In this document: in pieces, positions 1 through 64,000 of the stretch
Layout: every line of letters starts with the position of its first letter
How positions within the stretch are numbered: position 1 is the stretch's first letter
From: a phage
Reading direction: 5' to 3' (one strand)
DNA: 64,000 bases
Sequence record: PZ534534.1
Translations under genes and position numbers: made by a program
The notes under the pieces: generated by a model
What the model saw: only the letters and a program-made list of their open reading frames with translations
What the model was told of the DNA's origin: nothing
Database searches by the model: none

Positions 1-198
1 CCTATGCCTAGCAGAGGGGTTGATGATGTAAGGATAGCAAACCGTTTTAAAACCACCTACAGAGAGTCAAGAGTCTACCCTGGACATGTGATGTGCTCTG
101 GTAACTACGCTTATAAACACCCTTATCAAGGTGATTACTGGACAGGTGCTATCCAAAAACTTGTAAATGGTCAATGGATCACTATATCTTATGCTTAA
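1..198 (+). CDS. hypothetical protein, C-terminal fragment (5' end lies upstream of window)
   Basis: Open frame runs from position 1 with no upstream stop; ends at TAA 196-198. No motif recognised. Confidence 0.3.
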   Translation, partial: PMPSRGVDDVRIANRFKTTYRESRVYPGHVMCSGNYAYKHPYQGDYWTGAIQKLVNGQWITISYA

Positions 199-209
199 AA
201 AGAGGGTAA

Positions 210-476
210 ATGAAACTAACTCAGTTTTTATGGGGACTGGTTGCGGCATCTGATGACCCTACGAAAGTGTCCCAATCTAAGCTATGGTCGAACATAGGCA
301 TGGCGGTGATGACTGGGGGGTTTATTCATATGGGGGATAATGATACGCTTCCTGAATGGTATGCGTGGATATACGCGCCTTCAGTAGCTTGCCCCCAGCT
401 TATTAGCAAATTCATCTCGCTCCGGTGGGGTTGCCAGCACCCTGACCACGTTAAAAACGAAGAGCAAAAAGCTTAA
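210..476 (+). CDS. hypothetical protein (88 aa)
   Basis: ORF with AGAGGG Shine-Dalgarno-like sequence upstream of ATG; same strand as fibre genes. No motif recognised. Confidence 0.45.
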   Translation: MKLTQFLWGLVAASDDPTKVSQSKLWSNIGMAVMTGGFIHMGDNDTLPEWYAWIYAPSVACPQLISKFISLRWGCQHPDHVKNEEQKA

Positions 477-485
477 GGAGAAATC

Positions 486-2231
486 ATGGCGCAAGACATG
501 ACAAGCTTTGAGCAGGCGGTAGATCAAGTAATTGTTGATTCTGAACGTTTGCACCTGATTGTCAACGGTAACGCTGTGGATGAAGTTGTCGTAGAGGATG
601 GGACCACCATCCCTACGGTACGAAAAGCCATGCTTGACACCCTTTATTTTAAAACGCCACCGATCCCTTGGGCGTATGGTGCATCCACAACAGTTTTTAA
701 CCAGCTGTACGAGTTTAAAGGGGACACAGGCCCTCAGTGGTGGTACGCTCCCGCAGCATCAAAATCTAACCCGGTTAGAATGCCAGCAGATCCTTCACAA
801 TCTCCAAACTGGAGATTATATACCGATTCTGCAGTAATGGCAAAATACTACGCAAAACTTAACAGTCCGAGGTTCGAAGGTGACCCGCGAGTACCTACGC
901 CTCCAATGGACGACAAATCCGAGTCTATAGCAAACACAGAGTTTGTTGTTGACTATGTGGATAGCATATTTGAAGCCATGGAGGGAATGAAAGTTACTGT
1001 AGGATCTTTGGTGGTAAAAGGTCTTACAGAACTTGCTAACACTATAGTTGGTGGCACACTCACCTTACATGGGCCTGTTAATGGAGCAGATTCTACTGCA
1101 CGCTTCAGGAACCTAATCCTCACGGCAAATACTTCTACACTTACTTTTGCGTGGAGTGATCCTAAGCATGCAGACTGGAGAAGCACAGAGCTGCAACCTC
1201 ATGAAGTGTCCACCCACAGGGTTATAGCTGACACTATAACTTCTGGGAAACCAGTGGCTAATAATAACGATGTGCATTTTGATGGTCTAGGTAATAACTT
1301 TTTTGACTACGTGTACATTCGTGGTAATGCCATGAAGGCAGCAACCGAACCGACATTGCAGGTAGATGGAACCACCAGGGTTAAGAACCTTGAGGTGACA
1401 GGCACTGTTACAGGGATAACCTACTCTGTCGATGGCACCATGATTTACCCTAGCTATATTGAAAGCACGGGGGACGCATTAATAAATGGTGATTTAGAAG
1501 TTGGCGGATCTGTAGTTATTCGAGGTACAGCCTCTATCCAAAACATAGCTCTGAATACCCTAAGAGTCAATGAGCGTGCAACTTTTGAAGGGGAAGGGCT
1601 TACAGCCAACAAAGGTGTAATTACCGAGCTGACAACCACTACTTTAACTGCAACAACTGCAAACTCTGAAAACTGCAACGTTACCAGAAACTTGCAGGTA
1701 AATGGAGATGTTAGTTTAAACGCAGCAGGGACGGGCACCACCTACCTTCACAACCTTGAAATATCCGGCACAGTGACTGGGTGGCTGCCAGACTTCTCTA
1801 ATGTCAACTTTGTTTGTAATGGCATTAACTCCAGTGGCAAGATAACCACCTCTCAAGAAATTGAGGCGGGTAAAACCATTACTGCCCCTACTTTCCACGC
1901 AGGAAAGGTAGATTTTGATTTAGAGGAGGTTGACGCGTCCAGTGGGACATGGACACCTAACGGGCAGGCCAGTATGTATGTTGTCCACGCGAAAGGGGAT
2001 TTTACAATAGGACAATGGCCTGGTACATCAGCGGAAGATAAACCTTATCCATTCACTGCGGTTATCTATGTCATTCAGGATGCTGTAGGTCACAACGTGA
2101 CTTTGCACGATAAGTATGCTATCCTGTCGGCAACGCCTGTTATTAATAACAAGGCTAATAGTGTTACCTTGCTGCAATTAACATATTGTGGTGTTGGTGA
2201 TATCGTAGACGTAGTAATTGCACAACGTTAA
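486..2231 (+). CDS. putative tail fibre / structural protein (581 aa)
   Basis: AAGGAG RBS 6 nt upstream of ATG. Thr/Gly/Asn-rich beta-strand repeats (TGTVTGITYSVDG, TTTTLTATTAN) typical of fibre/adhesin proteins; lies directly upstream of giant fibre gene. Product is inference. Confidence 0.55.
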   Translation: MAQDMTSFEQAVDQVIVDSERLHLIVNGNAVDEVVVEDGTTIPTVRKAMLDTLYFKTPPIPWAYGASTTVFNQLYEFKGDTGPQWWYAPAASKSNPVRMPADPSQSPNWRLYTDSAVMAKYYAKLNSPRFEGDPRVPTPPMDDKSESIANTEFVVDYVDSIFEAMEGMKVTVGSLVVKGLTELANTIVGGTLTLHGPVNGADSTARFRNLILTANTSTLTFAWSDPKHADWRSTELQPHEVSTHRVIADTITSGKPVANNNDVHFDGLGNNFFDYVYIRGNAMKAATEPTLQVDGTTRVKNLEVTGTVTGITYSVDGTMIYPSYIESTGDALINGDLEVGGSVVIRGTASIQNIALNTLRVNERATFEGEGLTANKGVITELTTTTLTATTANSENCNVTRNLQVNGDVSLNAAGTGTTYLHNLEISGTVTGWLPDFSNVNFVCNGINSSGKITTSQEIEAGKTITAPTFHAGKVDFDLEEVDASSGTWTPNGQASMYVVHAKGDFTIGQWPGTSAEDKPYPFTAVIYVIQDAVGHNVTLHDKYAILSATPVINNKANSVTLLQLTYCGVGDIVDVVIAQR

Positions 2232-2243
2232 TATATATCTAAC

Positions 2244-2267
2244 CGCTCCTGACGGGGCGGTTTTCTT
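2244..2267 (+). terminator. rho-independent terminator
   Basis: Hairpin CCGCTCC-TGAC-GGGGCGG followed by TTTTCTT, immediately after stop of 486..2231. Confidence 0.6.
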
Positions 2268-2281
2268 ATCTGGAGAACACA

Positions 2282-5200
2282 ATGCTTCCAATCCCTTTGC
2301 TAAAACTTGGTCGTCATTTCCTCGATAAGAGGGGTGGAATTAAGGAACTTGCTGTTCTGTCATACCCAATAGACAACAGTGATGGTACAAGCAACACAGT
2401 ATCCTATGTAAATAGCTTAGCTATACTTTTTGATGATGGTCAGCTTAATATTACTGGCTATAATAGGTTCGGAGAGTGTCGGACTGGAGATCTTGATACA
2501 ATAAACTATCCTAATGAGGCAGCTTGGAACGTAGACCATGTTTGGAGAGCTGACCGTGCATTTGTAATCCGCACATTCGATAATAAATTTTTCTATATTG
2601 GTTGCACAGCTGGTCTTATCGGATCGGAGGCAGCAGGTGGAAACGATGTTTGTGTCAGAGAGTGGACACCTTTGCCGGAACAGATCGTAACAGGGTTGCA
2701 TTTGGACACCCATCCTGAGAGACTTGTTGAAGTAATGGGTGGCGTAAACAATACCGTGTGGGTAATTGCTGCACCAGAGGCTGATGGTATGCTTCACCTG
2801 TACGGCTCTGGCAATAATACTTACGGCTCTCTTCATGTTGACAAAAGTCAACACGCTACTCCAGTTAAGATCGGTGAAACATCTGAAAGTCCAGAGACAG
2901 GTCCTTGGAAAAATCCAAGAATTAATTGTGAAGTTCATGACAACTCGGTTATTTTTGGTGGTCCTAACGGATTCTGGATTGCAGGTTACGACTTTCTGAG
3001 AAATAACAGTAGAAACGACCTTGTTTGGCCTCCTGTGCAGATTACTCGTAACGATTTGAGGGGCATTCCTGCAGATGAGGAGTGGAAAGGGTTTATGTGT
3101 GGTCCTAACGGGGCAGTAATTGCTACACAGAGGATGCATAGACCCGATGACCAGCAGCTTGTTAACGTATTTTATGGTCAAAACATTTGGGGAGATGATA
3201 CATGGCGGGAACTGAATATCACCTACACCCATGAGGTAATGATGGCTCGTGGGTACGGCACAAGTGGCATTTTCTTCAATAATGGCACTAAGCAGTATCG
3301 TGGGTTCTCTCGCAACTTATGTAATGATATTGGTGCACAATCTGCAAACAATAGTCCTAGGGCCGATTTTATCCACTATCAAGCTCTTGCTACAGCTAAA
3401 TATGTTGAGCAACGCCTGCCAGTCAGCTGGACAGAGAGTGTTTATTTCCAAGGCATCCACAGAGAAGGTTTCTTAGGTACCTTTACTGTTGTTAATGGTA
3501 AACTTTGGTGGTCAGGTATCCCAAGGGGAAGTTTTACAGGATCTAATAACCTCTTTGGCGGCAGACTTAACAGCCAAGGGTTCACAGAGATTCCGGAGAA
3601 TTGGTATAAAAATGTCCCGGTAGACAGTTGGGGTGTTGAGGATATTTTCGACGTTAACGGTGTTAGCAGCGTTAGCAATATTTACATTGGTGACACGGTC
3701 AAGATGAAATTGAAGCCTCAGCCAGAGGGGGCTACGTTCATTATTGACAAGATTGAACTGGTAAATGCTGCAGGCACGGTTGTTACAGATGCAAATTACC
3801 AATTCTCCACCAACTGGAACCACGGAGGGGCCAATGAAGTTGTTGTCACCCAGTATAACAGAAATGTTAACAGACGTGGCCTGTACTCTGTAAAAATAAC
3901 CTATCATGACAAGCATGGCACAGGCAGAACCCATACGACAAGGACTTTGAACTGGAACACCATAGTTCCTGCGTACCCGTCTGATGGTAAATGGCATACT
4001 GTCGGTAGAAACAAACAGTTCCATGTTAATGATACTGTATACTTTGGGCTGAATGGGACCCAGCCTGCAGTAGAAGGGGATACATCGTATATGGTCAGAC
4101 TCCACAGAATGGATGCTGGATCAGTCACTTATGATGTGACCCAAGAGATCTACGATCAAAGACGCGCCACGTATGACAATATTGTGAAAACACAAGCCTT
4201 GTGGGAGTTCAATCCTAATGGCAAGGGTGGTAAAATGTTGCAGGTTAATGAGCAGAACGGAACGTCGTTGACTGTTCACGAACACCCAGACCCTTGGCCT
4301 GATCCTGGAAAACCTCACCCAGGAGCTCGTACACTGAAAATTGTCAGCCATGATGCAGGGTATTTCGGAATACGCTGGGAAGCTACAGTAAGATATGTCG
4401 ACGGGACAACAAACAACATAGGGATTACACTTGGCGGCACTAGTGAAGATAACTCGCTGAAAATTGCCTACACGCCCAGAGGTATCTCTATTGATAATAT
4501 GGATGTTGTTCGCAATGGTTACGGCGATGTGAATGTCAAAGTTACTCTTGGCGAACATCTTGGTGGGGAAAGGATCATCATGTATGCCTTTGATCATGAT
4601 CCACGCACCAATGGAACTTATGCAAATCAGGCATGGAGTTACCTGATAAATGCACCTGAGCCGAATACTAAAGAGTTCTACTATGGTATGAAGCGAGATG
4701 TGTGCAAGAAAACAGGAACACATGACTGGATTGCTATCTGCGTTAAAGATGAGCGCACAGCTTGGGATGAGCCTGTTAACAGATGGTTCATAGGTATTCC
4801 TACCAGAAGTGATAAGTATGTCGCAGAATATATTGTATGCATGGGCGGTACCAACCTAAACATGTGTTGGAACGAAGATGTAAACAAATACTCTGATTAT
4901 GACTATATGAGGGATTACTCTTGTAATTTGTGGTTTAACCAAACTACAGGTTACCCTCCAAGACAGGCGAGAGTAAACCCTGCAATCTTCACAGACACGC
5001 AGGTTTTCTTGACAAAACAGGCCAACGAGGTCCAGACCTTCAAGAACAAATACGACCCTAATAAGTGGTTCTATAACTGCTATGGGGCATTTTTCTGGGG
5101 ACCTGGAGAATTACCTGGTGGTGGCTCTTGTTTTGAGGCTGCAACTTACGCCAGTGACAGATTTATGGGCCAGGTCAAGAAATACAAGATAATTCCAGGG

Positions 5201-7909
5201 CCTGAAACTTTAGGCAACGCTGTCGACCCCTATATCATCATGAGTGATCTAAGATCGAACATGGATGGAACATCCATATCTATGCAAGTTCCGGTAACAA
5301 ACGGATACAAGCGTGTTGTGATGATCATTAAGTGCGATCTGATAGGTAAGCAAGTTCTTGCAGAGAACGGAACTTCCACCCACCTATTTGAGACTGCTCT
5401 GCACTATCAGTTTGCTGATTCACCTTTTGCAGGGGATAAGAGAATATCTGACACAGACGCTGTGCGATGCAAGAAATTTATGCTAGGTGGTGGGTGGTGG
5501 TGGTATGAATTTGACTTAACAGACAAATTCACCGACACGTCTAAAGTAGTGACGGGGCTTCGTCTAGACCTTGGCGAAAACATGCACAAAAGTGTTTGTG
5601 ATGGCACCTACGGTGACCCAACAATCTACTTAAAGTATGTCTCTTTTGAGCACCCAGAGGATGTTGTTTATGGTCCAAAACTGAGACTGTTTGGCAATTG
5701 GATTGCTAAAGACAGGGTAGGTATGGGCAAGAAGGTAAGAGGCTTCTTAATAGATGCCGGTACAGAGGACATGCTAGTCAATGCAGTGTGGCCTGAATTA
5801 CCTGGGACTCAGTGGAACAACTCAGCCAAATCTATAAACTGGTTCAATATCCACAGGGCTATGTGGACAACCAACTGTTACCTGTGGAAAGAGCTGAATG
5901 ACGGCGCTTTCGGGTTCACAGGCGGCAGAAGAATGGCAATCATTTGCTGGACAACGTTGCAAAGATGTTATGACCATGACTACGAGATTGGAGGTAGGGC
6001 ATGGAAAAATATTAGGGATAGAATCATAACCAACTTTGCAGATCCTAACGGTGGTGGAGCGTATGGCTTCGACTGCAGCAGGCTCATCCATTTGAACGGA
6101 TCCTCTGCCTACAAGAAAGAAGGTTACTCTGGGTCTATGATAGAATGGGGCCTGGTGAAAGATGCTCGCGTGCTGATGGGTCAACAACTTGCTGCTGCAA
6201 TAGGTCCTAATGCAGTGCAATCTGTTAAACCTGCGTGGTTTGATATCCCATTGTGGTCATCCGGTACACCAGGAACTGCTGCAATCAACCCTACCACGGG
6301 GGATCTGGAAATCTCTTGGGAGGACTTGAAGCAGGTTGGAGGCTGGGATAAAACAGGGTATCAGGTCCAGTGGTGGAGGGCTGATGGATCTTTAGCCGCT
6401 GATGAGTTTGTTAAGGACAATTTCTACACCATGTCCTCTGCAAAAGCACAGGAATTGTTCGGTCAGGCAACTCCGTCAACGATCACCATGTCTATGTGCT
6501 GTAAAGACAACAGGACTGGAGCTTTGGGGCCAAGGGTTGCTAAAGTTTTCTCAGGTATTAAATGGAATCTACCTGTCCAAAGTATTTCATGGAAGCAAAT
6601 AGGTGATAACAAGCTGCTGGTTACCCCTGCCTGTCAGTTCAACGCAACTCTTAACGTTGATCCTGCTGTTGCGGCAAACTCAGCTAAAGCTTCTGACTTC
6701 TCTGTGTCTAACACTGCTATGGCAGATGTGAGGAAGATTGACACGCTGAACGCCAGAATTACCTGTAAAAACACTTATGGCACATTCCAAATCATCAACA
6801 ACTTCACAGATGCTGATTCTAAGGTAGTGAGGACAGCAAGCCAGACTCTGAGTTTAGGAACTCTGGCCTATGCGGCACTGATCACCGAACAGTCGGCAAC
6901 ACTCCAAGGAGGCGGTGTAGGCAAGTCCATTGCAACACCTGTGTGGAAGCCAAATGAGTGGGTTGTGTTTGATTTGACTGTGGACTTCTCCAGCGATAAT
7001 AACTGGACATGGGTAAGGAATTGTTTGTCACAGTTGATGGGCGGTCCAAGCTCCGTTAGTGATAGTCACGACTCTACTGACCCGAGTGTGTTCCAGGTAG
7101 GTAAAACTCACCCAGAGACTGGAGAAACGTTGCCTGACAGGAAGTATGCGTTGGTTTGCATCTCTTACGGGAAGGCAGATGTCACATTCTCAGGGACACA
7201 CACTTATAACGGAACTTACAACTTCTCAAGGAAGTATAGTCTCAAAGCAGGGAACATTATAGACGAGGTCGGTGTGCTGTATAATCCGGGCAACGGCATA
7301 GGGATTGTGGGCGGTAAACTGCAGATGCAGGAACCTTCTATCACCCCTTCCAACGTATCCGGGATTAGAAAGACTTGGGAAAGTAGTAATACCAACATTG
7401 CAACAGTGGATGCCACCACAGGGCTGGTAACATTTAAAGCTACTGGGAATGTCACCATAAAGTTTGTAGTTAGAGATGATGCAGGCCGCAAAACGTCTTC
7501 AACATCGTTTACTGTCAGACAGATGGCACCTCAGTGGTTTATTTGGGAAGGAAATCCTCTTGACGGGGCTTACCCTAGACCTGCAGGAACGTCCAATATG
7601 AGGGTCTTTACCGGTCCGGTCATGAACAATCCGACCACAACCACCAACCCTACATTTTTTGGTGCTTACATACCTGAAATTATTGGCCTACCAAGGAACC
7701 AGATACAACTGCTTTTCGGAGCAGGTGTTGATGGTCTAGCCACTTTTGGGTACAGTGACAACATTGATGCAGCCAGAAGCTCGGGTTGGATTGGATTTAA
7801 GTTTCAGTGGAACCCTGGTGGTAGAACATTAGGTGTTGCAAGCATAGGTGTTATGCTACCTGGTAACCAGCAATACCATCTCGAAGCTTATACAAACTTC
7901 CCTAGTTAA
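2282..7909 (+). CDS. giant tail fibre / host-recognition protein (1875 aa) with C-terminal bacterial Ig-like (BIG2-type) domain
   Basis: Single uninterrupted 5.6-kb ORF, GGAG RBS. C-terminal segment ...NVSGIRKTWESSNTNIATVDATTGLVTFKATGNVTIKFVVRDDAGRKTSSTSFTV matches the BIG2 Ig-like pattern (established family knowledge). N-terminal Gly/Asn repeats (LYGSGNNTYGSLHV) resemble RCC1-like propeller blades (weak). Tail-fibre role is inference. Confidence 0.6.
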   Translation: MLPIPLLKLGRHFLDKRGGIKELAVLSYPIDNSDGTSNTVSYVNSLAILFDDGQLNITGYNRFGECRTGDLDTINYPNEAAWNVDHVWRADRAFVIRTFDNKFFYIGCTAGLIGSEAAGGNDVCVREWTPLPEQIVTGLHLDTHPERLVEVMGGVNNTVWVIAAPEADGMLHLYGSGNNTYGSLHVDKSQHATPVKIGETSESPETGPWKNPRINCEVHDNSVIFGGPNGFWIAGYDFLRNNSRNDLVWPPVQITRNDLRGIPADEEWKGFMCGPNGAVIATQRMHRPDDQQLVNVFYGQNIWGDDTWRELNITYTHEVMMARGYGTSGIFFNNGTKQYRGFSRNLCNDIGAQSANNSPRADFIHYQALATAKYVEQRLPVSWTESVYFQGIHREGFLGTFTVVNGKLWWSGIPRGSFTGSNNLFGGRLNSQGFTEIPENWYKNVPVDSWGVEDIFDVNGVSSVSNIYIGDTVKMKLKPQPEGATFIIDKIELVNAAGTVVTDANYQFSTNWNHGGANEVVVTQYNRNVNRRGLYSVKITYHDKHGTGRTHTTRTLNWNTIVPAYPSDGKWHTVGRNKQFHVNDTVYFGLNGTQPAVEGDTSYMVRLHRMDAGSVTYDVTQEIYDQRRATYDNIVKTQALWEFNPNGKGGKMLQVNEQNGTSLTVHEHPDPWPDPGKPHPGARTLKIVSHDAGYFGIRWEATVRYVDGTTNNIGITLGGTSEDNSLKIAYTPRGISIDNMDVVRNGYGDVNVKVTLGEHLGGERIIMYAFDHDPRTNGTYANQAWSYLINAPEPNTKEFYYGMKRDVCKKTGTHDWIAICVKDERTAWDEPVNRWFIGIPTRSDKYVAEYIVCMGGTNLNMCWNEDVNKYSDYDYMRDYSCNLWFNQTTGYPPRQARVNPAIFTDTQVFLTKQANEVQTFKNKYDPNKWFYNCYGAFFWGPGELPGGGSCFEAATYASDRFMGQVKKYKIIPGPETLGNAVDPYIIMSDLRSNMDGTSISMQVPVTNGYKRVVMIIKCDLIGKQVLAENGTSTHLFETALHYQFADSPFAGDKRISDTDAVRCKKFMLGGGWWWYEFDLTDKFTDTSKVVTGLRLDLGENMHKSVCDGTYGDPTIYLKYVSFEHPEDVVYGPKLRLFGNWIAKDRVGMGKKVRGFLIDAGTEDMLVNAVWPELPGTQWNNSAKSINWFNIHRAMWTTNCYLWKELNDGAFGFTGGRRMAIICWTTLQRCYDHDYEIGGRAWKNIRDRIITNFADPNGGGAYGFDCSRLIHLNGSSAYKKEGYSGSMIEWGLVKDARVLMGQQLAAAIGPNAVQSVKPAWFDIPLWSSGTPGTAAINPTTGDLEISWEDLKQVGGWDKTGYQVQWWRADGSLAADEFVKDNFYTMSSAKAQELFGQATPSTITMSMCCKDNRTGALGPRVAKVFSGIKWNLPVQSISWKQIGDNKLLVTPACQFNATLNVDPAVAANSAKASDFSVSNTAMADVRKIDTLNARITCKNTYGTFQIINNFTDADSKVVRTASQTLSLGTLAYAALITEQSATLQGGGVGKSIATPVWKPNEWVVFDLTVDFSSDNNWTWVRNCLSQLMGGPSSVSDSHDSTDPSVFQVGKTHPETGETLPDRKYALVCISYGKADVTFSGTHTYNGTYNFSRKYSLKAGNIIDEVGVLYNPGNGIGIVGGKLQMQEPSITPSNVSGIRKTWESSNTNIATVDATTGLVTFKATGNVTIKFVVRDDAGRKTSSTSFTVRQMAPQWFIWEGNPLDGAYPRPAGTSNMRVFTGPVMNNPTTTTNPTFFGAYIPEIIGLPRNQIQLLFGAGVDGLATFGYSDNIDAARSSGWIGFKFQWNPGGRTLGVASIGVMLPGNQQYHLEAYTNFPS

Positions 7910-7924
7910 CAGGAGGCAAATAAA

Positions 7925-7952
7925 AAGGGGCCAGACGGCCCCTTTCTTTTTA
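7925..7952. terminator. bidirectional rho-independent terminator between convergent genes
   Basis: GGGGCC-AGAC-GGCCCC hairpin flanked by A-tract upstream and TTTCTTTTT downstream; lies between + gene ending 7909 and - gene ending 7956. Confidence 0.7.
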
Positions 7953-7955
7953 TAA

Positions 7956-8156
7956 TTAGTAATATTCCCAACACGACCCATCTTCAGACGGCTGGACACG
8001 CTTACCTTCATGATCGACATAGGTGTAACCACAGCCTTCACAGATAACAGGGGCCGCATAACCTTCCTTCCACTGGTCCTCTGTGATCAGTCCTTTCAGA
8101 TCTCCGCAGTCACGACCAAACAACTCTTCAGAACAATCTTTGCAAAAATCAGCCAT
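7956..8156 (-). CDS. small Cys-rich hypothetical protein (66 aa)
   Basis: ORF with CxxC...CxxC spacing (CKDCSEE...CEGCGY), possible zinc ribbon; first gene of minus-strand block. Confidence 0.45.
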   Translation of the reverse strand: MADFCKDCSEELFGRDCGDLKGLITEDQWKEGYAAPVICEGCGYTYVDHEGKRVQPSEDGSCWEYY

Positions 8157-8159
8157 TTC

Positions 8160-8606
8160 TCAGTCCTCGCATTTAACAAATTTTTCTACAGATCCACCAA
8201 GCACAGCTTGTTGTTTAATGGCACTTTCTTCATCATAGTGGATAGATTTATGTTCCGTACCTCCAAACTTACCTGTGTGGAAGGTGTGCACCCAAATCTC
8301 TTTAGGAAGGGATTTATTCTCTTCCTCCACCAACTCCCACATACCCCACAAGTGATCTGCGATATCTCTGATGAAATATCCCTCACCGAGGTTTGTATTC
8401 ACACTATAAGCTGATTCGTGATCTCCGCAAATATAACGGAAGGCAGTGTACTCTTTACCTGGTGTGAAGTGAGTGTCCATTAGTATAGCTGTTAAAGAAT
8501 AAGGGTCTCGAAAGCCTAAGAACTTTAGTTTAACAATTTCGACATTTACATCCGCAAGATTATCCATGACGATCTCCTCTGTTCGGTTGGTGAGATAATC
8601 ATACAT
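8160..8606 (-). CDS. hypothetical protein (148 aa)
   Basis: ORF tightly packed with neighbours on minus strand; no motif recognised. Confidence 0.5.
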   Translation of the reverse strand: MYDYLTNRTEEIVMDNLADVNVEIVKLKFLGFRDPYSLTAILMDTHFTPGKEYTAFRYICGDHESAYSVNTNLGEGYFIRDIADHLWGMWELVEEENKSLPKEIWVHTFHTGKFGGTEHKSIHYDEESAIKQQAVLGGSVEKFVKCED

Positions 8607-8731
8607 AGATCTGGTGTTGGTGTCAAGTTTAATTTTAAGCGATTCTGGGGGGGTATTTTGTTCAGGAGGGTAATCACACAGGGTAGGGCAATTTATGAAG
8701 GCACAGGCCTCGTTTGAGGCCTTAAAATAGG

Positions 8732-9112
8732 TTATGACGCTTTGACGTAGCGCTCTGACAAAGCTGGGAAGCCAAAAGCAGTACCTATACTACCGTATGC
8801 TACCCACCATTGAAGTTCATCGTGACACCATTTTCCGATCAGGAAGGTGCTGGGGTAGCGGGTCAGTATTTTGGCATAAGCTTTAGGGTCTGCATCCTCT
8901 GGGATAATGATACTTGGAACATCTTTGTTATGACCACAGCAGCAGTTTAGAGTTTTCAATCCTGCCGCCCATAGACTCATGATAGGCTTAGCCATGCACT
9001 TATCAAGGCACACACGTTTTTTGCCGTCACGGAGCTTTTTAGGCACATCAACGATAACATTTTGATGCTTGGCACCTTTCACTTTCCAATTATAGGATTT
9101 ACACTTGCACAT
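8732..9112 (-). CDS. hypothetical Cys-rich protein (126 aa)
   Basis: ORF; N-terminal CKCKSYNWKVKG and CCCGHNKD cysteine cluster; function unknown. Confidence 0.45.
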   Translation of the reverse strand: MCKCKSYNWKVKGAKHQNVIVDVPKKLRDGKKRVCLDKCMAKPIMSLWAAGLKTLNCCCGHNKDVPSIIIPEDADPKAYAKILTRYPSTFLIGKWCHDELQWWVAYGSIGTAFGFPALSERYVKAS

Positions 9113-9139
9113 TTAATCAGTCTCCATCTAGAAAGCAAT

Positions 9140-9313
9140 ACTTTACTTAAAATCTTTGTCACCTATTACGATTGCACGAATCCACTCATTGTGATGTTCA
9201 ATGGCGGTAAGGTGTAACATAATGCAGTGATTGTCATTACCAAACACGGTGCGGTAAGCTTTAGCAGCACCATGATATAACTTCCACATCAGGTAATGAT
9301 ATCTTCGCCTCAT
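9140..9313 (-). CDS. small hypothetical protein (57 aa), absent from ORF track
   Basis: ATG overlaps stop of upstream gene in ATGA arrangement (translational coupling); translated MRRRYHYLMWKLYHG... by hand. Confidence 0.3.
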
Positions 9314-9789
9314 GGCTCTTTCTCCGGTTCAGGATCTGGGTAATCTTCAATAATAAAGGGCCATCCGTTCCGCTTAGCCTCAGACTTGTACTCAATCTCC
9401 TTCATTGCAAACTCTAACTGATTCTTAGCCGGAATACATGCCGGAGAATCATCAATCCAGATATCTGGGTAGATATCAAACTGCGCCAAGTAGGCTGCCT
9501 TCTGCACACCGCCTGTGTAGAACACACCAACATCGAGCTCCTTGCGCCAATACTCAATGTCTACATTGTCTTGAGTAATGAATCGGAAAGTCACAAGGTA
9601 GACTGTCCACCCCTCCTTCTTCAGATCCCTGATCAGGCGGGAGAAGATGAAAGGGCTCGCATTAAACGTTCCATCAAAGTCGATGGCAATGATGTGTGTG
9701 CCGTGGCGAGTCTCGTATGGATTGCTTGTGGTAAGATTACTGTAGTTAAAAGGAACTTCTTCCCCGCAGTAGCTGTAGTCCATATTCAC
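9310..9789 (-). CDS. HAD-superfamily phosphatase (possible nucleotidase)
   Basis: HAD motif I IAIDFDGT (DxDxT), motif II VYLVTFR, motif III Lys (GGVQKAAY), motif IV DIWIDDS read in translation. Substrate is inference. Confidence 0.6.
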   Translation of the reverse strand: MNMDYSYCGEEVPFNYSNLTTSNPYETRHGTHIIAIDFDGTFNASPFIFSRLIRDLKKEGWTVYLVTFRFITQDNVDIEYWRKELDVGVFYTGGVQKAAYLAQFDIYPDIWIDDSPACIPAKNQLEFAMKEIEYKSEAKRNGWPFIIEDYPDPEPEKEP

Positions 9790-10061
9790 ACCTTCTCGTT
9801 GATAAATTTACGGGCGGTTTGGTGGGTTGTTTCTGCTGTCTTCAGAATGATATTAATTTTATTGTCAAGATCATTCATCTCTGCAGTTAGTTCAGGAATC
9901 TCTCCGGCATGCATAGTGAAATCATACATAGACATGCCCAGAATCTCATTGATGCGACGGTTGCATTCTGCAGCACGCTGGTTCATTTTCCAAGCTAACA
10001 CCAAAGCCTCCTGCGTAGCCTCTAGTGCAAAATCTAATACGTCGGCCTCTTCTTTCGTCAT
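9786..10061 (-). CDS. hypothetical protein (91 aa)
   Basis: ORF with 4-nt overlap to downstream gene; no motif recognised. Confidence 0.5.
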   Translation of the reverse strand: MTKEEADVLDFALEATQEALVLAWKMNQRAAECNRRINEILGMSMYDFTMHAGEIPELTAEMNDLDNKINIILKTAETTHQTARKFINEKV

Positions 10062-10120
10062 CTCAGTCTCTCCTGTTGTATTGTTGTTGGTAGGTGCATG
10101 AATACCTTATAACTCACCTT

Positions 10121-10651
10121 TTATTCAAACTGTAATAGCAAGTCCACTACCGCGCTAGGTCTGTCAACAAATTCCCCAGGTCCACATGCCCACAGAGGGT
10201 ATCCGTCTACATACCGCCAAATCCAACCTGCGGTGTGGAGTTCGAGCAGGGCAGTGCCGTCCTTACTGTCAACCACTCTTTCCCACAGTGTCGGGCAGCG
10301 AAGCTTGAGGACCGGATCACCTCCCTTATACCCGTCCATGTAGATACCCATTGCAAAGTTCAGCATCATCTTTTTGTGCACTGATCTCTTACTGAGGGTG
10401 CTCATCACTTCCTCTTTGTGAATGTTTGTAAGCTTCTCTTTGGCTACCCGCAGATCGTTGCAACCATTGTTCAGCAGATCTTCCAGACACTTGATCCGAA
10501 GGTCGTGAATGTCTTTGTCGTGTACCGTTGGCACAGGGTCGTAGCGGTATAGCACTGTTGATACAAGGTTGCTCGGGTGTGGGTCTGACAGCAACCCATA
10601 CCCAATGTCTCTGTCAAGCTTTCCTGTGTTGTAAGCCACATTGACCGCCAT
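10121..10651 (-). CDS. hypothetical protein (176 aa)
   Basis: ORF in minus-strand array; no motif recognised. Confidence 0.5.
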   Translation of the reverse strand: MAVNVAYNTGKLDRDIGYGLLSDPHPSNLVSTVLYRYDPVPTVHDKDIHDLRIKCLEDLLNNGCNDLRVAKEKLTNIHKEEVMSTLSKRSVHKKMMLNFAMGIYMDGYKGGDPVLKLRCPTLWERVVDSKDGTALLELHTAGWIWRYVDGYPLWACGPGEFVDRPSAVVDLLLQFE

Positions 10652-10653
10652 GA

Positions 10654-10899
10654 CTATAGCTCCACTAGCAAAGTGCTTTCAAAGTGCCGTTCATGCAGAC
10701 CGTTGTAAGGGACCACTTCCACAACACCATCACGGACATACGGGGCCATCATAGTGGTATAATCTCCAAACGGGTTGGTATTGTCACTAACCACAACCAC
10801 CTTCTGCCCTTCCTTGGCAGAGTGCCAAATAGATCTGCACTTCATCAGGTGTTCTAGAGCTCCAGGTAAAATTTTGTTACGTTCTTTACGGGTCTTCAT
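10654..10899 (-). CDS. hypothetical protein (81 aa)
   Basis: ORF, 2-nt spacing to next gene. Confidence 0.45.
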   Translation of the reverse strand: MKTRKERNKILPGALEHLMKCRSIWHSAKEGQKVVVVSDNTNPFGDYTTMMAPYVRDGVVEVVPYNGLHERHFESTLLVEL

Positions 10900-11345
10900 A
10901 ACAGGTATAGCTCCTTATGAAAGTGGTCTTTTAATTTCTCACTGAGAAACTTCTTGATACCTTCCTCTAAAGTGTTTTCGATGTAGTCCAGCTTAACTGC
11001 TTCGATGGACATATCATAGATTGCCAGCTCTAAGCTGTCAAGTCCCATCATAGCATGAACCATAAGATTTTCATCTTCAGATACATTCAGGGGACTTCCT
11101 ATAACATCTGTAGGTAGGATAGTTTCCCAATTATTCTGAGCGGTAGTTCTCCCGCCATCTACTTTACGGCGCAGTTCGAATGTGTTCTTAGTGTAGAACA
11201 CTTCATAAGAAACGATACGACTGTCACTCTCATAATAGACGAAGTTCAGGTAGGATCCTAGCCGCAGTCGGCAAACTTCCACCCCAAACCATTGTTTCTT
11301 ATAAGAATTCAGGCTAATGCTGTCGCATTCACGTTTGCTCAACAC
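10896..11345 (-). CDS. hypothetical protein (149 aa)
   Basis: ORF overlapping downstream gene by 4 nt. Confidence 0.5.
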   Translation of the reverse strand: MLSKRECDSISLNSYKKQWFGVEVCRLRLGSYLNFVYYESDSRIVSYEVFYTKNTFELRRKVDGGRTTAQNNWETILPTDVIGSPLNVSEDENLMVHAMMGLDSLELAIYDMSIEAVKLDYIENTLEEGIKKFLSEKLKDHFHKELYLL

Positions 11346-11361
11346 GGTTATCTCCTTTTTG

Positions 11362-11595
11362 TTAATCTTCGTAAATCAGGATTTCTGCTTTAGGTTTTCG
11401 TGCTTTCAGGTCCAGCTCTATCCAGTGCACCATAGCTGTTTCAAGAAAAACAGCCTGTATGCATCCGTCTTCAGCGTGCCCTACCAGCATAACAAGATCT
11501 TCACCTTCATCATCTGCATCACGAACATACAAAATCTCTCCAGATTCAAAGTCTTTCACAACCTGATTGCTGGATAATTTACGAATTTTTGCCAT
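11362..11595 (-). CDS. hypothetical protein (77 aa)
   Basis: ORF in array. Confidence 0.45.
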   Translation of the reverse strand: MAKIRKLSSNQVVKDFESGEILYVRDADDEGEDLVMLVGHAEDGCIQAVFLETAMVHWIELDLKARKPKAEILIYED

Positions 11596-11596
11596 A

Positions 11597-11860
11597 TCAG
11601 AAACCCTCTAAAAAGCTCTTGTAGAAAATAATCTCAGTATCCACACCAGTCACAATCTTGTCGTTCCTGATTTCATCTGTAAGATAGGTGTCAAAACGCA
11701 GCACCTGTGTGGTATTGTCACACATCCACTCGGCTGTGACCATGGCAAAAATCTTAGCATCTTCATTATCCGGTGTGAATGTTACCACCTCACCGCATTT
11801 AAACTTTTCGATAGGTTGCGTGTTAGCTTTTGGTTCTGCAATAGTGATTTTTGTAGTCAT
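11597..11860 (-). CDS. hypothetical protein (87 aa)
   Basis: ORF in array. Confidence 0.45.
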   Translation of the reverse strand: MTTKITIAEPKANTQPIEKFKCGEVVTFTPDNEDAKIFAMVTAEWMCDNTTQVLRFDTYLTDEIRNDKIVTGVDTEIIFYKSFLEGF

Positions 11861-12126
11861 TACTCTTCCTTCATAGTTTCACCAAATACTTCGATACGAG
11901 CGTCAAGCTCTGTTGCTTTCAGCTCCCCAACAAAATCTTTCAGTTCTTTCTCGTCAAGATCGTATGCCCACACACAAGATGAGCATGCAGATTTCACGAT
12001 TAGCAGTGTAGATACACGGCCTGACTCTGTAATCATGCTCACAATGGTTCCTACAGGGAACGTGTTGATAGCTTTTTTAACTGGGCGTTCAGCTTTAATT
12101 ACTACCTCTGTTGCCATAAATACCAT
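11860..12126 (-). CDS. hypothetical protein (88 aa)
   Basis: ORF in array. Confidence 0.45.
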   Translation of the reverse strand: MVFMATEVVIKAERPVKKAINTFPVGTIVSMITESGRVSTLLIVKSACSSCVWAYDLDEKELKDFVGELKATELDARIEVFGETMKEE

Positions 12127-12132
12127 CCTCTC

Positions 12133-13614
12133 TTACTTAGCGTACTCGATTAATTCCACAGTTTTCCCAAAGCTCGGGATATAATTTTTATTATACCCTT
12201 CGGTGAGAACCCATAAAGTATCGTACTTTTTCCACTTGTTGTCAACAGCCTTTTGTTCAAAGTTATGCTCAAAGTAGAGGTCGGTAAGGACGATGACATC
12301 TTTTGCATTCGGTATGTTAGCATCCAGATACTCGAACACGCAGGCGGCTGTTGTGCCCCATGTTGAGTGGACCTCATAGTTAATCATCTCATCGATGTTA
12401 CCGCGAGTGTATACTTTAACCTCTCCAACCTCCGTTGACCAACAGAACATAGTAACCTTAAACTCTTTATACAAATTGCACAACCCGGTGATCTCATTGA
12501 ACATTTTCTTTAAAGTTCTTTGTGAGATCGACCCAGAAACGTCTAAAGCCACTACAATATCTATAGTGTTTTCCGGATTACGACCAGGAACAATAACGTG
12601 TTGATTCTTGTTTATAGCTCCAACTTTTCGCATTGTGGTGGTCAAAGACCCAGATCGGCGACCAGGTTTTCTGTAGGTTAACTCAGCCTTTCTTTTAGAT
12701 AACATACGTTGCTTAATAATATCTATATAATTGATTACAGGCTTGCCTCTGTTTTTGACAAACTCGCGCACCGCCTCGGGGCAACGACCTCCTGAAGCTT
12801 GCATTGCTGCTTCCAACATGTCACCAGAGTCCTGCATGGCCTGATCTTTGTCAGATTGACTGATTACTGGTTGCGGCTGATCATACCCCATAGCCTTTCC
12901 AAGATCATCACTAGTGCCACCGTTCCCGCTCATGTGATCATCGGTTTGTCGTTTATCTCCTTGGGAGTTCTCACCTTTACCGTTCTTACTTTTACCGCCA
13001 TTCTGATCTCTTTGTTTATCAAGAACTGCATAGACGTTCTCAGCAATCCATCCATGAAACCTCATGTCGCAGTAGCAATTAGCTAAGAAGCCAAAAGGCT
13101 TACCTTTTACGAACTCAGTGCTTTTCCCCTTCGGGAAGAAAACACAAGGAGGCTTGCTAAAGTCAACCACAAGACCTGTGTTGATAACGTGATCACAAGC
13201 AATATTGAACAGTTCCGGCTCAAAGCTTTTACCACGGACCAGATGATCACAGATAATATGCCCCACCTCATGTGACAGAAGAAAGGCCACCTCTTTCACA
13301 GATTTTGGGGAATAGAAAACCTCAGCCATCTCAAACTGCTTGTCAGTCAGAGATGCTTTAAGAATGGTTTTACGCTCATCCGCCAACCCCATAATGAACT
13401 CAGGGCTGTAGTAGATGCGTTTATGGTCGGTTGCCATGGTGGAGCACCATGTGTGGTTTTCTACGAACTGCAACCCTGACAGTAGTGTGCCATAAAACGG
13501 CAGCTTTTCAAGGAGATACATACGTGCAGCCTGCAACATTCTCAGGGCATCATCTTTCTGCGAGGCAATGATTTCTGAACTTCTGCTATCCATTAAAACT
13601 CCAGAAGGGGCCAT
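12133..13614 (-). CDS. vWA-domain protein with N-terminal HExxH metallopeptidase-like domain
   Basis: HExxH motif LLSHEVGHIICDH in N-terminal half; vWA MIDAS motif VALDVSGSIS (DxSxS) in C-terminal half. Architecture resembles metallopeptidase-vWA partners of MoxR ATPases (established family knowledge). Confidence 0.65.
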   Translation of the reverse strand: MAPSGVLMDSRSSEIIASQKDDALRMLQAARMYLLEKLPFYGTLLSGLQFVENHTWCSTMATDHKRIYYSPEFIMGLADERKTILKASLTDKQFEMAEVFYSPKSVKEVAFLLSHEVGHIICDHLVRGKSFEPELFNIACDHVINTGLVVDFSKPPCVFFPKGKSTEFVKGKPFGFLANCYCDMRFHGWIAENVYAVLDKQRDQNGGKSKNGKGENSQGDKRQTDDHMSGNGGTSDDLGKAMGYDQPQPVISQSDKDQAMQDSGDMLEAAMQASGGRCPEAVREFVKNRGKPVINYIDIIKQRMLSKRKAELTYRKPGRRSGSLTTTMRKVGAINKNQHVIVPGRNPENTIDIVVALDVSGSISQRTLKKMFNEITGLCNLYKEFKVTMFCWSTEVGEVKVYTRGNIDEMINYEVHSTWGTTAACVFEYLDANIPNAKDVIVLTDLYFEHNFEQKAVDNKWKKYDTLWVLTEGYNKNYIPSFGKTVELIEYAK

Positions 13615-13626
13615 TGGCCCCTGTCA

Positions 13627-14670
13627 TTATTTAACGTGTTTGAAAATACCTGCCAACTCGGTCATTGTCATGCGGGTGGTCTTCATAAGATCTGTCATAG
13701 CTTTCTCCATAATTGGAGATACTACCATAAAGTTTCCTTTAGTGAAACCTTTATTCCAGTCGGTCACCAACAGGGGTTTAAGTCCAGCTCCAAGACGTTC
13801 ACCAGTTAAAGCACAGCATTTGCGAATATACGAACTCTTAAATTGGCTGAATGACAGATCAACTTTCATACCTACATCGTAGAACGTTTGACAATAGAAA
13901 GTGTAAGCTTTGGCAATCTCAACATCATCAGGTAGTGCAGGAACCTCTTCTGTAAGCTCCTCTTCGACCTCCTGAGTCTCTTTTTCCTCTTCATGCACCT
14001 GTTGCGTCATTTCTTCAATCTCTTCTGTGATAGGCTCGTTTACAATGTCGGAAATGTGCTTCTTGGGTGCACGATAAGTAACTTTAGACATCGGTAGCAT
14101 ATCTTCCTCCTCTTCTTCGTCAAAGAGTGCTAGTTTATCCTCTTCCGTTCCATATTGCAAGATGAAATCTTCAAAAGTATAATCACCTTTCAATTTCTCC
14201 ATACGCTCTTCGCTCAGGTGGAGCATCATCTGCTGGACAATTTTTCGATCAGTTTCGTCTTTAATCAAGACTGCAGTCTTTTTATCTACCAGACAGTCCT
14301 TTAGAGAGTTGCATCTCAATCCCACCACACAACAGTTATCAGCCGCATAAGGACCTTCATCATCTATCCGCTCCAGAGATGGGTAGAAAGGATTCCCCAG
14401 CCCGTTTTCATCTGTGTGCATGTCAAAAGGTATAAGGGTATAGTCGCATACTCCATCTCCTAAAAGTTTTTTACCAAATAGGAGGTATTCTTCCCATGAC
14501 AGGTCGAACTCTATATCTCGTTTCCGTGCGTTATTCTGTTTGCGTCTATATTTTTTGAGCAAGCGCTCTAACTCTTCTGGTGTATAATATTTTTCAAGAT
14601 TCATGAGTCGTCTCTCGTGCTCTGTAAGTGAAGAAATCGTATCAATTGTCTCAACAGATGTCAACATCAA
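13627..14670 (-). CDS. putative His-Me finger (HNH-like) endonuclease-domain protein with acidic C-terminal extension
   Basis: N-terminal region ...GDGVCDYTLIPF...SLERIDDEGPYAADNCCVVGLRCNSLKD resembles the DRID-type HNH pattern; Glu-rich middle; internal ATG preceded by GAGGAGG lies in a 29-bp inverted repeat shared with gene 15935..16291. Confidence 0.4.
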   Translation of the reverse strand: MMLTSVETIDTISSLTEHERRLMNLEKYYTPEELERLLKKYRRKQNNARKRDIEFDLSWEEYLLFGKKLLGDGVCDYTLIPFDMHTDENGLGNPFYPSLERIDDEGPYAADNCCVVGLRCNSLKDCLVDKKTAVLIKDETDRKIVQQMMLHLSEERMEKLKGDYTFEDFILQYGTEEDKLALFDEEEEEDMLPMSKVTYRAPKKHISDIVNEPITEEIEEMTQQVHEEEKETQEVEEELTEEVPALPDDVEIAKAYTFYCQTFYDVGMKVDLSFSQFKSSYIRKCCALTGERLGAGLKPLLVTDWNKGFTKGNFMVVSPIMEKAMTDLMKTTRMTMTELAGIFKHVK

Positions 14671-14677
14671 AAACGTG

Positions 14678-14706
14678 TTGACTTTACTCTAACTCCACAA
14701 TATAGT
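14678..14706 (+). promoter_or_regulatory. sigma70-type promoter (TTGACT-17-TATAGT)
   Basis: Read directly in divergent intergenic region upstream of 14747 gene. Confidence 0.55.
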
Positions 14707-14746
14707 GCACCCATTCGAAAGAAAACTAACATAGGAGCACTTACTT

Positions 14747-15646
14747 ATGGCAAATCTTAACAGTTTTAGTACGCGGTGGAAACAGGACATAACAACCAAT
14801 CTTTCAGCTGGGGACATCCTTTCTGCAATTTACGAGGCTTTAGATGATAAAGCTACTTCAAAAGCGGTTTGTACCAACCCATTAATTCCTATAGTGATGA
14901 AGGTTATTGAGCGTAGATTGGTATCTGGGTCTGATAAGTGGACATATTTAGATAATGAAGGACACACCTATTCCAATGGGTATGTCGATATAAAAGTAGA
15001 ATACGCGGTATCATACCGCCGGAGCGGTTCTGTAACTTTCAACTTCTCTGGAGGTTTTCGATCTCTGGCTACCTCACCTTTTGTTTCCTCAGAGGAGAAG
15101 TATGAGCTGCCATTTCTTTGGATGATGGCTAACGCGACAGGAAAAACCCCCGTTAGCATCCGAGTAAAATACAACTACAACGGATCTAGTAAGATCTATG
15201 CCGAAAGTGTCTCAGCAAGTTTTTATTTTGTGATGGGGGATGGAATCCTCAAACATATAAAGATGTGCGATATGCATGATGTTATAAATGAAGTGACTGA
15301 TAAGAATGTTCTAGTGAAAGACCTCAACAATTTTTATACACCTGGAGACTATTACGTCAGCCGTCCGCTGTGCATCTTTAATGCCGCACACCCTCTAGGT
15401 GAGTATTTGATCGCCAATAGCGATATTGCCAATAACCGCTTCGAGGTAGCAAGAGTTCAGAATGAGGTATTGACATCTTGCAAGAGCGGTGATAAGTTTA
15501 CCGAAGAAGAGATGGGTGTTTTAGAAATGATGGGATATAAGTGTAGCCTTTGGGTAGATGAGGTGTTTAATGATTGCATCTATGGACAGGATATTTACCC
15601 ATTAAAGAAGTATACTGATACAAGTTTAATTTATGCGAGGGTTTGA
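14747..15646 (+). CDS. hypothetical protein (299 aa)
   Basis: ORF with GGAG RBS; first gene of long plus-strand block. Confidence 0.6.
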   Translation: MANLNSFSTRWKQDITTNLSAGDILSAIYEALDDKATSKAVCTNPLIPIVMKVIERRLVSGSDKWTYLDNEGHTYSNGYVDIKVEYAVSYRRSGSVTFNFSGGFRSLATSPFVSSEEKYELPFLWMMANATGKTPVSIRVKYNYNGSSKIYAESVSASFYFVMGDGILKHIKMCDMHDVINEVTDKNVLVKDLNNFYTPGDYYVSRPLCIFNAAHPLGEYLIANSDIANNRFEVARVQNEVLTSCKSGDKFTEEEMGVLEMMGYKCSLWVDEVFNDCIYGQDIYPLKKYTDTSLIYARV

Positions 15647-15921
15647 CTATGATGAAGGCATGTGGTAATGTATATTACGTCGGTGAACATGTTCAGGCAG
15701 ACAGTGTGTGGAAATCTATTAAGTCCACCACTGACGATGCCTTTCTGAGTGGACTATGTTTCCCCAATCCGGGAGACATCCTCCCTCATCCTGGAGATTT
15801 TGTTGTCAACAAGATGGACGGTTATACCGTGTGCCTGATGGTTGAAAAAATCTTTTTAGACACTAGACACAATCACCGTCTTGTGTTAAAATTTCAAGAA
15901 TGTAAAATGACAATTGCCTAA
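15643..15921 (+). CDS. hypothetical protein (92 aa)
   Basis: ORF overlapping upstream stop by 4 nt. Confidence 0.5.
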   Translation: MTMMKACGNVYYVGEHVQADSVWKSIKSTTDDAFLSGLCFPNPGDILPHPGDFVVNKMDGYTVCLMVEKIFLDTRHNHRLVLKFQECKMTIA

Positions 15922-15934
15922 GGAGACCTTACCG

Positions 15935-16291
15935 ATGTCTAAAGTTACTTATCGTGCAGCTATTTACTGCAATGAACACCCAATCAATAATGATGGTCAC
16001 TGCCTTTTTAAAGAAAATCAATTGGGCTGTATTGTCCTCCCTGATGAAGGGGAAGGTTATCTGATTGCATTGACAGGGTTTGAACCTAAGGCTCTGGAAG
16101 CCAATCTGGACTACCTGGTAGAAGAGGGTGCTGCAGACCTGGTTGCCAATGGCCTCTCCATAAGCCTTGACGAAGTAGAGCGCTTCATGGGCAATTACCG
16201 TGTAGTGCGTGAGTTTACTATCGAGGTGGAAACTCCCGAGTGGGGTAGCCATGAAACTAATGCCGAAGAAAAAGAAGAGGAGGTAGAATAA
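15935..16291 (+). CDS. hypothetical acidic protein (118 aa)
   Basis: ATG with AGGAGA RBS 8 nt upstream (track start 15914 is TTG in same frame); N-terminus MSKVTYRA lies in 29-bp inverted repeat. Confidence 0.5.
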   Translation: MSKVTYRAAIYCNEHPINNDGHCLFKENQLGCIVLPDEGEGYLIALTGFEPKALEANLDYLVEEGAADLVANGLSISLDEVERFMGNYRVVREFTIEVETPEWGSHETNAEEKEEEVE

Positions 16292-16548
16292 TGAAAGTGC
16301 AGATCTTGACTAATGCCGAGAAGATGTTTATTGAAGATACACCTTTTGAAGCTGGTGAGCTACAGTTCGTTTATTTTGTTGACTTAGATAAGGTGTTTCC
16401 TGCACTGAATCTAGGTTTGGATGAAGTTCCTCATAAGGTTTTGTGCCAAGTTGTTCGTGCCTTAGCGGCAGAGGGGGAGTTCCACACCCTTCAAGATGTC
16501 CAGACCTACGGGTATCTTGAACTACAACGAGAAGAAGAGGTGGACTGA
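16291..16548 (+). CDS. hypothetical protein (85 aa)
   Basis: ORF; ATGA overlap with upstream gene. Confidence 0.5.
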   Translation: MKVQILTNAEKMFIEDTPFEAGELQFVYFVDLDKVFPALNLGLDEVPHKVLCQVVRALAAEGEFHTLQDVQTYGYLELQREEEVD

Positions 16549-16550
16549 TA

Positions 16551-16931
16551 ATGGCTCAGTGGAAGACAACAGTTGACCTTCATGATCAGTGGTTAGGACG
16601 CATCACTGAAGACGGGAAGCTAGTGGAGTGGGACAATAAGCATGTTAGCGAGTTGGCAAGTATTGTGGCTGGCAAGTTACGCTCCAAGTTCCCTGAACAA
16701 CTGGATCCTGATAGTTCAAAGTTCGATCCTGAGTTAGAGGATGTTGTATACTACTTCGACACCGTTGATGACTACGACGCGTGGTTTGCAGCACGGGAGC
16801 TTTACCCACAAGGCTCTGCTATGCGCCAGATGGAAGAAGATTATCCTCCGTGTGAGCAATTCAATAGTGCAATGACTTGCCTCTATGATTGGGCAGATAA
16901 GAACCTTGTCTGGATTCGGACTGCATTTTAG
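16551..16931 (+). CDS. hypothetical protein (126 aa)
   Basis: ORF in array. Confidence 0.5.
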   Translation: MAQWKTTVDLHDQWLGRITEDGKLVEWDNKHVSELASIVAGKLRSKFPEQLDPDSSKFDPELEDVVYYFDTVDDYDAWFAARELYPQGSAMRQMEEDYPPCEQFNSAMTCLYDWADKNLVWIRTAF

Positions 16932-16975
16932 TGGGCAGGAATGGCGGCAAGGATGCTGCTTAAGGAGTAGTAGAG

Positions 16976-17245
16976 ATGTTATACCAGCAATATGAACTTC
17001 GTGCAGAAAAAGAGTTAAATTTTGACAAAGATATTCACAGATATTATTATGGGAAAGTTAGAGGGCAAGCAAGAAAGTGTACTCCAACACTCTTTTATGC
17101 CAGCAGACGACTAGCGCCAGAAGAGGCAACAGCAGAAAGGGTTGCGTACAACTGGAGAGTCACGTATGATATTGACAGATTCGATGTGATATCTGTTTTG
17201 GAAAACTTTGAAAACACTTACACACAAGTAGAGGACTTTTACTAA
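16976..17245 (+). CDS. hypothetical protein (89 aa)
   Basis: ORF; stop overlaps start of next gene. Confidence 0.5.
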   Translation: MLYQQYELRAEKELNFDKDIHRYYYGKVRGQARKCTPTLFYASRRLAPEEATAERVAYNWRVTYDIDRFDVISVLENFENTYTQVEDFY

Positions 17246-18429
17246 TGTCAAGAAACGTATTCGAAAGTGGTCAAATCACTGTCCGTGAGTTGCCAGCTAT
17301 TATTCAGTTTGCCCAACGTCATAGCCGATCTGTCCTAATTTTGGGACCAATGGGTGTGGGTAAAAGCCAGGTGATGAAGCAGATCGCTGATAATATGTTC
17401 GGTGAGCGAGATGACAACCTTGTTGACGTGCGACTGTCAGATAAAGATCCTGCCGACTTATCTGGGCTACCTATCCCTGTAGAAGCGGATGGAACTACAC
17501 GTACAGTGTTTGCAATTCCAGAATTTTGGCCTGCGGATCCTGACTGGAGCGGAATTATCTTTCTGGATGAGCTCACTCATGCAGATAACTACCTGCAAAA
17601 GGTTGCAATGCAAATTATGCTTGACCACAAGTGCGGCACCTATGCATTCCCTAAAGGTTCTGTTTTTGTGGCTGCGGGTAACCGTTCTACAGATGGTGCG
17701 GTTCTTTCGGCGCTCGAAGCCCCTCTGGCTAACCGTTTTATCATTGTAGAGGTTACAAGCAATGCAGAGGTGTTTATTGAGGACTACGCATTCCTCAACG
17801 GGGTTCACTCCTCTGTAATTGGGTATCTGAAAAGAGTTCCATCAGCTATTGATAATTATGAGGCTATGGCTGAGATTAATTGTCCATCTTTTGCCACACC
17901 ACGATCTTGGGTTGCTGCATCTGACATCTTGCACGATTTTGACAGCGGTATTATTTCTGACGCTATGGCCCGTGTTCTTCTACAAGGTGCTATTGGTCAC
18001 ACTGCAGCGGTAGAGATCTGGACTTACCACACCAAGAAACGTAATTTACCGGAAATCGGTCGGATTATGGCAGGTGGCTGCAAAGAATACGTAGGTCCTA
18101 AGCAGCCAGACATTTTGTGGATTCTTGGATCTGAAGGTTGTATCGCTATTCGCAATATGATGGAAAATGCAAGTATCTCAGACGAAGATCTTGTCAGCTG
18201 CGTGGCAAACTTCCTCGATTTCCTTTGGGAAAACTTCAAGGACGAGAACCGAGATTTTGTATTCTCAGTCTTTATGGCGATGATGAAACCTAATGCCTTA
18301 GGAAATGCCTTGCTTATCGGTAAAGGGCGTGACAAGATTGTTGCTCAGCTGATCAAAGCATACCCAAACCTGATGAAGATTGTAAAAGAGTTTGGTGAAG
18401 AGTTTAGCGCCATTTTGGCTAAAGCTTAA
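17245..18429 (+). CDS. MoxR-like AAA+ ATPase (AAA_5 type)
   Basis: Walker A LILGPMGVGKSQ and Walker B IIFLDELTHAD, then FVAAGNRSTDG arrangement typical of MoxR/CbbQ-type ATPases. Functional partner of vWA protein is inference. Confidence 0.65.
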   Translation: MSRNVFESGQITVRELPAIIQFAQRHSRSVLILGPMGVGKSQVMKQIADNMFGERDDNLVDVRLSDKDPADLSGLPIPVEADGTTRTVFAIPEFWPADPDWSGIIFLDELTHADNYLQKVAMQIMLDHKCGTYAFPKGSVFVAAGNRSTDGAVLSALEAPLANRFIIVEVTSNAEVFIEDYAFLNGVHSSVIGYLKRVPSAIDNYEAMAEINCPSFATPRSWVAASDILHDFDSGIISDAMARVLLQGAIGHTAAVEIWTYHTKKRNLPEIGRIMAGGCKEYVGPKQPDILWILGSEGCIAIRNMMENASISDEDLVSCVANFLDFLWENFKDENRDFVFSVFMAMMKPNALGNALLIGKGRDKIVAQLIKAYPNLMKIVKEFGEEFSAILAKA

Positions 18430-18439
18430 GGGGGGTTGT

Positions 18440-18820
18440 ATGGCTAAAGTAGGTAAGCGGGGAAACTACCTGGTGGTATTGACCGAGGAGCCGGAGAAGG
18501 AGTACGAATGCAGCTCCACTTGCGTGATCGATATCCGAGAAAAAGATGTAGATGAAGTCTGGTTTAAAATATTGGACGCTTGCGATAGCAGTGATTATTT
18601 CTTCATTTATGTCAACGATAAGGCTGGATTCTTCCATGACGACGGAGAGTTGCCGTATGAAATCTATGAACTTGTAGAGGCTTGCCATCGTGGAGATGCG
18701 GAGTTGTTTGGCCTACGGCTGAAAAGCGGTAAATTCTTCTATCAAGATGAGTGCATGAATCTTCATAACTTTGTAGAGGGAACTTGCAACGATGGAGAGA
18801 TTTTGGCACACTACGATTAA
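18440..18820 (+). CDS. hypothetical protein (126 aa)
   Basis: ATG with GGGGGG RBS (track start 18392 overlaps previous gene). Confidence 0.5.
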   Translation: MAKVGKRGNYLVVLTEEPEKEYECSSTCVIDIREKDVDEVWFKILDACDSSDYFFIYVNDKAGFFHDDGELPYEIYELVEACHRGDAELFGLRLKSGKFFYQDECMNLHNFVEGTCNDGEILAHYD

Positions 18821-18828
18821 TTTCTAAG

Positions 18829-18860
18829 ACCTCCCCCGCTTCGGCGGGGATTTTCTATTT
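18829..18860 (+). terminator. rho-independent terminator (UUCG tetraloop)
   Basis: CCCCGC-TTCG-GCGGGG hairpin followed by ATTTTCTATTT. Confidence 0.7.
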
Positions 18861-18869
18861 GGAGTCATT

Positions 18870-19370
18870 GTGAAAATTAAGATCTTTGCTATTATTTTGA
18901 GCGCACTTTTATCGCTGCCTGTTGTTGCAGCACCAAAACAAAAAGTATATCATACTTGCAAGCCATCAGATACTAAGGAAAACATTCTGGCATGCAATAT
19001 CTACAGGGAAGCTAGAGGAGATGGCACGATGGGTATGCTGGCATCTGGGTTTGCCACACTAAACAGGAAATCCCACCCTAAATACCCAGACACTATAAGA
19101 AAGATTGTCTACCAACCTAACCAGTTTTCGTGGACAAACCACGGCAAAACTTTTAAGGTGACAGAAAAAGATTCATGGGATCACGCTAAAAGTCTTGCAA
19201 AGATGCTTCTAAAGGTCTATAATAACAACCATGTTGCATACATGGCTATGGACATAACAGGTGGAGCAACACACTACCATACAACCAAAGTACGACCGAA
19301 ATGGGCAAAAAAGATGCAGAGGACAGCTCAATTCGGGAGCCATATCTACTACAAGGAGCGCAATAAATGA
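18870..19370 (+). CDS. secreted SleB-type cell-wall hydrolase (Hydrolase_2 family), candidate lysis enzyme
   Basis: GTG start after GGAG RBS; N-terminal signal peptide MKIKIFAIILSALLSLPVVAAP; EARGDG...LNRK...YPDTI...VYQPNQFSW matches conserved core of SleB-type hydrolases. Confidence 0.65.
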   Translation: MKIKIFAIILSALLSLPVVAAPKQKVYHTCKPSDTKENILACNIYREARGDGTMGMLASGFATLNRKSHPKYPDTIRKIVYQPNQFSWTNHGKTFKVTEKDSWDHAKSLAKMLLKVYNNNHVAYMAMDITGGATHYHTTKVRPKWAKKMQRTAQFGSHIYYKERNK

Positions 19371-21349
19371 TTGTAAACAGTAATGAAACTAAAGCGGTAC
19401 TAACCGGGAATATGGAGGTCACCAGGGGCTCAATTTCTCTGAACAAAGAGACTTTTGGGCTAATCATTAAAGGGATTTACGAAGATAAGGTGCTGGCAAG
19501 CTGCCGTGAACCAATCTTCAATGCCGTGGACTCCCATGTTGAGTCTGGACGGGGTGATGTACCGATCATTATTCACTCTCCTACAGACCTTGAACCATAC
19601 TTCTTTGTGCAGGACGTTGGATTGGGCATGTCAGAAGAGATGGTCCGCAACACTTTCATGAATCTCGGGGAGTCAACCAAGCGCAACAGCAACGCTCTGG
19701 TAGGTAATAAAGGTGTTGGTTCAAAGGCTCCGTTCAGTATGGTGGACACTTTCGATGTTATCAGTGTGCACAATGGTGTTGAAAGCACATATCTATTGTT
19801 CTTGGATCAGGGTATCCCAAACGTTACCAAGATCCGTGAGCGGAAGACTGAAGAGCACAACGGGGTAAAAGTTCAGTTCCATGTTAAGAAAGAGCATGTC
19901 CTGAAATATCGCACTGCTATTGCGTCATGCCTACGCTATGCAAAGTTTCCGTTTACCGTTACCGACCCTATGACCAGTAAGATGCTGGAAGGTGATAAGG
20001 TTGAGGCGCAGTATCACTACGAGAAGGATGGTTGGAAAATGACCATCCTGAAAGGTTATACCAGCTCTGATGAGAGCCGTGTGGTGATGGGACACCAACC
20101 TTACCGCTCTAAGTTTCTGGAAACATTGACAGACTACCCTGCAATCTGTGTAGAGATCCCTATCGGGGATTGCAATATTAACCCTGGGCGCGAATGGACC
20201 ATAGAGGGGCACGACGATGGTGGATTCCAAGAGCGTCTGGAGGCTTTTGTCAAAGAGGGTATCCGTCTTCGTGGGGCAGAAGTTGTTGCGGAATTGGAGA
20301 CAGCAAAAACATCCTCAGAAGCACGTGAGATGATGAAGAACAGTGGAGTGTTCGGGCACATCTTCGGTAAGAATTTTATGTGGGACAGATGGGAAGAAAC
20401 AGGGCTTGGCGACTTAGGCGATTGTGAAATTTTCGCTGGAGGCTTAAATAAAGGCCGCATAGGCTATGCTCGTTACGGAAAGTCGGAGTTCTTACGAGGT
20501 GTATACCTTGTATTTAACGACGGAGATGGCAAATATAACCGAAATAAGTGTAACTATTTAAGCGAAATCACCGGACGCAACGTTTTCTATTGCCGGAATA
20601 CGGATCTAGTGAAAGAGTTTAAAGAGGCGGCACACCATCCGTTCTTTGCAGATACTGTCAAATTGTTATCAGAGCTCCCTCGCCGACCTGCGAAGAAAGG
20701 TGAAACAAAAACTCATTACGAGCCAGGTTATTGGGTTAAAAAGCTTGAGAAGGATGGTTACTTCCGTCGTGAACGTATTACTAAGGCAGAGTTCAAGAAG
20801 ATTAAGCACTGCATTCCTTATGAAGGTGATATCCAACGTGGAAGTTGTTGGCTGGGACAGCTGAGTAACATCTACCAGCAAAATTATGACCGTGTGCGTG
20901 CGGCACTCCAGATTCCTGAAGGGGAAGACCTGTACCTGGTATCAGAATCCCGTCTGCTTTGGACTGATCCTGATTGCCAGTATGTTACAGAGAAAAATGT
21001 GGAACATTTGTTGAAAGAGGATGCTTGGAAATTCTTACTGACTCGCGCAGCAAATGAAACTTCATATGACAGCCTGTATAGACAATTAGGGAAAATTATT
21101 CCCATGCAAGATTTTGGAAATTATCGGCCACATTTCCACAAGTGGGAAGGTAACACCGCGTGGAAGCACAGTGAGCTAAATCATCGTGCCAAAATCTTAA
21201 TCGCCAACCGAGTTAAATGCGGGAAGGCCTATATTGCAAGATTGGAAAAGAAATACCCACTTTTGAAGCATGTAGGCTTGAAATATTGGGACACTCCTGC
21301 TATGATTGAATACCGTGAACTGATCGATACAAAGAATAACATCAAATAA
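19367..21349 (+). CDS. rIIA: rIIA-like protein with GHKL (Bergerat-fold) ATPase domain
   Basis: N-terminal VQDVGLGMSEEMVRNTFMNLGESTK...GNKGVGSKAPFSM fits GHKL G1/G2 boxes; size (660 aa) and position next to a second large gene fit phage rIIA/rIIB pairs. rIIA identity is inference. Confidence 0.45.
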   Translation: MIVNSNETKAVLTGNMEVTRGSISLNKETFGLIIKGIYEDKVLASCREPIFNAVDSHVESGRGDVPIIIHSPTDLEPYFFVQDVGLGMSEEMVRNTFMNLGESTKRNSNALVGNKGVGSKAPFSMVDTFDVISVHNGVESTYLLFLDQGIPNVTKIRERKTEEHNGVKVQFHVKKEHVLKYRTAIASCLRYAKFPFTVTDPMTSKMLEGDKVEAQYHYEKDGWKMTILKGYTSSDESRVVMGHQPYRSKFLETLTDYPAICVEIPIGDCNINPGREWTIEGHDDGGFQERLEAFVKEGIRLRGAEVVAELETAKTSSEAREMMKNSGVFGHIFGKNFMWDRWEETGLGDLGDCEIFAGGLNKGRIGYARYGKSEFLRGVYLVFNDGDGKYNRNKCNYLSEITGRNVFYCRNTDLVKEFKEAAHHPFFADTVKLLSELPRRPAKKGETKTHYEPGYWVKKLEKDGYFRRERITKAEFKKIKHCIPYEGDIQRGSCWLGQLSNIYQQNYDRVRAALQIPEGEDLYLVSESRLLWTDPDCQYVTEKNVEHLLKEDAWKFLLTRAANETSYDSLYRQLGKIIPMQDFGNYRPHFHKWEGNTAWKHSELNHRAKILIANRVKCGKAYIARLEKKYPLLKHVGLKYWDTPAMIEYRELIDTKNNIK

Positions 21350-21359
21350 GGAGACCAAG

Positions 21360-22565
21360 ATGATTTTCATCTACGAACATTTCAAAACCCGTAAAGAAGC
21401 ACGAGACCGCCGTGCAGAACTTGAGAAGAAGGGTTTCACATGTGCCATTGAGAAAGGCGACACAACCTGGACACTGGCAGTTGGTGCCCCAGAGTTGTTC
21501 GATCCTGACCGTGACAGCGTCTGCTACACCCGTGAGGATTTTGAAACCCGCGAAGAGGCCCGTTTATTTCGATACGGTCTGGAAGATAACGGTAAGTACG
21601 CCATGATCTTAGATTTAGGCGAAGGGTCCGTTAAACGTTGGGGCGTGGTATACCCACTGTGTGTTGTTCATGGTGTGGGGTTCACTGGGGTAGCAATCAA
21701 GTCAGAAGAACCTTTAGTAGAAGTCAAAGATCCGGTGCTGGAGGTGGTGAGCAGCGTATCTCAGCAACAGACTCGAAGTATTGAGCCTTTGGTAGTTATT
21801 TGTGGGGAACTCCTCCAGATCACCTGCAACGAAGGCATTTTTGAAATTCGCCGCAGCGAAAGTGAGGAAGTTTACCAGAAAGTCTTCGACCATATCTCTG
21901 TTCAGGAATATGATGAGGCAATTGGTGAAATCCTTGTCTGGCTGGAACGCAAGAATGAGTTCACCACACTTGCAGACAACCTGGTCATGAAAGATGGTAA
22001 GCTCTACTACTACGGTGTAGAGATGCGATCCACCATTGCAAAGAAAATTGAGAAAGATTATGCAGACGGAACACTGGATGACCGCTATGTGAAATTCCTC
22101 GTTCGCCTGCTGCGCAATCCTTCTGCAAAATCTGTAAACATGCTCTACGATTTTATGCAGGCCAACGATATCCAGATTGCAGAAGATGGTCGAATCATTT
22201 GCTACAAAGGGGTTCAGTTTAACGGCAGCAAGTGGGTGGATTGGCACAGTGGTAAAGTTCCACAATACCAGGGGGCTTTTGTATCCATGCCTCGTAACTT
22301 TGTAGAGGATGATCCGGAAGCTGCGTGCTCTTATGGCTTACACTGCGCCAGCAAAGAGTATGCAAAGAGCTACGGCACTGTAATGACTGTTATGGTTGAC
22401 CCTGCAGATGTGGTTAGTGTGCCATACCAACACAATAGCGCTAAGTGCCGTGCATGCCGCTATGAGATTGTGGTAGCTCCGGAAGCACGCAAAGATGGAG
22501 ACCCTATTGAATATGTAGTTGATCGTGACGGTAACACTATCGACATTCTTTACGAGGAGGCGTAA
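21360..22565 (+). CDS. hypothetical protein (401 aa), possibly rIIB-like by position
   Basis: Large ORF directly downstream of rIIA-like gene; no diagnostic motif recognised. Confidence 0.5.
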   Translation: MIFIYEHFKTRKEARDRRAELEKKGFTCAIEKGDTTWTLAVGAPELFDPDRDSVCYTREDFETREEARLFRYGLEDNGKYAMILDLGEGSVKRWGVVYPLCVVHGVGFTGVAIKSEEPLVEVKDPVLEVVSSVSQQQTRSIEPLVVICGELLQITCNEGIFEIRRSESEEVYQKVFDHISVQEYDEAIGEILVWLERKNEFTTLADNLVMKDGKLYYYGVEMRSTIAKKIEKDYADGTLDDRYVKFLVRLLRNPSAKSVNMLYDFMQANDIQIAEDGRIICYKGVQFNGSKWVDWHSGKVPQYQGAFVSMPRNFVEDDPEAACSYGLHCASKEYAKSYGTVMTVMVDPADVVSVPYQHNSAKCRACRYEIVVAPEARKDGDPIEYVVDRDGNTIDILYEEA

Positions 22566-23935
22566 TGGAAAAAGGGCAGTATGATGTAGGCACAGATGCT
22601 GCCCTCGTTGCAATCATGAGTGGTGAGAATGTCTTCGTTTCAGGACCTGCAGGTTGTGGGAAGACGTATCTCATCAACATGATCCAGTCAATGTATGGAG
22701 ACTCTTGCATAACGGTTGCCCCGACAGGGGTAGCCGCTTTAAACGTTAATGGAGCAACAGCACACCGAACCTTCGATCTTGCAGCAGGTGTGAGCATGGA
22801 GTCAGACTGGACCGCAATAAGGGCAAAAACAGCAAAGCCTTTGAAAAGCAAGGCATTTACCATCCTGATTATCGATGAAATCTCTATGATCCGTGCTGAT
22901 AAGTTTATAGAGATGGATAGGAAACTCCGCTTCCTTCGAAAAAATGACAAACCTTTCGGAGGCATACAGGTCATATTGTTTGGCGATTTTTACCAGGCAC
23001 CTCCTGTTGTCTCTTCTATGGAGAAGGAAGCCTACTTCAACTTCTACCATACGGACCTGTGTTGCTATACCGAATCTTGGAAAGAGCTTGACCTCCACAA
23101 CATAGCCTTAGTAGATCAGTTCCGACAGGAGTCTATTCGATTTGCCACAATGCTCAACTGTGTTCGTGAGGGTCGTCGCATAAAAGAGGTTGTAGCAGAA
23201 CTTAATGCTCGCTGTTACAAAGGCGGTGTACCAACAGACGCTCTCACAATTTGCGCCACCAACAAACAAGCAGAGGAAGTGAACAGAAGGTTCTATGATG
23301 CCATCAACGCCCCAGAGAAGGTATACACTGGTGAAATGAAGGGTAAGTTTCCCTCCACCCTGCCAGTTGAGCAGGAGATGAAGTTGAAAATTGGCATGAA
23401 AGTTATGATAACCGCCAACGATGTTGACCCGACGCACAAGGTACCTTATTATGTTAACGGAACACGTGCCACAATTGTTAAATTTAAGAACAAGGCGGTG
23501 GTGGTAGAGCTTGAAGATGGAACACAGGTTGACATAGAGCAGAGGTTGTGGGAGAATAACGAGTATAAGCCCTCTCAGAGATACAACATTGCAGAAAGGA
23601 AGATGGAGAAGTTTATAGAGAGGGTAGTGATTGGGTCATACAAGCAACTTCCTCTGAAATCTGGGTACGCCGTAACATCTCATAAAAGTCAAGGACTTAC
23701 GCTAGATTGTTACAACCTGGACCTTGGAAAGAACGGAGCTTTCTCTCCTGGGATGACGTATGTTGCTTTGAGTCGGGTTAAGACAATACAAGGAATAAAC
23801 TTGTTGCGTCCACTAAGAGAAGTTGACATTATTGTTGACCCGCGAGTCGTAGAGTTTTACAATACAACATTCCCTGACTTAGACAAAATTGTCAGGAAAG
23901 ATTTTGAAACCAGAGCAGAAGAGGGGGACGTATGA
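22565..23935 (+). CDS. dda: Dda/RecD/PIF1-like SF1B DNA helicase
   Basis: Walker A VSGPAGCGKTYL, motif II ILIIDEISMI, and C-terminal VTSHKSQGLTLD...YVALSRV motifs characteristic of RecD/Dda family. Confidence 0.7.
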   Translation: MEKGQYDVGTDAALVAIMSGENVFVSGPAGCGKTYLINMIQSMYGDSCITVAPTGVAALNVNGATAHRTFDLAAGVSMESDWTAIRAKTAKPLKSKAFTILIIDEISMIRADKFIEMDRKLRFLRKNDKPFGGIQVILFGDFYQAPPVVSSMEKEAYFNFYHTDLCCYTESWKELDLHNIALVDQFRQESIRFATMLNCVREGRRIKEVVAELNARCYKGGVPTDALTICATNKQAEEVNRRFYDAINAPEKVYTGEMKGKFPSTLPVEQEMKLKIGMKVMITANDVDPTHKVPYYVNGTRATIVKFKNKAVVVELEDGTQVDIEQRLWENNEYKPSQRYNIAERKMEKFIERVVIGSYKQLPLKSGYAVTSHKSQGLTLDCYNLDLGKNGAFSPGMTYVALSRVKTIQGINLLRPLREVDIIVDPRVVEFYNTTFPDLDKIVRKDFETRAEEGDV

Positions 23936-24273
23936 GTTTGTGGAGAAATATCGTTAACTACGTGTGTGGCAATCCGACTCCTGAAGAGAAGAATGTTGTG
24001 ATTCACGATTTTACTAAAAGATCTCGTGAAAAAGATCTACTGCTAACAAAGGTGACTGATAAAGATCCTGCAGTAGGAGACTGGGCAGGTTTTGCGTTTA
24101 CATCGGACAAATACACCTTTAACAAAGGTGACTACCTTGTTGTAGATTTTAACGAAGACATTGAGGGTGCTGGACCTTACTATCAAACCCTTATTGTTGC
24201 AGGGTGTGTTAATCTCTCTGCAGGCATGCACAGTTTGATTCTTTTTGAGCTTGACTCTGAAGACCTTGAGTAG
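23932..24273 (+). CDS. hypothetical protein (113 aa)
   Basis: ORF overlapping upstream stop. Confidence 0.5.
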   Translation: MSLWRNIVNYVCGNPTPEEKNVVIHDFTKRSREKDLLLTKVTDKDPAVGDWAGFAFTSDKYTFNKGDYLVVDFNEDIEGAGPYYQTLIVAGCVNLSAGMHSLILFELDSEDLE

Positions 24274-24334
24274 TAAGGTGTGAGTATAAAGGGGAGGCAC
24301 TCCTCCCCACAAAAACTAAGGAGAGCACCAAACG

Positions 24335-25660
24335 ATGAGTAAAACCAAATTAGAACTTACCTGGATAGGTAAAAACGAGCGCAAAAAGTTAGAGCCGCAC
24401 ATTTTGTTAGAAGATTCTAGCAAATCTTACCACAGCCAGAAGGTGACCGAAAACGATATTTTTGATAATAAACTGATTTTTGGAGATAACTTATTAGCAT
24501 TGAAGGCGCTAGAGCAAGAGTATGCATGCAAAGTGAAGTGTGTTTACATAGACCCACCATTCAATACCGGGAGGGCTTTTGAGCACTACGATGATAGCCT
24601 GGAGCATTCCATTTGGCTGGGCTTAATGAGGGATAGGTTAGAAATAATTCGTAATCTTCTGAGTGATGATGGGGTAATATTCGTTCACTTAGATGGTTGC
24701 GAAATGGCGTATTTAAAAGTTTTGATGGACGAGATTTTTGGTCGTGCAAATCAGTTAAATACCATCTCGATGACCACAAATTCCCCTTCAGGATTTAAGG
24801 CAACAGGAGCCACAGTTTTCTCCACAGCAAACTTTTTGCTTGTATATGCAAAAGATCGCAACCAGAAACCGCTTAACAAAATCTATATACCTAAAGGGTA
24901 TGATACAGGATATAACAAATACCTATTAAACCCGGATGACCATTATAAAAATTGGACGTGGTGTGGTATTGCCGATGCGTTTGCAAAGGCCAATGGCTAT
25001 AAAGATGCAAAAGAAGCCAAGAAAAAACTGCCTGACACATTCGATGATGAATTAGCACAATTCGCAATTGATAATGCAGAACGTGTATTTCAATCTGTTG
25101 CAATTGGTGGTGGTGCTAAAATAAAGAGAAAAGAAACTATCGAGAAGTCAAAGAAAGACAGGGATAAGGTTTATGTACATCCAAATGAGGATGTTGAAGG
25201 ATTTTATATCGCAAATGGTAGGCAAATGGTCTTTTACTCCAACAGGCTTTTGGAAATTGACGGTGAGATGCAGCCTGCGGAACTAATAACTGATGTTTGG
25301 ACAGATATTAGTTGGAATGGAATAGCAAATGAAGGTGGCGTTAGTTTCAAAAATGGTAAAAAACCAGAAGCGCTTTTGAAGCGGATTTTCGAGATGTGTA
25401 CGCGAGAAGGCGATTTGGTATTGGATTCATTCGGTGGTTCGGGAACTACTGCTGCTGTAGCTCACAAAATGAAAAGACGTTGGATCTTGATCGAACTGGG
25501 TGATCATTGTCATACCCATATTATTCCGCGCTTGGAAAAAGTGATCGATGGCGAAGATCAAGGTGGTATTTCTAAGTCTGTAAACTGGCAAGGTGGTGGT
25601 GGCTTCCGTTATTACAAACTTACCCCGGCCTTAATTGCGAAAGATATGTCTGATCAATAA
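24335..25660 (+). CDS. DNA methyltransferase, N6-adenine/N4-cytosine class (beta-type motif order)
   Basis: Catalytic motif IV VYIDPPFNTG precedes AdoMet motif I VLDSFGGSGTT (beta-class order). Target base and site unknown. Confidence 0.7.
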   Translation: MSKTKLELTWIGKNERKKLEPHILLEDSSKSYHSQKVTENDIFDNKLIFGDNLLALKALEQEYACKVKCVYIDPPFNTGRAFEHYDDSLEHSIWLGLMRDRLEIIRNLLSDDGVIFVHLDGCEMAYLKVLMDEIFGRANQLNTISMTTNSPSGFKATGATVFSTANFLLVYAKDRNQKPLNKIYIPKGYDTGYNKYLLNPDDHYKNWTWCGIADAFAKANGYKDAKEAKKKLPDTFDDELAQFAIDNAERVFQSVAIGGGAKIKRKETIEKSKKDRDKVYVHPNEDVEGFYIANGRQMVFYSNRLLEIDGEMQPAELITDVWTDISWNGIANEGGVSFKNGKKPEALLKRIFEMCTREGDLVLDSFGGSGTTAAVAHKMKRRWILIELGDHCHTHIIPRLEKVIDGEDQGGISKSVNWQGGGGFRYYKLTPALIAKDMSDQ

Positions 25661-25673
25661 AGAGTACAATCAA

Positions 25674-25979
25674 ATGATGAAACGTTATAAACCATACACT
25701 TTTGAAATCGATTTCGAACTTGACGATATGTTTACTGTAGAAGCTCAGGCAGTTGTCCAGTTGCCAGACCCGGAGTGCCGTGATTCTGATGTTGACTATT
25801 ACGGATTTAGACAAATTACCGATGTGCATGTTTACCACAACGGTGAAGAGGTGGACTTCCACCAACTGCCAAACGATTTGCGACACTCAATTTACAAACG
25901 TGCAGCCCGTGAACTAGAGTCCTATCTGGATGCAGCGACGACAGCAGCTGCATTTGCTGAAGAAGTGGGAGGTTTCTGA
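25674..25979 (+). CDS. hypothetical protein (101 aa)
   Basis: ATG chosen downstream of MTase stop; track start 25635 is TTG in same frame. Confidence 0.45.
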   Translation: MMKRYKPYTFEIDFELDDMFTVEAQAVVQLPDPECRDSDVDYYGFRQITDVHVYHNGEEVDFHQLPNDLRHSIYKRAARELESYLDAATTAAAFAEEVGGF

Positions 25980-26377
25980 TGATTACAGGTGTGAAGATTA
26001 TCCAATACCACTTAACTAAATTGGAAGATGCTGAAAAAGAGCTTGCAGAAGTTCTGAATAGTGGATATACTTTGCTATCATGCGCCTGCTCAGATACCTA
26101 CGCTGTGTGGACACTTATCCGGAAGGAAGAGCCTGCGGGGATCTTGGTGCCAAACCCTAAGATCATTAGTGAGGTGGATGACTATGCTCAGGACGGCCTG
26201 CCAGAAGGCTGGGAAGTATGGGAAGGTGGTGAAAACCCTGCACCAGGTAAGTGGGTAAAATACAAACTACGTAGCGGTGCACAGTACGCTGACTACTCTG
26301 ATGACCTGGATTGGAGTCATTCTTCACCAGGATCATCTGCAAGTTCATATGATATCATAGCTTTTCAGGAAGAATAA
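25979..26377 (+). CDS. hypothetical protein (132 aa)
   Basis: ORF in array. Confidence 0.5.
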   Translation: MITGVKIIQYHLTKLEDAEKELAEVLNSGYTLLSCACSDTYAVWTLIRKEEPAGILVPNPKIISEVDDYAQDGLPEGWEVWEGGENPAPGKWVKYKLRSGAQYADYSDDLDWSHSSPGSSASSYDIIAFQEE

Positions 26378-26389
26378 GGAGATAGTGTT

Positions 26390-26872
26390 ATGTCAGATTT
26401 TATGTGGAAAGTAGGTTACGCAGCTCCTGAAATGTGTGAGGCTTGCTTTGTGAAAATAGGCCGCGAGGATATCGACAAAGTGATCCTTAAGTTTCGTGAT
26501 GTGGCTGTGATCGGCAACCGAGTGCTTAAGCACTTAAAGAATCTGAAGCTCACTAAAAAGAAGTTCTTCGGACTTTTCGAAGAGAAAGTTGATGCTTGGA
26601 CCCATTGCATCCAGGAAGCTAAATCTCACTACAGTGCTATCGTTACTCCAGAACGGGTAGCCAAGATGGAAGGATTCATCAACAGCACAGAATTTGAGTG
26701 TCTGAAAGCTGCACTCGATAGTTATCCGAAATGCCTCAAGCACTTGGACAAGTATGTAGAAAAGGATGGGGAAATGTATCTCACCCTGGACGCATACTAT
26801 GAGATGCAAGAAATTTTAAATTTAGATTTGACATTGGTATCCACCGAGTATACAATAGGTATCCGGGTTTAA
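26390..26872 (+). CDS. hypothetical protein (160 aa)
   Basis: ORF with GGAG RBS. Confidence 0.55.
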   Translation: MSDFMWKVGYAAPEMCEACFVKIGREDIDKVILKFRDVAVIGNRVLKHLKNLKLTKKKFFGLFEEKVDAWTHCIQEAKSHYSAIVTPERVAKMEGFINSTEFECLKAALDSYPKCLKHLDKYVEKDGEMYLTLDAYYEMQEILNLDLTLVSTEYTIGIRV

Positions 26873-26877
26873 CACTA

Positions 26878-26906
26878 GGCCCTGCCCGAAAGGGTGGGGC
26901 TTTTTG
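26878..26906 (+). terminator. rho-independent terminator (GNRA loop)
   Basis: GCCCTGCCC-GAAA-GGGTGGGGC hairpin followed by TTTTTG; near-identical copy at 39174. Confidence 0.6.
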
Positions 26907-26923
26907 CATTAGGAGACAGCAAA

Positions 26924-27688
26924 TTGAAATTCATCTACAAAGAACACTACCACAAAGGTGTTGTGTGGAGTCTATTTGACGGGTCTGGTGGTGCAGTTAT
27001 TGACTGGGCAAAAGCTGGGTACCTGTGCCTGTGCTTTAATGCAGAAGGTGCTGACCACGGCAGTTATGCAGAGGTGATAACCGATCATCCTAACATTCAC
27101 TATGTGGATTATTGGATTGACCCATGGTTCCCTCAAGAAACTTTTTGCATGTATCCAGCTCCAGACTTTATTCTTGCATTTCCTCCGTGCACGCATTTAG
27201 CGGTATCAGGAGCTGCACACTTTAAGAAAAAGCTGGCTAAGGACCCACTGATCCAAATTAATGCTGTAAAGGATGCTCGGGTTGCGGAAGAGTTGGGAGA
27301 GATTTACGATTGCCCGTGGCATGTAGAGAATCCTGTAGGTGTTATGTCCACACTGTGGCGCAAACCTGATTACCGTTTTCACCCTTCGGATTATGGCGGG
27401 TATTTACCGGAAGATGATGTAAATCCATGGTTTCCTGAATTTATAGCTCCACGTGATGCCTATCCAAAAATAACTTGCGGCTGGATAGGTAATGGATTTA
27501 TAATCCCAGCCACAAAACCTGTCCCGCAAATAGTTGACGTGGTTAGCGGGTATTCCATGCAACACGCCAAGCTGGGTGGAAAGAGTGCAAGAACGAAGAT
27601 GATTCGAAGCCTCACACCACGTGGCTGGGCAAAAGCCGTATTCTTAGCAAACGAGCCTGTAGTAAGGAGCAGAATTAATGGGAAGTAA
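26924..27688 (+). CDS. DNA cytosine-5 methyltransferase
   Basis: Motif I SLFDGSGG (FxGxGG), motif IV FPPCTHLAVSG (PC dipeptide), motif VI HVENPVG (ENV) read in order. Start set to TTG 26924 after AGGAGA RBS because track start 26894 (GTG) lies in terminator hairpin. Confidence 0.6.
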   Translation: MKFIYKEHYHKGVVWSLFDGSGGAVIDWAKAGYLCLCFNAEGADHGSYAEVITDHPNIHYVDYWIDPWFPQETFCMYPAPDFILAFPPCTHLAVSGAAHFKKKLAKDPLIQINAVKDARVAEELGEIYDCPWHVENPVGVMSTLWRKPDYRFHPSDYGGYLPEDDVNPWFPEFIAPRDAYPKITCGWIGNGFIIPATKPVPQIVDVVSGYSMQHAKLGGKSARTKMIRSLTPRGWAKAVFLANEPVVRSRINGK

Positions 27689-29756
27689 ATTTATGGCATC
27701 TGCATACAACCGTTTCGGTGAGCCAAACCCGGTTGCAACAAGATACAAAAGTGGGGGTAGTATGAAACGAGACTATCGTGATGAAAAAGAGGTTGAAACT
27801 GTAGAGACTGTTTTAGAAAATACTAAAATTGTCCCTGTCCCACAACAAAATATCGGTCTGATGGCTGCACAATATTTTGGTGTGCGATCAGCATTGTCCC
27901 AAGAAGATGGTGTGACAGTCACTGCAACATATTTCCCATATTACGACCGCTACGGAAATCTGTCCGGTTTCAAAAAGCGTGACTGGACTAAGCCGAAAGA
28001 GCAGAAAGGGCACTGGTCTGTAGTAGGCATAGTGAAGGCTAACTCCCAGATGTTTGGTCAAAAGCTGTGTGCATCTTCCAACAACCGTAAGCAGATTAAC
28101 GTTTGTGAGGGAGAAGGTGATGTTATTGCAGCATGGCAGGCTGCATATCAGATACAAGTAAAAGGGATTCTCACCAACGCTAAAGCCCCGGCAAAAGTGA
28201 AGCAGTGGGCTAAAGAGGTCCAGGACGGGATCGACGCAGTTATCAACGGTGGTGATCTGGCAGGAAAACCCTGCCTACCTTTTGTTGGAATTAACTGTGG
28301 ATGTGCAAACGCAGTAGATACTTTTGCAAACAATGAGAAATTTATCCGTAGCTACGGAACAGTGGTCCTTGCAATGGACAACGATGCAGCTAACGAGATA
28401 GAGAAGCAAAAACACGTTATCAAAGGTGTTGAAGCCACACATAATATCGCAGCATTTTTGATGGCTGATAACGTTTACCACGTGGAATATCCTGGCGAGG
28501 TAAACGACCCTGATGGTGTAAAAGATATCCGTGACATGCTGAAGGCTAAAAAGCTGGAAGATATTGTAAACATGTTCCGGCATCCTGTTAAGTATGTGCC
28601 GGATGCTGTGTCGGATTTAGAAGACTTCTCTATCGAATCTTTGCGGAAAAAGACTTCCAACGGGGTAGATATCAGCGCAGAGTTCCCAAAACTGCAAAAA
28701 ATGCTGAAAGGCTTGCACAAAGGGACACTTGTAATGCTTACAGGTCCATCAGGAGGCGGTAAAACAACTGTAGCTAAAAAACTGGAACACTGTATTGCAA
28801 GATACCTAATGGACCCGACATGTCCAAAGGCTGATGATTACGAAGAGGATGATCGTCTATGCATGATTCATCTTGAGGAGGACCCAGAGGAAGCAATTAA
28901 CTCCTTGTATGCAAACCAGTTAGGGTTTGATGTTAAAGAGTTTGTTGAAGATCCTAGCCAGTTTTTAACTGATCAAGAACACGCAGAGATTCACCAATCA
29001 TGGGCAAAAGCTGGAAAAATCAAAGTGTTCAAACATTTCGGATCTATTCCGGTGGACGAGTTGATTACCAAGCTTAAGCAAATGGTTTGCCTGTACCATT
29101 GCCGTTATATTGTGCTGGATCACCTGTCCATGGTAATTTCAGGGCTTAATGTTAAGGATGAGCGAAAAGAGCTGGACATGGCTATGACCCAACTGGCTGC
29201 GTTTTGTAAGCAGTTTAACGTGTTTATCCTAGTGATCGCTCACCTCAAACGTACAGAGATTGTGCCTCCTAAGGACAAGGATGGTAACCCGTTACCTTTC
29301 TGGTATCCTGTGCGAAAAGAGAATTTGCGAGGATCGGCTGGGCTTGAACAGTTGAGTTGGGTAGTCATAGGTGTTGAGGCTGAAGAAATGGTAGATCGTT
29401 CTCGTGGTCGTGTCCGTTTAGTAGGTCTTAAAAACCGTCCAGCAAAAACATTGGGTATTGCGGATACTTTGGTTATGGACCCACATACAGGTAAGTTCCA
29501 TGATGCCAGTAATTGGTACTGGGACAAAGAAATGCAGATGTTTACAGACGGAGAAGGTGGGGAGGTTGTTTGGAGACCTCAGGCCATGTTTGAGGACCAA
29601 GAGCATGCAGTTGTAGAAACACCTATGGGCAAGGTTGTAGCTGATAAGGTTGTAACTCCTACTATTAAGCCTGTTGACACGCAGGAAGACCTCCAGTACG
29701 ATGATCCATCTTCTGATCCGGTCCCCGGTTTTGAAGATGATGAAACACCTTTTTAA
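27678..29756 (+). CDS. primase-helicase (TOPRIM primase plus DnaB-like helicase, T7 gp4-like)
   Basis: TOPRIM motifs NVCEGEGDVIAAW and VVLAMDNDAANE in middle; helicase Walker A MLTGPSGGGKTT and Walker B YIVLDHLSM in C-terminal half. No N-terminal zinc ribbon seen. Confidence 0.65.
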   Translation: MGSKFMASAYNRFGEPNPVATRYKSGGSMKRDYRDEKEVETVETVLENTKIVPVPQQNIGLMAAQYFGVRSALSQEDGVTVTATYFPYYDRYGNLSGFKKRDWTKPKEQKGHWSVVGIVKANSQMFGQKLCASSNNRKQINVCEGEGDVIAAWQAAYQIQVKGILTNAKAPAKVKQWAKEVQDGIDAVINGGDLAGKPCLPFVGINCGCANAVDTFANNEKFIRSYGTVVLAMDNDAANEIEKQKHVIKGVEATHNIAAFLMADNVYHVEYPGEVNDPDGVKDIRDMLKAKKLEDIVNMFRHPVKYVPDAVSDLEDFSIESLRKKTSNGVDISAEFPKLQKMLKGLHKGTLVMLTGPSGGGKTTVAKKLEHCIARYLMDPTCPKADDYEEDDRLCMIHLEEDPEEAINSLYANQLGFDVKEFVEDPSQFLTDQEHAEIHQSWAKAGKIKVFKHFGSIPVDELITKLKQMVCLYHCRYIVLDHLSMVISGLNVKDERKELDMAMTQLAAFCKQFNVFILVIAHLKRTEIVPPKDKDGNPLPFWYPVRKENLRGSAGLEQLSWVVIGVEAEEMVDRSRGRVRLVGLKNRPAKTLGIADTLVMDPHTGKFHDASNWYWDKEMQMFTDGEGGEVVWRPQAMFEDQEHAVVETPMGKVVADKVVTPTIKPVDTQEDLQYDDPSSDPVPGFEDDETPF

Positions 29757-29814
29757 TGTTTAACAAAGAGTGGGAGGGGTAGTACAACCGCCTCCCCTTT
29801 AAGGAGAACACTTT

Positions 29815-30549
29815 ATGAACGAGTTCAGAGACCACTGTGTAGCCAACCACCTGTGGTCAGAGATACTGGAGTATGACGGTCAAAATCTTTTTTGGAAGAT
29901 AGACATTCTGGCAGGTAGCGGTGTAGGATATGTTAAAACTTCAGCAGGCTCCAGAGCTGACAAGGGGCAAGATGCTGATGGCAGGCCTGTAGTTAGTCTA
30001 GGAAAGCATTGCACTAAAGGTGCCCACGTCATAATCTGGGAAATGTTTAACGGCCCTGTACCGGAAGGGTATGAGGTTGACCACATCAAGGAGATAAGGG
30101 AAACAGGTGGTGTGGCTGATAACAGTATTCAAAATTTGCAACTACTCGAGCCCACAGATAACAAAAAGAAAAGTTGCAAGATACCTCGTAGCAACAACAA
30201 ATCTGGCAGGGTCGGGGTGCACTATTCTGAAGAAAGAGATGCATGGATAGCTCAAGGCACAGACTCTGTAGGGGAAAGGGTCTGGCTAGGCCAGTACAGA
30301 ACTTTTGAAGAGGCAGAGTGGGCAAGAAAGTTCTTCGAAGATAATGGTTTTTCGCACAAGAGTGGAAGAGCCGTGCAGTATAATAATACCAGCGGTTGCT
30401 CAGGGGTGAATTGGGATAAAACCCATGAAAGATGGGTAGCCAGAATTTATGTAGATGGTAAAAGGAAATGCCTTGGGTATTTCAAGAATAGGGACGATGC
30501 AATAGCTGCAAGAAAGAATGCTGAGAAGAAACAGGAGGGGACAGTATGA
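29815..30549 (+). CDS. HNH homing endonuclease with AP2 DNA-binding domains
   Basis: HNH core GYEVDHIKEIRETGGVADNSIQNLQLL; two AP2-like segments (GVHYSEERDAWIAQ..., GVNWDKTHERWVARIYVDGKRKCLGYFKNRDDAIAARKNAE). Free-standing between primase-helicase and DNA polymerase. Confidence 0.65.
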   Translation: MNEFRDHCVANHLWSEILEYDGQNLFWKIDILAGSGVGYVKTSAGSRADKGQDADGRPVVSLGKHCTKGAHVIIWEMFNGPVPEGYEVDHIKEIRETGGVADNSIQNLQLLEPTDNKKKSCKIPRSNNKSGRVGVHYSEERDAWIAQGTDSVGERVWLGQYRTFEEAEWARKFFEDNGFSHKSGRAVQYNNTSGCSGVNWDKTHERWVARIYVDGKRKCLGYFKNRDDAIAARKNAEKKQEGTV

Positions 30550-32969
30550 GTAATTGGTGCTTCGATCTGGAGGCCTCTGGGCTTTTGGAAGACCCAGATC
30601 TTTATTATCACTGCGGTCTGTTTAAAGAGCTGAATAAGAACCGTTTTATGCTGTTCCTTCCTCTAAATGACCGCACACACTACTCCGAGGAGGATATAGA
30701 AAAGGCCAAGAACTTCATTCTGGCAAAGAAAACTCTTTATAAAGATTTTGAAGTTCGCATAGCAGATTTTTCGGAGTTGGAAGGTTGGCTTACAGGCAAT
30801 TCCGACTGGTCACCAACAGCTTTGAACTGCCATAACTGCTACAGTTATGACTTTATGCTGATGGAAAGATTATCCGGTATTCATTTTGATATGTTCCGTG
30901 ATCCTAAATGCATGGGGACTATCAACGACCACCAGGTTAACCTGTTTGATACGTTGGCGATGAGTCGAATTTTGTGGCCTGATCGCCCTTTACCAAAAGG
31001 TTGTCCGGACTCTGTATTCAACCCGGTTACTAAGAAAATGCAGCCTGTTGGTCCTCACGGCCTTATGGCATGGGGCTACGCCCTTGGTAACCAGAAAGTT
31101 CAAATTGATGACTGGCGCGATCTTCCGTTGTGGAAGTATGTGGATCGTGTATTCGAGGACGTTATCATCCAGGAGCTGCTCTGGAAAGAGCTGGTAGCGG
31201 AATCAAAAGGTGTATTCTACGGCAAATCTGACATGCAGAACTTTATGTACGATCCTGCCAAAGAGAAGCCGAAAGGGTTCAAGAAGATCACCTGGAAGAA
31301 CGCATTACGCCGAGGCATGCTGCAGCACTTCCTGATGGAGCTGCAGGCCCGTCAGGGTGTGTATTTCGACATAGACGGGGCTATTGCTTTACGTGACCGC
31401 TGTGATGCGTGGATGAAAGAGATCGCTGATCGTGTTGAACCTCAACTTCCTTTAAAAGAGTTATCAATATCTCAGCGGCCTAAATTCCCTGAAAAGCCGT
31501 TCAACCAAGATGGGACAATTTCCAATAATGGCTGGAAATGGTTAAAAGATAAGCTTGGCTACCCTGTAGACATGAGCGCTTTAGAGTTCAAAGCCCCACC
31601 TAAGCGAGCATTTACCTCTACAGGAGATGTCAGTAAGATAGGGATAAAATGGTGTGAAGAGATGGGCTGCAAAGACCCCGATAAGATGGCTGATTTCTTG
31701 AGAGGCTATATTAAGGGCACCTCCACACCACAACCTTTACCTAAAGAGCTAATGGATCAGGCAATAAGTGATCTACAGCAGAAGCGAATGCCGGACTGCA
31801 AGATACCTATGAAAATCAGCAACCAGGACGACATTAAGCGATACCTGATCAGTGCTGGTTGGCTTCCGACAATGTGGAGAACTAAGGATGTAACTAAAGA
31901 CAGCAAGAAGAAAGCTCTACCTGATGCAGATGTTGATGCACGAGTATATGCATATATGGACGAGCTTTTAGAGTCAGAGTATTGTGACCTGATTATCAAC
32001 TTCTGGAACAAAACTGATGCTAAGTTCCAGACAACCGTGCACAAGTTCCGAAGCTTTCCTAACTCCGAAAGGATTAAAAAGGAAGTATTCGGGAAAATAC
32101 GTAGAAAAGCTAGGGCACTTATTACTTCTCCGCAACTGAAAGATACGTTTGGACACCTATGCCCGAATCTTGAAAAATTGAACGGAGAGATGGCTAAAGA
32201 TATCGTCTTGTGGTTATCATTGCGAAACCGCAGATCGGTCCTTGATCCAATCAAGGAGGATAAGGTTGATACTGGTCTTCTTAATCACCCACGTTTGAAG
32301 ATTGACCATAAGCTTCCTGCTAAAAGTTCTGGGTTAACAAACACTTCACGACAGAAACACAGTATTTGTGCAAACATGCCTAAACCATCTCCTAAAGTGG
32401 TTATGGGTAAAGAGATGCGTAGTCTGTGGGGTGTTCCTCCTGGATACTTTCAGATCGGTATTGACGGGTCCAACTTAGAGCAGCTTATCGGGGCTTGGGG
32501 TGCCTTTGAGTTCGACAACGGCTTGTATTATGATGTTGTAAGTAACGGGGACGCACACCAAAACAATGCTGAGGCATATACAAAAGTAGCAGGCAGAGAG
32601 GTGTCTCGTAACGACGGTAAACCTATCACGTATGGGGTTATGTACGGGGCACAAAAAGATAAAGTTGCAGATATGCTGGACATCTCTCCAGAGTTGGGAC
32701 AAAGGGTAATCGATGCACTTTGGGATGCCAACCCTGGTCTTAAGGGGCGTAAAGAGGATCTGGAGAAATTCTGGGAAGCAACGGGTAAGAAGTTTATCTA
32801 CTCTTTTGATGGTCATGCTATCTGGACCCGATCTAAACACTCTTTACTTAATGCATACCAACAGAATGGTGGTGCATCGCTGTGTGACTTAGTTGGGATA
32901 CTCATGCACCACCAAATGGTGAAGCGTGGGTGGTACGATGAAGGTGTCCGTCGTATTATCTATTACCAT
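30546..32969 (+). CDS. DNA polymerase, family A (T7 gp5-like), exon 1
   Basis: Exo I motif FDLEASGL at N-terminus; motif B RNDGKPITYGVMYG; FDGHAIWTRSKHSLLNAYQQNGGASLCDL parallels T7 gp5 segment before motif C; frame ends ...IIYYH then stop, inside motif C. Confidence 0.75.
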
Positions 32970-33812
32970 AAATAACATTGTGGCTTCATAGAGTGATCTA
33001 TGTCGAATAACCTCTTTAATTGACGGGAAAGCTAAGTTGACTTTTACACCTGAGTATGGTAAAAGCTCAATATGCTAATCCGCAGCGAAGACTAAAGGGG
33101 TGTAGTTAAAATGGCTAGAACAGCTGATTATCACGGGTATACCGTGTTTGATGATGGAACAATACCTTTATCGAAACGTGATCATACAACAATGTTTTGT
33201 TTTGATAATGGTAGAGGTTACCTTTGCGTAACCATGCTAATCGAGGGGAAGCAGTGCACAAAAGGTGTCCACCACCTGGTTGCTGAATGCTTTGTATCAA
33301 ACCCGGATCCTGAAAGGCTCACATGGGTGAACCATAAGGATGGGAATAAGTACAACAATGCATACTGGAACCTGGAATGGACCACCCCTGGTGGAAATAT
33401 CAAGCACGCCTATGATAATGACCTCAGAGTAAGGCCAGTTGGTGAGTATAATGCCAACGCTGTGCTGACAGAAGATGAGGTAATAGAGATTTGCGAACTG
33501 TTGCAGAGTGGTCTACGACAATGCGAGATTAGGGATCTTGGATATCCTTATGAGACCGTCAGGGCTATAAAGCAAAGAAGACAGTGGAAACATATCTCTA
33601 AAAACTACACCTGGTAGTAACGTTCAGAGACTATCGAAAGCATAGCTCCAACACAGGTTGGTGTGAAGAAGCGAGTAGAGTAGGCCAGCAAGTGCGGTCG
33701 AAATGGGAGGTGCCTTGTTACCAAGGCAGTGAGGTAGTCCGATCCATACAGGAAACTGTATGGCTATGCACGTAATGGTGCGGGGTAGCTTAACGACCTA
33801 CCTGAACAGATG
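32970..33812 (+). mobile_element. group I intron interrupting DNA polymerase motif C
   Basis: Exon 1 ends in T (cat), intron ends in G (...cagatg). Joined exons read YYH|DEYQLQV, restoring YHDE motif C. P7-like CAGAGACTA and TAGTCCGA segments lie downstream of internal ORF. Boundaries +/- a few nt. Confidence 0.6.
33111..33617 (+). CDS. intron-encoded HNH homing endonuclease
   Basis: VHHLVAECFVSNPDPERLTWVNHKDGNKYNNAYWNLEW is a typical HNH_3 signature; ORF lies inside the intron. Confidence 0.65.
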   Translation: MARTADYHGYTVFDDGTIPLSKRDHTTMFCFDNGRGYLCVTMLIEGKQCTKGVHHLVAECFVSNPDPERLTWVNHKDGNKYNNAYWNLEWTTPGGNIKHAYDNDLRVRPVGEYNANAVLTEDEVIEICELLQSGLRQCEIRDLGYPYETVRAIKQRRQWKHISKNYTW

Positions 33813-34166
33813 GATGAGTACCAACTTCAGGTCCCTGACACGCCTAAGTATAAGACTGTGTACACCTTCGACACAATTGAAGAATTGGAAGCATTTAAGG
33901 CAGAGCAGGAAGCCAAACTTCATGTGTTCGACGGTCATAAGTACAAAAAGGCACGCAAGGATGAGGACGGAAACGAAGTGGTTGACAGAGACGGAAACAC
34001 GGTGTACGATCCTATCCTGAACGATGACGGAAAGCTTGAACTTATCTGGAGCCCTGTGGGTGAAATGGTGGTGCATTGCTTCTGGCAAGCTTCTAAAATG
34101 ATGGGAGTCCCGTTCCAGATCACAGGTGAATACTTGTGTGGTCGTAATTGGGGTGATTGTCACTAA
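33813..34166 (+). CDS. DNA polymerase, family A, exon 2 (C-terminal motif C region)
   Basis: Begins DEYQLQV and ends ...GEYLCGRNWGDCH, parallel to T7 gp5 C-terminus ...GKMGPNWAICH; same frame as exon 1. Confidence 0.65.
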   Translation, partial: DEYQLQVPDTPKYKTVYTFDTIEELEAFKAEQEAKLHVFDGHKYKKARKDEDGNEVVDRDGNTVYDPILNDDGKLELIWSPVGEMVVHCFWQASKMMGVPFQITGEYLCGRNWGDCH

Positions 34167-34215
34167 TGTAAACTATCAACACATGGAAGTGTTGTTGAGC
34201 AAAGAGGAGACTTTT

Positions 34216-34500
34216 ATGGTAGTAGAACCAACAAAAACATTTACATCCATGACTATTCCTGTTATTATGCAGGTGGAGTGTGTTCAGGTATCTCAAGTGT
34301 GGCCTGGCACCAAAATCCCAACAGGGCCTGATTTCTTTCAGGTTGGGAAAGTGTACAATGTCTGGAAGGCACCAGATTGTTACCCTTTCATTAAAGATGA
34401 CCGTGGAATGTTGTGGTATCTTGGAAATGATTTGACACTGCACCTTGGGAATGCTATTATTGCAGTATTCAGACTTAACAAGAAGGAGACCGATCAATGA
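34216..34500 (+). CDS. hypothetical small protein, paralog family 1
   Basis: ATG after AAGAGGAG RBS (track start 34126 would overlap polymerase exon 2). C-terminus FFQVGKVYNVWKAP...GMLWYLG shared with next two genes. Confidence 0.5.
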   Translation: MVVEPTKTFTSMTIPVIMQVECVQVSQVWPGTKIPTGPDFFQVGKVYNVWKAPDCYPFIKDDRGMLWYLGNDLTLHLGNAIIAVFRLNKKETDQ

Positions 34501-34724
34501 CAACTTTGGTTAAAGCTACTTTTGTAGAAGAAAAGATGACAGACCTGTCCTTCTTTAAAGAAGGAAAGACCTACGAGGTTTATTACGATAAAGATCGTGC
34601 AAACAAGATGATTAAAGACGAGGAAGGGATTGCCTGGTTTATCTCCCATCTGGCAAACGGTGAGTATCATATCTACGGAACCACCCTGCTTGCCAAGTTT
34701 GTAGCTGTTGAAGAGGACCTATGA
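34497..34724 (+). CDS. hypothetical small protein, paralog family 1
   Basis: FFKEGKTYEVYYD...EEGIAWFISH...YHIYGTTLLAKF pattern shared with neighbours. Confidence 0.5.
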   Translation: MTTLVKATFVEEKMTDLSFFKEGKTYEVYYDKDRANKMIKDEEGIAWFISHLANGEYHIYGTTLLAKFVAVEEDL

Positions 34725-34915
34725 AAGTAAAGTATCTGGCTGAGGGTATGAGTAGGTATTTCACCCTTGGTGAAGAATATTGGCCCTTTACAAGCAACGG
34801 CGATGTCTACGTGAAAGATAATTTCGGCACTCCGTGGTTTCTGCACTCTAATGGGCTGGGATACTCCATTTACTGTGGTGCAGTGAACAACACAACCCTT
34901 GCAGAGTTCGTTTAG
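34721..34915 (+). CDS. hypothetical small protein, paralog family 1
   Basis: YFTLGEEYWPF...FGTPWFLHSNG...YSIYCGAV pattern shared with neighbours. Confidence 0.5.
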   Translation: MKVKYLAEGMSRYFTLGEEYWPFTSNGDVYVKDNFGTPWFLHSNGLGYSIYCGAVNNTTLAEFV

Positions 34916-34925
34916 AGGAGGTAGA

Positions 34926-35297
34926 ATGTTAGTAAAAGGTACCCACACAGTCAAACAACGTATCGAAGTTGAGATCGATGACTGTGAGCTGAAGCATATT
35001 TTACGATCATGCTCCAACGTTTTGCTCCTCAGTATTCTCCAGGAGCGAGTGGAGAACGAGTTCTTAAATGCACTGGCAGGCCGCCCTGGTGACTTCTGTG
35101 TGCGTAAGCGTGGTGACAACAAGTCATGGCTGTGGGAGATAGACGCAGAATGGGATTACCACAAAAATGAGGGTATAGATGAGCCTATTCGTGAATTGAC
35201 AGACAAAGAGGTTCAGACGTACAATGAAGTTTGTCATTGGGCAACACGCCAACAAATTTACCTCGACCCTGTGTGGCTGATTGAAAATAGTCATTGA
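34926..35297 (+). CDS. hypothetical protein (123 aa)
   Basis: ATG after GAGGAGG RBS (track start 34899 upstream in same frame). Confidence 0.5.
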   Translation: MLVKGTHTVKQRIEVEIDDCELKHILRSCSNVLLLSILQERVENEFLNALAGRPGDFCVRKRGDNKSWLWEIDAEWDYHKNEGIDEPIRELTDKEVQTYNEVCHWATRQQIYLDPVWLIENSH

Positions 35298-35322
35298 CAA
35301 GAAGTAAGATTAGATATAAGAT
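35294..35322 (+). promoter_or_regulatory. sigma70-type promoter (TTGACA-17-TAAGAT)
   Basis: Read directly upstream of 35374 gene. Confidence 0.5.
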
Positions 35323-35373
35323 GCTTCACACAAACAGAGAGTTGATTTTTAAATAATTGAGGAGACTGCTAAA

Positions 35374-35628
35374 ATGAAAATCATGTTGAAACCAGCATGC
35401 GTTGCAAATGACCGAGCTTTTAAAGATTGCACGCTTGGTGCTATTTATGAAGCAGAGTTTTGTGAGAACCCTTTAGTAAAAGCCCTTTTGGAAGAAGGGG
35501 CTCCTTTATCACAAGAAGAGATTGATGAGCTGGAAAACTCAGCCCAGTGCCTTACCTTTAAAGATGATGAAGGAGATTCTGTCTGGTGCACCGTTAACGA
35601 AGTGGTTTTTGTAAAACCTGAACATTAA
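35374..35628 (+). CDS. hypothetical small protein, paralog family 2
   Basis: KP..AFKDCT...DDEGDSVWCT pattern shared with 35692 gene. Confidence 0.55.
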   Translation: MKIMLKPACVANDRAFKDCTLGAIYEAEFCENPLVKALLEEGAPLSQEEIDELENSAQCLTFKDDEGDSVWCTVNEVVFVKPEH

Positions 35629-35631
35629 TAC

Positions 35632-35660
35632 TTGACAAGAAAGATGGGGCCAGATATAAT
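35632..35660 (+). promoter_or_regulatory. consensus sigma70 promoter (TTGACA-17-TATAAT) with -10 embedded in GATGGGGCC/GGCCCCATC palindrome
   Basis: Perfect -35 and -10 hexamers with 17-bp spacer read directly; inverted repeat brackets the -10. Confidence 0.65.
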
Positions 35661-35691
35661 GGCCCCATCTAAGAAAAAGGAGACCATAGCA

Positions 35692-35952
35692 ATGACCAAA
35701 CAATATCAACGAATTAAAGCCAAGGTTAAGCCAGACTATCTGGAGAAGGACTCCGCTTTTCGGGACTGCACAGCTGACAAAGTTTACACAGGGGCCGTCC
35801 TGTTGAACGATAAACTTGAAGTAGATGTGCTGGGTAAAGAGGCCGTTATCGAGGATGACAACGGTGACTGTGTTTTCTGCACCACACGGGAGCTAGAAGT
35901 CTTAGAATACTTCGGTGAAATCTTCAACTCCTTAGACGACGAGGAAGCGTGA
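35692..35952 (+). CDS. hypothetical small protein, paralog family 2
   Basis: ATG after AAGGAG RBS; KPDYLEKDSAFRDCT...DDNGDCVFCT pattern. Confidence 0.55.
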   Translation: MTKQYQRIKAKVKPDYLEKDSAFRDCTADKVYTGAVLLNDKLEVDVLGKEAVIEDDNGDCVFCTTRELEVLEYFGEIFNSLDDEEA

Positions 35953-36341
35953 TGAAAAATATTTGGGATATTGATATCTTTGAAGCCTCTAAGCTTGACG
36001 GTGCTGATGGAGTTATTATGGTGTCTGATGGCAAGGCAACACTAACTTCCGGAGATATCATCTATGACTTGGACGAGCTGGCGCTTCTGAAATCTACCGG
36101 TAACACTTTAGAGGAGCGTCTTCAAGGCTTCGCCTTCAAAGAAGGCACAAATACCGCCATGATGTGCACCACACGGACAGTTCAGGTTGGTAACGGTGTC
36201 TATATGATCATTGCTGTGTGTCCTAAATTCAGCAACGTCAATAAAGATGATGCTGACGCTGTCAACGATGTGGTTGTTCTCTTCGTGGGTGACGCTATGG
36301 CAGATCTGATGAATGCAGGAGAAGCAGCAAATGAAGACTGA
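35949..36341 (+). CDS. hypothetical protein (130 aa)
   Basis: ORF overlapping upstream stop. Confidence 0.5.
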   Translation: MMKNIWDIDIFEASKLDGADGVIMVSDGKATLTSGDIIYDLDELALLKSTGNTLEERLQGFAFKEGTNTAMMCTTRTVQVGNGVYMIIAVCPKFSNVNKDDADAVNDVVVLFVGDAMADLMNAGEAANED

Positions 36342-36633
36342 AAACATCACCCCAGCAGGGTTTTTAAAAGTATACCGTGAACTGCTATATACTACAGAGG
36401 ACAGTGTTCTAGAGTATCCAGAATATCTTTTGCTGTATAAGTATCTGCAGGAGGCTGGTGAAAATCTGCCAGTTAGTGCAGAAGGTGGTCCAAACTGGAT
36501 ATACAGCGCATGGAGAAAGGTTGACATTCTCCCAGACCCAGGTAAAGATATGGTAGTTTGGCAGCTTATCAACAACATCGGGATTCCAATCTTTGATGAA
36601 GCTGTTAAAATCTATTTTGAACTTGACGATTAA
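36331..36633 (+). CDS. hypothetical protein (100 aa)
   Basis: ATG after AGGAGA RBS; 11-nt overlap with upstream gene. Confidence 0.45.
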   Translation: MKTENITPAGFLKVYRELLYTTEDSVLEYPEYLLLYKYLQEAGENLPVSAEGGPNWIYSAWRKVDILPDPGKDMVVWQLINNIGIPIFDEAVKIYFELDD

Positions 36634-36650
36634 TATCAGGAGACCTTAAG

Positions 36651-36896
36651 ATGGCTGAAGCAGTTGCTCGCGCAGGACAGAAAGTACGTTGTGTGGAAGT
36701 AGGTTTTGGTGGCAAAGGGTGTCAAAACTTGACTCAAGGTAAGGAATACGCTGTTATTTCTGGTGGTGGCGACGAGAGTATTGTGTTCGAGGACCACATC
36801 CTGGATGCTGAAAACTTTGAAATCTTTGACGACGATGGGGATCCGATCACCTGCCTGCTAGACGGGAATTGGGGAACTTTTGAAGTGATTGGCTAA
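36651..36896 (+). CDS. hypothetical small protein (81 aa)
   Basis: GGAG RBS; DDDGDPITC motif loosely related to family 2. Confidence 0.5.
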   Translation: MAEAVARAGQKVRCVEVGFGGKGCQNLTQGKEYAVISGGGDESIVFEDHILDAENFEIFDDDGDPITCLLDGNWGTFEVIG

Positions 36897-36979
36897 CAAA
36901 TACCTATTGTAATTTGCAGAAGGGGATGCTAAAATAGTGTCTCCTTCTATGTTGTTCAAATAAAATCGGAGATTCCATA

Positions 36980-37345
36980 ATGGAACAAATGAACGATCAA
37001 ACGTCGGTTGCAATGAACGAGCAAGAACAACCTCAAGAATTTTTCTTAGGGTTAAGTAAAGATCAAGTGTCTCTTTTGCTAGTGCTTTCTTCTTTCATGG
37101 GAAGACTTCAGGAGCTCACACAACAACCGGAGGCTGAACAATTATTTCAGGCTCTGCGTGAAGAAGAAAAATATCGTCGTTTGGACTATGCCTTAGGTTG
37201 GGTAGCTCAACAACGAGATATGCTAATGGCCCTCTCTGGGACTACAAGTTTTGCAATGGGGCTGTTGGCTCAAGTTCAGGACAAATTAATTCAAGCAGGG
37301 TTTGCACATACGGCAAACACTAACGAAGAACAAGGAGACAAATAA
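36980..37345 (+). CDS. hypothetical protein (121 aa)
   Basis: GGAG RBS; Gln-rich. Confidence 0.5.
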   Translation: MEQMNDQTSVAMNEQEQPQEFFLGLSKDQVSLLLVLSSFMGRLQELTQQPEAEQLFQALREEEKYRRLDYALGWVAQQRDMLMALSGTTSFAMGLLAQVQDKLIQAGFAHTANTNEEQGDK

Positions 37346-38571
37346 TGAGCGTTATTCAACAATTCGCTAACCCGATGAATCCGCGTGAAACTGTTTTACT
37401 GGCTCACGGCATGATTAAACGTGTCAGCATCAAGCCTATCAAAGGTGCTGATCCTACAACAGGTATTAAAACCACTGTGTGGCAAGGTAAGAAAATTGAA
37501 TCCAGCCACACCATCTCTTTACTGATTTCTGAACTGGATTCCTCTGATAACCTGCTTCAAGGTGGTGAAGAAGTTTGGATCAGCATGGGTGATAAGCTGC
37601 TTAAACCTGGTCATCAAGACTCTGTCTCTGTTAAAATTGATGACAAGTGGGAAACCGTAACGCCGGGATGGATCGTAAATATCCCTTTGAAGGCAAACGA
37701 GCATAACGGTAAGACCTATTACAAAGGCTCACTGGCTAAGATGGTCAAGCTGGGTGCAGGAGAGGCTCCAGCAGCGACTCAGCAGCAAAAACAGCAACAA
37801 GGTGCACAATCACAAGGCCAGAAGCAGAAACCTCAGCAGAATGCCAATCAGGACGTTTTACGCATCTATGGCGATGTGACTCAGATTGTTGGCAACGTGG
37901 TTACTGTTAATGACCACAAGATTGGCGAAGGTGCTATGGTTGTAACTGATGAGCAGCTTAAAGACCTGGTGGTAGGTGGTCGTGTTGCAGCCATTGTTGA
38001 CAAAGACACCGGAAACATTATCAGTGGTTTCAAAGCCTATCCCCCTAAGGCAGAGAACGGCACTCAAGGCTCTGGTGGCAAGCGTAAATCCTCTTACGAC
38101 CCTATTGGTGTGGAGACGGGACATAGCATCAACGCGTTGCAAATCATCCTGGATCGCGGGTTTAAGGTAGACGACCCACTAGGTGTGGCTAAAACACTGC
38201 ACGTAGTCACCATTGAGCTTAAGAAAGAGTATGCTCAAGCCACCAACCGAACCGAAGATGAAGTAGGTGCCAGTGTCGGTAATGCGGTGTTGAACGCTTG
38301 TCGCCGTATTGACAAGAAAACGAAAGTTGAGGATTTTGCAGCGGCAATTACTGCAGAAGCAAAAGATGTCTTGACTAATCTGGCTGAGCCGTTGTACGAT
38401 TGGATCAAGAACGGTGCTGGGTCCACTGACCATCAAGAACCTCAAGCTGCCAAGCAGGAAGCTGCTCCACAGCAAAACACTATAGACGCTCCTCCTGTAA
38501 ATGATGAGGAAGATGACCCGATGGATCAGAATCCGGCGCAGTATGAGTTCGATGACTCGATCCCTTTCTAA
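37345..38571 (+). CDS. putative ssDNA-binding protein with SSB-type acidic C-terminal tail
   Basis: Ends ...YEFDDSIPF, mimicking bacterial SSB C-terminal tip DDDIPF; Gln/Gly-rich linker QQQKQQQGAQSQGQKQKPQQ; location in replication module. OB fold not verified. Confidence 0.45.
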   Translation: MSVIQQFANPMNPRETVLLAHGMIKRVSIKPIKGADPTTGIKTTVWQGKKIESSHTISLLISELDSSDNLLQGGEEVWISMGDKLLKPGHQDSVSVKIDDKWETVTPGWIVNIPLKANEHNGKTYYKGSLAKMVKLGAGEAPAATQQQKQQQGAQSQGQKQKPQQNANQDVLRIYGDVTQIVGNVVTVNDHKIGEGAMVVTDEQLKDLVVGGRVAAIVDKDTGNIISGFKAYPPKAENGTQGSGGKRKSSYDPIGVETGHSINALQIILDRGFKVDDPLGVAKTLHVVTIELKKEYAQATNRTEDEVGASVGNAVLNACRRIDKKTKVEDFAAAITAEAKDVLTNLAEPLYDWIKNGAGSTDHQEPQAAKQEAAPQQNTIDAPPVNDEEDDPMDQNPAQYEFDDSIPF

Positions 38572-38579
38572 GGTCAGTT

Positions 38580-39158
38580 ATGAAATGCAAACGTTGTGGG
38601 GAGGACAAGGAGGCCTCCGACTTCTATACCAGCAACAAATCAACGTGCAAAGAGTGCTGTAAGAAGGCCAGCAGGGAGGCTGACCAATTTGCTAAAGACT
38701 CTTCAGAAAAAGGTGTAATACGTGTGTTGTACAAGACTCAAAAGTGCAACAGCAAGCAAAGAGGTCACCCTCCTCCGACTTACACCAAAAAAGAGTTTAA
38801 GGAGTGGCTATACCTGAACGGTTACAAAGAGTTGTATGATCAGTGGGTAGCCAGCGGATACGACAAAAGGAAAAAGCCTTCTTGTGACAGGATAGATGAT
38901 TTCAAAGGGTACTCTTTTGATAATATCCGTTTAACGACCTGGGGAGAAAATAAAGACAAGCAGACAGAGGATATTTTGTTACATAGAAGCACCAGCGGTA
39001 GACGGTGCAAAAATGTAAGGAGGTTGGACATGAATGGCAACGTTCTTAAAGAGTGGGTATCCCACAACTCTTGCAGCAGAGAAACCGGAATATATGTTGG
39101 TTACTACATTCATGAAAAAATTCCAGCTCCCGATGGATACCTCTATGAATACTTCTAA
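38580..39158 (+). CDS. putative endonuclease-like protein with N-terminal zinc ribbon
   Basis: N-terminal CxxC...CxxC (CKRCGED...CKECCKK); CDRIDDFKGYSFDNIRL resembles DRID-type His-Me finger motif. Weak. Confidence 0.35.
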   Translation: MKCKRCGEDKEASDFYTSNKSTCKECCKKASREADQFAKDSSEKGVIRVLYKTQKCNSKQRGHPPPTYTKKEFKEWLYLNGYKELYDQWVASGYDKRKKPSCDRIDDFKGYSFDNIRLTTWGENKDKQTEDILLHRSTSGRRCKNVRRLDMNGNVLKEWVSHNSCSRETGIYVGYYIHEKIPAPDGYLYEYF

Positions 39159-39173
39159 CATCTAGTTAACATA

Positions 39174-39203
39174 GCCCTGCCCGAAATGGTGGGGCATTTT
39201 TGT
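39174..39203 (+). terminator. rho-independent terminator (near-identical to 26878 copy)
   Basis: GCCCTGCCCGAAATGGTGGGGC hairpin followed by ATTTTTG. Confidence 0.55.
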
Positions 39204-39220
39204 ATAAGGAGATCTGAAAA

Positions 39221-39637
39221 ATGACATTAGAAGATATCATTGTTAAACCTGAGAACTATGACCAATACAACCTGTCAACTCAATCTGTAGACCTTGGATG
39301 CGCCACAGTCAGTGCATGGCTGGTTAACGGAAAAGAGCTGGATAAATGCTTAGAAGCTCACATGTCTATTAACAAGTTTCTGGATGAAAATACTCACTGG
39401 CTTGAAGGTGCAGGCGTATATGCTTCATGGTTGGAGAGTATGGGATTCGACTACCAATCTGAAGAGGGGTGGTGGAGCTATTTAGCTATCTGCCCAGAGA
39501 CGCTGCAATGCTTCATGAAATATTCTGAAGATTTGGAGTACCGGGCGGTGGTTGATAGTGCTATTGCCCGTTATAGCCGTAAACCTTTTTCCCACGACAT
39601 TAAAACTGTGGAAGAATTTGTTGAAGTTTTCTGTTGA
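39221..39637 (+). CDS. hypothetical protein (138 aa)
   Basis: ORF with AAGGAG RBS. Confidence 0.55.
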   Translation: MTLEDIIVKPENYDQYNLSTQSVDLGCATVSAWLVNGKELDKCLEAHMSINKFLDENTHWLEGAGVYASWLESMGFDYQSEEGWWSYLAICPETLQCFMKYSEDLEYRAVVDSAIARYSRKPFSHDIKTVEEFVEVFC

Positions 39638-39733
39638 CACAAGTTGAAAGGTGTGTAATTATAACTTCATAGAACGGGAGGACGTGATGAACGAAGAAAA
39701 CTGGGATGTATAACTAACAGGAGGCCACTGCCC

Positions 39734-39931
39734 ATGATTTATCGAATCCGTGTAAGAGAAGATGCACCAGGCTGTTACTTTGACTGGCGTGGGTGGTGGT
39801 TTCTCCACCCGATGGATGGACTCACAGATAGAATGCTGGATGCTGCCCTTTATACAGATACCGACATAGAATATAATCTCTATCTGAAGGACGGTATAGA
39901 TAACGGTCTATTTGAAGCAATTCCTGTGTAA
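39734..39931 (+). CDS. hypothetical protein (65 aa)
   Basis: ORF with AGGAGG RBS. Confidence 0.5.
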   Translation: MIYRIRVREDAPGCYFDWRGWWFLHPMDGLTDRMLDAALYTDTDIEYNLYLKDGIDNGLFEAIPV

Positions 39932-39999
39932 GAGACTGTGATAGCCATGTTTTATGATCTTCCTGTAGCACCACCACCTGTTGAACCCGGAGAACTAAG

Positions 40000-40425
40000 A
40001 TGATCTATGAAATGCCAAAACTGATTCGTGACGATGCCCAAAACGCTCACACCATTATTATGGGCAAACGCATGGATATTATTTGTCATAAAGATTTCTG
40101 GGAAGGAAGTTACTTCACAGAGTATTTTGGTAAACTGGACAATGGTCTGCTGATCCAGTTCTACACCGATGCGGAAAACAACATTCCCTGGGAGTTCGAA
40201 ACTGAAGATGTCCATAAACTTTTCACCTTCCTCGGTATTAAGGTTAAGGCCAAGTTTGAAGAAGGTGAGTGCGACGATTGTGGATTTTATGAGGTAACAG
40301 ATTTCTACCTTCCTAGCGGTAAGAACCTTTACTATGAAAGCCACTTCGGTAACTCCAATATGCCACAGTGCTGGACTGAGTTTTTTGAAATTGCGGAAGA
40401 GGAGCTGGCTTACCGTGATTATTGA
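40000..40425 (+). CDS. hypothetical protein (141 aa)
   Basis: ORF in array. Confidence 0.5.
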   Translation: MIYEMPKLIRDDAQNAHTIIMGKRMDIICHKDFWEGSYFTEYFGKLDNGLLIQFYTDAENNIPWEFETEDVHKLFTFLGIKVKAKFEEGECDDCGFYEVTDFYLPSGKNLYYESHFGNSNMPQCWTEFFEIAEEELAYRDY

Positions 40426-40873
40426 TACTGTAGAGGGAGATTTAATCTCCCTTTTTAAGAGTGGTGCTGGTCACCTGATCCACGGTTGTAACTGCTTCCA
40501 CACAATGGGCAAGGGTATAGCAAAACAGATTGCCCGTGAGTTTCCTCAAGCACTGTCAGCCGACAAAGAGACTAGATACGGTTGCCTAAGTAAACTGGGT
40601 GCGTTCTCCCGATGGGAGCACTTATCTCCGATAGGTATTGTCTACGGAATCAATCTATATACCCAGTTCTACCCAGGACCTAATGCTGAGTATTTCTCAA
40701 TCCTGAAAGGCTTTGAGCTAGTCAATGAAGTATTCAGCGGATCGACTTTACCATTCTACATCCCTAAGATCGGGTGCGGCATAGGCGGTTTGAAGTTGGA
40801 ACACGTAGAGGACGTTATTAACCTTGCCACTTTCGACATAGATATTGTCGTGGTGGAGTACAAAAAGTGTTGA
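40415..40873 (+). CDS. macro-domain-like protein (putative ADP-ribose binding/processing)
   Basis: GTG start after GAGGAG; N-terminal VEGDLISLFKSGAGHLIHGCNCFHTMGKGIAKQIAREFP resembles macro-domain core. Not HMM-verified. Confidence 0.45.
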   Translation: MIIDTVEGDLISLFKSGAGHLIHGCNCFHTMGKGIAKQIAREFPQALSADKETRYGCLSKLGAFSRWEHLSPIGIVYGINLYTQFYPGPNAEYFSILKGFELVNEVFSGSTLPFYIPKIGCGIGGLKLEHVEDVINLATFDIDIVVVEYKKC

Positions 40874-40927
40874 CGACCATCTTCTGAGGTGATATAGTTT
40901 CCACGACAACTAAGAGAGGAGAGCACT

Positions 40928-41098
40928 GTGGAGACTAAAATCTTAATTCTTGCTGTGGTAGATACAACCGAAGGAGCTATATTCGAATCTGCAGGAGGGT
41001 ATTTCTACCTACCATACGGAAAAAGAACTTCCGAGCCAAGTAAAGATTCAATCCTCAAAGTGTTCCCGTGTGCTTTCTGGCTGGAGATTTTGGTATAA
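40928..41098 (+). CDS. small hypothetical protein (56 aa), absent from ORF track
   Basis: GTG start after GAGGAG RBS; translated by hand. Confidence 0.25.
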   Translation: METKILILAVVDTTEGAIFESAGGYFYLPYGKRTSEPSKDSILKVFPCAFWLEILV

Positions 41099-41124
41099 GA
41101 TTGCAGAGGATTTGGGAGAGAATT

Positions 41125-41319
41125 ATGAGAAACAAGAAAGAACTTTACTCCGGTGAGTGGATCAACGATCAACAGGTGGGAGAGGTAACCTGCTTCCGAT
41201 GTTTTACCAGGTACAATCTTAAAACTGCACCAAAAAGTGTTCCAAAGACTGACGGTTACTACATAAAAGAACCTCATTGCCCAAAATGTAAATGCCGATT
41301 GTACTGGAGCAATCTGTAA
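41125..41319 (+). CDS. small zinc-ribbon protein (64 aa)
   Basis: ATG after GGGAGAG; CFRCF...CPKCKC four-Cys pattern. Confidence 0.5.
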   Translation: MRNKKELYSGEWINDQQVGEVTCFRCFTRYNLKTAPKSVPKTDGYYIKEPHCPKCKCRLYWSNL

Positions 41320-41323
41320 GAGG

Positions 41324-41352
41324 TTGACATCTGAAAACTGCAGTGTATAATA
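41324..41352 (+). promoter_or_regulatory. consensus sigma70 promoter (TTGACA-17-TATAAT)
   Basis: Perfect hexamers read directly upstream of 41383 gene. Confidence 0.65.
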
Positions 41353-41382
41353 TACGCATAAACTAACAGAGGGTGATGTATT

Positions 41383-41574
41383 ATGGTAATTTTTAACCGG
41401 GATGGTATCATAGTTAGACAGCACCCGTTCCTTGAATACTATCAAATTGAGCAATGGTGCTACGGGGATTGCAGTCACTCCTATGGGCAAAGTTGGGGAT
41501 ATCGTGCAGTTTTTGAATCCACAGACCTTGACAAAGTAAGACAGAAAGTTTTAGAACTTATTAACAACAAGTGA
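41383..41574 (+). CDS. hypothetical protein (63 aa)
   Basis: ORF downstream of consensus promoter, GAGGG RBS. Confidence 0.5.
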   Translation: MVIFNRDGIIVRQHPFLEYYQIEQWCYGDCSHSYGQSWGYRAVFESTDLDKVRQKVLELINNK

Positions 41575-41584
41575 GTATCGTGCC

Positions 41585-41917
41585 ATGGTAACATTGGAAA
41601 GACGTAAAGCTATCGCCGCCACACTGGCAGACATCTTTTGGGATTGCAACTTAAAAGATACCCGAAATTGTGGCGCATCTGTAGATGTATTATTCCCACG
41701 GCCTACTATTGTTGCAATGGGCAACCTGCTCGATGTGGTATATGGAGCATGGGACAAGGAAGGTGGATTCTATATCTGGCAACCTGACTACGGGACTTGG
41801 AAAGAGGTTAGTGGTTCTTCGGACTTCACTCCTGCAGTGGCTAAAATGGATGGCTGGAAAATCTATGTCGGTAACGACATGGAACTGAAAGGCGAAATTG
41901 TTTACTGGTTACCTTAA
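41585..41917 (+). CDS. hypothetical protein (110 aa)
   Basis: ORF in array. Confidence 0.5.
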   Translation: MVTLERRKAIAATLADIFWDCNLKDTRNCGASVDVLFPRPTIVAMGNLLDVVYGAWDKEGGFYIWQPDYGTWKEVSGSSDFTPAVAKMDGWKIYVGNDMELKGEIVYWLP

Positions 41918-41938
41918 GAAAGTCCAGGAGATAAAGTT

Positions 41939-42184
41939 ATGAACAAAGGGTGGACATTTGTAGACGGCGTTAAAAACATGCCTCTAGGAAAGTATATTGT
42001 AGCCATGGCAGATGAGAATGGCAAGGTTGATTTCGGAGTTTGCGAGGTTGTTCTTGCAGGATCTGGTGACTATGCTCACAAAACTGGGATAATTAACGGT
42101 CATTTCTACTTTGATTACAACCCTGTTGTGGCGTATATGGCTATGCCAGAGTTCGAGCTCCCAAAGGAAGGTGCAGATGTTTAA
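41939..42184 (+). CDS. hypothetical protein (81 aa)
   Basis: AGGAGA RBS. Confidence 0.5.
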   Translation: MNKGWTFVDGVKNMPLGKYIVAMADENGKVDFGVCEVVLAGSGDYAHKTGIINGHFYFDYNPVVAYMAMPEFELPKEGADV

Positions 42185-42374
42185 GCTTAAATCTGCATGG
42201 AACATCGCTGTGGGGGACGAGATCCGTATCCCAGGTGGAAAGACCATTATGAAAATATCTCGTATCGAGTACGAAGGTGATCGTGTATTTCATATCTTTG
42301 CAGAAGATGGTCGAGAAATTTATATACAGGCAGGCTCTCACATCTATATTCGTAAGAAAGGGGAGGACAAATGA
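42177..42374 (+). CDS. hypothetical protein (65 aa)
   Basis: ATG after AAGGAAGG overlapping upstream stop (track start 42111 in same frame). Confidence 0.45.
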   Translation: MFKLKSAWNIAVGDEIRIPGGKTIMKISRIEYEGDRVFHIFAEDGREIYIQAGSHIYIRKKGEDK

Positions 42375-42700
42375 CAGAGATCATCATTTCAACTGCAGGG
42401 TATGTATTCCTGACAATCATTGCGCTGGCTATTCTGGTGGCGGTGTATGGATTTGTTATCCTTCCTATTCTTGAGACATTTAGTTTGTGTCGGTGTTGGA
42501 GAAAAGCTTACGGTCCACAACCATGGAAGGACTGGCCCCACCTGGTGCGCTTAGCGTTCTCTTATGCTTACGATCACTCCAGTAGTGCATGCATAACCGG
42601 ATACCACGCCCACAACTGGAGCTGGGAAGGGTTGAGGAAATGGAATGTTACAAAGACCATACCTCTGCGCATGTACAAACCTAAAAACAAAGACAACTGA
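42371..42700 (+). CDS. membrane protein (109 aa)
   Basis: N-terminal hydrophobic segment IIISTAGYVFLTIIALAILVAVYGFVILPIL; GGGGAGG RBS. Confidence 0.5.
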   Translation: MTEIIISTAGYVFLTIIALAILVAVYGFVILPILETFSLCRCWRKAYGPQPWKDWPHLVRLAFSYAYDHSSSACITGYHAHNWSWEGLRKWNVTKTIPLRMYKPKNKDN

Positions 42701-42724
42701 TACTTGAAAATTCCTGGCATATCA

Positions 42725-43200
42725 AGTATAAGGGGGATTTCTAAAATGGATTTCCTCCTTTTGATATTTCACCGGGCTGGATATTTTAAAATTCTTAGAA
42801 AATCAGAAAATGGATCGAAAACTAAAATGGATTTTTCAGAGTAGGCGCGACAAGCTGAATAGCTCATCCTATCGTTTGCACCATATTCCAGACCACCATT
42901 ATAGATTTCCCACACATGCTAACCTCCCTCTACTAGAACTTCCTCCACTTACCCTTGACCTTCTATGGTAACAATCTAACCACTATCTTGAAGTTGCGGT
43001 GCAGCTTTCCAGGTACTCGATCTACTTTTCATTCCAGGGCTTGGATTTTCTGAAAATTTTTCTCGATAAATTTCTCAGTACTCGATCTGTTTTTCGTTTT
43101 CTGAATCGGATTTTCTGGAAATCGTTCCGGATCTCGACCTGAAATTTTTGGGGACGAAATCTATTTTTCGTTTTCAGAAATGGATTTTTAAAATTTCTAT
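42725..43200. repeat. iteron-like direct-repeat region (GGATTTTC[T/G]GAAA and TACTCGATCT...TTTTCGTTTTC units)
   Basis: At least six GGATTT(T/C)-containing units plus duplicated TACTCGATCT and TTTTCGTTTTC blocks in AT-rich gene-free DNA, read directly. Confidence 0.5.
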
Positions 43201-43665
43201 ATGGGAATATTTTATGGGGCACTGTTTTATAGGAAATTGTTACGGAGGGTAATTAGCATGCTAATTAAATTTATTAAATGCGAGGGATTCTTATTTAGAA
43301 TTTTGAATGATAATTATTCTCGTTTGCAGAATAACGGGCAGGCCCGGTGATTGTCTCCCGGCCCCTGCTGCCCCGGCTTGTTATTATAGTATCACACAGG
43401 ACAAAGAAGGCAAGGATTTTTTGCATAAATTTTTAAATGATAATGATAACCGTTCTCATTTTATGAAGCGCCCATCCCCGGTGGTTGTCTCCCCCGTCAC
43501 CGGTGCCTGCCGTCCTTTCGATAGGTATATTATGCCGCCTGGCGGGGCCGCTGTCAACACTTTTCAAAAAATTTTTCTAACCTGATGCGCTAACCGTTGC
43601 AACCTGGCGGGGCCAGCCTGGCAGGTCCGCACTATAAAGTAAACAGCTACAGAAGAGGTACAAAA

Positions 43666-43842
43666 ATGAAAGGTAATGCTACTCGCCTGGGAAATGTAGT
43701 GATTAATGATACGGAAGCTATCGCCCTGGTTGAAAAGGTTATGGCGGGAGCGTTGGAACATAAAGAAGAGTACGAAAAAAAATGGTGGTTAACCTGGCGG
43801 GGGGCGGCAGGTGGATTCTATCATAAAAATAATTTAAAATAG
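43666..43842 (+). CDS. small early protein (58 aa)
   Basis: ATG after AGAAGAGG RBS (track start 43597 lies in GC-rich repeat). Confidence 0.45.
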   Translation: MKGNATRLGNVVINDTEAIALVEKVMAGALEHKEEYEKKWWLTWRGAAGGFYHKNNLK

Positions 43843-43844
43843 TC

Positions 43845-43874
43845 GTTGACAACAAGGTTAATCATGGTATTATT
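43845..43874 (+). promoter_or_regulatory. sigma70-type promoter (TTGACA-18-TATTAT)
   Basis: Read directly; track ORF start 43846 falls inside this promoter. Confidence 0.5.
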
Positions 43875-43923
43875 ACCCTACAAGGTGAACAACACCGCAC
43901 TAACCAGTAAAGAGGATAAATTT

Positions 43924-44121
43924 ATGAACGCATACGGGATCAAAGTACGTCGCAACACTCGCCAGGTGGTCACCAATCAAGTGATTTGCCGGGTGGATGT
44001 AACCATTAACAACGGGCAAGGCCTTTATAAATTTCGTCGCGGTCATAGCTATACCCTGCAACAGCTTGATCGTTGCGCCCTGACAAAAGGACAGATCAAC
44101 CACTGGTTTAATAAAAAATAA
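43924..44121 (+). CDS. small early protein (65 aa)
   Basis: ATG after AAGAGGA RBS downstream of promoter. Confidence 0.5.
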   Translation: MNAYGIKVRRNTRQVVTNQVICRVDVTINNGQGLYKFRRGHSYTLQQLDRCALTKGQINHWFNKK

Positions 44122-44124
44122 GTA

Positions 44125-44153
44125 TTGACATATAGTCCGACACCAAATACACT
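44125..44153 (+). promoter_or_regulatory. sigma70-type promoter (TTGACA-17-TACACT)
   Basis: Read directly upstream of 44186 gene. Confidence 0.5.
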
Positions 44154-44185
44154 AAAAGCACAAAAGACACTAAGAGGATAAAATC

Positions 44186-44584
44186 ATGAAAACCACTACC
44201 TTTAATTTTGATAATGCGGACTTTTCTTTTTCTGATGTCAAGAACTGCCGCCGTGATCGTGGATTTTACAAGGCTTATAATCTGGTGGGCCTGGACGATG
44301 ACAATAATTTGCACGAAGTAGCTGAGATCCGGTATTATGCCGCCGCCAGCGGGAACACTCACTACTGCGTGTTTTGGATTCACGACAACAAGAACAATAA
44401 GTACGGTTATACTGGCGGCAAGGCGAGCGGTCACGGTTACGATAAAGCTAACGCAGCACTTGAGGGCGCATTAAATGCTATGGGGATCACTGCCGACGGC
44501 TGGATCTACGAAGAAGAGTTTTTGTCGGCACTTGCTGACCACCTGGGCTATAAAAAACACATTGTAACATGTGCCCACGAATAA
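44186..44584 (+). CDS. early protein (132 aa)
   Basis: AAGAGGA RBS. Confidence 0.55.
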   Translation: MKTTTFNFDNADFSFSDVKNCRRDRGFYKAYNLVGLDDDNNLHEVAEIRYYAAASGNTHYCVFWIHDNKNNKYGYTGGKASGHGYDKANAALEGALNAMGITADGWIYEEEFLSALADHLGYKKHIVTCAHE

Positions 44585-44668
44585 AAAATTATTGACACGC
44601 TGCAAAATTCAAGTAAACTATACACAAAAGGCGGGAATGTTTCCCGCCAACACAAAGGAAAAAAGATC

Positions 44669-45064
44669 ATGAATAAGAACGTACGCCGCATCATGAACGA
44701 ACTGGCAAACGATGAAAAAATTATTGATATGCATTTGGTCAACATTTGCCACCGTTGTGTAACATACAACAACCGCGCCGCGAAAGCGCGTGAGATGAAC
44801 GCAAAAGGCACCTTAAAGCCCTTTCAGGTGGTTGTAAAATCTATAACTAGCGCAGCAGGCCAGGCGCATGACCACAACAACGAGAGCGCTAATATTGATC
44901 CGTCTTACGTAATGAAACGGATCCGGACTTGCAAGAATAAAGAGCAGGTGTATAACGTCATAGATTGGCTGGACTCCCTGGGCGATGTGGTTTACAATAG
45001 GTTTTCTGCAGCTATTGAGATTCAGTTAGACAGGTTGGACGGGAAAGTACTGAAAACTTACTGA
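44669..45064 (+). CDS. early protein (131 aa)
   Basis: 5' leader hairpin GCGGGAA-TGT-TTCCCGC then ACACAAAGGA RBS. Confidence 0.55.
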   Translation: MNKNVRRIMNELANDEKIIDMHLVNICHRCVTYNNRAAKAREMNAKGTLKPFQVVVKSITSAAGQAHDHNNESANIDPSYVMKRIRTCKNKEQVYNVIDWLDSLGDVVYNRFSAAIEIQLDRLDGKVLKTY

Positions 45065-45065
45065 G

Positions 45066-45111
45066 TTTATTTTTAGATGGCCTTGACTCCAGGGCCATCA
45101 ATAAAGTAAAC
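45066..45111 (+). repeat. conserved about 46-bp regulatory element, copy 1 (UP-like A/T tract + GATGGCC-TTGACTCCA-GGCCATC palindrome + AATAAAGTAAAC)
   Basis: Near-identical copies at 45688 and 49405; palindrome contains TTGACT. Confidence 0.6.
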
Positions 45112-45144
45112 TAACCACAGTTGAGCGGAAAGGGGGGCTTAAAG

Positions 45145-45264
45145 ATGAGTACTACACGCCAGCACACAAAGGTAACTATTATCGTTTGCATCATTGGGTA
45201 CATCCTGGCGCAAATGTTGATGGGTAGCGCCAACGGTGTCGCAAAATTTTTCTTAAACTTTTAA
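45145..45264 (+). CDS. small hydrophobic peptide (39 aa), absent from ORF track
   Basis: ATG after AAAGGGGGG RBS; IIVCIIGYILAQMLMG hydrophobic core; translated by hand. Confidence 0.35.
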   Translation: MSTTRQHTKVTIIVCIIGYILAQMLMGSANGVAKFFLNF

Positions 45265-45292
45265 TTGACAAGCTAACTTAAATCGATATAAT
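45265..45292 (+). promoter_or_regulatory. sigma70-type promoter (TTGACA-16-TATAAT)
   Basis: Read directly; followed by AAACGGGAAAACTTCCC leader hairpin. Confidence 0.55.
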
Positions 45293-45343
45293 AAGCACAT
45301 AAACGGGAAAACTTCCCAGAATACACAAAAGGAGAAAAACACC

Positions 45344-45685
45344 ATGACTACTATGACCGCCGCAGAAAAAGCTATGCAGATCGCTGAACTGAAAAAACAG
45401 ATCGCAGACCTTGAGAATAAGATCGATAACTTTGAAATCGACGAGGACAAGTACGACGAAAACTATGATGAATGGTTAGACGAGATCTACGGCGAAATTA
45501 TGATCGGAAACATTTCTTTTCTTCCGTCGCGTATCCTCAAGGAGTTAGATCCTATCGCTTACCGCTGCGGATTTAGCGACTACATCGACAGCCTGGATAT
45601 TGAGGACGATGAAGAATACCAGGAATTGCAGACAGAGCTGGAAGAAATGAAAGAAGAGCTTTCAGAGCTGGAAGAAAACGAGTAA
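45344..45685 (+). CDS. acidic coiled-coil early protein (113 aa)
   Basis: AAAGGAGAAAAAC RBS; heptad-like Glu/Leu-rich sequence. Confidence 0.55.
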   Translation: MTTMTAAEKAMQIAELKKQIADLENKIDNFEIDEDKYDENYDEWLDEIYGEIMIGNISFLPSRILKELDPIAYRCGFSDYIDSLDIEDDEEYQELQTELEEMKEELSELEENE

Positions 45686-45687
45686 AA

Positions 45688-45733
45688 TTTATTTTTAGAT
45701 GGCCTTGACTCCAGGGCCATCAATAAAGTAAAC
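45688..45733 (+). repeat. conserved about 46-bp regulatory element, copy 2
   Basis: Identical core to copy 1. Confidence 0.6.
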
Positions 45734-45772
45734 TTTACACTGTTAACACTGAACTAATGAGGAGTTAAAACC

Positions 45773-46018
45773 ATGGCAGCACTAATCACAAAATATTATG
45801 CGCCCACCAACACCAAAAGCGCCCGTATCATGGTAAAAGGCTTCGGACGTAAAAAGGTTTACACCTGGGATTATGCCTTAGACACGGAAGACAACTACAC
45901 CAACGCGATGACCGATTTTATTAATGATCTGAACACGCGGATCTTGACAAATTATAAAATTACCGATATTGCCTATATAGGGGAAGGCGGGATCTGTTTT
46001 GTCGGTATCGTCAAATAA
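45773..46018 (+). CDS. early protein (81 aa)
   Basis: TIR GGAGTTAAAACCATGGC identical to that of 50019 gene. Confidence 0.55.
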   Translation: MAALITKYYAPTNTKSARIMVKGFGRKKVYTWDYALDTEDNYTNAMTDFINDLNTRILTNYKITDIAYIGEGGICFVGIVK

Positions 46019-46093
46019 GCTGTTTTTTCGGTGGTCCTGGTAGCAGGGCCATCTATAAAGACAGTTTATCAACACAATGAAAGGAGAAAGTAC

Positions 46094-46447
46094 ATGATCA
46101 GCGGGGCAAGTTTTATTATTGGCGCTATTGCTACGGCTTTAATTGTAAACAAGATCCAATCTAAAAACGAAAAAGAGAGCAACGCGCTCACAGAATACCC
46201 ATTTTGGGTATTCAACGACAATGAAGACTACATTATCAAGTACAAGAATGAGAAGGGCGACCAGGTAACACCGCGACCGATCCCGGCTTACAAAATGCAG
46301 GAAACACTATACCGCCTAAAGGCTGGGGGCGCAAAAATTGTAGACTTTTGGGGATACGATCACACAGATCAGGAAGTTATAAAGCGCCGTATCCGGGCTA
46401 TTCAGGCCAATATTGAAGTTAGCAAGGGGGGAATATATGAAAATTAA
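46094..46447 (+). CDS. membrane-anchored early protein (117 aa)
   Basis: ATG after AAGGAGAAAG; N-terminal TM helix ISGASFIIGAIATALIV (track start 46031 lies in upstream palindrome). Confidence 0.5.
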   Translation: MISGASFIIGAIATALIVNKIQSKNEKESNALTEYPFWVFNDNEDYIIKYKNEKGDQVTPRPIPAYKMQETLYRLKAGGAKIVDFWGYDHTDQEVIKRRIRAIQANIEVSKGGIYEN

Positions 46448-46634
46448 TTTCGAGAAAATTGTAAAGCGCCCTCATGATTCCGAAGAGCTGCCAGAACGCC
46501 GCCAGCGTAACAATAAACTGAATAAGCCAAAAAGGTTTGGGAAGATCTGGCGTAATCATTATGATCGTAAATTGCCCGGCCTACTTTTGGAACGTGAACG
46601 ACAGGCAGAACGATACCGCCATAAAGACAAATAA
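46437..46634 (+). CDS. small basic early protein (65 aa)
   Basis: ATG after AAGGGGGG; Arg/Lys-rich. Confidence 0.45.
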   Translation: MKINFEKIVKRPHDSEELPERRQRNNKLNKPKRFGKIWRNHYDRKLPGLLLERERQAERYRHKDK

Positions 46635-46641
46635 CAACCAA

Positions 46642-46672
46642 CGCCCCGCCATTGTGCGGGGCTTTTTATTTC
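46642..46672 (+). terminator. rho-independent terminator
   Basis: GCCCCGC-cattgt-GCGGGGC hairpin followed by TTTTTATTT. Confidence 0.7.
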
Positions 46673-46792
46673 TATCCTACGAATAGCGCCCCTGGTTGGC
46701 CCTGTAAGCGCCAAAAAGGCCCCCACCTATGCAATCGCCCCCTTTAACCTGAAAACATCGCCCAAGGCCGTTTTATGGCGTTAAAAATATCA

Positions 46793-46820
46793 TTGACATC
46801 GTCAACAGGTTAGCTATACT
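46793..46820 (+). promoter_or_regulatory. sigma70-type promoter (TTGACA-16-TATACT)
   Basis: Read directly. Confidence 0.55.
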
Positions 46821-46852
46821 AACCACATCAAAGAGAGAAAGGAGTAAACGCC

Positions 46853-47113
46853 ATGCGTAAATTAAAAAATTTTGATAAAGTTGATGTTGTCCTGAATAAT
46901 TTTTACTACTGCAACAACAAGGCTATTTGGTGGCGTGATAGTTCCACCGATAAAGTCAAGGCGCGCTTTCTCCAGGGGCACTGGCAAGGCCGCCCAGTGA
47001 TTAAAATCATGGGGCAATTGGTAGCGTTTAAAAATTGCCGCCGTGTTGATGACGTTGAGGAGATTTTAAACATTTTGCGCCACAATAATTTAAAAAATAG
47101 TGTTGACAAGTAA
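46853..47113 (+). CDS. early protein (86 aa)
   Basis: AAAGGAG RBS. Confidence 0.55.
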   Translation: MRKLKNFDKVDVVLNNFYYCNNKAIWWRDSSTDKVKARFLQGHWQGRPVIKIMGQLVAFKNCRRVDDVEEILNILRHNNLKNSVDK

Positions 47114-47129
47114 ATCTTGATAAGTATAC
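47102..47129 (+). promoter_or_regulatory. sigma70-type promoter (TTGACA-16-TATACT) overlapping end of upstream gene
   Basis: Read directly; followed by AAACGGGAAAACTTCCCG leader hairpin. Confidence 0.55.
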
Positions 47130-47187
47130 TTAAACACGTAAACGGGAAAACTTCCCGCCACTAACAAAGAAAACAGGAGAAAATATC

Positions 47188-47811
47188 ATGACCACCGTTA
47201 ACATTACCACAGGTTACAATTTATCTTTCGACGTGCTGACCGACGAACAAAAAGAAAAAGCCATTGAAATGGTACGCGAAAGAGAAGAACACAGCGGGGA
47301 TGACTTTTTTGCAGAAAGTGTAATTGAACACTACAAAGAATATATCTTTCCAGAGTACGGCCTTGAAGATACCGAAGTACATTGGTCCGGCTTTTGGTGC
47401 CAGGGTGACGGCGCTTCAATCAGTGCTGAAAACGTGGATTTAGAAAAATTTTTGCGTAAAGTAAAGGCCCTGACCAAGTTCCGATCAATTCGTCACTTGT
47501 TCGGCACAATGCACGATGGCGAGTTATCAGCCAGTGTTGAACGCGACAAGTACAGCCATTACAGCCATGAAAACACTGTAAGCGGATACATTGATACCAC
47601 CTGGCTAGATCTGACCGCCAAACAAGAAAACAAAGTGGAAGACCTGGAAGAGCTGATCACCGAGACGGTACGGGAGCTATCCCGCAAGGTTTACGTAGAC
47701 CTGGAGGGGGCCTATCTTGAACAATTCACTACCGAAAACCTGATCGGCCTTATCGAGGCCAATGATTGGCGGTTTGATGTGGATGAAGATGGCGAGATGA
47801 CTTTTTCATAA
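47188..47811 (+). CDS. early protein (207 aa)
   Basis: ACAGGAGAAAA RBS; acidic. Confidence 0.6.
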   Translation: MTTVNITTGYNLSFDVLTDEQKEKAIEMVREREEHSGDDFFAESVIEHYKEYIFPEYGLEDTEVHWSGFWCQGDGASISAENVDLEKFLRKVKALTKFRSIRHLFGTMHDGELSASVERDKYSHYSHENTVSGYIDTTWLDLTAKQENKVEDLEELITETVRELSRKVYVDLEGAYLEQFTTENLIGLIEANDWRFDVDEDGEMTFS

Positions 47812-47901
47812 ATAAAGTGTTGCAATAACCTAAAAACCTGCTATATTAAAACTCAAGGGGGCAAGACGTTTGCCCCCACACAAAACAAAGAGGAAAACAT
47901 C

Positions 47902-48282
47902 ATGAAAAACACTACTAAAGCTATTGACACCGTTATGTTTAACCTGGTTACCTTTCGCGAGGATATGAAAGATCTTCCGCGTGAAACAGTGTGCGACCAT
48001 ATCGAAAACTATCGCAAACTAATCAAAGAGTTGCCTTTAAAACGTGATCAGTATGCGGCTAACGCCATGCTTAATGCCATGATCAAAAAGATGATCCAGT
48101 GTGATTTAACTCTAGCCTATGATTATGCGGGTGGTCGTTTTGCAGTATACAATCAGCCCGTGCCCGGTATGAGCACCACCGAAGAATTGCACGCGCTCAA
48201 TCTAAAACAAGACGTGTGGGATAGTATGCCTCGCGTGGTGGTATGGGTAGAAAGCGGAAAGATTTACGGCGATAATTTTTAA
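47902..48282 (+). CDS. early protein (126 aa)
   Basis: Leader hairpin GGGGGCAAGACGTTTGCCCCC + ACACAAAACAAAGAGGAAAAC RBS. Confidence 0.55.
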   Translation: MKNTTKAIDTVMFNLVTFREDMKDLPRETVCDHIENYRKLIKELPLKRDQYAANAMLNAMIKKMIQCDLTLAYDYAGGRFAVYNQPVPGMSTTEELHALNLKQDVWDSMPRVVVWVESGKIYGDNF

Positions 48283-48291
48283 TCAGGTAAC

Positions 48292-48316
48292 AGGCGGCAT
48301 ATTTGCCGCCTTATTG
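48292..48316 (+). terminator. rho-independent terminator
   Basis: GGCGGCA-tat-TGCCGCC hairpin followed by TTATTGTT. Confidence 0.6.
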
Positions 48317-48346
48317 TTAATCAGAACTGTAAAAGAGGTACATAGA

Positions 48347-48718
48347 ATGGAATTTATTATTTTGGCTGTATTGGTTGCCTTGTTTAACGCCTGGATCGCT
48401 GGCAAGATGGGAAGATCCGCCTTTTTATGGTTTATTATATCTATTTTCCTGGGGGTGGTTGCAACTATTGTATTGGTTATCCTTGCAATTGTTGACAAGG
48501 GGAATAATAGAAAGGGTAAAGTATTTTCAGACCTGTACGACGCTCAAACGTTTGTCAACGCCTATTATAGTGATCTTCCAGTCTCCCTACGTTGCAGCCT
48601 TGCACAACAGGTTTTCGATGAAGCTAAAACCAGAGATCACGCCCATGAGATTTGTTTAACTGAGGCGGATCGCTTATTTGAGAGGAATAGAAAATATGTG
48701 GGCCAGCCGTTTAAATAA
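48347..48718 (+). CDS. membrane protein (123 aa, two predicted TM segments)
   Basis: ATG after AAAAGAGG; MEFIILAVLVALFNAWIAG and FLWFIISIFLGVVATIVLVILAIV hydrophobic segments. Confidence 0.5.
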   Translation: MEFIILAVLVALFNAWIAGKMGRSAFLWFIISIFLGVVATIVLVILAIVDKGNNRKGKVFSDLYDAQTFVNAYYSDLPVSLRCSLAQQVFDEAKTRDHAHEICLTEADRLFERNRKYVGQPFK

Positions 48719-48937
48719 TACCACGTTAATTAATCCATTTAGTGAAGATTTGAGGCCAGCCGCCTGGCGGGATGGATTCAATAATGAAAGCTTTATTTTC
48801 AGGCCTGATCTTAAGGAATTTTATAACAATGGATCGAACAACGACAGAGATAATTTTTCTTGTAATGTGCGTGGTGATAATACTCCTGGGGGCCATTGCA
48901 AACCACGTCACTACTAACAGGAGGAAAGGGGGAGACG

Positions 48938-49057
48938 ATGACACCCAAGGATAAGCCCCGCACCGATAAGGCGCGCCGTGTTATGGTATGGCTGGAGATC
49001 ATCGCCCTTGAAATATTGTTAGGCGTAGGGATGTATTTTATCGCTGTACGCACCTGA
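48938..49057 (+). CDS. small membrane peptide (39 aa), absent from ORF track
   Basis: ATG after AGGAGGAAAGGGGGAG RBS; C-terminal TM WLEIIALEILLGVGMYFIAV; followed by terminator. Confidence 0.4.
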   Translation: MTPKDKPRTDKARRVMVWLEIIALEILLGVGMYFIAVRT

Positions 49058-49061
49058 TAAC

Positions 49062-49090
49062 GGCCCCCGATCCCTGGGGGCCTAACTTTT
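49062..49090 (+). terminator. rho-independent terminator
   Basis: GGCCCCC-gatccct-GGGGGCC hairpin followed by TAACTTTTC. Confidence 0.55.
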
Positions 49091-49113
49091 CAAAAAATTT
49101 TTCTTCCGGGGTG

Positions 49114-49141
49114 TTGCAATCCGGTCCAGAATATGGATAAT
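49114..49141 (+). promoter_or_regulatory. sigma70-type promoter with extended -10 (TTGCAA-16-TGGATAAT)
   Basis: Read directly; same AATATGGATAATA block recurs at 49951. Confidence 0.5.
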
Positions 49142-49201
49142 AACAATCAACGGGGAGACACTCCCCCACCACATAGACAAAGTTCCAAAAGGAGAAACAA
49201 A

Positions 49202-49402
49202 ATGAGCAACAATATCCGCGTTATTAACTTCAAAAAAGAAGAAAAAATTGCTGTGCTGGTTGATGGTCAAGAAATATTCAAGGGGTATTATGAAGATCAT
49301 CAGGTGGCGATCAGTATTACCCGCGTGATTGGTTATCATAATTTCTACCCCCAAGGCGCTGAGGCAGCAGTTAAACGAATCAAAGAGATTGTAGGCCTGT
49401 AA
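49202..49402 (+). CDS. small early protein (66 aa)
   Basis: ATG after AAAGGAGAAAC (track start 49133 upstream in same frame). Confidence 0.5.
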   Translation: MSNNIRVINFKKEEKIAVLVDGQEIFKGYYEDHQVAISITRVIGYHNFYPQGAEAAVKRIKEIVGL

Positions 49403-49404
49403 AA

Positions 49405-49450
49405 TTTATTTTTAGATGGTCTTGACTCCAGGACCATCAATAAAGTAAAT
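49405..49450 (+). repeat. conserved about 46-bp regulatory element, copy 3 (compensatory variant GATGGTC...GACCATC)
   Basis: Same element as copies 1 and 2, with paired substitutions that preserve the inverted repeat. Confidence 0.6.
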
Positions 49451-49493
49451 TTAAACCCTGTTAAAATAATCAGTGCAAAAAGGAGCAATGATC

Positions 49494-49793
49494 ATGTTTA
49501 TACCCGCCAATAATCTTTATTTCTTTGATGGTCAGATCGTAGACGGCGTGGAAGTTGAGATCACTGGATGTCAAGGCGGCCAGGTAATGATCTTCCGCAA
49601 TAGTGCATTTAACGATCAATTCATTACAATGACCATGGAAGTCAAAAAGCTGGACGATAAGAAGACACTCATTGACTATTCCGTGAAAGATCATCCAGAC
49701 TACCACATGATCTATGGTGATTTGTGCATTGTTGACCGTGACAAGGTGGGCGGCATTGTGATCGCTATTGTGAACGATGTTTTCTCTGAATAA
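49494..49793 (+). CDS. early protein (99 aa)
   Basis: ATG after AAAAGGAG. Confidence 0.5.
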   Translation: MFIPANNLYFFDGQIVDGVEVEITGCQGGQVMIFRNSAFNDQFITMTMEVKKLDDKKTLIDYSVKDHPDYHMIYGDLCIVDRDKVGGIVIAIVNDVFSE

Positions 49794-49933
49794 TTCCAGC
49801 AAATGATGCAAAATAAGGCCCATGGCAGGGCCTGCAGCGATATAATCACATAAAGGCTATGCGGTTGCATGGCCTTTATTATTTTGGCGCTACAGCGGCC
49901 CCCAAGGCGCTTAAAAAATTTTTAAAGAAGTAC

Positions 49934-49961
49934 TTGCATCAAGCCCTACAATATGGATAAT
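49934..49961 (+). promoter_or_regulatory. sigma70-type promoter with extended -10 (TTGCAT-16-TGGATAAT)
   Basis: Read directly upstream of 50019 gene. Confidence 0.5.
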
Positions 49962-50018
49962 AGGACGTGTCAGGGGGGCGGCCCCCAATCATTAACCGGA
50001 TAGATAGGAGTTAAAACC

Positions 50019-50303
50019 ATGGCTATTGTTACCGTTGGCGATGTAGTAGAAATGGAAGCAAAATACTTAAAAGCGGGTATGCATATCCTACGCAACGATC
50101 TTGAACTAGTCCTGACAATGGTTGACTATAATCCCGGTCAGGATTATCCAAGCATCGACTACTTTTTTGAGTATGTCGATGAAGAGCTAAAAGAGGATGA
50201 GGCCTATTGCGGTGAGTTCTGCAACTTCTTTTGTCCTGATGAGGTTGTAAAAGTTATCTATCAACCTGGCGTACCTTTCCCGCTGCATGCTATCAACAAA
50301 TAA
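50019..50303 (+). CDS. early protein (94 aa)
   Basis: AGGAGTTAAAACCATGGC TIR. Confidence 0.55.
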   Translation: MAIVTVGDVVEMEAKYLKAGMHILRNDLELVLTMVDYNPGQDYPSIDYFFEYVDEELKEDEAYCGEFCNFFCPDEVVKVIYQPGVPFPLHAINK

Positions 50304-50358
50304 ACCTGGCGGGGCCGAAAAGGCCCCCAATTATGAAAATAAAGAGAGGCAAATCATC

Positions 50359-50478
50359 ATGATGGAACAAATTAAACGCACCGAGGCTATTAATGGCAAC
50401 GTGATCTATTTTGTCAGCAATAACGAAAAAGGCGTACCCTATGCGGCGGTAATAGTACAACCTGACGGCGATTATTAG
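50359..50478 (+). CDS. small early peptide (39 aa)
   Basis: ATG after AGAGAGG downstream of GGGGCC-GAAAA-GGCCCC hairpin (track start 50287 upstream in same frame). Confidence 0.35.
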   Translation: MMEQIKRTEAINGNVIYFVSNNEKGVPYAAVIVQPDGDY

Positions 50479-50663
50479 TTTACTGTGTACGGCGCTTATT
50501 CTTTTGGGCGTCCGGTGCATGATAGAATTTTGAAAGTAGCGAACCCTACCGGGAAAAATATCACAGCAGAAAAATTTTTTGAAAATAGTTGACATGACCA
50601 TATAAGACTGTAGTATATAAATCAAAGGGGCAAGCCCCACCAACCACAAAGAGGATAAAAATC

Positions 50664-50843
50664 ATGGCTATTATTGCAAAGACTGAGATCGTAGGCTTGG
50701 ATTCTATTCTCCTCGCATATGAGGAAGCTATAGAAATGTATGTGGTTTCCTATGGTGAGTATATCCGTGAATATAAATCTATTGATCTGGCTTTTGAATG
50801 TTATATTCGCCAGGTTAATAAAGCGTACGATGATTATCGTTAA
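50664..50843 (+). CDS. small early protein (59 aa), absent from ORF track
   Basis: Leader hairpin GGGGCAAGCCCC + ACCACAAAGAGGATAAAAATC RBS + ATG; TTGACA promoter at 50589. Confidence 0.5.
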   Translation: MAIIAKTEIVGLDSILLAYEEAIEMYVVSYGEYIREYKSIDLAFECYIRQVNKAYDDYR

Positions 50844-50933
50844 AATAGTTTGAAAACAAACAACCATCTTACAAAGCATAATACATAAGGCGGTGGAATG
50901 GTCCGCCACCTGGAACAAGAAGAGGAAAACAAG

Positions 50934-51038
50934 ATGAAACAGAAATTAATTGATGCGGTGATCCTAGCTATTGCCCTGGGTATTGGCCTGATTGCAACCA
51001 TGTCTAATATGATCTTGTCTTCCAACGGTATCGGGTGA
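50934..51038 (+). CDS. small membrane peptide (34 aa), absent from ORF track
   Basis: AAGAAGAGGAAAAC RBS; hydrophobic AVILAIALGIGLIA. Confidence 0.35.
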   Translation: MKQKLIDAVILAIALGIGLIATMSNMILSSNGIG

Positions 51039-51047
51039 GGTTGGCAA

Positions 51048-51263
51048 ATGATCACTAACAAAACAGGCAAAACAGAATTTTTACGCAACTTACAGATCGG
51101 CAAGCCTGAGATCTGGTATTGCACTAAAACACCACGTGACGAAATGAAAGACTTCACCGCCACGCTGCAACGGGTAAAGATATCCATCACGCAGAAAAAG
51201 GCCTTATTAGTGGTGGAAGGTGAGATCCCCCAAACCGTTGTTATAGTTGAGCGTACAGCATAG
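51048..51263 (+). CDS. small early protein (71 aa)
   Basis: GAGGT RBS. Confidence 0.5.
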   Translation: MITNKTGKTEFLRNLQIGKPEIWYCTKTPRDEMKDFTATLQRVKISITQKKALLVVEGEIPQTVVIVERTA

Positions 51264-51354
51264 TTTAATTTATACCGATACCCGAAAATTAACCAACAAA
51301 GCATAAACAGGCGGTTACCGCCGCCTTAAACGTAGCAGAAAGAGGATAGACACA

Positions 51355-51639
51355 ATGAAAAAGATGATCGCAGTGGTTGCCCTAGTTGTTGGACTTAATG
51401 CGCCTGTAATGGCCAAAGAGCTGGCAAAAGAGGTTAATCTAACGGATATTCATGCCGTCAATCGAATCGGGGTTACTTATCGCTTATGCCTTGCCACTAA
51501 AACTTTTAAGGACGGCACAACAGAGTACTACGGATTCGAGGGTGTCCGGTGCGGTGAGCTTGCTCGCGACCTTAAGGAAGATCCAGACCTGGAAGATCTG
51601 CCCATCACCGTAAACGGTAAAGCTTACGTAAACCGTTAA
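51355..51639 (+). CDS. secreted small protein with signal peptide (94 aa)
   Basis: AAAGAGGA RBS; N-terminal MKKMIAVVALVVGLNAPVMA signal-peptide-like segment. Confidence 0.55.
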   Translation: MKKMIAVVALVVGLNAPVMAKELAKEVNLTDIHAVNRIGVTYRLCLATKTFKDGTTEYYGFEGVRCGELARDLKEDPDLEDLPITVNGKAYVNR

Positions 51640-51641
51640 CC

Positions 51642-51776
51642 ATGAGAAAGATAATCATCACCTTGGGGATTGTGGTGGCAATATTGGCGCTCTTTCCCCT
51701 TATGGTTAGGTATGTGCTGATCGGTATTGTCCTGGTAGTCAGTGATCTATTGGAAACGGTTGGCACCTTGTTTTAA
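51642..51776 (+). CDS. small membrane peptide (44 aa), absent from ORF track
   Basis: ATG 2 nt after upstream stop (coupled); two hydrophobic stretches. Confidence 0.3.
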   Translation: MRKIIITLGIVVAILALFPLMVRYVLIGIVLVVSDLLETVGTLF

Positions 51777-51788
51777 AGAGCGGTAAAA

Positions 51789-51980
51789 ATGAATATCGAA
51801 CAAGTTAGAAAGGTATTGGCGGTACTGCGTTATCATAATCATAGAAAGGTTATAGACGATCCTGATTATGTTGATTCAAGTCTGGAAGGGGATACACTGC
51901 AAGCCATAAGCAACATGCAAGAATTGCTAAAGCGCATGACAGAGAAAAACCGACCGGACTACATAGGCGAAAAAATATAA
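51789..51980 (+). CDS. small early protein (63 aa)
   Basis: ORF from track; weak terminator-like hairpin follows. Confidence 0.45.
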   Translation: MNIEQVRKVLAVLRYHNHRKVIDDPDYVDSSLEGDTLQAISNMQELLKRMTEKNRPDYIGEKI

Positions 51981-52192
51981 TATTTATAAACTACAAAACA
52001 GGGCTTGCAATGGTCCTGTTTTTTGTTATACTTGTTTCACGGCAGGCACCTGGCGACAGGGGGAGACAATCACCGGGTGTGCCTGCTATATAAAAACTAT
52101 AAAAACCGTTGACATCTGCCAGGTGGTGGGGTAGCATTTATCTCGAAGGGGGCAAAAGCGCCCACACAACAACCGGAAGAGAGGAAAACGCC

Positions 52193-52465
52193 ATGTTAAG
52201 CTGGATTAACCAAGAAGTTGAATCACGTTTTAATGCTATTTGGGATCTCATCGAAAAAGAGGACGGAACATCAAGCCCTTATCTCAATAATCTTGAATTC
52301 CATTTCGTGGAAGCGATGAACGCAGAACATGATCACGAAGGTGGTGCGGATGAATTCGCTAAAGGATATGGCTTCAACAATGCCAACGAAATGATCGAGG
52401 CGGTTGTACTCCAGGCTGAGGAAGATTATCAATTAAAAACGCTTGAATTCTGCCGCCGTAAGTAA
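52193..52465 (+). CDS. early protein (90 aa)
   Basis: ATG after GGAAGAGAGGAAAAC preceded by leader hairpin (track start 52109 lies in promoter). Confidence 0.5.
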   Translation: MLSWINQEVESRFNAIWDLIEKEDGTSSPYLNNLEFHFVEAMNAEHDHEGGADEFAKGYGFNNANEMIEAVVLQAEEDYQLKTLEFCRRK

Positions 52466-52525
52466 TAAGATAATGACACGGGCCAAAAGGCCCACTAATC
52501 AGAACCACACAAAGGGAGAAAGAAA

Positions 52526-52744
52526 ATGACAACCCGTAAAATTAAAGTTGTTTGCATTGAATCGACTGGGGGCGCTTTTGTAGTTGGTCAGGAATATAAT
52601 GCGGTTTTAATGGGTACGGATTGGAAGGTTAAAGGCCTTAATGGTTACGAGTACGGCACTACTTGCGGCTTGCGTGGTCGAATCGGATACGTGAGTTTAG
52701 ACAATAAAGAAAAATTTGTTTTCGACACCCTTGTGAGTAAATAG
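52526..52744 (+). CDS. small early protein (72 aa)
   Basis: Leader hairpin GGGCCAAAAGGCCC + CACACAAAGGGAGAAAG RBS. Confidence 0.55.
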   Translation: MTTRKIKVVCIESTGGAFVVGQEYNAVLMGTDWKVKGLNGYEYGTTCGLRGRIGYVSLDNKEKFVFDTLVSK

Positions 52745-52822
52745 CATGAATTGCTAAAAACTGATCTGCGAACTGCTGTATTATCAACTAATCAAAACGA
52801 ACCACATAAAGAGGAAAACATC

Positions 52823-53086
52823 ATGAAACGTCTGGATCAGCTTAAATTAGTTCAGTACATGGCCTACAGAATTCTTGAAGTCCAAAAAGGTAGCAAAAAA
52901 GAGGTTTGCGAGAAAGCTTATAAGATCTTTACTCGCAAAAAAGATGACTGGATGCTACGCCAGACCAAAAAATCCGATATCCTGGGGTACCTGGAAGAAG
53001 AGATCCGGCTTGAAGAGCAAGAAGAGATCCGCCGTAGTGAGGCAGATTATCAGGCAGCTTGGGAAAACTGGATGAGCAACAAATAA
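52823..53086 (+). CDS. early protein (87 aa)
   Basis: ATG after CATAAAGAGGAAAACATC (track start 52751 upstream in same frame). Confidence 0.5.
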   Translation: MKRLDQLKLVQYMAYRILEVQKGSKKEVCEKAYKIFTRKKDDWMLRQTKKSDILGYLEEEIRLEEQEEIRRSEADYQAAWENWMSNK

Positions 53087-53152
53087 TACAACAAGTTACA
53101 TGGTCAGGGGCAATAAAGCCCCTTGATCACATAAAAATTATGCTATCCTTGG

Positions 53153-53181
53153 TTGACAGGGATCGGCAGTTTTGCTATATT
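53153..53181 (+). promoter_or_regulatory. sigma70-type promoter (TTGACA-17-TATATT)
   Basis: Read directly upstream of 53232 gene. Confidence 0.55.
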
Positions 53182-53231
53182 CTTTTTTGAAGGGAAGTTG
53201 TAAGAAAATTAACTGAGAGGTAAAAAACACC

Positions 53232-53651
53232 ATGAACATTAAATCTGATAATCCGGCATATAGCTTTGATAACGCTTTTTGTCACGGTCCGGCGGCGAAA
53301 GGATTCGAAATCGATGGTAAACTAATTATTGTCAATGTTGACGGGGAAGAGGTTGCAGTATATCCGGTGGCGGACGTTAAAAGCCGTCTACAATGCCGCA
53401 TGGATGTTACCGCCTATCAGCTTGATCCGGTCCGCATAGTTGCCCTGGTCCTGGAAGAAGAAATTAAAGCCATGCACCATAGCAACAGATTTATTGGTGA
53501 CGCGCAGGATAATATGAAAGTATGCCGCCATAAAGTTAATGAAGTGCTTAAAGAGTACGGTTATAAAGATCTTATGATCAAACGTGAGGAAAAATTCCGC
53601 TACCGTAACGACCTGGCAAATCGGATTTTTGAAATATACGAATCATTATAA
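53232..53651 (+). CDS. early protein (139 aa)
   Basis: GAGAGG RBS; last gene of plus-strand early block. Confidence 0.55.
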   Translation: MNIKSDNPAYSFDNAFCHGPAAKGFEIDGKLIIVNVDGEEVAVYPVADVKSRLQCRMDVTAYQLDPVRIVALVLEEEIKAMHHSNRFIGDAQDNMKVCRHKVNEVLKEYGYKDLMIKREEKFRYRNDLANRIFEIYESL

Positions 53652-53670
53652 TTTTTTAACTGAATTATCA

Positions 53671-53699
53671 AGGGGCTTAGGCCCCTTTCTTTTTGTCTG
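53671..53699 (+). terminator. rho-independent terminator
   Basis: AGGGGC-tta-GCCCCT hairpin followed by TTCTTTTTG. Confidence 0.7.
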
Positions 53700-56098
53700 C
53701 TCTTCTCCTACCATAAACGGCCCTACCTGGCAAGTGGAATAATTGACTAGCTATTAATCCCACACACTGTACAAATATACATGGAAAATAACTATTGCAT
53801 AATTTTTCATTGTGTGGTAGCAAGGCCATTTTTGCCCGTTTTCTCTCCCAAAATTGCACGTAATGCCGCTATTGCATAAATTTTAACCTGATGCATATCT
53901 TCAATATCTTGTCAACAAATAAAAATTCTTATAAGTCATACACTTACACAACATCGAAAGCGTGTCCTATGCGAAAAATCGAGTATAACTATAGCCGCCA
54001 GATTTCAGAATTTACGTACGCTCACCATTCTATAGCTTGCTAAGTATTTATTCCAACCATAGAATAACGGAATAGTCAATACCTGCATAAAATAATTATT
54101 CGTTTAAATTGCATAACATAAATCAGCTCAGGTGTCAACATTTTTCGTAAACAGTCCGAAATTGTCACGGCAAGTTATCATAAGCAGAGAAATCTTTAGT
54201 CGTCTAATGTTTACTGTACGTTACTATACTAACTGGAATCATTAGATGACTAACAGAAAGATAAGAAATAATTAATAATGTAATTGTTTTACCTGTAACA
54301 ATAAGGCAACTATGCAAACGAATGGCATGGCGCGACGGAGTCGCGACATAATATAAAAGCAGTAACCATCACCCCCGTGATAGTTTGTCTGCAAACTATT
54401 AATCAGATCATAGTTGCCTTGTATTTAGTTAATCATGACATAACAAGCAAGGCAACTATAGATCTGCTAATAGTTGCCCTGCTTTTATATTATGTCATAT
54501 ATTATTAACTTGTTAATTGTTAACTTGCTAATTGTTTTCATGCAAACGAATGTCATGGCTTATCATATCTGTGTAAACTGTCAAGGTGTAAACAGTCTAT
54601 GCGGGAACAATCTATACGTGAACAGTGAAACATGAAATAATAACAGTCGTTATTGTGCCATATTGTGTCCGGTGTGTCAGACAAGTTTTTCTCCTCTTTG
54701 TCAAGTGCTGCATGAAAAATTTACAAACTGGTATGGTAGCATTTTTGCGGCCCTGTTTACATTCAGCGATGTATGTATAATCCTTGTTGTGTGGGCGTTT
54801 AGACGTCTAGACGGTTGGAAGTCTGCAGGTCAATATCTAATCTATTGGCTGCTAACTATATCCCACACAAATAGTAAGAAATATGATTGTTATATGCGTA
54901 AACTGTAACTCATGTTATCAATCCCTGTATGTATCGCCAGTGGTGCGCATAATGGGTATTATGTTAAATTGCCCGTAATGATAACTATTCTCACAATGAT
55001 AGGTATTCTCATTCACCCCCACAAGATAGGTTGCAAATGTTGTGCCACTGTGTGAACGGCCTCACCTATTAATTTGCCTCACTGCCTCGATATTTGAGAA
55101 TTATTATAAGAATGAGAAGTATTCCCATTTCGTCCGCCTGGCAGCACTCCAGTCGCTACCGCTCATGACAGGGCAGAACTAGACCCTCTTCAGATATTTC
55201 TGGCTGACTCTTCAGGTCTGTGTGGGAAAAGCCAACCTCTCCGGCGGGGAAGGGGAGGTCAATTAAAAAATTTACGTGGTGTATGAAGCGCTCTTCAGGT
55301 AAGGCATGTGTTATGGGATGAAACCCTCTTCAGGCAATGATATTTGTGGGTGTGATATTTGCTGGAAAGCCAGATATGACGGGACTCCCGGCGGGGCAGG
55401 GGTAGTACAGACAAGGAAAATGTGGGGATGTGGTGGGAGTAAATTGATCAGACAGGTAGAGTATGGAATATGTTACAGGTATGTTAAATAGGGAGGCTGA
55501 ATATCTGTAAGATTTGTGTGTAAAATCAAAGACTTAAGTGGTGTTGTGGTATTTTCTATAAATAATTCAAGTTTAATAGGTAATATTTGTCTCTATCCGC
55601 CTTGTGTGGTAAACAGATTCAGATGAGATTGGTTTACAAGTGTATACATAATATACAAATTAAAGATACAAGAAACCCCCCTCCCCCTTCGGCTACCATT
55701 CACCTTTTCCTCTGACTGGTACTTAAACACTTATTCAGACTCTTCAGGTTATCACCCATATATCATATGGCAGTGACTGGTGTCCTCCGGCCACTCTTTC
55801 GTCACCCGTCCGCTTCGCCATGCTAATGCCATAGCCAATGGTTCGGTTGTTCACCCTGTTCACTCAGGTGTATCTCCATACCCCTTCAAACCGAAGAGAA
55901 CAGAAAACCCGAATTACTCGGTAAAAGAAAAGAGAAGAACTTAATTTTATCAGGATAGGCAAGAATGTCAAGGCATGACTGCTCACTAAACAAGCAAACA
56001 GTCATGTGTGGGAGGTAAGTGATTGTGGTGGTAGGAAATTTAGTTGAAAGATGTGTTATAGGTGCTTCCAGCACTTTAGCCGGGCAGCTAATTGTGTG
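53700..56098. other. 2.4-kb gene-free strand-switch region with nested palindromes and iterated motifs (candidate replication origin / regulatory hub)
   Basis: No convincing ORF on either strand; inverted repeats, direct repeats and six CTCTTCAGG copies read directly. Confidence 0.5.
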
Positions 56099-56395
56099 TC
56101 AGTCCAGCGGTTCATCCTCTACTTCACTGAAATCAATATTCATGGTCTCTTCCCAACCATCGATCTCAGCACAAGAGTGGAGTTCTTTAGGGTTTACTCC
56201 CAAAGCCTCAGCAACAGAGTCTATATTTAACACCTCTGGCAGGTATGATTCATCGAATTCAAGGTAAATCAGGCCACGAGTGTTGTCAGCCCCACCAAAT
56301 ATTTCTATCTTCATAAAATCTCCTCTGGGAATGAGAGTGTGAACAGGGTTTTATACGTTCCAATGCACAAGAATTATACACGTTTGCCTCTTCAG
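55186..56395 (+). repeat. six dispersed copies of CTCTTCAGG-type motif, all in same orientation
   Basis: Copies at about 55186, 55208, 55291, 55326, 55740, 56387, read directly. Confidence 0.5.
56099..56314 (-). CDS. small acidic protein (71 aa)
   Basis: GAGGAG RBS 6 nt upstream on minus strand. Confidence 0.5.
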   Translation of the reverse strand: MKIEIFGGADNTRGLIYLEFDESYLPEVLNIDSVAEALGVNPKELHSCAEIDGWEETMNIDFSEVEDEPLD

Positions 56396-56435
56396 GCCAT
56401 GCTTTAGCATGAGGAACCTGTGTGGGCTCGGTGCT

Positions 56436-56648
56436 TCATAGTCTACCACCTCTGAACTCTTCGTGCTCAGGCATAATAGAGAACCAGATATCTACGATGT
56501 CCTCCCACGTCAGGTCATCAGCCTCAGGATCTGTCTGGGACGAAGATGAAGAGTCCTCAGAATCTAAGTTTTCCTCTTTAACTGGCTCATCCAAGGGACA
56601 TATGGTCACTCCTTCGGATGTCTCTTCAGATGCATGTGTGTTGATCAT
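56436..56648 (-). CDS. small acidic Ser/Glu/Asp-rich protein (70 aa)
   Basis: ORF with GGGTGGA RBS. Confidence 0.45.
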   Translation of the reverse strand: MINTHASEETSEGVTICPLDEPVKEENLDSEDSSSSSQTDPEADDLTWEDIVDIWFSIMPEHEEFRGGRL

Positions 56649-57008
56649 GTTCCACCCGTGAGTATTCCGGCAACAGCCGCTATGGACGTAATGATCATCA
56701 GGATCACCACTAAAACTTCGGACAATGTTCTCATTGTGTACTCCATATTCTACAAACTATGTGTGGATACTATCACTGGATCGGTAATGTGTCAACAGAA
56801 ACGCCGCGAGGGTTTGGTTAAAATCCGAGCGTATGGTGATTTGGGTCAAAACGGACGTGCGTTCTCGCTACGCTCGAAAGAGAGATTTGTTTGTAGGAAG
56901 CTCTTAAACGCTCTGTAACGAGATTATCTGTCCAAGGTATGCAATCGTGCACCAGATAAAGAAAAGGACGCCACAGAGCGTCCTAGGTGTCTTAAATTTG
57001 ATATTTTG

Positions 57009-57320
57009 CTATACCCATGAGGGCTTATCAAGGTTGGAGTAGCTGAAAGGTGTCAAAAGGTGACTGTCAAAATCTCTCAAACTATCCAAATCTTTTTCCT
57101 CGTCCTGACACCATCTGTGCCTACATTTATTGTTGTAGTGCATAGAATGCATAGCGTTCTGCAACTTAACAGGCACAAGTGATTCAGGAGTAGATAGTAT
57201 TGTTGGGTATGCCAGAACCACCTCAAACAGTGGAAACACATCGAAACTAAAGTCTACCTCTGCAGAGGTTGATGGCATGTAAGAGTATTTAGCCGCCTTT
57301 GTAGACATAATCCACCTCAC
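57009..57320 (-). CDS. hypothetical protein (103 aa)
   Basis: ORF overlapping upstream gene by 4 nt. Confidence 0.5.
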   Translation of the reverse strand: MRWIMSTKAAKYSYMPSTSAEVDFSFDVFPLFEVVLAYPTILSTPESLVPVKLQNAMHSMHYNNKCRHRWCQDEEKDLDSLRDFDSHLLTPFSYSNLDKPSWV

Positions 57321-57643
57321 ACAGGTTTGATAATACCTTTACCGAATAACTCTTCGTATCTAATCTTATCCGGATCCCACTCCTGGATAATTTCGAAGAC
57401 AATATCCAACCCTGGGATAATCACTTCTCCAGTGTCGAGCTTAGCAAGAACAAAACCGGAGGGTTGAATGGTTTCCCAGTTGCGCCGATTGGAATAGAAG
57501 ACCTCGAAAATATCGCCGACCTTTATCTGTTGATCAAGATGTTCAAGATTCTCTTTCATATAGACGCAGCGGATTTTTCGTGCAGGCCATAGACCACCTG
57601 CATCACGTTCATTCAATTCTTTTACAGTGATAGGTATACCCAT
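57317..57643 (-). CDS. hypothetical protein (108 aa)
   Basis: ORF in array. Confidence 0.5.
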   Translation of the reverse strand: MGIPITVKELNERDAGGLWPARKIRCVYMKENLEHLDQQIKVGDIFEVFYSNRRNWETIQPSGFVLAKLDTGEVIIPGLDIVFEIIQEWDPDKIRYEELFGKGIIKPV

Positions 57644-57670
57644 CTCAAATCTCCTTCATAGATAGTAAAA

Positions 57671-57696
57671 AGAGGGGTCCAAGCCCCTCTTTTTGT
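57671..57696. terminator. bidirectional rho-independent terminator
   Basis: AGAGGGG-tccaag-CCCCTCT hairpin flanked by A-tract and T-tract; lies just 3' of minus-strand gene 57699..58004. Confidence 0.65.
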
Positions 57697-57698
57697 CA

Positions 57699-58004
57699 TT
57701 ATTCTACAGAGCGTTTGAACAGAATGTCTGCCTCGGACATGTGCTCAACCTCTTCTTCGATTTTAGCTCGACGTTTTTCAGCCTCATAGCGAATATCGAA
57801 CTCGGTAGCCACCAGAGATTTGATGAATTTAGGAGAATACAGGTGATCCTGCTTCTCAACGAGAATGATATCCTTGATGGCATCTTTCAGATCTTTAATC
57901 TGAAGTTGGAGTTCCACCAGTTCTTCGATTGTTTTGCGAAGGCGATCACGCTCTGCAGTGTCAGAAGGAAGAGAGGTGAACAGTTCAACTTTAGATTTAG
58001 CCAT
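57699..58004 (-). CDS. coiled-coil protein (101 aa)
   Basis: Glu/Lys/Leu-rich heptad-like sequence. Confidence 0.5.
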   Translation of the reverse strand: MAKSKVELFTSLPSDTAERDRLRKTIEELVELQLQIKDLKDAIKDIILVEKQDHLYSPKFIKSLVATEFDIRYEAEKRRAKIEEEVEHMSEADILFKRSVE

Positions 58005-58032
58005 AGTAAGAGTCTCCTTATGTTGTTTTAAA

Positions 58033-58284
58033 TTAACGTTCTACAAAAATACCGTTTAGTTCAATAACCAGGAATTTCTGGTCTTCACTGTCGTCTCGTG
58101 CCAGCACCTCACAGACGTATCGGTCATCTCCATCATCATCGCAGTCAAATACAAGACTGAGGACTTTATCATGATAAACCTTCGCCACTACCGCCTCGTA
58201 AGTATTGCCGATTGTGAATCCAAGATAATCTCCGATGCATTTGACAACAACATGGTCGCCAGCATTCAAGTCAATCTTCGTCAT
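58033..58284 (-). CDS. hypothetical protein (83 aa)
   Basis: ATG after AAGGAG RBS (track start 58350 upstream in same frame). Confidence 0.5.
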   Translation of the reverse strand: MTKIDLNAGDHVVVKCIGDYLGFTIGNTYEAVVAKVYHDKVLSLVFDCDDDGDDRYVCEVLARDDSEDQKFLVIELNGIFVER

Positions 58285-58439
58285 TACTGCGCTCCTTGGG
58301 TAATAATACTGTATGTAAAACTTTAACCAGAGATGTGAATAACGCCCCAAAACACACCGATAGCGCTAAAACAGACAAGGCCATCATTAAAGCTTCAGTA
58401 AAATCAGTCACTCCTCACCTCTTGTTAGTCACTATACTG

Positions 58440-58703
58440 TCATTTATCCTTGCCGTCAAGAACTTTTTTAAATCTTTCAGGGATATCGCCTGTTCTTAGA
58501 TAGCTCATGACCTCACAAGGTTCCCACTTGAATTTCTTACAAAGCAGGGCGGCTGAGATTGTTTCATTGCGAAAAGAAAGGATATTAATATCCCATTCTG
58601 AGAACCCCAACTTCCGAAGGGTAGCTACAGAAATCCTCACCGCAACCCAGCAGCAAAAACATGCAACAAACGCCACTGCTATAACCCACATCAGGATGTT
58701 CAT
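58440..58703 (-). CDS. membrane protein (87 aa)
   Basis: N-terminal TM MNILMWVIAVAFVACFCCWVAV. Confidence 0.5.
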   Translation of the reverse strand: MNILMWVIAVAFVACFCCWVAVRISVATLRKLGFSEWDINILSFRNETISAALLCKKFKWEPCEVMSYLRTGDIPERFKKVLDGKDK

Positions 58704-58792
58704 ACAAGCACCTCACTGAAATACAAGACACAGTGTTAAGGTTACTGACCAGCAAATAATTAGCAGGACCATTGCAACCTTGGCAAGATTTA

Positions 58793-59080
58793 TCATAGTG
58801 CCTCTAAGATTTCATATCCTTCAGGTCGAAATACAAGCCACTCCGTGGCTCCGTTTGGTCGATACGCTTTATACAGAACAACCTGATCTCGGCACATGCA
58901 CATGGCTACATAGTTTTCATCCACACCTGCAGCCTGCATTGCATCTTCTTCTCCGGCAACTGCTTTGCTTACAACTTCCTTGGTAGGCAGGTGTGCGATC
59001 AGCTCGTCACCATCATTAATTCCAAAATGACTGAGTTCTCCATTGGTATCTTTAATCTTAATCTTAACCAGATCTTTCAT
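58793..59080 (-). CDS. small acidic protein (95 aa)
   Basis: ORF in tandem array. Confidence 0.5.
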   Translation of the reverse strand: MKDLVKIKIKDTNGELSHFGINDGDELIAHLPTKEVVSKAVAGEEDAMQAAGVDENYVAMCMCRDQVVLYKAYRPNGATEWLVFRPEGYEILEAL

Positions 59081-59409
59081 TAGTCTTTCTCCAGGTTCAA
59101 AGGTCCTAAGATTTCATATGCTAGATTAGAAGTTACCAGAGGGTCTTCTGCATCTTTAGTATTGTACCACCCGTGAATAACCAGAGTCCCACTTTGTTTC
59201 ATATCCAACTGGAACTGTTCTGCAGTTTCCTCATCCATCTCTAAGATCTCCATGAGGTATTTGATGTTAGGAAGGTATGCAGCTGTTACAGTTCCCTCCA
59301 CCAAACCTTCGGGCCAACCTACATCCGGATGACAAGTAGGAACCAGATTAGTCAGCTTAATAGTGTACGCTTTTTCTGCACGAGCCTTCAGTAACGGGTC
59401 AATCTTCAT
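59080..59409 (-). CDS. small acidic protein (109 aa)
   Basis: ORF in tandem array; 1-nt overlaps. Confidence 0.5.
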   Translation of the reverse strand: MKIDPLLKARAEKAYTIKLTNLVPTCHPDVGWPEGLVEGTVTAAYLPNIKYLMEILEMDEETAEQFQLDMKQSGTLVIHGWYNTKDAEDPLVTSNLAYEILGPLNLEKD

Positions 59410-59759
59410 TATTCGTCCTCCTCTTCGGTGCCTGCTTCCAGTAATAAGTTAAGAATATCTTCTGCACAAGGTTCATAGAACTCTTGGCCTTCATTATCGA
59501 TGATTTTGTAGTCATCTCCACGAATAATCAGGGGATCACTCTCAAAATTATCGAGACCTTTAACAACGACAACACGATCGATTGCCATCATTGTAAGAAC
59601 TTTATCGACATCTTCCTCTGCTACACCATACTGCAGCAGAATGTCTTTGGTAGGAGGAACAGCATCCACCACAACGCCGTTACCAAAACCTTCTGGAAGT
59701 TTAGCTAAAATATCTTCCGGAACCACATTCACATCAAAACCGGTAATTTCTACTTTCAT
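59409..59759 (-). CDS. small acidic protein (116 aa), paralog family C
   Basis: MKVEITGFD... and acidic tail; resembles 59760 and 61184 genes. Confidence 0.5.
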   Translation of the reverse strand: MKVEITGFDVNVVPEDILAKLPEGFGNGVVVDAVPPTKDILLQYGVAEEDVDKVLTMMAIDRVVVVKGLDNFESDPLIIRGDDYKIIDNEGQEFYEPCAEDILNLLLEAGTEEEDE

Positions 59760-60020
59760 TTACAGCACCTCTTCGTCAACTACTTCATAAAAATGGCCTG
59801 GGATTGCAATAGCGTTCTCACCTTCACCTACAAACACAGTTCCGTCAAGAATCAACATCATAAGAATTTCTGTAATATCCTCTTCCGGAACGTTGCCAAA
59901 ACCTTTAATCAGCTCGTAGGTTGGAATATTTACCTCTAAGATGTCACCATCTTTAGAACGGAAATCAACACCGTCCTGAATCTCTGCCGTTTCAAGGTTT
60001 TTCAATTTAATCTTCATCAA
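59760..60020 (-). CDS. small acidic protein (86 aa), paralog family C
   Basis: MMKIKLKNL...GEGENAIAIPGHFYEVVDEEVL parallels 61184 gene ending ...GNGEELIVTPDVYEIVEE. Confidence 0.5.
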   Translation of the reverse strand: MMKIKLKNLETAEIQDGVDFRSKDGDILEVNIPTYELIKGFGNVPEEDITEILMMLILDGTVFVGEGENAIAIPGHFYEVVDEEVL

Positions 60021-60096
60021 TCGGTCTCCTGTCTTGTTAAGATGAAGGTATTATTTCACACAGGGTTGGCGTTGTCAACACCTGTGTGCAAGAAAA

Positions 60097-60492
60097 TTAC
60101 TGAAACAGTGCGGATAAATTACCTTCTGGTGGGAACTTATCTGCCAAAAACGGTGTTAGCACAGTAGCCTTCTGAAGATCTGGGGTCCACTCGTTGTTCA
60201 GAACATCCCAGTAGTACGCAATGTTGCTGTGTGGGTGCCGCATTACGAACTTTTTCCCTTCGTAGTCATCTGAAACCTCTACAGAAGAAATAACAACAGA
60301 ATCTTCAAGGGTTTCTTCATAGAAAGATCCGCCTTCAAATTTCCAACGAGATGCAAGAGCCCCTGCCTTGAACGCTGCAGATAACGGACTGTCGGCAAGA
60401 ACATACATTTCTTGCACTCTGTCGCTGCGATCTTTGCTTCTTACGTTGTATACAGTATCTGAGCTATACTCAACACGGTATAGGCTTACCAT
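60097..60492 (-). CDS. hypothetical protein (131 aa), paralog family B
   Basis: Shares ...HPHSNIAYYWDVLNNEWTPD... with 62304 gene (...HPDSRVKHYWNARTKTWTPF...). Confidence 0.55.
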   Translation of the reverse strand: MVSLYRVEYSSDTVYNVRSKDRSDRVQEMYVLADSPLSAAFKAGALASRWKFEGGSFYEETLEDSVVISSVEVSDDYEGKKFVMRHPHSNIAYYWDVLNNEWTPDLQKATVLTPFLADKFPPEGNLSALFQ

Positions 60493-60824
60493 TACCGCAC
60501 CTCCTCAATAACTTCCACATCTGAACCTACCACAAATGCAAAAGGACAGGTTTCATGAAAGACATCCGGATCGCCGCCAAGCTTGCTAACAATCTCTCCA
60601 CCACTAATAAACACAAGCTCACCGATATTCATCAGATTGCTGAAATAGTACCCATAATGATTAAAGAATGCAGCAGGGTCAGGTAGACTAGTAGCCTCAA
60701 GCACTACATCAGTTGAGGTTACTTTCTTATCATAACCTCTCGCCTTTTGAGATGCAAGATCTGCAGAATCCTCAGGCGACCGGAGATGCACAGGAATTGT
60801 TTCACCAATAAAGCGTACTTTCAT
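60492..60824 (-). CDS. hypothetical protein (110 aa), paralog family A
   Basis: ATG chosen (MKVRFIGE...) by analogy to paralogs; shares ...ISGGEIV...VVGSDVEVIEEV with 62704 and 62948 genes. Confidence 0.5.
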   Translation of the reverse strand: MKVRFIGETIPVHLRSPEDSADLASQKARGYDKKVTSTDVVLEATSLPDPAAFFNHYGYYFSNLMNIGELVFISGGEIVSKLGGDPDVFHETCPFAFVVGSDVEVIEEVR

Positions 60825-60828
60825 ATTA

Positions 60829-61092
60829 TCACCCAACAACCATAGCTTCAAAAGGGGTCATGAACGAATAAACGGCATCATCATCTGCTTCAGGGAATGC
60901 TCCCAAAGACTTCATGTCTGAGCCCTTGACAAATACAAGGTTTTGATCAAAAGCTTCTTGAGGATCAATCCGATACATATTCCGTAGAATATCGCCTACC
61001 TCCTCATCAAGAGGTGAGTATGCTGTGCACGTTTTTCCGATCAAGCTTTGAGAATCAGGGTATCCACCTGAAGTTTTAAAATAAACAATCAT
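60829..61092 (-). CDS. hypothetical protein (87 aa)
   Basis: ORF in tandem array. Confidence 0.5.
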   Translation of the reverse strand: MIVYFKTSGGYPDSQSLIGKTCTAYSPLDEEVGDILRNMYRIDPQEAFDQNLVFVKGSDMKSLGAFPEADDDAVYSFMTPFEAMVVG

Positions 61093-61183
61093 ATAGTATC
61101 ACCTCTGGTAAGAGATTGGGATTCCTTTCCCACAAATAATTACAAACCTTCCTTATCGAGGAAGTATGCTAATCCAAGCAGGA

Positions 61184-61453
61184 TTATTCCTCTACAATCT
61201 CATACACATCCGGAGTTACAATCAACTCTTCTCCGTTACCCGGTGCAACAAACACCACCAGACCTTCAGGTGTGTGCTTTTTAGCCATCTCGATGACATC
61301 TTCTCGCAGAGCTGGCTCCATCAGATCAAAACCTTCACCCAAGGCATCACGAACCACCTTCATGTAGTCCACTGGTTGTGCTTCAACAATCATGCCTTCA
61401 ACCAGTCCACAGTTTTTGTCTGCCAGCTCAGTTTTGAATAATTTAATTTTCAT
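61184..61453 (-). CDS. small acidic protein (89 aa), paralog family C
   Basis: MKIKLFKTEL...YEIVEE. Confidence 0.5.
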   Translation of the reverse strand: MKIKLFKTELADKNCGLVEGMIVEAQPVDYMKVVRDALGEGFDLMEPALREDVIEMAKKHTPEGLVVFVAPGNGEELIVTPDVYEIVEE

Positions 61454-61590
61454 TTAGAGGTCTCCTCAATTATTTGATATCAATAGCCGTAACCTAACAC
61501 ATTAACTACAACTGCGATTGCAAACATAATTTCAAAGCATGCAATCTCTACACTTGGGACTAATTTCTTAATCACGCCCATTGTAGCACC

Positions 61591-61908
61591 TCATTCTCCA
61601 AAGTCAATCTTTACTTTTCCTTTCCCTTTACCTTTCTTTCCACCACATTTAGCCAGCTGACGTGCTGCAACATCTACCATACGGTCAGTTGCCTCGTAAG
61701 CATCACTGCCTTTAGCTTTGGCAATAACTTCTTTTCCAGAAGTGTCAAAAATGAACGCCATAACTTCCTGGTGATCATTTTCAACTTTTACACTTACACG
61801 TGCATGATTTACAGAAGGATGTAGACGCTCCAGTTTTGACATTTTGTGGGAAATGAAAGACACCATACCTTCGGTGATTTCTACGTTGCCAGTGATCTCA
61901 ATTTGCAT
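61591..61908 (-). CDS. hpf: ribosome hibernation promoting factor / RaiA (YfiA) family homologue
   Basis: MQIEITGNVEITEGM...KLERL...VSVKVEN...AKAKGSDAYEATDRMVDVAARQLAK parallels E. coli HPF (MQLNITGNNVEITEAL...KLEQY...VVLKVEK...AEGQDMYAAIDGLIDKLARQLTK) along full length; Lys/Gly tail. Recalled alignment, not computed. Confidence 0.7.
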   Translation of the reverse strand: MQIEITGNVEITEGMVSFISHKMSKLERLHPSVNHARVSVKVENDHQEVMAFIFDTSGKEVIAKAKGSDAYEATDRMVDVAARQLAKCGGKKGKGKGKVKIDFGE

Positions 61909-61995
61909 AACGTGCTCCTCTCAAGGAAGGGAGAATAACAACCATCTCTCTTTGAAAACAATAATACTATAGCTGAAGCGTTGTGTCAACAGTTT

Positions 61996-62286
61996 TTACA
62001 GCTTGTTGTCGATAGTATCTAAAATATCTACAGCAAGATCTGCCATTTTTCGAACATACTCTGCAAACTCAACAGGATCCTTGATCAAAGAATTCACAGG
62101 GTCGTACCCTAGAGCGTTCAAAATGGCTGCAGCATCTACAACCTTTTCATCATTTGCAAAGATCTCTCCGTCAAACTTATAGGTCCATTTTGAGTCAATC
62201 TTGGCAGGGCATGGTTGGTACATGCTTGTTACACCATCGTCTTTAACCTCTCCTGCGTTATCAATATTCAGAACTAAATCCATCAT
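61996..62286 (-). CDS. hypothetical protein (96 aa)
   Basis: ORF in tandem array. Confidence 0.5.
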   Translation of the reverse strand: MMDLVLNIDNAGEVKDDGVTSMYQPCPAKIDSKWTYKFDGEIFANDEKVVDAAAILNALGYDPVNSLIKDPVEFAEYVRKMADLAVDILDTIDNKL

Positions 62287-62303
62287 AGTGGCACCTCACT
62301 GTT

Positions 62304-62702
62304 TCAGTTTAGCTTTTCTTCAACAACCCCATAGCTCGGGGCAGAGTCAAGAGCTTTTTGGTTTAAAAGTGGTGTAGCAGAATCTGCAAACGGTGTCCAA
62401 GTTTTTGTTCTGGCATTCCAGTAATGCTTCACTCTGGAATCTGGATGCACTATAACAAAAACTTTTTCACTTGTCAACACATTAATTTCTTCTGCACCTT
62501 TGCTGATAATTTCTCCGTCATAGCCACCAGTCTGGTACCCTTCGTACCATGTTCTTGCATAGGCATAGCCAGCCTGCCAGCATGCAGCCTCCTCCGAGGT
62601 GGAGACTACGTAGAAGTCTTTCTCAAATTCTGGAATACGTCCTTGCTTTACGCTCCAAGCTCCGCGAATTTTCATTGTTACTTTGAAAAGCTTGTTCTTC
62701 AT
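62304..62702 (-). CDS. hypothetical protein (132 aa), paralog family B
   Basis: See 60097 gene. Confidence 0.55.
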   Translation of the reverse strand: MKNKLFKVTMKIRGAWSVKQGRIPEFEKDFYVVSTSEEAACWQAGYAYARTWYEGYQTGGYDGEIISKGAEEINVLTSEKVFVIVHPDSRVKHYWNARTKTWTPFADSATPLLNQKALDSAPSYGVVEEKLN

Positions 62703-62703
62703 A

Positions 62704-62958
62704 CTACCGCTCTACAATCTCTACATCTGTTCCTACACCGAAGGCATAGTAATGTTCTTCCTCAAAGTAATACTTGGGGACACCAGCTTTGATCAGATCT
62801 GACCCGCGAATAAATACCACACAGTGTGATACAGTGGAATGCTTCTGACGCACAGGATCGTTGTCAGGCAACCATTCGAAGTATGCCGCAGGTACGACCT
62901 TTCCTTTCAGGAAGGATTGTCCCAAGTAGACGTTAGAGTCAAGAATTTTAACCTTCAT
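62704..62958 (-). CDS. hypothetical protein (84 aa), paralog family A
   Basis: MKVKILDSNVYLGQ...IRGSDLIKAG...GTDVEIVER. Confidence 0.55.
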   Translation of the reverse strand: MKVKILDSNVYLGQSFLKGKVVPAAYFEWLPDNDPVRQKHSTVSHCVVFIRGSDLIKAGVPKYYFEEEHYYAFGVGTDVEIVER

Positions 62959-63175
62959 GATCGTCCTCCACTATCTCCACATCCTCTCCTAGGGCAAAGT
63001 TGTAGGTCCACTGACTGTCAAAGCATTCCTGAGATGCGCCAGCGGCAATAAGAGCTGACCCTTTTATTTTTAAAAGGTCAGGGTAATCTTTATTAGGAAC
63101 AGCGGTAAACACTTTTCCAACCAAAGGCTCTTGACCAATATAGAAGCTTGAATCTAAAACTTTAACTTTCATCAA
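62948..63175 (-). CDS. hypothetical protein (75 aa), paralog family A
   Basis: MMKVKVLDSSFYIGQ...IKGSALIAAG...GEDVEIVEDD. Confidence 0.55.
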   Translation of the reverse strand: MMKVKVLDSSFYIGQEPLVGKVFTAVPNKDYPDLLKIKGSALIAAGASQECFDSQWTYNFALGEDVEIVEDDHEG

Positions 63176-63459
63176 CGGTCTCCATCAGGTGGTTGTGGGA
63201 CGTAAACACTGTTACGAATATCGTCCGCAGTATAGTAATAAGTGTCTCCAACCCTATCTCTGGCTGCAATGTACTCTGCTATACCAATAAGTGCCATTGA
63301 TTTGGTGGCGTATCTTCCCAACTCGTTAGCTCCCCAGTAGAATTTAGACCAATAGGGAATAAGACCGAACAAATATACCTTTTGACGAACTTCCCAGTAA
63401 GTGCCTTTCCCGACAAGTTTAAACTCAACTTCACCACTGTTAACCTTTTTCATTATCAA
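63172..63459 (-). CDS. hypothetical protein (95 aa)
   Basis: ORF in tandem array. Confidence 0.5.
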   Translation of the reverse strand: MIMKKVNSGEVEFKLVGKGTYWEVRQKVYLFGLIPYWSKFYWGANELGRYATKSMALIGIAEYIAARDRVGDTYYYTADDIRNSVYVPQPPDGDR

Positions 63460-63752
63460 TCTCCCTCCACCGTGGTTGGATTGTCAGTAAGAAATTGAGC
63501 ATTGGCTGGAGGAACGCCTGACATTTTCCACACAACCATAAGTTTGTAACCAGGCACTCTATTAAGTGCAGATCGAGTAGAGTTTGTGCACGTATACTTT
63601 CTCTTTCCAAACCCGTTCTCCATCATAATCCAGTACCCAGTATCTTTGTCACCAGGTATTGGTAGACCACATTCATCAACCCACTGAATGGACCACGGCA
63701 CGATGGCTACAGCTTTATATTTAAACTTTTTAAACCACTCAAAAAGTTTCAT
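63456..63752 (-). CDS. hypothetical protein (98 aa)
   Basis: ORF in tandem array. Confidence 0.5.
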   Translation of the reverse strand: MKLFEWFKKFKYKAVAIVPWSIQWVDECGLPIPGDKDTGYWIMMENGFGKRKYTCTNSTRSALNRVPGYKLMVVWKMSGVPPANAQFLTDNPTTVEGD

Positions 63753-63755
63753 AAT

Positions 63756-63845
63756 TCAGCCTCGCATAGACATAATCACTATAAACAGGCAAACAATGAA
63801 TCCGAATGCCACGCCACCCATAAACGTTAATATTGATGCAATCAT
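63756..63845 (-). CDS. small hydrophobic peptide (29 aa), absent from ORF track
   Basis: ATG overlaps stop of upstream partial gene (TGACTATGA); MIASILTFMGGVAFGFIVCLFIVIM hydrophobic; translated by hand. Confidence 0.3.
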   Translation of the reverse strand: MIASILTFMGGVAFGFIVCLFIVIMSMRG

Positions 63846-63847
63846 AG

Positions 63848-64000
63848 TCAATCAGCCTCGCTTGGCAACTCTTCTACCTTAACATGCCGAAAAGTGTTAC
63901 CGTAATGGTTGATCCATGACATCAGCTCGCTTTCTTGCTCTTCCTCTGGGATGAACTCTCGAATGCTGACAAGTTTTAAGAAAACCCAATCACAATCTGC
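63848..64000 (-). CDS. hypothetical protein, C-terminal fragment (5' end beyond window)
   Basis: Minus-strand frame open from window edge to TGA at 63848-63850. Confidence 0.35.
   Translation of the reverse strand, partial: ADCDWVFLKLVSIREFIPEEEQESELMSWINHYGNTFRHVKVEELPSEAD

Follow-up and report, generated by a model that had tools for sequence, protein, structure and literature searches.

Why should a 9-bp sequence recur in one orientation within and beside a gene-free stretch of phage DNA? An exact-match scan of the window (the whole 64-kb stretch of DNA that was analyzed) finds five copies of CTCTTCAGG on the plus strand, starting at 55208, 55291, 55326, 55740 and 56388. A first-pass annotation of the locus had listed six; the copy that it placed at 55186 (CTCTTCAGA) matches at eight of the nine positions only, and its last copy starts at 56388 rather than 56387. 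A second 8/9 match, at 56622, falls within an ORF. All seven copies in the cluster lie on the same strand, as the annotation had it, and its claim that such clustering is not expected by chance is borne out: the clustering is far above chance, with 0.65 copies of CTCTTCAGG expected per 64-kb window and six copies reached in none of 100 shuffles. One further exact copy in the window is found on the minus strand at 23980. The cluster copies are irregularly spaced (22, 83, 35, 414 and 648 bp) and have only the 9-bp core in common, the flanks of different copies within one genome being unrelated. The motif is asymmetric and is best read on the minus strand, as CCTGAAGAG, with the core CCTGAAG[A/T]G. 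The copies are as follows, with distances given to the direct terminal repeat (DTR) described below.

55186–55194, minus strand: weak copy 1, TCTGAAGAG, an 8/9 match 48 bp from the DTR
55208–55216, minus strand: copy 2 ('P-type'), exact CCTGAAGAG, 70 bp from the DTR boundary
55291–55299, minus strand: copy 3, exact match
55326–55334, minus strand: copy 4, exact match
55740–55748, minus strand: copy 5, exact match, within a near-invariant non-coding block
56388–56396, minus strand: copy 6, exact match, intergenic, between two small early genes
56622–56630, minus strand: 8/9 copy within the ORF at 56436–56648, probably a chance match outside the element

The clustering is local rather than genome-wide. 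The complete rV5 genome holds nine copies of CTCTTCAGG on both strands, against about 1.2 expected, and five of the nine fall within the 1.2-kb cluster. The remaining copies are in coding DNA; three of them, on the same strand as the cluster, sit in the gene 82–163 block, by coordinate within the CDSs annotated gp100, thymidylate-synthase and nrdD. The frequency of the 9-mer, on which the first-pass annotation had made its observation depend, does not match random expectation, and so the finding stands. The description of the region as gene-free is likewise right in substance, since the curated rV5 annotation has no ORF at 104013–106618 and the rV5 authors label this stretch 'non-coding' (PMC3606486).

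The window is from a Vequintavirus (rV5-like), whose genome ends meet in the gene-free region; this is the concatemer junction. Phage Gotham has two identical terminal repeat_regions of 459 bp, which map onto a single segment of the window at 95% identity, and the Pr121LW record begins exactly at window position 54680.

54680–55138, no strand assigned: DTR, 459 bp, from the Gotham terminal repeat_regions mapped onto the window

The DTR is present once in the window, as in a concatemer or a circularized assembly, and to judge from these records both of its edges are physical genome ends. Its length agrees with the 458–459 bp given for Vequintavirus terminal repeats (PMC7471380; PMC6563267), and there is experimental evidence of terminal repeats both for the genus and for the subfamily (the same papers and PMC9862379); the original rV5 paper took the genome to be circularly permuted (PMC3606486). 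The sequences at the DTR boundaries also resemble those of KPP-1, for which a DTR of 514 bp was derived from coverage and PhageTerm and T7-type packaging assigned (PMC9862379). The array starts 48–70 bp from the DTR boundary at 55138, on the early-gene side, and its copies are strung over the last 1.3 kb of that side, all toward the DTR boundary. The motif is absent from the 1 kb on the other side (53690–54679) and from the interior of the window's DTR.

Comparison of 12 Vequintaviruses indicates that the motif is conserved as a set of islands. One of 45 motif columns is variable, versus 303 of 1036 (29%) non-coding columns outside the motif (Fisher p = 5e-6; block permutation p = 0.009). No column varies in copies 2, 3 and 4, against 15, 18 and 16 of 60 in their respective flanks, and one of nine varies in copy 6, against 17 of 60. 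Copy 6 is kept in L153 despite a directly adjacent 46-bp insertion. Both 8/9 copies are degenerate in most relatives: weak copy 1 has two of nine columns variable, and the 56622 copy is degenerate in L153 and gone in ECP26.

The motif recurs at the same place in other genera. Across six genomes of Vequintavirus, Mydovirus and Seunavirus, which are not independent since PVP-SE1 and GEC_vB_MG are closely related, the 1600 bp that lead up to G[AG]CGGAC, the conserved signature of the DTR start, contain 23 forward and no inverted copies of CCTGAAG[AT]G. The density of this core before the DTR is 2.4 per kb. Elsewhere in rV5 it is 0.037 per kb, and 85.8 kb of DNA from outside the junctions of six relatives has no copy, which gives the junction an excess of about 60-fold or more above background. 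The background came from the loci of the 'transcriptional regulator' gene (57699–58004 in the window), which we had tried as a synteny anchor; in other genera this gene lies in the replication-gene block, so that synteny across the gap is lost. An 87-aa protein on the far side of the gap also failed as an anchor, the window and KPP-1 proteins not being homologous. In the Serratia phage Kashira, a 5.2-kb stretch near the predicted DTR holds two exact copies. The Erwinia Henunavirus junction retains the DTR-start signature and is without the motif, both in a 5.3-kb locus and within 2.4 kb.

This recurrence appears to follow the junction and not particular genes. The small early genes beside the junction turn over rapidly between genera, and copy-to-boundary distances differ, with a spread of up to 1.5 kb in 4MG and GAP31. 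A tblastx search of the window against the KPP-1 junction flanks gives no protein-level similarity, and blastn against the KPP-1 junctions gives four weak, short matches only (E 0.003–0.37), all collinear, of which two are the motif and its flanks (17 nt at 94% and 14 nt at 100% identity). Copy 2 is part of a 17-nt island, GACCTGAAGAGTCAGCC, which Mydovirus and Seunavirus also conserve; the homologue of this copy is combined with a promoter and an 8-bp hairpin in GAP31 and KPP-1, neither of which is present in Vequintavirus. The context of copy 6, CCCACACA...GCCTGAAGAGGC, is the counterpart of the Mydovirus/Seunavirus copy in a terminator loop ('T-type'), and weak copy 1 is the positional counterpart of a 'D-type' copy, AAAATATCCTGAAGAGG, that lies 63 bp ahead of the DTR in both 4MG and GAP31. 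On the evidence of the copy 2 homologues, and of copy 6 in L153, the motif sequence seems to persist where its surroundings do not. All six Mydovirus-like sequences (KPP-1 and five IMG/VR contigs) carry an inverted copy 88 bp inside the DTR. One of these contigs, L178, has in addition a D-type copy about 60 bp before the DTR, so that opposed copies, one forward and outside, one inverted and inside, bracket the cut site. Judged by sequence comparison, the motif is a real, conserved signal of the genome-end region.

Two sets of IMG/VR matches were set aside. Contigs L144 and L160 have a DTR-end signature and one inverted copy and are otherwise AT-rich, unrelated and protein-coding in appearance; they were put down to chance. 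Paired copies of the form CCTGAAGAG-N20-50-CCTGAAGAG have, among the matches listed, spacings that are mostly multiples of three, and those matches are taken to be unrelated coding repeats.

The DNA between and beside the copies has further features.

55235–55257, minus strand: GC-rich hairpin 1, between copies 3 and 2, followed by UUGGCUUUUCC
55383–55405, minus strand: GC-rich hairpin 2, counterpart of hairpin 1 across copies 4 and 3, weaker and conserved in part
55944–55971, minus strand: predicted sigma70-type promoter with extended -10, TTGACA-16-TGaTAAAAT, 11/12 consensus
55677–56000, minus strand: near-invariant non-coding block, downstream of the promoter, in Vequintavirus only

Hairpin 1 with the UUGGCUUUUCC that follows it on the minus strand is a candidate intrinsic terminator for DTR-bound transcription, and its stem is kept in relatives through differing sequences (CCUCUCC/GGGGAGG, CCCCUCC/GGAGGGG and CCUUUCC/GGGGAGG). 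A search for terminators in this region by the rV5 authors was negative (PMC3606486). The early-gene array has no strong intrinsic terminator past its last gene; the opposite array has one, at 53670–53687. The predicted promoter points leftward, across the invariant block and copies 5 to 1, to the DTR. Its hexamers are invariant, even in L153, where the spacer is rewritten and 2 bp longer. The block is 97–100% identical in 10 relatives and about 99% in L153, compared with 81% for the whole L153 segment at 55257–57000 and about 88%, by eye rather than by computation, for the adjacent coding DNA at 56129–56329. It is a candidate non-coding RNA or DNA element; the folding energy is -86 kcal/mol for the minus strand (z = -1.8) and -54 kcal/mol for the plus strand (z = -0.1). 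An Rfam E-value scan of both strands of 53000–57500 returned no family at E <= 1, and a tRNA/tmRNA scan of the window found none.

Any explanation has to accommodate what is established here: clustering, orientation, adjacency to the DTR, island conservation within the genus, and recurrence across genera beside different neighbor genes. The reading that we tentatively favor, well short of calling it probable, is that the motif is an orientation-locked recognition site of a genome-end module for concatemer-junction cutting and packaging; control of early transcription is almost equally likely. A phage-encoded, sequence-specific factor would read the sites on the DNA, and the sites would mark the early-gene side of the junction for cutting and for the packaging of unit genomes. 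The sigma70 promoter firing through the array to the DTR (55971 to 55944) may take part, in the manner of phiOR in T7. We infer all three elements of this scheme, namely protein binding, action on DNA rather than RNA, and packaging as the process served. That the copies might be packaging recognition repeats was among the first-pass suggestions, and it gains real support from the array's position against the boundary of the 459-bp DTR and from the link to the DTR across genera.

Known packaging sites offer a partial match. P1 pac has TGATCA/G hexamers in groups of 4 + 3, SPP1 has pacL and pacR, and lambda cosB has the R sites; P1 pac, SPP1 pac and cosB are compact (~100–200 bp), and small terminase binding to them has been shown. 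The likeness lies in several copies of a short asymmetric word near a cut that makes a genome end, here with an exact copy 70 bp and a weak copy 48 bp from the boundary, and, for P1 and SPP1, in the opposed copies that bracket the cut of the Mydovirus-like L178 at about -60 and +88. The copies in the window, however, are spread over 1.2 kb rather than 200 bp or less, and reach 1.3–1.5 kb when other genomes are included; copies 1–4 on their own (55186–55334) would fit a compact site. Nor is the motif kept wherever the cleavage site is kept. It is absent from the related genus Henunavirus, whose DTR-start signature without the motif implies that cleavage at the DTR boundary is not strictly motif-dependent. 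The spread of 1.3–1.5 kb, the irregular spacing and the location of some copies between genes sit poorly with packaging, and several sister-genus copies are integral to terminators and sigma70 promoters, which points to transcription. The rV5 annotation contains no small-terminase gene.

T7 is a second precedent. It reportedly has the SRL and SRR repeat arrays and a pacB/phiOR/junction pause region. The arrays flank the terminal repeat on either side and comprise some 12 heptamer copies in ~170 bp; their role is not firmly established. As in T7, the window has a short DTR with defined ends, imperfect short repeats of one orientation in the adjoining non-coding DNA, and a promoter firing toward the junction; KPP-1, moreover, was placed in the T7-type packaging class by PhageTerm (PMC9862379). 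The differences are that five copies of a 9-mer here extend over 1.2 kb on one side only, instead of forming arrays on both sides, that the polymerase is the host sigma70 enzyme and not a phage polymerase, and that the repeat sequences are unrelated.

It is almost as likely that the motif is linked to transcription, as a DNA or nascent-RNA site that terminates, pauses or regulates DTR-bound early transcription, or as an operator or activator box. In one form of this explanation the junction would be insulated from incoming RNA polymerase. All copies point the same way as the adjacent early-gene array (23 to 0), and the inverted copies of Mydovirus and Kashira are oriented like the opposing array. 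In Mydovirus and Seunavirus the motif tops a strong intrinsic terminator (GGGAGCC-TGAAGA-GGCTCC-TTTTCTTTT, -16 kcal/mol), overlaps, about 50 nt further on, the -35/spacer of a TTGACC-17-TATACT promoter preceding a gene, and forms the loop of an 8-bp hairpin past the last gene. The lack of a strong terminator after the last gene of the window's early array, where the opposite array has one, also speaks for such a site, and the conserved promoter would drive transcription across copies 5 to 1. The flanking genes of Henunavirus, which lacks the motif, read away from the DTR, so that no transcription enters from that side. On the other hand, copies 3–5 of the window show neither a terminator-like fold nor any other consistent one, hairpin 1, which resembles a terminator, lies upstream of copies 2 and 1, the spacing from motif to -10 is not kept (46-bp insertion in L153), and one of the Kashira copies is antisense to its local genes. 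The motif is also absent from the ~33 annotated rV5 promoters elsewhere in the genome, which would be unusual for a regulator.

The first-pass annotation had offered sites for an initiator or regulator, and promoters for a non-host RNA polymerase. The copies may be regulator sites, because two syntenic sister-genus copies overlap the -35/spacer of sigma70-type promoters; an initiator site is poorly supported, for reasons given below. The polymerase proposal finds no support, as the motif is not spread before genes and is confined to 1.2 kb. Plus-strand promoters were rejected, inspection having found no consistent -10 element downstream of the motif on that strand. The related Certrevirus CB7 has no reported RNA-polymerase gene (PMC7344957), and the rV5 authors infer transcription by the host RNA polymerase from sigma70 promoters (PMC3606486). 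Reading the motif as a -30 box of activator-dependent promoters (CCTGAAGAG-N9-10-TATAAT) suits copy 6 as well as the copies in KPP-1 and GAP31. It breaks down at copies 3 and 5, and at copy 6 of L153, where the 46-bp insertion disrupts the spacing.

The terminator and promoter contexts recall the PeSL cassettes of T4-type phages, which are reportedly spread through hyperplastic regions and defined by the whole cassette. Mydovirus and Seunavirus resemble them in that a stem-loop terminator precedes an early sigma70 promoter in the space between small early ORFs, with the motif occurring twice; this arrangement is present at the T-type and promoter copies of KPP-1, 4MG and GAP31 and absent at window copies 2–5. 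Unlike in PeSLs, the conserved part is the 9-mer and not the cassette, and it is confined to the junction-proximal 1.5 kb; in Vequintavirus the copies occur outside any such cassette.

We consider it unlikely that the motif works at the RNA level, in the loops of hairpins that form on early transcripts and on a non-coding RNA from the 55971 promoter, where an RNA-binding protein or nuclease would read it or the inverted copies would pair with it. Many copies lie between short inverted repeats of differing sequence (GGAGCC/GGCTCC, GGGTTGAC/GTCAGCCC, GCC/GGC, GAC/GTC) and would thus be presented as a loop, and the block holding copy 5, behind its conserved promoter, is more conserved than coding DNA. 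There is also a precedent in the relative PhiTE, whose non-coding escape locus yields a functional non-coding RNA, pseudo-ToxI (PMC3475682). Yet no fold is common to the copies, Vequintavirus copies 3–5 being unstructured, and the stems in the window are just 3–4 bp. Promoter-embedded copies lie upstream of their own transcription start, and the position of copies 2 and 1 beyond the likely terminator argues against a purely RNA-level role. No Rfam family was matched, the hammerhead ribozyme included, even though the motif contains CUGANGA; CUGAAGA occurs on the minus strand, and inspection showed no GAAA/stem II arrangement after any copy. A CsrA-type sponge is rejected because the motif has no GGA.

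One RNA analog is boxB of the lambda nut sites, with nutL GCCCUGAAGAAGGGC, the core CCCUGAAGAAGGG and a GAAGA pentaloop on a 5-bp stem. On the minus strand the motif reads CCUGAAGAGG, one base short of CCCUGAAGAAGGG, and some copies fold into small hairpins topped by the purine-rich loop. They differ from boxB in having a predicted GAAG tetraloop or a loop of 6–7 nt, on the short stems of the window noted above. No boxA accompanies the motif on the same strand, the only boxA-like string being CGCTCTT at copy 3 on the opposite strand, and no N-like protein was found among the neighboring small proteins scanned. Pfam and PHROG scans of eight such proteins gave no domain naming a binding partner.

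Somewhat less probable again is that the 9-mer is the word of an orientation-dependent system that guards or processes the genome ends of the Vequintavirinae and involves a new protein. In one form, by analogy with Ter/Tus or Chi, a phage factor might act as a polar barrier that arrests the host RNA polymerase, or a nuclease entering from the end, before the DTR. Were such a barrier and the ultra-conserved block both real, junction-bound transcription could be coupled to genome maturation at the DTR, by a host-polymerase-dependent route.

It is improbable that the motif is functionless and that its copies are relics of duplicated, PeSL-like terminator–promoter cassettes in the plastic early region by the genome end. 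The cassette of Mydovirus and Seunavirus, which carries two motif copies 52 bp apart and lies between small ORFs, and the rapid turnover of small early genes between genera speak for such a history. However, the unrelated flanks of different copies within a genome indicate that they are not recent duplicates, the 9-mer is an invariant island amid variable flanks, and across genera it outlasts the decay of promoter and terminator features. An orientation bias of 23 to 0 and an excess of ~60-fold or more would be hard to maintain without selection.

Least probable of all are replication-origin iterons that bind an initiator, or a Chi-like end-protection signal read by a helicase-nuclease entering at the end: the region does coincide with a GC-skew switch, an enzyme entering at the 54680 end would meet every copy from its 3' side, as the Chi orientation rule demands, and the inverted copies in the Mydovirus DTR have the right orientation for an enzyme entering from the other end, but iterons are tandem, regularly spaced repeats of ~17–22 bp beside an AT-rich unwinding element, and here the core is 9 bp, the spacing irregular, and a tandem array or clear unwinding element lacking. 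The motif differs from E. coli Chi (GCTGGTGG), of which the window has no copy, Vequintavirus has no motif copies to protect its other end, and we know of no enzyme that recognizes this 9-mer. The skew switch is explained equally well by the change in transcription direction (PMC3606486).

That the genome ends are placed inside the 2.4–2.6-kb 'non-coding' block of rV5 matters in practice. For phages of this group, records are best opened at the DTR (window 54680) and not at arbitrary points, and in engineering or rebooting these phages the array and the neighboring invariant block should be left intact. The rV5-like phages rank with the coliphages most frequently isolated, and therapy cocktails include them. 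Concatemer-junction processing is, to our knowledge, understood in detail only for T7-like podoviruses; the 9-mer, orientation-locked in several genera, is the clearest repeated, strand-locked candidate for a cis signal beside the DTR, and offers a handle on this processing in a large myovirus that has a short DTR and no RNA polymerase of its own.

One further feature lies inside the DTR itself. ToxI- or pseudo-ToxI-like tandem repeats of ~36 nt are absent, and the only tandem repeat found is an 18-bp unit at 54977–55011.

At the level of sequence, the 9-mer array is real and more than a chance k-mer cluster. Whilst the first-pass annotation counted six same-orientation copies of CTCTTCAGG, only five are exact, all on the + strand (55208, 55291, 55326, 55740 and 56388; copies 2 to 6). 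The remaining one, at 55186 (copy 1), matches at 8 of 9 positions (CTCTTCAGA), as does a further site at 56622 (copy 7), and one distant exact copy lies on the - strand at 23980. The claim of clustering beyond chance is borne out, with 0.65 copies expected in the window and six reached in 0 of 100 shuffles, and an unbiased k-mer count ranks CTCTTCAG(G) as the top 8-mer and 9-mer of the region. The genome-wide count that had been proposed as a check gives nine copies on both strands of the complete rV5 genome against ~1.2 expected, five of them within the same 1.2-kb stretch. Three others on the same strand (79577, 80444 and 87078) fall in the gene 82-163 block, by coordinate inside the annotated gp100, thymidylate-synthase and nrdD CDSs. 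The window and rV5 counts thus indicate strong local clustering and not dispersed, promoter-like use.

The window region 54000-57500 is matched at 90-97% identity by 122 phage records, nearly all of them Vequintavirus, rV5-like E. coli myoviruses. As first noted, the region is gene-free: curated rV5 has no ORFs at 104013-106618 (window about 53690-56099), a 2.6-kb stretch flanked by two converging arrays of small early genes. The rV5 authors drew this stretch as a 'non-coding' box in a genome taken as circularly permuted, located the GC-skew switch there, and expected bidirectional terminators within it but found none (PMC3606486). We identify the gap as the concatemer junction, since the Gotham record carries at its ends two identical 459-bp repeat_regions that align with 54680-55138 of the window (95% identity), the Pr121LW record, deposited independently, starts exactly at 54680, and relatives have reported terminal repeats. 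These are 458-bp terminal redundancies in two other Vequintaviruses (PMC6563267) and, in the Mydovirus KPP-1, a 514-bp direct terminal repeat (DTR) defined by two-fold coverage and by PhageTerm, the packaging being T7-type (PMC9862379). Many Vequintavirus GenBank records are opened at arbitrary points and not at the DTR. Nineteen records named 'Campylobacter phage' (one, A135, marked UNVERIFIED) are 91-96% identical to this region of E. coli Vequintavirus; they probably carry a mistaken host label or come from contaminated samples. Along the + strand the junction is laid out as follows.

Layout of the junction in the window
53670-53687: strong terminator of the left gene block, the leftmost part of the layout
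Next 1 kb: non-coding DNA between the left gene block and the DTR
54680-55138: DTR, present as a single copy that marks the physical genome ends (Gotham and Pr121LW mapping)
Next ~47 bp: variable spacer between the DTR and copy 1
Right of the spacer: copies 1-4 (55186, 55208, 55291, 55326) and two GC-rich hairpins
Beyond copies 1-4: G/T-rich stretch, before the near-invariant block
55677-56000: near-invariant block containing copy 5 (55740)
Right end: right gene block, - strand, with copy 6 (56388) in its last intergenic space

Motif copies keep their positions in ten GenBank relatives, with copy 1 degenerate in most and copies 6 and 7 missing from ECP26. A diverged IMG/VR contig (L153), only ~85% identical to the window, retains copies 2-6 exactly, with copies 1 and 7 degenerate. 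Its copy 6 is intact in spite of an adjoining 46-bp insertion (relative to window 56387), which itself ends in a degenerate second motif copy (GCGAAAGAG on the - strand). Of the 45 motif columns only one varies across 12 genomes, whereas 303 of the 1036 remaining non-coding columns do so (Fisher p = 5e-6), and five random 9-column blocks are equally invariant in only 0.9% of trials. In the same genomes 25-30% of columns vary in the ±30-bp flanks of copies 2, 3, 4 and 6, and the flanks of different copies within one genome are unrelated. It follows from these invariant columns amid variable, mutually unrelated flanks that the 9-mer itself is the conserved unit.

In KPP-1, too, the DTR occupies a gap of this kind where small-gene arrays converge. 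Comparison of the window and KPP-1 junctions by tblastx gave no protein similarity, and blastn gave only four weak, short, collinear matches (E 0.003-0.37). These comprise the motif with flanks (GACCTGAAGAGTCA exact, GACCTGAAGnGTCAGCC at 94%), an element within both DTRs and a TTGACA element beyond the DTR. The DTR boundaries are also alike, starting G[G/A]CGGAC and ending TTTGTAAATTT...CTTGACAArGAG; the Klebsiella phage DP record starts exactly at the KPP-1 DTR end. Distant homologues of the KPP-1 junction DNA occur in Seunavirus (PVP-SE1, 4MG, GAP31, GEC_vB_MG), Erwinia Henunavirus and Serratia phage Kashira. Six genomes from three genera, not all of them independent, together have 23 forward copies and no inverted copy of CCTGAAG[AT]G (the motif as it reads on the window's - strand) within the 1600 bp that precede the DTR-start signature, each genome having 3-5 copies against 0.014-0.03 expected. 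The motif's density there is 2.4 per kb; elsewhere in rV5 it is 0.037 per kb, and 85.8 kb of DNA from outside the junction in six relatives contains no copy. Two exact copies occur in 5.2 kb of Kashira, and none in the Henunavirus junction locus, where the DTR-start signature is nevertheless present and the flanking genes point away from the DTR. Each of the six Mydovirus-like sequences, namely KPP-1 and five contigs from IMG/VR, has an inverted copy 88 bp into the DTR. One of these contigs, L178, has a further forward copy ~60 bp outside the DTR, so that opposed copies bracket its cut site.

Mydovirus and Seunavirus copies hold syntenic positions, which we denote as follows.

Contexts of motif copies in Mydovirus and Seunavirus
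T-type copy: top of a strong intrinsic terminator, GGGAGCC-TGAAGA-GGCTCC-TTTTCTTTT (-16 kcal/mol)
Promoter copy: ~50 nt beyond the T-type copy, overlapping both -35 and spacer of a sigma70 promoter in front of a gene, TTGACCTGAAGnGTC...TATACT
P-type copy: after the last gene, GGGTTGAC-CTGAAGA-GTCAGCCC, homologue of window copy 2
D-type copy: AAAATATCCTGAAGAGG, 63 bp before the DTR, counterpart of window copy 1

The P-type copy is both an 8-bp hairpin and a TTGACC-17-TATGCT promoter. Its homologue, window copy 2, has lost the promoter and most of the stem, and window copies 3-5 have no hairpin comparable to those of the sister genera. The motif sequence outlasts the promoters and structures in which it is set. 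At one KPP-1 site, stop codon, terminator hairpin and motif coincide: the annotated CDS 1191-1694 ends in TGA inside the motif (CC-TGA-AGAG, 1690-1694).

The best sigma70-like site of the region is on the - strand (TTGACA 55971-55966, extended -10 TGaTAAAAT ending at 55944) and points to the DTR, with the invariant block and copies 5 to 1 in its path. Its hexamers are invariant and its spacer is rewritten and 2 bp longer in L153, the pattern of a working promoter. The non-coding block at 55677-56000 (~300 nt) is 97-100% identical in all relatives, above neighbouring coding DNA. It has no Rfam match, is found by blastn only in Vequintavirus, and gives a far stronger fold from its - strand (-86 kcal/mol, z = -1.8) than from its + strand (-54 kcal/mol). 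The block is a candidate for a novel non-coding RNA or cis element, and at 55921-55909 it contains a weak terminator-like hairpin. The GC-rich hairpin between copies 3 and 2 (hairpin 1, 55235-55257) has a stem upheld by differing sequences in different phages through compensatory changes. Since UUGGCUUUUCC follows it on the - strand, it looks like the array's missing terminator, and is probably the one separating genes 163 and 164 for which the rV5 authors looked in vain. Both VB-EcoM-WM and L153 have a ~67-bp insertion after this hairpin (relative to window 55262). The + strand is strongly G/T-rich at 55405-55670 (TGTGGGGATGTGGTGGGAG, GTGGTGTTGTGG and similar), so a - strand transcript would be C/A-rich and G-poor, resembling a Rho-utilisation site.

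The 9-mer is thus clustered and strictly oriented beside the DTR boundary, forms a conserved island in the genus, and in sister genera recurs with position and orientation unchanged, beside genes that are unrelated. We infer a sequence-specific reader; none of the small proteins encoded nearby has a Pfam domain, and so no binding partner can be named. The array is best classed with the terminus-proximal repeated cis signals of phages having terminal repeats. We tentatively favour the 9-mer as a DNA-level site of a genome-end module, whose copies would mark or process the concatemer junction for packaging. This reading is favoured because the motif is associated with the junction and not with particular genes, because copies 2 and 1 lie beyond the putative terminator at hairpin 1, and because opposed copies bracket the cut in L178. 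P1 pac, SPP1 pacL/pacR and lambda cosB are precedents, as is the T7 junction with its repeat arrays and phiOR promoter. The main rival, a possibility we rate slightly lower, is a role for the motif in controlling early transcription that enters the DTR. Consistent with this, the motif is built into terminators and promoters of sister genera, its orientation is always that of the incoming gene array, the window's own array has no strong terminator, and Henunavirus, which has no genes reading into the DTR, also has no motif. A purely RNA-level element is improbable, a functionless relic of duplicated cassettes more so, and origin iterons or a Chi-like signal least probable of all. The papers and GenBank records examined contain no description of such an element for rV5-like phages, a widely used group.

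TGTGTGG/CCACACA occurs 34 times in the whole window against 9.7 expected, and a CACACA(A/G) tract lies 0-25 nt before nearly every motif copy in all genera examined. One such CACACA tract, at 56766-56760, directly follows a -10 box, and these tracts may be markers of transcription starts or of early-transcript 5' leaders. Across the DTR from the array, 54296-54496 is dense in repeats, with a perfect 18-nt inverted repeat (54345-54362/54479-54496) and ATAGTTGCC/GGCAACTAT in several copies, both direct and inverted; immediately past this segment, at 54500-54650, conservation falls off steeply. Within the DTR, an 18-bp tandem repeat (AATGATAACTATTCTCAC twice and a diverged third copy; 54977-55011, 55111-55127) carries a repeat_region annotation in naswa, magaca and Alma, and GAATGAGA-type words are also repeated in the KPP-1 DTR. 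The DTR further contains a CRP-like site at 55051-55065 (TGTGAACGGCCTCAC, TGTGA-N6-TCAC) and a palindrome at 54796-54813 (CGTTTAGACGTCTAGACG) that is kept in L153.

Follow-up and report, generated by a model that had tools for sequence, protein, structure and literature searches.

Organization of the small-gene array

The window, that is, the whole 64-kb stretch of DNA analyzed here, belongs to a Vequintavirus (an rV5-like coliphage), for which naswa, magaca and CarlMeissner provide matches at 96-97% identity. Between positions 56099 and 63845, the ORF listing and the GenBank annotations of two phages sharing 96-97% identity with it place 28 small minus-strand coding sequences, 23 of which encode at least 46 aa and five 29-44 aa, so that the original estimate of about 25 genes holds. 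This array constitutes the promoter-distal end of a long leftward early/middle transcription unit, the upstream part of which carries ClpP, PhoH, RNR and ThyA; in rV5, its genes have been assigned to transcription unit 10-1-238-164 (PMC3606486). Judging from the promoters, the array would be expressed early, in an operon that also holds nucleotide-metabolism genes. Apart from the family genes treated below, the following features were identified (genes are named by their first position or by a family label):

56099..63845, minus strand: whole array, 28 small CDS (ORF list; CarlMeissner and HdK5 GenBank annotation)
61591..61908, minus strand: HPF/S30AE gene (Pfam PF02482, E=4e-13, 50.2 bits against a cut-off of 23.7)
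57699..58004, minus strand: gene of a putative small regulator, DNA-binding or transcriptional (match to phrog_639, 'transcriptional regulator', at E=1e-21)
61961..61989, minus strand: σ70-like promoter, TTGACA-17-TATTAT (11/12), directly upstream of HPF
60050..60078, minus strand: σ70-like promoter, TTGACA-17-AATAAT with extended -10, separating B2 from the cluster of four C genes
56965..56984, minus strand: hairpin resembling an intrinsic terminator, placed after gene 57009, kept in the divergent contig L003 and a terminator in the HdK5 annotation
57665..57696, no strand assigned: terminator, a strong symmetrical hairpin between 57699 and 57643, also a terminator in the HdK5 annotation

The array proteins are mostly acidic, as had been proposed: among the 23 larger ones, 17 carry a net negative charge and 11 present a pI below 5, and their median pI is 5.0 versus ~6.3 for the remainder of the window, the latter value being a crude ORF baseline. 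The most acidic products (59409, -21; 56436, -17; 56099, -16; 59760, -13) each have a pI of ~4.05-4.08, whereas 62704 (-1) and 62304 (+1) lack a strong negative charge and the products of HPF, 63172 and 63456 are basic. Five ORFs encode small hydrophobic single-pass peptides. The description of the genes as abutting or overlapping by 1-4 nt applies to about one third of the 27 junctions but not to the remainder; overlaps in the array span 1-14 nt, and there are twelve gaps of 17-91 nt, several of which hold promoter-like sites.

No enzymatic motif had been recognized in the array, and this remains the case. Twenty or more array proteins have no Pfam match at E<=0.1 to 1, the sole exception being the non-enzymatic HPF/S30AE match of 61591-61908, which covers 83 of the 88 profile positions and establishes family membership. 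Labelled HPF/RaiA in many records, this gene is assigned on sequence grounds as a phage-encoded ribosome hibernation promotion factor inside the array. No gene of the array is better conserved than the putative regulator gene at 57699 (86% identity to L003), whose product some records label as a dsDNA-binding protein or transcriptional regulator. The array contains σ70-like promoters with 11/12 consensus matches, and both promoter positions listed above are also kept in L003 (at 9261-9289 for the HPF promoter and at 11043-11071 for that of the C cluster), and the hairpin at 57665..57696 is flanked by T-runs on either side.

Three paralogous families and their predicted folds

The presence of three paralogous families, A, B and C, had been predicted for this array, and the set proves to be larger than claimed, with 11 genes distributed as four, two and five members, respectively, and a fifth A member outside the window:

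62948..63172, minus strand: A1, 74 aa, charge -7; sequence used for the family A structure model
62704..62958, minus strand: A2, 84 aa (Smith-Waterman, PHROGs, hhalign)
60829..61092, minus strand: A3, 87 aa; absent from the original list
60492..60824, minus strand: A4, 110 aa, with a ~35-residue N-terminal/internal insertion
62304..62702, minus strand: B1, 132 aa, pI 7.8, motif HPxS...YW...WTP
60097..60492, minus strand: B2, 131 aa, charge -7 (Smith-Waterman, PHROGs, hhalign)
61184..61453, minus strand: C member, 89 aa, charge -10
59760..60017, minus strand: C member, 85 aa, charge -13; sequence used for the family C structure model
59409..59759, minus strand: C member, 116 aa, charge -21, pI 4.05; C-terminal tail acidic
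59080..59409, minus strand: C member, 109 aa; absent from the original list
58793..59080, minus strand: probable C member, 95 aa; absent from the original list

Paralogy within the three families is far above chance. Smith-Waterman pair scores, compared with 300 shuffles, gave z=22 for 62704/62948, 9.3 for 60492/62704 and 6.6 for 60492/62948 in family A, z=17 (16.8) for 60097/62304 in family B, and z=7.7 for 59409/59760 and 6.1 for both 59760/61184 and 58793/59409 in family C; in these pairs (z 6.1-22), none of the 300 shuffles equalled the observed score. Profile-profile comparison of ortholog groups with hhalign (378 pairs) recovers the same three families (E 1e-22 to 5e-5), and hence both the all-versus-all profile alignment and the shuffle control that had been put forward as checks support them. 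The profiles bring 60829 into family A (E=4e-8 against 62948 over 68 columns and E=4e-6 against 62704), with which it has the motif LVFVKGSD...G...Y.F in common, and match A4 to other A members at E=4e-8 and 3e-6, while B1 and B2 align at E=1e-11. In family C, 61184 matches 59760 at E=5e-5 and the family HMM at E=7e-26, 59409 matches 59760 at E=1e-6, and 59080 is brought in by its match to 59409 (E=5e-6), with a Smith-Waterman z of 4.3. The inclusion of 58793 is weaker, as it relies on four weak hhalign matches within family C (E 5e-4 to 1.5e-3), together with its Smith-Waterman similarity to 59409 (given above) and to 59760 (z=4.2).

Part of this paralogy is already implicit in public clustering, because A1 and A2 both fall in phrog_5009 and B1 and B2 in phrog_7379 (E 1e-27 to 1e-74), with A3 matching phrog_5009 at E=1e-4. 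PHROGs differs, however, in keeping A4, A3 and all five C genes as separate single-ortholog families; phrog_5009 and phrog_7379 are of unknown function, and no fold is assigned by PHROGs.

AF2 predicts confident folds for array proteins, and its models suggest a small, mostly acidic SH3-like β-barrel for the products of the nine genes in families A and C, a class that also includes eukaryotic SH3 domains, the KOW domains of Spt5/NusG, PsaE and bacterial SH3-like proteins. Neither family could be assigned by sequence to a curated family of SH3 or KOW domains, with no match in Pfam, and the A, B and C profiles have no PDB sequence relative at E<=10. In BFVD, the C model's second-ranking structural match is a 95-aa Vequintavirus protein (E=1.6e-3, TM 0.67), which, going by its length, is probably the 58793 product and would then add to the case for placing that gene in family C. 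A single superfamily uniting A and C was considered and is not supported at the sequence level, the two having only the predicted fold class in common: their profile similarity is not significant (E=0.033; also E=0.0021, with a probability of 13% over 27 N-terminal columns), and no significant cross-family pair was found among the 378 compared.

Conservation and natural variation

Searches with tblastn found families A, B and C in Vequintavirus records only, and not in other Vequintavirinae-related genera with the same core machinery. Within the genus, 116-120 of ~120 genomes carry A2, B1 and C, and the paralogs are conserved as single-copy orthologs in ~116-118 of ~120. In L003, the enzymes of which share 69-85% identity with those of the window phage, the paralogs each have their own syntenic ortholog at 29-66% identity (40% for B2), the exception being B1, which is missing. 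Pooled pN/pS for the array genes is 0.13-0.14 and many of them present synonymous changes only. Purifying selection thus acts on the array genes, which are fixed throughout the genus, and their own L003 orthologs, a pN/pS of 0.13 and presence in ~116 of 120 genomes indicate that the duplications are ancient. Single-copy orthologs without variation across relatives, which the original prediction had named as evidence against itself, are largely what was found, and neither the copy-number turnover nor the raised dN/dS of an arms-race arsenal was observed among close relatives.

Exceptions to this fixity are few. A2 is an allelic hot spot, with two allele classes across phages, a pS of 0.54 and a pN of 0.15, and 76% nucleotide identity to CarlMeissner against 93-100% for the flanking genes. 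Rare fusions join the N-terminus of A1 to the C-terminus of A2 (P0017/P0018) or B1 to 61996 (P0031), and truncations occur in P0022, P0029, P0030 and the A2 of L004; B1, truncated or fused in some assemblies, is also largely deleted in EduardKellenberger (Bas59). This viable phage presents a 3.8-kb natural deletion at the array end, which runs on ~2.2 kb past the end of the window and the breakpoints of which show a 15-nt overlap (blastn):

62390..64000, no strand assigned: part of the window deleted in Bas59 (tblastn partial match, annotation, blastn breakpoints)

As Bas59 lacks A1, A2, B1 and 12 further genes, at least the A1-A2-B1 end is shown to be unnecessary for forming plaques on E. coli K-12, and the rare fusions and truncations likewise mark part of the block as dispensable.

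These data bear on two alternative views of the array. Small size, the lack of known domains and the occasional truncation or fusion might suggest functionless filler, made up of neutral duplication remnants or chance ORFs. This is very improbable, since the pooled pN/pS and the many synonymous-only genes effectively refute it, and since orthologs are retained in as divergent a relative as L003 and confident folds are predicted. Under a second possibility, the partners of the SH3-like proteins would be phage-encoded proteins of replication, transcription or assembly and not host proteins, and they would serve these partners as chaperones, adaptors or timers. Strong conservation under purifying selection, co-transcription with replication and nucleotide-metabolism genes and the common use of SH3/KOW-like domains as adaptor modules all speak for such phage-internal factors, but a natural isolate does without part of the block, the families are missing from related genera that share the core machinery, and no array product is named among the rV5 virion proteins (PMC3606486). 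We hence regard this possibility as rather unlikely.

Proposed host modulation, the anti-defence alternative and significance of the block

The original prediction held that repeated duplication of tiny acidic proteins reflects a host-takeover, DNA-mimic or anti-defence arsenal. Repeatedly duplicated and diverged genes for small, mostly acidic proteins do form a tandem array here; the functional step does not follow from the evidence. An arsenal in which some acidic proteins act as DNA mimics or immunity inhibitors, diversified by duplication against different systems, would agree with the DNA-mimic-like charge of 59409, 56436, 56099 and 59760 and with the accessory, partly dispensable nature of the genes. 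Like Ocr (T7 gp0.3) and ArdA, moreover, the array proteins are small, in part very acidic, presumably early-expressed and non-enzymatic, and published EOP data point to a type-I-specific escape of Vequintaviruses. In the BASEL raw data, these phages plate on EcoKI with an EOP of 0.06-0.8 despite 9-15 EcoKI sites (nine in the window alone), whereas a siphovirus with three sites plates at ~1e-4. Protection against type I systems only is the classic signature of an Ocr/ArdA-type mimic, although this reading of the EOP data is ours and not that of their authors.

Against this, the A and C models, obtained with the structure prediction proposed originally for DNA mimics, point to SH3-like β-barrels instead of the elongated, largely helical carboxylate-array fold of Ocr/ArdA, and match no characterized anti-defence or takeover protein in the PDB or BFVD; nor did Pfam or PDB relatives yield any sequence membership in Ocr/ArdA. 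The genes are ancient and fixed, and high sensitivity of Vequintaviruses to Fun/Z, Hachiman and RM of types II and III has been documented (PMC8594841, PMC12278908); for Fun/Z and the two RM types, experiments found them 'exceptionally susceptible' (PMC8594841). Finally, in a comparison of non-isogenic phages over 11 defence systems, Bas59 presents the same published sensitivity pattern as its intact siblings, EcoKI included, in spite of lacking A1, A2 and B1. Given the SH3-like models, the fixed single-copy orthologs, the RM and Fun/Z susceptibility and the unchanged Bas59 profile, a DNA-mimic or anti-defence role of A, B and C is unsupported, though conceivable for the most acidic members, and we deem such an arsenal unlikely.

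As it stands, the locus is an ordinary accessory early-gene block, an accessory character seen in its lack of enzymes, in ORFan families of one phage lineage and in rare natural deletions and fusions. Some large virulent phages carry host-takeover or accessory early blocks, such as the small early ORFs of T4, T5's pre-early genes and SPO1's host-takeover module, which resemble the array in being dense sets of small, often acidic, non-enzymatic ORFans with host-type promoters, individually dispensable in the laboratory, and in having a few host-machinery modulators interspersed, here HPF and the small regulator. The array differs from them in its position, distal and not proximal within its transcription unit, and no characterized takeover protein detectably resembles families A, B or C in sequence or structure.

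From this context, host take-over appears to be the most plausible general role. The reading we favor, to which we give about even chances, is that the accessory block encodes non-catalytic, host-modulating SH3-like binders, a fixed panel derived from old duplications; for A and C, the binder role is read from fold class and genomic context, which includes neighbors (HPF and the phrog_639 regulator) with host- or expression-modulating roles. Host RNA polymerase would transcribe the array genes from the internal σ70-type promoters, alongside phage HPF and the small regulator, and the SH3-like proteins would work as stoichiometric binders, without catalysis. Separate paralogs might dock on separate host (or phage) proteins and adjust the physiology of the host as it is taken over. 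Duplication and later subfunctionalization would then have yielded a fixed panel of binders and not an anti-defence arsenal in rapid flux.

Few coliphages are isolated as often as rV5-like ones, which are candidates for therapy and biocontrol, yet 'hypothetical' genes make up more than half of their gene content. Here, 11 such genes resolve into three families, two of them with a predicted fold class, and together with the deletion-mapped dispensable end these leave fewer places in which to look experimentally for host-interaction factors. The block is also a reasonable place to seek the cause of near-immunity to type I restriction. It is conceivable, if a long shot, that A and C constitute one unrecognized superfamily of acidic, free-standing SH3-like proteins, and that at least one highly acidic member retained in Bas59 (e.g. 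59409 or 59760), or one of the singletons 56099 and 56436, is a new inhibitor, of neither Ocr nor ArdA type, acting on type I restriction or on some other host complex that binds nucleic acids. If true, such an inhibitor would explain how Vequintaviruses plate near-normally on EcoKI with 9-15 sites and are yet destroyed by type II and III enzymes.

Composition and genomic setting of the array

Comparison of the 56000-64000 region by megablast matched 122 phage records, 116 of them with a query coverage of 80% or more and 91 with an identity of 95-99%. Nearly all come from Escherichia phages of the rV5-like genus Vequintavirus; naswa and magaca are the closest (97.3%). Eighteen GenBank records (MG0656xx) named 'Campylobacter phage', with C. 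jejuni given as host, match this region of an E. coli Vequintavirus at 96% identity or more and are probably mislabelled or contaminant genomes. The GenBank annotations of CarlMeissner (Bas48) and HdK5 present the same unbroken minus-strand series of 'hypothetical protein' genes, a ribosome hibernation factor (HPF) being the sole named product of the block. Transcriptionally upstream, on the same strand, lie ClpP, PhoH, two ribonucleotide reductases, thymidylate synthase and replication/recombination nucleases. Since the rV5 genome paper, in which the paralogs go unmentioned, assigns the block and these upstream genes to one leftward transcription unit ('genes 10-1-238-164'; PMC3606486), the array constitutes the promoter-distal end of that unit.

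The array holds 28 minus-strand coding sequences (56099-63845), here named by their lower coordinate, of which 23 encode at least 46 aa and five encode 29-44 aa. The original prediction described them as mostly acidic, and this applies to the larger proteins, with a net negative charge in 17 of 23, a pI below 5 in 11 of 23 and a median pI of 5.0 (about 6.3 in a crude ORF set from the remainder of the window), but not to five hydrophobic single-pass peptides. In the same way, the proposed junctions are indeed tight, but less uniform than the abutments or 1-4 nt overlaps envisaged: the 27 junctions comprise nine overlaps (1-14 nt), one abutment, five gaps of up to 9 nt and twelve gaps of 17-91 nt. 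The hydrophobic ORFs (29-87 aa), putative membrane peptides scattered between the soluble acidic proteins, are listed below; L003, a metagenomic contig from a divergent relative, carries orthologs of the two longest.

Small hydrophobic single-pass ORFs of the array
56645-56746, minus strand, single hydrophobic helix
58271-58411, minus strand, single hydrophobic helix
58440-58703, minus strand, single hydrophobic helix
61480-61581, minus strand, single hydrophobic helix
63756-63845, minus strand, single hydrophobic helix

Two further genes stand apart. The HPF gene (61591-61908; PF02482) lies mid-array behind its own conserved promoter and is confined to Vequintavirus within the phage collection; an earlier paper already mentions it (PMC6375957). 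The gene at 57699-58004, flanked by terminators on each side, is better conserved than any other in the block (86% identity to its L003 counterpart); it hits phrog_639 ('transcriptional regulator') and shows a weak match to the GapR-like DNA-binding domain.

The region contains 40 σ70-like sites, compared with 25.8 ± 4.8 in shuffles, and these predicted sites fit the 33 host-type promoters reported for rV5 (PMC3606486). The HPF promoter, the B2/C promoter and the 56984 terminator keep their position in L003.

Predicted expression signals
61989, minus strand, σ70-like promoter (11/12), upstream of HPF
60078, minus strand, σ70-like promoter (11/12), between B2 and the family C cluster
62477, minus strand, σ70-like promoter (11/12), inside B1
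56984-56965, terminator-like hairpin
57696-57665, terminator-like hairpin

Downstream of the array, an ORF-free stretch of about 2.4 kb (53700-56098) corresponds to the ORF-free 'non-coding' box drawn past gene 164 in the rV5 genome paper (PMC3606486). It contains blocks 78-97% identical to L003, compared with about 65-72% for the array genes, as well as iteron-like direct and inverted repeats of ATAGTTGCC around 54296-54496, and may be an origin or regulatory region. Within it, at 55899-55971 on the minus strand (L003 counterpart at 15317-15392), a near-consensus σ70 promoter (TTGACA-16-TAAAAT with TG) lies about 20 nt ahead of a short GC hairpin and T-run, for a predicted RNA of about 40 nt. 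The window and L003 share about 93% identity over this 100-nt element, in which the stem is kept and the loop altered; it could specify a tiny sRNA or a transcriptional decoy. A search of 53000-64000 against Rfam gave no match.

Paralogous families and their predicted folds

The three paralogous families of the original prediction are real and larger than claimed, taking in eleven window genes according to Smith-Waterman comparisons, hhalign and PHROGs. Each Smith-Waterman score was compared with 300 shuffles of each partner, and for the pairs below the observed score was reached by none of the 300.

Paralog pairs (Smith-Waterman score against shuffles)
62704 and 62948, z=22
60097 and 62304, z=17
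60492 and 62704, z=9.3
59409 and 59760, z=7.7
60492 and 62948, z=6.6
59760 and 61184, z=6.1
58793 and 59409, z=6.1

Ortholog-group alignments, built from the window, two close phages, the divergent relative and database matches, were compared by hhalign in all 378 pairs. Nine pairs passed the Bonferroni threshold, all of them within three groups: A (62948, 62704, 60829 and 60492, or A1 to A4), B (62304 and 60097, or B1 and B2) and C (59760, 59409, 59080 and 61184), which 58793 joins through four weaker hhalign matches and its z of 6.1 against 59409. The independent clustering of PHROGs places A1 and A2 in phrog_5009, which A3 matches at E=1e-4, and unites B1 with B2 in phrog_7379. A fifth member of family A lies just beyond the window (CarlMeissner bas48_0172, E=5e-10 with the family A HMM; L003 ortholog, E=2e-12). 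The gene order A-A-B is seen at two places, 62948-62704-62304 and 60829-60492-60097, and hhalign pairs the two modules best by position (60829 with 62948, 60492 with 62704), so that a three-gene segmental duplication is possible; we do not take it as established history, because the similarity between A1 and A2 far exceeds that of either to its cross-module partner.

Modelling predicts that families A and C are acidic SH3-like β-barrels, with a common fold class and an N-terminal MK(V/I)K strand. A link between them by sequence was dropped, hhalign giving no significant homology with small or enlarged family alignments or with all-versus-all ortholog profiles, and the fold class alone is retained as common to both. 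When the C model was searched against BFVD with Foldseek, the matches were uncharacterised phage proteins only.

BFVD matches of the family C model
86-aa protein of Vibrio phage Vc1, E=6e-5, TM 0.71
95-aa Vequintavirus protein, probably the 58793 ortholog, E=1.6e-3
83-aa protein, possibly the 58033 ortholog, E=0.03

Family A proteins were not recovered by this search, which thus gives no direct structural link between A and C. The sequence profiles of A, B and C found no relatives in the PDB, and Pfam, PHROGs and PDB sequence searches assigned no function to any of the three.

Word-indexed profile searches over 5.8 billion proteins returned only 26 clusters for A, 6 for B and 53 for C, each of them from Vequintavirus-like contigs or from E. 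coli assemblies with such contigs. The B profile, run exhaustively with HMMER over 1.84 billion representatives, yielded five real matches; P0089 was a low-complexity artefact and P0090, a marginal repeat protein (E=9e-4), is regarded as spurious. P0083, which carries DUF7399, was set aside as a homolog since its contig is a chimera of 657 bp. Scanning IMG/VR with B gave three loci and no new lineage. By tblastn against 50,697 phage genomes, A2, B1, C and HPF occur in 117-120 records, all Vequintavirus. The families are uncharacterised and lineage-restricted.

Conservation, selection and local variation

The 128-kb L003 contig shows about 72% nucleotide identity across only one third of the block, which is nevertheless syntenic there, with an ortholog of its own for every paralog except the absent B1. 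The duplications are therefore older than the L003 split. Identities of the L003 orthologs are 66, 44, 57 and 55% for family A, 40% for B2 and 58, 49, 29, 47 and 46% for family C, lower than those between L003 and CarlMeissner for PhoH (74%), ClpP (69%) and the methyltransferase (85%), and the family members thus diverge somewhat faster than the enzymes. Compared with two phages of the genus, the eleven family genes and the whole block alike have a pooled pN/pS of 0.13-0.14 (Nei-Gojobori), and many block genes show synonymous differences only. The block ORFs are real genes under purifying selection.

Superimposed on this constraint is local variation. The 62704-62958 interval is a mosaic or allelic hot spot, with 76% nucleotide and 78% amino acid identity to CarlMeissner and most Vequintaviruses between flanks of 93-100%, and the window's allele is common to only 8 of 118 phages. 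The adjoining gene, 61996-62286, has the highest pN/pS of the block (0.46). In L003, an unrelated 96-aa ORF (8692-8982) takes the place of B1 and an extra 98-aa gene (11092-11388) sits between B2 and the C cluster, which shows gene gain and replacement inside the block; the latter has a precomputed Pfam match to PF27050 (P22 Y8K6-like) that our own Pfam scan did not return. Two database proteins from contigs of about 133 kb (P0017, P0018) fuse the A1 N-terminus to the A2 C-terminus, the expected product of recombination between tandem paralogs, and P0031 joins B1 to the C-terminus of 61996. Truncations are seen in P0029, P0030, P0022 and the A2 of another contig (L004). Finally, the viable BASEL phage Bas59 (EduardKellenberger) has lost 3.8 kb, the equivalent of about 62390 to about 66216, and the two breakpoints overlap by 15 nt. 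This deletion takes out most of B1 as well as A2, A1, 63172, 63456, 63756 and about nine more genes, and leaves a glycosidase-B1 chimera.

Possible anti-defence activity and the proposed role of the block

The Bas59 deletion bears on the proposal, still alive, that some acidic array proteins inhibit bacterial immunity as DNA mimics or otherwise. In the BASEL raw tables, Bas59 behaves like Bas57 and Bas58, in which the array is intact: all three plate at about 1e-4 to 1e-3 on EcoRI, give zero plaques on EcoRV, EcoCFT_II and Fun/Z and reach an EOP of about 1 on RexAB, PifA, Old and Tin. Vequintaviruses are 'exceptionally susceptible' to RM (PMC8594841), and one of them, EdH4, is sensitive to Hachiman (PMC12278908). 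Furthermore, the predicted fold appears wrong for Ocr or ArdA, no known anti-defence protein was matched, and families A, B and C are old, fixed and constrained. On the other side stands the type I system EcoKI, on which Vequintaviruses retain an EOP of 0.06-0.8 despite 9-15 sites per genome (BASEL tables), nine of them in the window alone, while a siphovirus with three sites falls to about 1e-4. The BASEL authors put weak type I effects down to site rarity (PMC8594841); it is our own inference that a DNA mimic would produce an escape specific to type I. Vequintaviruses are abolished by type II and III systems and near-normal on EcoKI. These data suggest an anti-type-I function somewhere in Vequintavirus genomes. 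A1, A2 and B1 cannot cause the EcoKI escape, because Bas59 is unchanged, and the very acidic 59409, 59760, 56099 and 56436, together with the rest of the genome, are the candidates.

Of the host-takeover, DNA-mimic or anti-defence arsenal originally envisaged, the accessory, non-enzymatic small proteins are upheld, but the predicted fold, the fixation of the genes and the likeness of Bas59 to its siblings speak against the DNA-mimic and anti-defence roles. Published work yielded neither functional nor genome-wide fitness data on array genes, CRISPRi-ART having used EdH4 for selected genes only. On the best-supported reading the block is accessory, conserved and in part dispensable, with two families of predicted acidic SH3-like β-barrels and one ORFan family (B) as the dominant components among its small, non-enzymatic proteins. 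The SH3-like and other small proteins would be co-expressed with the phage HPF and the small regulator, and stoichiometric binding of host proteins would be their most likely mode of action, binding of phage proteins being less likely. Accessory blocks of small non-enzymatic proteins are well known in large virulent phages, and the interest of this one is modest, unless one of its members should prove to be the missing anti-type-I factor.
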